DNA of 14,905 nt from an uncultured archaeon (GTDB lineage Archaea; Asgardarchaeota; Lokiarchaeia; Sigyniarchaeales; SOKP01). Positions 1 to 14,905 of this stretch are shown one piece after another. Numbering within the stretch: position 1 is the first letter of the stretch; every line of letters begins with the position of its first letter. The stretch is from assembly GCA_964493715.1 (NCBI GenBank), contig CAZBPC010000084.1, forward strand, positions 1-14,905, in the 5' to 3' direction. Below the pieces are notes generated by a model. That model was not told the origin of the DNA. It worked only from the letters and a program-made list of their open reading frames with translations, and searched no databases. The translations under genes and the position numbers were made by a program.

Positions 1-17
1 AAAAAAAAAAGAGAGAT

Positions 18-620
18 TTATTTATTAATTATTTTAACGTGATTCTGTTCCAGTATTTTAAGCAACGGTTCATAATCAGAAACGTTATATAATGAGAAAT
101 AATTGCCTAAAAGTCGTTGAGGGAGTTTTACTCCCTGTTCTTTGAAAAATTGAAACCTCCATTCAAAATCACCATTAGAATTGAAGTCAGGGAAGATTCT
201 TATTATGGCAACCTTATCTTTTAGAAATAGCACTGGTTTGATCTCAATTCTATCGATCTTTGAATACTCAAATGTATAATATTCATCATATTCCTTGTTT
301 TCACGTTTTTCTGCAATTTTGTTATTGGTTGCAAAATATGATCTAGGTTCGATCTTTATAAATGACCATATTACAATTGGATATAAAATACCCATTAGTG
401 GAACACCTGTAATCAACAAGATAATTAATATTAATATAACAAGAAGAAAAATCTCAATACTGATATTGGGAGTCCTGACAATATTGAGGATAAAACCATC
501 AATTATAATACCAATTACAAGAACCACTAACCAAATAAGAAGGATTATGAAGTTGAATTTCAAATTGATTTTTGACTGCCAAAGAATTTCCTCATCTTTT
601 TCCATCATATCTATTGACAT
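18..620 (-). CDS. Membrane protein with two N-terminal TM helices and a soluble, possibly bacterial-PH-like, C-terminal domain
   Basis: 200-aa ORF. 'EEILWQSK' start, two long hydrophobic stretches, then 'YFATNNKI...YSKIDRIEIK', a layout typical of bPH-type membrane proteins. SD-like AGGAGTG upstream. Starts 27 bp after the stop of 648..2609. Confidence 0.7.
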   Translation of the reverse strand: MSIDMMEKDEEILWQSKINLKFNFIILLIWLVVLVIGIIIDGFILNIVRTPNISIEIFLLVILILIILLITGVPLMGILYPIVIWSFIKIEPRSYFATNNKIAEKRENKEYDEYYTFEYSKIDRIEIKPVLFLKDKVAIIRIFPDFNSNGDFEWRFQFFKEQGVKLPQRLLGNYFSLYNVSDYEPLLKILEQNHVKIINK

Positions 621-626
621 ATTTCA

Positions 627-633
627 CACTCCT
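627..633 (-). promoter_or_regulatory. Shine-Dalgarno-like site for the 18..620 gene
   Basis: Minus strand reads AGGAGTG, 6 nt before the ATG at 620. Confidence 0.5.
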
Positions 634-647
634 TTAAAAATTTATGT

Positions 648-2609
648 TCAAGCAAAAGCACTTAATAGGAAGAAAAGACCAAATCCCATTAACCATACCA
701 TAGTACCTAAGGATATCATTTTAGTTGTATCTTCTGCCCCAGCATTAAGACTTCCAAAAATTAATTCACCAGAAAACCAACAAGCTAAGATTAACAAGGT
801 AAACTGAATTGACATTTCAGCCACTGCCAACATCAATAATTCAGAATTATCAATATCAAACAACGTGGTGATTGAACCAAAAATTGATTTCGTCAATGCA
901 CCACCTACGATGACCATAACTTTCAGAAATGTTATTAAAGATTTTTCAGATGCCTTGAAATTCGGTCCCCATTTAGAACCTACTGCAAACAGAATTGCTG
1001 AAATCCCAAAACCTATAGCACATCCTAGAGCCCAATATGGAGTAAGTGGATCATCACTAATAAAACAAGCTCCTAAAATTATGGAACCCACTAATATGAA
1101 TGCCGCGTATATAATTATAGCTGCCAAGCTTTCATATTCTGCTTTAGGGATCGCGGTAGCAGCTCCTAAAGCTCCTATTACAGCCGCAGCTATTACCATG
1201 GAAGTAGCTACTCCTCCTATAATACTAGTCAGAATTTCTTCAAACGATAAATCCTCAATACTTAGTTGATATTGGTCAGTTTCGATCAAATCCGTAGGAG
1301 TTTCGACCTCGAAATAGAAATAATAAATTCCAATTTTATCATATGAAAGTTCAAGGAAGTATTCTTTTCCATCTGCATAATTCGTATCACTTGGATTAGA
1401 TTGTTGCATTGTGTAAGATCTTTTATCTTCTACCCAATTCTCATTGCTGACATGTAACTTGGGGAATCCTGATTTTGGAGCCCTCCCAAGAGTATCCGTG
1501 TAAGTAATTGTGAATGCAAAAACCGTCTGGGTGTCCCCGCCATTAGGACTTACGTTTATATCACTGAGTGTGCTATAGCCATCTGATGAAGTGTATACAT
1601 CTGAAGAATCACTCATATCTGGATATCCATAATCATACTCTATAGACAATCCGATTCCTAAGGTTTCTTCTTTTCTAGATACTAATGTATTATCCATTGA
1701 TTCATCCCGGATCACTAAGGGAAGATCGATATCGAAGTAATCAACATAGTTCGTGGTGACGGTCGTTTCTGTTTTTATTGGTAGATCATTTAGAATATAC
1801 TCAAATGACATTACACCATAATATGCTTCTCCGCCAAACATTAAAATGAAAGGGATCATGGCAAGGTACATGATATATTCCAAAAGAATGTTGATGATCA
1901 TAATTGCCAATAAAACATATGCAAAAACATAGATCGCAGAACGAATCAATGTCCAAACCAGATCTCCCACGGCAGTCAGGACGTTCATGAACACGTTTTC
2001 GCAGTAGTCCTTGAGGTAAGCGAAGATTTCGATGCCGGTCATTGAGACGAGTAGCGCAATGGCGTTGTTGAGAATTGGATTTGTCATGCACAGCAACCAC
2101 AAGATCAAGTTAAACCCTCCGTCAGGTTGCGGTTCCGGTCCCATCTTCGAGCTCTGGTAGGTGTTAAACCACGGGATGTATCCGAGCACGGAGTAGGGCA
2201 GGTTCATTTCCGTTGCCTTGGTGCCGTTCAGCTTGGTGGAAACGTAGTCGTTGATCCATCCGATCTGGTATATCGTGTTGTTGCTCTCATCGACCGATTC
2301 GTTTACCAAGCCCTTGAGCACCAGTTCCAGGACTTCCATCGCATCCTCGGGCGAGATGTTGCGTCGCATGAAGAAGAAATCCACGTCAGAGTTAGCTTCA
2401 TCAATGGTTCCATCTCGATCATTTGACACGAATTCAAACACGTACCTATCAGGATGGTAAAGTGCCGTATCCTCCAAGGTACCGGTTTCTAAGTGTCGGT
2501 GCAAAAGGGTTTCAGTAAAACGCTCGGTTGGAATGACGATGACATTCACGCCATGCTCGAAGGGGGTCCCATCGCAATCATAAGTATTTAGGTTATCTCC
2601 CACGTTCAC
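648..2609 (-). CDS. Large membrane/surface protein, probably the 5'-truncated C-terminal portion of a bigger protein; Ig-like domain plus multi-helix hydrophobic C-terminus
   Basis: 653-aa open frame. GTG start two codons after an in-frame TAA (2616-2618), with no signal peptide. The segment 'VSPNGGDTQTVFAFTITYTD...YTM...DTNYADGKEY...GIYYFYFE' resembles archaeal surface Ig-like domains. About six Gly/Ala-rich hydrophobic helices at the C-terminus. Confidence 0.65.
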   Translation of the reverse strand: MNVGDNLNTYDCDGTPFEHGVNVIVIPTERFTETLLHRHLETGTLEDTALYHPDRYVFEFVSNDRDGTIDEANSDVDFFFMRRNISPEDAMEVLELVLKGLVNESVDESNNTIYQIGWINDYVSTKLNGTKATEMNLPYSVLGYIPWFNTYQSSKMGPEPQPDGGFNLILWLLCMTNPILNNAIALLVSMTGIEIFAYLKDYCENVFMNVLTAVGDLVWTLIRSAIYVFAYVLLAIMIINILLEYIMYLAMIPFILMFGGEAYYGVMSFEYILNDLPIKTETTVTTNYVDYFDIDLPLVIRDESMDNTLVSRKEETLGIGLSIEYDYGYPDMSDSSDVYTSSDGYSTLSDINVSPNGGDTQTVFAFTITYTDTLGRAPKSGFPKLHVSNENWVEDKRSYTMQQSNPSDTNYADGKEYFLELSYDKIGIYYFYFEVETPTDLIETDQYQLSIEDLSFEEILTSIIGGVATSMVIAAAVIGALGAATAIPKAEYESLAAIIIYAAFILVGSIILGACFISDDPLTPYWALGCAIGFGISAILFAVGSKWGPNFKASEKSLITFLKVMVIVGGALTKSIFGSITTLFDIDNSELLMLAVAEMSIQFTLLILACWFSGELIFGSLNAGAEDTTKMISLGTMVWLMGFGLFFLLSAFA

Positions 2610-2892
2610 GAGGTATTAAAAAAACAACATATGAGAATATAACAATTGGCACTATTACGAAAAATAATTATGAGGGATACTAATATCTTTAAATAAACAT
2701 CCTGCAGAACCTTTATTATAAACCTGTTGAATTCTTGAAGAATAAATTTTGATACCAAAACTATTGTAACTTCATACTATGAAGTACGAAAAATAAATTT
2801 TTCGTAGGTCGATGTTTAGCTCGGGAAATATAAGAAGAGTGAATAGAAACAAAAAAATATTTCATTTCCAAATTTTGCTATGCTTTGAATGA

Positions 2893-3324
2893 TCAAAGCT
2901 TCTTTGGTATTGGATCAATTATCTCAATATTAGGTATCTTAGTAAATGCCTTGTCATGGGTACATAGTTTCGTAATATTCTGCTCTTTCATGAAACTTAA
3001 AATAGTGGCATCTCTTCCGCCAATTCCTGTATGTGAAAATTTAGAGAAGACATCAAAAATCGAATCTAATTGTTCGAATTCAAGATTTCCAATAATAATA
3101 TCCATTGAAGAGAACACTTGCCATTTTTCTTTCGCAACAGTCGGCCCTAATCGCTTAACTAAATAATGCATCACTTCAATCATAACAACAGTATTTAAAG
3201 CTAATGAAGCAGAATCATATAAATCTTTAAAATGATCAACAATATAATCATGTTCATCGCATGTTTTATCGAAGAGATAAATCCAATAATTAGAATCGAT
3301 AAAAATTACGGATTTTGTTTCCAT
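2893..3324 (-). CDS. vapC: VapC-family PIN-domain toxin (type II TA)
   Basis: PIN motifs IFIDSN, VMIEV, GRDATI and LCTHDKAF; 143 aa; overlaps the upstream antitoxin by 19 nt. Confidence 0.92.
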   Translation of the reverse strand: METKSVIFIDSNYWIYLFDKTCDEHDYIVDHFKDLYDSASLALNTVVMIEVMHYLVKRLGPTVAKEKWQVFSSMDIIIGNLEFEQLDSIFDVFSKFSHTGIGGRDATILSFMKEQNITKLCTHDKAFTKIPNIEIIDPIPKKL

Positions 3325-3548
3325 ATGCTTTTTATCATCTCCGGTGTAACCTTTTCTTCAATAGGAGTAGTTATACAGCCTACTAACTCTTTGAAAATCT
3401 GTCCTTTTGTAGGGCTTTTCTTAATCGTAATAGAATTATCCCCGTTAACCTTAATCGATAATTTATCCCCGGGTTTTATAAGCAATTTTTCTCGAATTTT
3501 TGATGGTAAAGTTAGTCTCCCACGATCGTCAATTTCAATTTTTCCCAT
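3306..3548 (-). CDS. vapB: AbrB/MazE/SpoVT-family antitoxin (VapB)
   Basis: 'IDDRGRLTLPSKIREKLLIKPGDKL' is the classic AbrB swapped-hairpin motif; 80 aa, directly upstream of the PIN toxin. Confidence 0.9.
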   Translation of the reverse strand: MGKIEIDDRGRLTLPSKIREKLLIKPGDKLSIKVNGDNSITIKKSPTKGQIFKELVGCITTPIEEKVTPEMIKSIWKQNP

Positions 3549-3624
3549 TTAAGCACCCATACCCATATAATTGCCCATCATATTTATATTTATTCACTCT
3601 TCAGTACAATTATTAATTATTTTG

Positions 3625-3756
3625 GATATGGGGAGGAATATCTTTCAATCTGATAAACCAATAGGAATGATTAAAGCTGTTAGAGCTATTGTTCAAGATG
3701 GTGCTGGCGTTGATGAAGCCTTTGAAATTTATGAAAATGGTCCAGTAGGATTATAA
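3625..3756 (+). pseudogene. lsrF: 3'-terminal remnant of an LsrF-like class I aldolase/thiolase (DhnA family)
   Basis: [37 protein letters not shown] matches the LsrF C-terminus as I recall it ([26 protein letters not shown]...AYELY). Only about 43 codons are present; upstream is AT-rich vapB promoter DNA. Confidence 0.8.
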
Positions 3757-3855
3757 TTTTTTTATGTCATACATCTTTTTCTTTATTTAATATTAATAAA
3801 TAATTTACCCCAAATTCTCAAGAAATATATGGGTTTTTTCTTTTTCTAAAATAGA

Positions 3856-4824
3856 ATGGATAATTTAGATATATCAACTATTGATGGTCTAAGAATTTTA
3901 AAAATTGATGATGAAGTTTTACTTGCTCATCAAATTAAACCCCCTTATTATTTTTCATGCTCTGACGGACTTATCCTTTTGCCACGAAAGAGGGGAAATC
4001 AAAAAACCGTAATCTTAGATTTAAATATTGAACCCCATCTAATTAATCAGATTAATGAGCTTTATGGTCCGATAAGTGATTATGTTTGTACTCATGGTCA
4101 TATGGATCACATAGCTCACGTTTATCAATGGGAAGCCATAGGTGCTGAAATACATGCGCCAATTCCAGAACACACATACTTACAAGATGTTCATAATTTT
4201 TATAAAGGTTTTCAATTCAATGAAGGGTTGGATTTTTCGATTATACAGAAGTTTGCTGATTTGAATGGATATAAAAATTGCAAGGAAATTCACCCTTTTG
4301 AACCAGGGAAATCTTTCTTTTTTGATGATTTTGTAATTAATACTATTCCTTTTAAAGGGCATTCAAAAGCTCATATAGGATTTTTAATTCCTCAAGAAAA
4401 GATAATTCATATTAGCTGTCTAGGTTTTGATCAAGTAAGACCAGATGTTGATGGTTTCGGACCATGGTATGGATTTAAAGAATGTTCCATTAATCAATAT
4501 CTGAAAGATATTGACTTGGCTCAGTCTATATTCCTTGAAAAAGCTGAAATTCTAACATCAAGCCATTCATACATTATCAAGAATCCGGATATTACTCCAT
4601 TTCTCTACATGAGAGAAAAAATTGAGAAAAACCAGAGAATTGTAGATGAAGCAATATTATCCTTGAAACTTGTACGTACATCTGAAGTATCTATTATAGA
4701 TTTTCTTGATATGGACCTATTTTTTCCTAAAAAGAAAATGGACAAGTTTAGATACGAAATATATAACTTCTGGGAATCTGGAATAATTAGTAAACATATT
4801 GAGAGGAGTAAATATCTTAAATAA
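3856..4824 (+). CDS. Metallo-beta-lactamase-fold hydrolase
   Basis: THGHMDH (HxHxDH), GHS and terminal SSH motifs; 322 aa. Confidence 0.88.
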   Translation: MDNLDISTIDGLRILKIDDEVLLAHQIKPPYYFSCSDGLILLPRKRGNQKTVILDLNIEPHLINQINELYGPISDYVCTHGHMDHIAHVYQWEAIGAEIHAPIPEHTYLQDVHNFYKGFQFNEGLDFSIIQKFADLNGYKNCKEIHPFEPGKSFFFDDFVINTIPFKGHSKAHIGFLIPQEKIIHISCLGFDQVRPDVDGFGPWYGFKECSINQYLKDIDLAQSIFLEKAEILTSSHSYIIKNPDITPFLYMREKIEKNQRIVDEAILSLKLVRTSEVSIIDFLDMDLFFPKKKMDKFRYEIYNFWESGIISKHIERSKYLK

Positions 4825-4834
4825 ATAATAAGGT

Positions 4835-5881
4835 TTAAGAATCAAATTCAATTATCACTTTTAAAGATTCTTTCGCTTCACATACAACTTTAAAAGCCTC
4901 TCCCGTACGTTCTATTGGAAATCTGTGAGTAATAAGATCTTTTACCTTGATACTCTTTGCAAGGATCCATGTATATGATTCTTGTAGATCTTCCGGAGCT
5001 GCACCATAAGATGTCATGATTTTTATTTCTTCTCGCCAATAACGATTGATTGGAACTTCTAACATCACCCCTGGTTCTGGAACTGCAAAAAATATGATGG
5101 TACCTCCAGGAGATACGCATTCTATAGCTTGCTTTGCTGCAGATAAAGCTCCAGTACAAACGATAATGATATCAGCTAATTTATTATTGTTTTTTTCTCT
5201 AATTTCAGCAGGTATGTTTTCCTTTGCATTAAAAACTACATCAGCTCCAAATTTTTTTGCCATTTCTAATCTATAATCATTGATATCCGTAGCAAAAATT
5301 TTTTCAGCACCCCTCAATTTAGCAAGTTGAATATGGAGAATTCCTGAAACACCACATCCTAATACGAGAACAATTAATCCTTTTTTAACATTTGCAAGTC
5401 TTTGAGCTCTGCAAACACAGCCTAAAGGTTCAATAAATACCCCCTCTTCATATGAAACGAATTTATCTAAAACAATTACTCCGCGTTTGTCAATATTAAT
5501 TGCAGGTATCCGTATATATTCCGCGAATCCCCCCGGGTCATAATTTGTATTATGGAGCAGATCACACGCAGTATGATGTCCTTGTTGGCAAAAATGGCAT
5601 TCAAAACAAGGAACATGATGTGAAACGAATACGCGATCTCCTACTTTAAACCTTTTTACATTTTCTCCGACTTCAACAATATCTCCTGCGATTTCGTGAC
5701 CTAATACTAAATTATCTACCCCCAATTTCTTCATTTTAGCAAAACGATAGTATTCTAATATATCAGAACCACAAATACCTGATTTATTTACCTTTACTAA
5801 AAGTTCCCCAGCACCAATTTCGGGTTTATCCATCTCATCTATTCGTATATCATTATTATTATAATATCTCGCAACTTTCAT
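4835..5881 (-). CDS. Zinc-dependent medium-chain dehydrogenase (sorbitol/L-iditol/threonine dehydrogenase-like)
   Basis: GICGSD and GHE catalytic Zn ligands, structural Zn CxxCxxC-x7-C, EPLGC, Rossmann GCGVSG and TDIN. Confidence 0.93.
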   Translation of the reverse strand: MKVARYYNNNDIRIDEMDKPEIGAGELLVKVNKSGICGSDILEYYRFAKMKKLGVDNLVLGHEIAGDIVEVGENVKRFKVGDRVFVSHHVPCFECHFCQQGHHTACDLLHNTNYDPGGFAEYIRIPAINIDKRGVIVLDKFVSYEEGVFIEPLGCVCRAQRLANVKKGLIVLVLGCGVSGILHIQLAKLRGAEKIFATDINDYRLEMAKKFGADVVFNAKENIPAEIREKNNNKLADIIIVCTGALSAAKQAIECVSPGGTIIFFAVPEPGVMLEVPINRYWREEIKIMTSYGAAPEDLQESYTWILAKSIKVKDLITHRFPIERTGEAFKVVCEAKESLKVIIEFDS

Positions 5882-6003
5882 TGTAACACCTAATTGAAAT
5901 CGGTTTTTATGATAATAATCATCTTTATTTATTCATAAATTTAATTTTTATTTCATCATAAAATAATACATTTAATTAATAAAAAAAACGAAATTGATAT
6001 TAT

Positions 6004-6468
6004 ATGGTCGAAGTAAAGAAAGAGCTTCTAGCTCCTTGTGGTTTGTATTGTGGGGTATGTTCTATATATATAGCACATAAGGACGATAATCAGAAGTTTA
6101 AACAAGTATTAATGAAAGTTTATAAACCTTTCGTGAAAAATGTCAACGATATAGCTTGCACTGGCTGTTTATCTGATGGTATCGTGTTTCCGGTTTGCCA
6201 AGTATGTTCTATTAAAAAATGCTGCCGGGAGAAAAATATTGAAGGTTGTTATCAATGTGATGATTTTCCCTGCAAATTCATTAATAACTTCCCAATAGCC
6301 GTGGGGAAAAAAGTAATAATGAGAACTGTACCTGCTTGGCGGGAATTAGGGACTGAAAAATTCGTGGAAGAGGAGGAAAAAAGATATCACTGTCCGAGTT
6401 GTGGAAATCAACTCTTTCGAGGAGCAAAACGTTGTAACAAGTGTAACAAGGAAGTTAACGTCGATTAA
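6004..6468 (+). CDS. DUF3795-like cysteine-rich protein with C-terminal zinc ribbon
   Basis: APCGLYCGVC, CTGC, CQVCSIKKCC, CYQCDDFPC, then CPSCG...RCNKC. Confidence 0.85.
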   Translation: MVEVKKELLAPCGLYCGVCSIYIAHKDDNQKFKQVLMKVYKPFVKNVNDIACTGCLSDGIVFPVCQVCSIKKCCREKNIEGCYQCDDFPCKFINNFPIAVGKKVIMRTVPAWRELGTEKFVEEEEKRYHCPSCGNQLFRGAKRCNKCNKEVNVD

Positions 6469-6495
6469 ATCAAATAATAAATAAAAAAGAAAGGA

Positions 6496-6693
6496 TTAGG
6501 ATTTTTTAATGCTCCTTAAAAGCATTCGAAAGCTCTCATCTTCAAGATTATTAAACATTGTTAATTCTTCTGCTAAAAAGTCTCTCAAAGCAATTCGAAT
6601 AGCTTCGCTTCTTGAGGGATAAACCCCCATATCATTTAACGTTTGAATTGCGGATAAATATTTTCCAGGTAAGTTAATTGTTATAATTTTCAC
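6496..6693 (-). CDS. Ribbon-helix-helix (CopG/Arc/MetJ) DNA-binding protein
   Basis: MKIITINLP beta strand and 'GVYPSRSEAIRIALRDFL' helix motif; 65 aa, GTG start. Confidence 0.88.
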   Translation of the reverse strand: MKIITINLPGKYLSAIQTLNDMGVYPSRSEAIRIALRDFLAEELTMFNNLEDESFRMLLRSIKKS

Positions 6694-6711
6694 GCGTATT
6701 AACCCTTAATG

Positions 6712-6747
6712 AATATTATCAACGGAAACTTGTTGATTATTAATATT
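6712..6747. promoter_or_regulatory. Imperfect inverted repeat upstream of the RHH gene (candidate operator or 5' hairpin)
   Basis: ATCAAC (6718-6723)/GTTGAT (6732-6737), flanked by AATATT (6712-6717)/AATATT (6742-6747). Confidence 0.35.
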
Positions 6748-6873
6748 ATTTTGTCGGATTATATTTAAAACAAGGATATTAATGACTTAATTCTATTAAT
6801 CTATTAATTGCTAACGAATAAATGATCTTATATATGTTATTAAAATTGAAAGGAAAAGAAAGTTTTGAATTCT

Positions 6874-7632
6874 CTAGGGAGAATCAAAAGATTTTATATG
6901 TACCACTAGGGAAAAAAATGATTTATATAGGTCAGAATGACTTATTTCTTTTATATCTTTTAGAAAAGTTAAACTATAGTCTTCTTCACGTTTTATGTAA
7001 GTAATTCCTTTTGTTTTGTGTTCCCTATCGAGGTACGTGTCTATTTTAAGGACGTTTTCATTAGGTTTGCCGGGAAATTGGGGCATCATATTAAAAGTGA
7101 ATATTAAATCCGCGTTACTATCATCTTTGGCATCAATAACAAACATAACATTTGGTTGTGAATAAGATATAAATGACTGCAAATTATGAAACATATCATC
7201 TATTTTAATTGTGATTTTTGAATCATTTAATGCCCCACAATCACTCACTTGAGGGAGTAAAAATTTCTCTTTTCCTCTGAAAGCCAAAGATTGCTCATTT
7301 TGATTTAAGTATTTCTTAAAAATTGGTTCGTCTTTTTCTAATAAAAAATTCTCAGAGATAATTTCATTTCGAGCATAAATTATGAGTGCCCCCGATGAAA
7401 TAAGGTTTATTTTTTGAAAGTATATTTTTTTCAATGGATCATATGGAAGGTTTATGATTTCTCGATTGCCACCAAAACCTAATTGAGCCATAATATTTGT
7501 TGGATCTTGACTTGTTAGAGTAAATAAAAGAAGTTGCCGAAAATCATTTAATTCTATGTAATTTGTAAAGTTCGTAAATTTTTCTTTTATTTTTGCAATA
7601 TTATCTTTAATAGTTTTAGACATAATGATCAA
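6874..7632 (-). CDS. Hypothetical soluble protein
   Basis: 252-aa ORF with no motif I recognise. The true start may be the ATG at 7623. Lies 47 bp downstream of the DtxR-like gene on the same strand. Confidence 0.7.
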   Translation of the reverse strand: MIIMSKTIKDNIAKIKEKFTNFTNYIELNDFRQLLLFTLTSQDPTNIMAQLGFGGNREIINLPYDPLKKIYFQKINLISSGALIIYARNEIISENFLLEKDEPIFKKYLNQNEQSLAFRGKEKFLLPQVSDCGALNDSKITIKIDDMFHNLQSFISYSQPNVMFVIDAKDDSNADLIFTFNMMPQFPGKPNENVLKIDTYLDREHKTKGITYIKREEDYSLTFLKDIKEISHSDLYKSFFSLVVHIKSFDSP

Positions 7633-7679
7633 TTAGAAATAATTTAGATAATTCTAAGAAAACACGGCTATAATTAAAA

Positions 7680-8099
7680 TTAATCTTGATATTTTGTAAG
7701 AAATTTTTCTAATGATTTTTTGACTTTTGGGGTTATATGATGTTCAATCTGGCATGTTACTTGTTCTATGATACTTTCATCCTCGATTTTTAATACGTTA
7801 CTAAAAAAAATTCTTAGAAGAGAATGAATCTCATTTAACTGTATCGCATAAAATTTACCCTTATCAGTCAACCGTATCGCTCGTCTTGGTTCCCATTTTA
7901 TTAAATCAGCTTTTCTTAACTTTTCAAGCATTCCAGATACGGAAGCAGGTTCTACGTTTAGATTTTCGGCGATCTCCTTATTTGAAACCCAACCACCACG
8001 TTTATTTTTAGAAATTTCATGGATCACATCTAAATACCTCTGGTAACTCTCAGGAATCTCAGAGATCTCGCCTTCCTCTATTTTTTTTTTCTCTGCCAT
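7680..8099 (-). CDS. DtxR/MntR-family metal-dependent transcriptional regulator
   Basis: wHTH 'EIAENLNVEPASVSGMLEKL...IRLTDKG' and dimerisation domain 'HSLLRIFF...TCQIEHHI'. Confidence 0.92.
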   Translation of the reverse strand: MAEKKKIEEGEISEIPESYQRYLDVIHEISKNKRGGWVSNKEIAENLNVEPASVSGMLEKLRKADLIKWEPRRAIRLTDKGKFYAIQLNEIHSLLRIFFSNVLKIEDESIIEQVTCQIEHHITPKVKKSLEKFLTKYQD

Positions 8100-8292
8100 T
8101 ATTATTCTAAATCTATAAAATAAATGATAGGTGTTTAATATAGCTCTAATGGTTATTTAATTTTTTTCTTCATAATCACTAATGTAAGCTAAATTTAAAA
8201 GTGTAATTATCCATATTTCTCATGATTTTTATAATAATTATCCAAAAATATTTAAAAACTATCAGAACAAAATTTAAATACCAAAATCAAAA

Positions 8293-8955
8293 ATGAAAAT
8301 TATGAATAAGGAATTAAAAAAGGGTATTATATTAATTATAATTGGATTAACACCCGTTATCCTCTTTGCTTCAACTTACTCTGTAGAAATTTGGTCTGAT
8401 AGTCATTGGTCTGCTGTTACTGAAGATCAAGAAGATTTTACAGTTCCTCCATCCAATTTTTTATTAGGAGATAGATACACTTTGATAGCGGGAAATTATT
8501 ATACCTCATTTTCCTGGTTTGTTGAAGGTAATGTAACCATTTTAAATAAAGCTACAGGGCAAAATCAAACGTATAATATATTTATTGATGCCACAACCAA
8601 TTATGTGTCATGGTCTTCAGATCACATTGAGTTAATATTATCACCAGGCGAATACACTATTTTCTGGCACACTGATTATGCTATACGCTATTATCTTTTC
8701 AGTCATGGATGGTTCATGACTGATCTTGATGATCCTAAACAAGCTAATGATGCGCAGAATTTGTTTACTATGGTTGCAGGAATATATGGAGGAATTGTGA
8801 CATTAGCTGGAATTTGCTTTGTCTCAGGAAACATAAATATAAGATCAGAAAAACAAAAGGAGTCGAAACGAAATAAGCAGTTAGCAAAAGATGAAATTAG
8901 AATGGAAAAATTACGTCAAAAAATGCAAAAAAAAATGGATAAGAGAGCCAATTAA
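8293..8955 (+). CDS. Hypothetical membrane protein (N- and C-terminal TM, extracellular beta domain, basic tail)
   Basis: Hydrophobic segments near both ends, 'LSPGEYTIFW' beta-sandwich-like motif and a Lys-rich coiled C-terminus. Confidence 0.72.
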   Translation: MKIMNKELKKGIILIIIGLTPVILFASTYSVEIWSDSHWSAVTEDQEDFTVPPSNFLLGDRYTLIAGNYYTSFSWFVEGNVTILNKATGQNQTYNIFIDATTNYVSWSSDHIELILSPGEYTIFWHTDYAIRYYLFSHGWFMTDLDDPKQANDAQNLFTMVAGIYGGIVTLAGICFVSGNINIRSEKQKESKRNKQLAKDEIRMEKLRQKMQKKMDKRAN

Positions 8956-9025
8956 TCATTTTTTGCATTACTTTTTTTTTACAAACATCATTTTGAAATA
9001 GGAAAGGAGATTAAATAATCTAGCT

Positions 9026-9661
9026 ATGCGGTTAGAAAAAGGAAATCAGAAAAAAAATTATCCTGGAAGTTTAATTTTAGTCGTTGGTAATTCTGGATCC
9101 GGTAAAGATTCGATAATGAAAGGGGTAAAAAATAAATTTGCTTCTGATAAAAGATCTCTATATCTTTCTCAAAGATATATAACGAGACCTTCTTCAAATA
9201 CAGAAGATAATATTGCTATATCCCCCGAAGAATTCAGAAAAATATCTTTAAAAGGAATGTTTGCATTAGAATGGCACATTTATGGACTTGATTATGGGAT
9301 TCCAATTGAAATTGATGATTGGTTAGAAAAAGGGGACATAGTTTTAGTTAATGTGAGCAGATCCATTGTAAAAGAAGCGCGTGATATTTATCAAAACATA
9401 AAAGTGGTTTTTGTTGAAGTCCCGTTCGATATAACTCTTAAAAGAATTAAGGAACGCGCAAGAGAAAGCGGAGAAGGATTAGAAATGAGAATTCAAAGAG
9501 CAAAAAAAAATCAAACTTTTCCTGATGCCGACTTTATCGTTGATAATTCTGGAGATTTAGAAGATGCAATTAATAAATTATTAGACTATATTCTTACTAC
9601 TATTCAAACCAAAAAAAAAAATAATAAAACACATAAAATTCTAGTTAAAGGTAGTAATTGA
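9026..9661 (+). CDS. phnN: Ribose 1,5-bisphosphate phosphokinase (guanylate-kinase-like)
   Basis: P-loop GNSGSGKDS, RYITRP, and 'FALEWHIYGLDYGIPIEIDDWL...VNVSR' matching the PhnN signature. Confidence 0.88.
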   Translation: MRLEKGNQKKNYPGSLILVVGNSGSGKDSIMKGVKNKFASDKRSLYLSQRYITRPSSNTEDNIAISPEEFRKISLKGMFALEWHIYGLDYGIPIEIDDWLEKGDIVLVNVSRSIVKEARDIYQNIKVVFVEVPFDITLKRIKERARESGEGLEMRIQRAKKNQTFPDADFIVDNSGDLEDAINKLLDYILTTIQTKKKNNKTHKILVKGSN

Positions 9662-9765
9662 GTTTTATTTCTGAATATTAGTAATGTTTTTATCTATATT
9701 TTCTTAAATATTATAGTTTCAATTCTTCCTTTTTTGAGATAATAAAATTGTAAATTTGAAATAAG

Positions 9766-11337
9766 ATGGCTGAGTTTAGTAATAATTGGAATACTGATAA
9801 GGAAATTATTAAACCGGTTAAAAAGAAGAATAATGTTAAGATAGAGGTTAAAAATTCTGAAATTGTAAATGGCCACCTCCTTGATTTTAAAGAGATTGAA
9901 GATCCATTTGAAGAATATAACGATTTTAATCCTTCTGAAGATAGTAATAAAATTTTGAAAGAATTCAATGAATTTAGTCCAACTGAAGCAGTTACAGAGC
10001 TTTCACCTCGTAAAACAAAATGCAAAGAAATAAATTATAATTTAAAAATTAAATCTTTACCAAAGAAAGCCAGAAATATAATTTGTGAAGAAATCTATAA
10101 AAAATTAAATGAGAATAGTACTGTTTCAAATTCCATAATTGTAAAAACAATAATCCAAGATATAAGAAATATTAAAAAACAACCGAATTGGATAAGTAAA
10201 ATACAGAATACTGAATTGAAAGAAGTAAGGATTAAACTGTCTAAGATCAGTGTAAAGAATGATATTGAAAATAGTTTTGTAAAATATTTTTATGATCTTG
10301 CTAATTTGGTTGAACATATGAGAAATTTAATTAAGAAAGACCAACCTATTAATTTTTCAAAACTCAGTCGTAATTTAATAGAACAAGGTAAAGGTTTAAA
10401 TTTAACTAAAAGAGGTTTAGAAGAAATTATTTCAGGAGTTTATACATATTTTAAACAAAATCTAGAAGATTTCAAACTTGAACGGGCTAAAAGAAAACCG
10501 ATCTCAGGAACTGAATCAGAGAAGGAATCAATAAGATGTTTACGAAAAGAATATAAATTGTTAATTGAGATATATAATGGTCAAATTGCTGGAAAATGCT
10601 CAATTTCAAATTGCAATACTGATTTCACGCGATTACCTGCATTCGACTTTCATCATGAAGATTTGAATATTAAAACTATTTCTTGGAATGAAATAATGCA
10701 CAAAAAATATTATGAAATAAAAAAAACCTTAGAGGCTCAAAAAGTAAAACCTATTTGTAAAAATTGCCATTTACCTAAAAATGCCAAAATTTTCAATGAT
10801 TTTAAATCTATAATATTGAAGAAAGACTTATTTTCTTTTTCAAGTAAAAATATTGATAAACTTATAAATTTGGAAGTAGATAATTATAAAATTAACGATG
10901 ATACAAACTACACGGCTGCGTCACTAAAGATTGAAGTAAAGAGATGGATAAAAAAAAGGGCTGTTATTGAACAAGTTTTCAATGGAAAGTGTGTTTCTTG
11001 CGGAGAAAATCGCCTTCCATCTTTACAAACACACCATACTAATCAAGATCTTAAAGTTCATAGATGGGGTGATATTTCTCGTAAATGGAGTATTAAAGAA
11101 TTAATCAATAATTATATTATCAAAGAAGAATGTGTGTGTTTATGCGGAAATTGCCACGCTATGATAAATACAAAAAATTTTGAAAACAACGTGGATAAAG
11201 TACTTGGGGATAAATATGTTCAAGAAGTTAAAGAAGATTATTATAAGATTAAATCCGCTATTATGAAGGATGTGAACAGAATTAAAAAAATCAAAAATGG
11301 CATATGTAACCTAACAGTTAAGGATTATTTAAAATAA
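9766..11337 (+). CDS. Protein with two tandem Zn-binding HNH-like endonuclease domains
   Basis: Domain 1 (about 10591-10770): GKCSISNC...RLPAFDFHH...PICKNCH. Domain 2 (about 10984-11157): GKCVSCG..RLPSLQTHH...CLCGNCH. Acidic low-complexity N-terminus. Confidence 0.75.
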   Translation: MAEFSNNWNTDKEIIKPVKKKNNVKIEVKNSEIVNGHLLDFKEIEDPFEEYNDFNPSEDSNKILKEFNEFSPTEAVTELSPRKTKCKEINYNLKIKSLPKKARNIICEEIYKKLNENSTVSNSIIVKTIIQDIRNIKKQPNWISKIQNTELKEVRIKLSKISVKNDIENSFVKYFYDLANLVEHMRNLIKKDQPINFSKLSRNLIEQGKGLNLTKRGLEEIISGVYTYFKQNLEDFKLERAKRKPISGTESEKESIRCLRKEYKLLIEIYNGQIAGKCSISNCNTDFTRLPAFDFHHEDLNIKTISWNEIMHKKYYEIKKTLEAQKVKPICKNCHLPKNAKIFNDFKSIILKKDLFSFSSKNIDKLINLEVDNYKINDDTNYTAASLKIEVKRWIKKRAVIEQVFNGKCVSCGENRLPSLQTHHTNQDLKVHRWGDISRKWSIKELINNYIIKEECVCLCGNCHAMINTKNFENNVDKVLGDKYVQEVKEDYYKIKSAIMKDVNRIKKIKNGICNLTVKDYLK

Positions 11338-11457
11338 GAATAATTTTATTGATTTAATTTGATGATCTTGAAGAAAAGAAGAAATTTTTTTTAATAATCT
11401 TAAATTAGATTTAATTAGTTAATTTTTTAAAAATGGCCCGGTTCGTATAGTGGTTAG

Positions 11458-11503
11458 AATATAAATCTGGAGAATTTTCAGATCCCAGAACTTATATAAC
11501 CAA
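11458..11503 (+). other. tRNA intron 1, 46 nt, position 22/23 (D-arm), BHB type
   Basis: Central helix GGTT (11452-11455)/AACC (11498-11501), bulges AGA and AAT, inner helix ATATAA/TTATAT, outer helix TAGT/ATTG with wobbles. Confidence 0.88.
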
Positions 11504-11526
11504 TATTGGGGACTGTGAATCCCTAG

Positions 11527-11556
11527 AAGTATAAGTAATTCCTTAATACTGGGGAA
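11527..11556 (+). other. tRNA intron 2, 30 nt, position 45/46 (variable loop), BHB/BHL type
   Basis: Central helix CCCT (11521-11524)/GGGG (11551-11554), bulges AGA and AAA, inner helix AGTAT/ATACT. The outer helix is weak, so this is a relaxed motif. Confidence 0.85.
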
Positions 11557-11706
11557 AGGCGAGTTCAATTCTCGCATCGGGCCCTATTTTATTTTCAATT
11601 CAATCCATTTACTTTAGAATGTTTTTTTCTGAGTTATAAAGTAGAAAATTAATATTTTTTGATATATTTTCAATTATAATTTAAAGATGATCTTCAGGAT
11701 TACAAT

Positions 11707-12177
11707 ATGGTCGATTTAGATTTAGACAAACTTCGAGATTTACCTGGATGGAAAGGGGCCCCAATCCATATTTGCATGGATGCAGATTATCGTGGATTGA
11801 CTTTTTGTTGCAAACCAGGATATTCCTTGACATTTGGTTATAAATGTAAGAGAGACGAAACTCTAAGTGAAATAGGACTTTCTCCTGAAGAATTTATTCG
11901 AGTTAAGGAAGATTTTTCTAAAGAAAATAACTGGGATTCTGATGTTGTTTGCTTTGGTTCAATGTCATATTGTTGCATGCGTCGTGGAGGGTGTCCAAGG
12001 AGAGATTTAGCACTTTTCGATAGATATCCAAATAAAACGAAAGAAGAAATCATGGAAATTTACTATAAAAAAAAACGAGAATTAGCTATTAGGATCTTAA
12101 AAGCTGTTGATAACCCTAAAGGCAAGGAAAAAGTTATGCCTTACATTATCCTCTTAGAGAATGATAATAATTTATAG
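11707..12177 (+). CDS. Methanogenesis marker 9-like cysteine-rich protein
   Basis: 'WKGAPIHICMDADYRGLTFCCKP...IGLSPEEFIRVKEDF...CFGSMSYCC...CPRRD' follows the two-repeat CC pattern of marker-9 domains as I recall it. Confidence 0.78.
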   Translation: MVDLDLDKLRDLPGWKGAPIHICMDADYRGLTFCCKPGYSLTFGYKCKRDETLSEIGLSPEEFIRVKEDFSKENNWDSDVVCFGSMSYCCMRRGGCPRRDLALFDRYPNKTKEEIMEIYYKKKRELAIRILKAVDNPKGKEKVMPYIILLENDNNL

Positions 12178-12191
12178 GAGTTTATTGTTTT

Positions 12192-13148
12192 ATGATTGTT
12201 TCACTTACACATGAACATGATCTTGATGGATTAGGTTCCCAAGCGATAATTAAACGTTATTTTGATTTGAATAATAAACGTGATTCAAAAAATTTAATGC
12301 TTCTTTATGCACAATATATTGATTTTAGTGATAAGATTAAATTTATCTTGAACTTTGATAAGCTCCCAAAGGAATTGATTATTTCAGATATAGGTTTTAA
12401 TGAAGAGTTTATGGAGATTTTTCCGCTAATTAAAAAAGCATATACCCTTAGTTGTAAAATTTCTTGGTTTGATCATCACATTGTTGATCCCAGAGTCAAA
12501 GAAAAAATAAGATCGATGTCATCTATCTATTTAAATGATGAAAATAGGTGCGCTGCTGAAATCGTTCAGAATTATTTTTTACCAAATGATGATATAGCAA
12601 TTCGCATCGCAGAATTGGCTCGAGATTCTGACTTTAAAACAAAAAAATTCCAGTTCGCGACAAATCTTCAATCTATTATTGGTTATAATAGAGGAGAAGA
12701 AAAATTACTTGAAAGGAGGTACTTGGTCGATTTGCTCTCAAAAGGGGAGTTTTCTCATCCGTGGTTTGATTCCCAATTAAACGAAATACAGTACTGGATT
12801 GAAGAACAATCTAATTTAGCTTTGAATACAGCAACAAAATATAAACTGGATAAAGATAAGGAGTTCATTATTTCTTTTTCTGGAATTGGGGGAGGTAAAA
12901 TAAATGATATTGTACGAGAAAAGTATCCCCAAATATTTGCGTATATTGGAATAGATATACGCTATGGTGAAATCATAATCCATAGTGAACATATAAATTG
13001 TCGTGATTTTGCAATTTCGTTTGGTGGTGGTGGTCATGAAGAAAGAGCGGGTTTTAAATATATGCACATTCAATTAGATGATGGTAAACTAAATCCTCAG
13101 TTTATTCAAGATATGAAATCAAAATTAATTAATCAATTAAAGGATTAA
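12192..13148 (+). CDS. DHH/DHHA1-family phosphoesterase (nanoRNase-like)
   Basis: Motifs HEHDLDG, ISDIG, WFDHH and C-terminal GGGGHEERAG; 14 bp after the upstream gene. Confidence 0.9.
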   Translation: MIVSLTHEHDLDGLGSQAIIKRYFDLNNKRDSKNLMLLYAQYIDFSDKIKFILNFDKLPKELIISDIGFNEEFMEIFPLIKKAYTLSCKISWFDHHIVDPRVKEKIRSMSSIYLNDENRCAAEIVQNYFLPNDDIAIRIAELARDSDFKTKKFQFATNLQSIIGYNRGEEKLLERRYLVDLLSKGEFSHPWFDSQLNEIQYWIEEQSNLALNTATKYKLDKDKEFIISFSGIGGGKINDIVREKYPQIFAYIGIDIRYGEIIIHSEHINCRDFAISFGGGGHEERAGFKYMHIQLDDGKLNPQFIQDMKSKLINQLKD

Positions 13149-13528
13149 TATCAAGATATGGTTCCAGATATTATCAAGAGAGGAATAAATTTACGTGAAA
13201 TTGGCGTTTCACGATGAAGTGACAATTGATATCATCAATTGGATCAAGGGTATTTTTTACATTCAATAACGATAAATAAAGCAATAAATCTTTACCTGTT
13301 CAAACTCATGTATTATTTACACAAACTCGATTAAAATTTGAAGAAATGCAAGGAATTAAATCATATCTTTTTATAGATTAATATTTTTAAAACAATTTAT
13401 TTAAATATAGTTCTTTATTAGAAAGGATATAAAGAGAATTGGTTTCTCGAAATATTATGACTTTTAAATGATGAGAGTAAAATTGATTGAGAATCCAATG
13501 TTTGAATGTATGGTAGGGTAAAAAAACT

Positions 13529-14641
13529 ATGAAAATAGCAAGAATTAAAGGAATTGATATTGTACTTCATTTGAGTACTTTAGTGATTGTGGCTTTAGTA
13601 GGATTTTTTGCTGCAGAATATTATTTTGGACTTGATTCACATGCAACAATAATAGAATTGATTTTAGTTGGGTTGCTTAATGGTATTATTATTTTAATCT
13701 CTATTTTATTACATGAACTGACTCACTCATTAATTGCGAAAGCATATGGTTTAAAGGTGTCTCAAATCGAATTATATCTATTTGGAGGGGTCTCTGAGAT
13801 AGAACAAGAGCCTCAGACACCTAAGAGTGAATTTGTTATTTCTTTATTTGGTCCCGTATCAAGTTTAATCATAGGAGTTCTATTTCTTCTTCCACTTTGG
13901 TTAATTCATATTAATTTATCAGCATTTCTTTTTGTTACTCTTTTCTATTCTGGATATACTAACATAGTATTAGGTGTTTTTAACATGCTACCTGCTTATC
14001 CCATGGATGGTGGAAGAGTTCTAAGAGCTGCTCTTTGGTCAAAGAGACATGATATATTGTCAGCAACAAAGACAGCTTCTAGAGCAGGAAGTTTCATAGC
14101 TTATGGCTTGATATCGTTTGGTTTTTTTTATATTCTGTTTTTTGATTTTTTTACCGGTTTATGGTTGATTATCATCGGCTTTTTTTTGAACAATCAATCT
14201 CGGAGATCTTATGTCCAAACTTTACATGAAATAACATTATCAAAAATAGAAGTAAGAAATATGATAACTCCCATAAAAATAGAAATCCCATTTGACATGA
14301 AAATAATTGATGCAATAAAGAATTATTTTATGGTTTACAGGAAATCTTATTTTCCAGTTGTTCAAAATGATAAGATTGTTGGATTAATTCATGTTGAAGA
14401 TATTAAAAGAATTCCTATTGATTTAAGAGATAACCATCTTGTTGGACATGCTATGAAGGATTTATCAAACTTTCCAACTGTTTCTTTGGATGAAAATGGG
14501 AAAGATGCATTATATAAACTAATGAAGAGTAAAACAAAACAACATATTTTAGTTGTACTTGATGTTAATAATAAAATAGTGGGCTTTATTGGAGAAGATG
14601 AATTAGTTTCAACAATCAGATTTTCAAAACAACAGATATAG
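13529..14641 (+). CDS. Site-2 protease (M50 family Zn metalloprotease) with C-terminal CBS pair
   Basis: HELTH (HExxH), [24 protein letters not shown], multiple TMs, and CBS motifs 'YFPVV...IVGLI' and 'IVGFI'. Confidence 0.95.
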
Positions 14642-14705
14642 TGGAACTTCGTATATTTCTATAAACTACACTAAAGTATTGATTTTTTCTCTATTTATTA
14701 TTTAT

Positions 14706-14721
14706 TCACCTTATAAGGTGA
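14706..14721. repeat. Perfect 16-bp palindrome
   Basis: TCACCTTATAAGGTGA equals its own reverse complement. Confidence 0.6.
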
Positions 14722-14905
14722 TTTAGTAACGTAGATGGAGCATATGGCTTTTTAAACCCCAAATTGCTAAAAAAAAATTCAGCAGAAAAGCATTGTCATT
14801 TTTACCATACGTGTAATAAAAACACTTGTTATTTCTTGATATTTGATGTGTTGGAAATTCAGTCATTATATTAAGCCCAAATCTTAGGATCGTTAGCAGA
14901 AAAAA

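Follow-up and report, generated by a model that had tools for sequence, protein, structure and literature searches.

The window analyzed here (14,905 nt) is an entire contig, C84, of the draft genome G000, which comprises 3.68 Mb in 160 contigs at 31% GC and is rated 100% complete and 3.85% contaminated. Two forward-strand open reading frames (ORFs; 9766-11337 and 11707-12177) enclose a gap of 369 nt, and within this gap sits a tRNA-His gene whose three exons are separated by two introns. The parts of the gene, and a feature directly downstream, are as follows.

11435-11457, + strand: exon 1, 23 nt, with G-1, the 5' strand of the acceptor stem, the 5' strand of the D-stem, the D-loop and G22
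11458-11503, + strand: intron 1, 46 nt at position 22/23, missing from intron-free orthologues
11504-11526, + strand: exon 2, 23 nt, with the 3' strand of the D-stem, the anticodon arm, A44 and G45
11527-11556, + strand: intron 2, 30 nt at position 45/46, missing in G024, G007 and other genomes
11557-11583, + strand: exon 3, 27 nt, with A46, G48, the T-arm, the 3' strand of the acceptor stem and the discriminator C73
11587-11595, + strand: two T4 runs directly downstream, read from the sequence as a candidate oligo-T terminator

The introns follow G22 and G45 in standard tRNA numbering, and the anticodon GTG occupies 11515-11517 in exon 2. When the exons are joined by coordinate with a script they yield 73 nt, called by ARAGORN as tRNA-His(GTG) with a normal cloverleaf: a 4-bp D-stem, an 8-nt D-loop with GG, a 5-bp anticodon stem, a 4-nt variable loop and a 5-bp T-stem with a UUCAAUU loop. 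G-1 (11435) is encoded and pairs with C73 (11583), extending the 7-bp acceptor stem into an 8-bp helix, and the product carries both tRNA-His identity features, the GUG anticodon and the G-1:C73 pair. The base directly after C73, at 11584, is another C. Base composition sets the parts of the locus apart, with 55% GC in the exons, 28% in intron 1 (28-30% for the introns) and 12-14% in the flanks; TATA-like words upstream are uninformative because the preceding 100 nt have a GC content of only 12%. The two T4 runs likely represent an oligo-T terminator.

Standard tools do not see this gene in its genomic form. ARAGORN, with or without its intron option, called no tRNA in the genomic DNA of the feature, and Rfam gave no match there at the gathering score, nor did relaxing the threshold to E<=10 bring up any tRNA, just as the first-pass annotation of this DNA had warned. 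That annotation had proposed a cryptic tRNA-His with bulge-helix-bulge (BHB) introns at 22/23 and 45/46 but not at 37/38, an exact 73-nt cloverleaf after cutting, and the junction words GGTTAG|TATTGG and CCCTAG|AGGCGAG. The junction words agree with the exon coordinates given above, the cloverleaf is the one called by ARAGORN on the joined exons, and the intron positions are borne out by ARAGORN, by motif scoring and by the alignments of relatives described below. Our own search, which combines BHB removal with ARAGORN and was blind to the earlier coordinates, arrived at these two introns in its best solution, and the T-arm in exon 3 was recovered separately by a T-arm scan. The interrupted gene is not an assembly artefact: it is present in contigs from four independent DNA runs, one of which spans all 421 nt compared, and no intron-less DNA form was seen in the contigs of those runs. 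One of the runs (X3) carries T>A at 11532 and at 11539, both in intron 2, with unchanged exons; this strain-level variation is confined to the intron.

The central 4-bp helix (H) of a BHB motif has a 3-nt bulge on the 3' side of each of its strands, and it may be flanked by an outer helix (h) and an inner helix (h'). The two sides of the motifs found here are located as follows.

11448-11464, + strand: 5' side of BHB-1, with h at 11448-11451, H at 11452-11455, the bulge at 11456-11458 (cut after 11457) and h' at 11459-11464
11492-11508, + strand: 3' side of BHB-1, with h' at 11492-11497, H at 11498-11501, the bulge at 11502-11504 (cut after 11503) and h at 11505-11508
11521-11532, + strand: 5' side of BHB-2, with H at 11521-11524, the bulge at 11525-11527 (cut after 11526) and h' at 11528-11532
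11546-11557, + strand: 3' side of BHB-2, with h' at 11546-11550, H at 11551-11554 (GGGG) and the bulge at 11555-11557 (cut after 11556)

The motif of intron 1 has an h of 4 bp (UAGU/AUUG), an H of 4 bp (GGUU/AACC), an h' of 6 bp (AUAUAA/UUAUAU) and the bulges AG|A and AA|U, and with both flanking helices present it belongs to the strict hBHBh' class. That of intron 2 has an H of 4 bp including one G.U (CCCU/GGGG), an h' of 5 bp (AGUAU/AUACU) and the bulges AG|A and AA|A; it is assigned to the relaxed HBh' class because its outer helix amounts to a single U.G pair. The earlier description of two BHB motifs cut at the 2|1 position thus stands for both cut positions and for the strict form of intron 1, and has to be relaxed for intron 2, whose placement can moreover shift by one base (45/46 or 46/47) with no effect on the product. 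As regards the criteria for BHB tRNA introns, both have four central pairs (nH=4) and 3-nt bulges, and their removal restores a canonical tRNA. Such motifs are rare by chance. Among the 13,065 (start, end) pairs in the precursor and 30 nt on either side of it, four combine a full H with an h' of at least 5, and the true boundaries account for two of these four; in a sample of 200,000 random places of the genome a motif as good as or better than the one observed arises at rates of 7.5e-5 (46 nt) and 2.6e-4 (30 nt), and shuffled introns reach the observed quality at 5e-5 (intron 1) and 1e-4 (intron 2).

Related genomes supply a view of the exon boundaries that does not depend on the motif. A BLAST search with the region against 40 related genomes gave matches in 20 of the 24 genomes of the same genus, and a second one with an intron-free orthologue gave matches in 117 of the 149 genomes of the order (G000 included) and in 112 of the 129 of the same family (f1). 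Outside that family the order-wide matches are weak, at 76-83% identity (3/14 genomes in f2, 1/4 in f4), and nothing is claimed there because they may be other tRNAs. Spliced alignments were made for the 20 loci of the genus search (17 resolved, one partial and two spurious, L019 and L020, which were dropped) and for the best 30 of the order-wide loci. They resolve tRNA-His in 43 genomes, which are the best-ranked matches and not a random sample. The variable-region introns of G013, G019 and G018 were registered at 45/46 by inspection, on the grounds of a full central helix, and the T-loop intron of G020 and G016 was not resolved by the spliced aligner. The locus is syntenic: the downstream 156-aa ORF recurs in 44 of 47 related loci. 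This ORF (11707-12177, + strand), which lies directly downstream of the tRNA-His gene, matches no Pfam family; its identity in those 44 loci is 61-90%, and the next gene usually codes for a DHH-family protein (12192-13148 in the window).

Six of the 43 genomes (G007, G086, G105, G056, G080 and G046) hold an intron-free tRNA-His at the same syntenic locus. Between the gene of G086 and the window's spliced product, a single compensatory T-stem pair is the only difference. Against the Rfam tRNA model RF00005, with a gathering score of 29, it scores 55.4 bits and the gene of G007 57.4 bits, so that the poor covariance-model score named by the first-pass annotation as telling against its own reading is not what this near-identical orthologue returns. 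Exon 1 is 100% identical in 13 of the 17 resolved genus loci. In two relatives that lack one of the introns (intron 1 in G015, intron 2 in G024) the neighboring exons abut exactly at the claimed junctions. Because intron-free relatives and those without one of the two introns match the junctions exactly, the exon boundaries are supported independently of the motif.

The intron at 45/46 is found in 26 of the 43 genomes, in homologous forms of 29-31 nt, and that at 22/23 in nine; both occur together in six, and the genome of the window is the only one of the 43 with exactly these two and no other. With about 11/12, 15/16, about 32/33, 58/59 and the canonical 37/38, which are occupied elsewhere among the 43, introns are seen at seven or more positions of this gene. 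All four central pairs are formed in 28 of 34 introns of the genus relatives, where only product-neutral slides were allowed, and in 34 of 37 introns of further family loci, scored as the best of seven registers, a procedure that yields a full central helix by chance in about 16% of cases (from 2.5% per register). The pairing is also preserved through sequence change. For the intron at 45/46 (12 genomes, 11 distinct rows) all 44 of the 44 cells of the central helix are paired, and in two of the rows one exon-intron pair has changed on both sides, from C-G to U-A; the first two pairs of h' are always formed, alternating between A-U and G-C, and overall 84.5% of the cells are paired, against 40-60% with the partners slid. 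For the intron at 22/23 (8 genomes) the pairing of h and H is complete (100%) in 8/8 relatives, pairs of h' change on both sides, and the overall figure is 90.2% against 24-49% with the partners slid. No shuffle out of 500 reached the observed covariation score for either intron, figures that are not probabilities because the genomes are related, and for which the slid controls are the fairer comparison. To judge from these alignments, both motifs are evidently under selection and kept by compensatory change.

The genome also encodes the enzymes that the processing of such a gene would call for. Two of its genes, on contig 5 and contig 58, code for proteins with both EndA domains (PF01974 and PF02778). 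The contig 5 protein (207 aa) is most like the catalytic subunit of Aeropyrum pernix EndA (3P1Z_B; E=1e-36 over 181 residues). It shares with the A. pernix enzyme (PDB 3P1Z/3AJV) the residues Tyr, His and Lys, which we take to be the catalytic triad of EndA, and a Lys and an Arg that align with K44 and R46 of the Crenarchaea-specific loop; the loop segment is free of gaps, and a single 1-residue gap lies 10 residues upstream of it. The contig 58 paralogue (205 aa) is nearest to the EndA of Methanocaldococcus jannaschii (E=9e-21) and carries Ser at the site of the catalytic His, as would suit a structural beta subunit. From these two sequences the enzyme would be an (alpha-beta)2-type EndA, and the first-pass annotation, which had called for a suitable splicing endonuclease, appears to have been right in this respect. 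The likeness to A. pernix has its limits, in that the identity is moderate, the second subunit is nearest to the M. jannaschii EndA and not to a crenarchaeal beta subunit, and the enzyme is known here from its genes. A. pernix EndA, an (alpha-beta)2 enzyme with the Crenarchaea-specific loop, is reported to cut a D-loop BHB intron (PMC3241643), the loop conferring cleavage of D-loop and relaxed motifs with a requirement for K44 (Hirata et al. 2011, PMC3241643). According to the accessible part of Kaneta et al. 2018 (PMC5829648), (alpha-beta)2 EndA with the L1 loop occurs in Asgard archaea, with which the two-subunit EndA found here agrees. Close relatives of the alpha subunit come from metagenome-assembled genomes (MAGs) titled Promethearchaeota or Promethearchaeia, and the earlier assignment to a probable Asgard archaeon therefore holds.

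A gene for the ligase RtcB is present as well. At this locus (G000:C2:10967-12309, - strand) the Pfam model is matched in two pieces, 1-47 and 48-426, which lie 30 nt apart in separate open frames of 129 and 428 aa; the split may reflect a frameshift, a misassembly or just an N-terminal extension.

Taken together, these observations very probably describe a functional tRNA-His gene whose product matures through splicing by EndA and RtcB at two BHB motifs. We infer the following course of events, from transcription through cleavage to ligation. Transcription would give a precursor of about 150 nt, which would fold locally into the two BHB motifs; a heterotetrameric (alpha-beta)2 EndA would then cut each 3-nt bulge after its second nucleotide, RtcB would join the three exons, RNase P would leave the encoded G-1 in place and CCA would be added. 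BHB-1 borrows the D-loop G18G19UU of the mature tRNA and part of its D-stem, and BHB-2 borrows nucleotides 40-43 of the anticodon stem, pairing them with an intronic GGGG that mimics G27-G30. Because both motifs use sequence of the mature tRNA, the precursor would have to be out of the cloverleaf fold at the time of cutting, and cutting would thus precede cloverleaf formation or compete with it.

The same data can be set against a reading in which the locus is a decaying pseudogene that has suffered two insertions, with a working tRNA-His residing in an unassembled part of the genome. Drafts in as many as 160 contigs often miss tRNA genes, which lends this reading some initial plausibility. 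ARAGORN (27 genes) and RF00005 (26 matches) together delineate 29 tRNA loci in the assembly, none of them for His, and no second copy of any exon exists anywhere in it. The intact tRNA-His elsewhere that would have favored a pseudogene, and which the first-pass annotation had named among the things that would refute its reading, is hence absent from the rest of the assembly by ARAGORN, by RF00005 and by the exon-copy search, and the interrupted gene is apparently the only tRNA-His of the 160-contig draft. Decay also fits poorly with exons that differ from their counterparts in intron-free orthologues in compensatory pairs only, with two insertions that fall exactly in BHB motifs kept by compensatory change, and with the retention of the same sites, at the same syntenic locus, in the 26 and nine related genomes mentioned above. 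A pseudogene is accordingly very unlikely.

A second alternative accepts that the gene is real and proposes that its intervening sequences are removed by another nuclease or at shifted boundaries, or are otherwise tolerated, their likeness to BHB motifs being incidental. Folding energies give it some footing. The minimum free energy (MFE) of the precursor is -47.7 kcal/mol, and the exact motifs are not part of that fold; enforcing BHB-2 gives -46.3 kcal/mol (a cost of 1.4), BHB-1 -42.0 (5.7) and both -40.6 (7.1), which places the exact folds 1.4-7 kcal/mol above the predicted MFE. The MFE fold does hold H and h' of intron 1 already, with the bulge shifted by one base. The one-base slide of intron 2 and its lack of an outer helix point the same way. 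Against it stand the chance rates of the two motifs (7.5e-5 and 2.6e-4), the full central helix in 28/34 genus introns and 34/37 family introns (where about 16% would be expected for the latter), and a genome that encodes the type of enzyme shown experimentally, as reported in the accessible parts of PMC3241643 and PMC5829648, to cut such substrates. We regard an incidental likeness as highly improbable. Finally, the notion that no gene exists here and that AT-rich intergenic DNA resembles one by chance, for which the failure of standard finders on the genomic DNA might be adduced, deserves practically no credence, since it is refuted by the ARAGORN call on the spliced product, the RF00005 scores and the conserved orthologues, whose exons are preserved at 100% while the introns vary in sequence and presence.

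Reading the locus as a spliced gene also bears on the tRNA complement of the genome as a whole. The genome is rated 100% complete, yet ARAGORN, run with its intron option, leaves ten amino acids without a tRNA (Asn, Asp, Cys, Gln, Glu, His, Met, Phe, Trp and Tyr); two loci found by RF00005 only are Phe-like and Lys-like by eye, which would bring the number down to nine. The tRNA-His gene explains this pattern, as one in which tRNAs are present but broken by non-canonical introns. The BHB-removal search yields further candidates, for Gln CTG, Val TAC, Lys CTT, Lys TTT, Gln TTG and Arg CCT, most of which carry a T-loop intron of about 30 nt. They are leads only, because ARAGORN is permissive on spliced combinations and often proposes several isotypes per region. 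Example leads from the ARAGORN, RF00005 and BHB-removal survey of G000 are listed here.

Leads in G000: C1; C2:62178; C2:83774 (- strand); C34:3617 (- strand); C45:19369; C83:2266; C17:36149-36282; C34:27908-27978

A scan for intact T-arms returned 18 unannotated candidates, of which three have an acceptor partner, one of these three being the tRNA-His gene itself; with so few partners (3/18), most of the missing tRNAs probably have interrupted T-arms too. Inferences on codon usage, completeness and translation for such MAGs hence require intron-aware tRNA calling. A tRNA-Sec(TCA) gene is also present in this genome (G000:C26:15798-15885, + strand).

Non-canonical and multiple tRNA introns were reportedly described in Crenarchaeota/Thermoproteales by Marck & Grosjean in 2003 and by Sugahara in 2007 and 2008. 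The gene analyzed here resembles those cases in its enzyme requirement, an (alpha-beta)2 EndA with a specificity loop. It resembles them also in its intron positions and in the logic of its hBHBh' and relaxed HBh' motifs (PMC4090602), and a 2014 review places both 22/23 and 45/46 among the known non-canonical archaeal intron sites (PMC4090602). In Thermoproteales related introns turn up in different tRNA genes, whereas each of the two introns described here is present as a single copy in its genome. The end of intron 1 does find a 17-nt exact match on contig 158, in coding-like DNA without tRNA exons, which was judged to be chance.

The first-pass annotation had held that such genes are mainly described in archaea of the Thermoproteales type, a view now outdated by Asgard cases published in 2024 (PMC11291895) and 2026 (bioRxiv 10.64898/2026.10.13.758758). 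Valentin-Alvarado et al. 2024 (PMC11291895) report introns in 92-95% of the tRNA genes of three Asgard genomes, many of them non-canonical and multiple and some missed by tRNAscan-SE. In a 2026 preprint covering 90 Asgard genomes, Goswami et al. (bioRxiv 10.64898/2026.10.13.758758) report that tRNAscan-SE misses about 30% of the intervening sequences in their focal families and 25% in other Asgard families, that the missed sequences are mostly in the D-arm, that gains occurred repeatedly, that BHB motifs are enriched six- to ten-fold and that two-subunit EndA is widespread. Kaneta et al. 2018 had noted that incomplete Asgard tRNA sets point to undetected disrupted genes (PMC5829648). The locus described here shares with the Asgard cases (PMC11291895; bioRxiv 10.64898/2026.10.13.758758) the presence of several non-canonical BHB introns in one gene, missed D-arm introns, differences in presence and absence between close relatives and a background of (alpha-beta)2 EndA. 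Unlike them, as far as the accessible parts of those reports go, it belongs to a lineage labelled Promethearchaeota/Promethearchaeia, the published cases being centered on Atabeyarchaeia and Jordiarchaeia/Freyarchaeia. The main text of Goswami et al. 2026, in its accessible form, contains neither 'Loki' nor 'Prometh' nor 'tRNA-His', and its supplementary tables may list this gene or its relatives; our literature search found no paper describing this tRNA-His gene.

To the extent that these sources are accessible, then, both the intron positions and heavily interrupted Asgard tRNA genes are already published (the 2014 review and the reports of 2018, 2024 and 2026), and the gene would not surprise specialists after the 2024 and 2026 reports. 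It leaves the understanding of the splicing mechanism unchanged. What it adds is the extension of heavily interrupted Asgard tRNA genes to a family of the Promethearchaeota/Lokiarchaeia type, together with one orthologous locus in many intron states, useful for studies of intron turnover.

Tentatively, the syntenic tRNA-His locus of family f1 might be viewed as a natural series of recent and repeated intron gains and losses, although we hold this to be rather doubtful. The introns at 22/23 fall into two sequence families with no evident likeness outside their motif-constrained ends. Those of the first group (G000, G014 and G010) resemble the intron of the window and end in ..UAACCAA, and those of the second (G012, G004, G002, G011 and G022) start with UGG or UGU and end in ..CAACUAA. 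If the two families are independent insertions at the same motif-competent site, the locus would offer a tractable system for studying the arrival of archaeal tRNA introns. The 46-nt intron of the window itself resembles a 31-nt form with 15 extra nt in its hairpin. A different kind of disruption is seen in G008, where all that is left of tRNA-His at the syntenic locus (L009, G008:C9, ~1532-1565) is its 3' 34 nt, which match those of the window exactly. This fragment abuts unrelated coding-like DNA, and a full gene with an intron at 15/16 lies on another contig (L110); the fragment looks like what remained after a mobile element had integrated into the tRNA gene.
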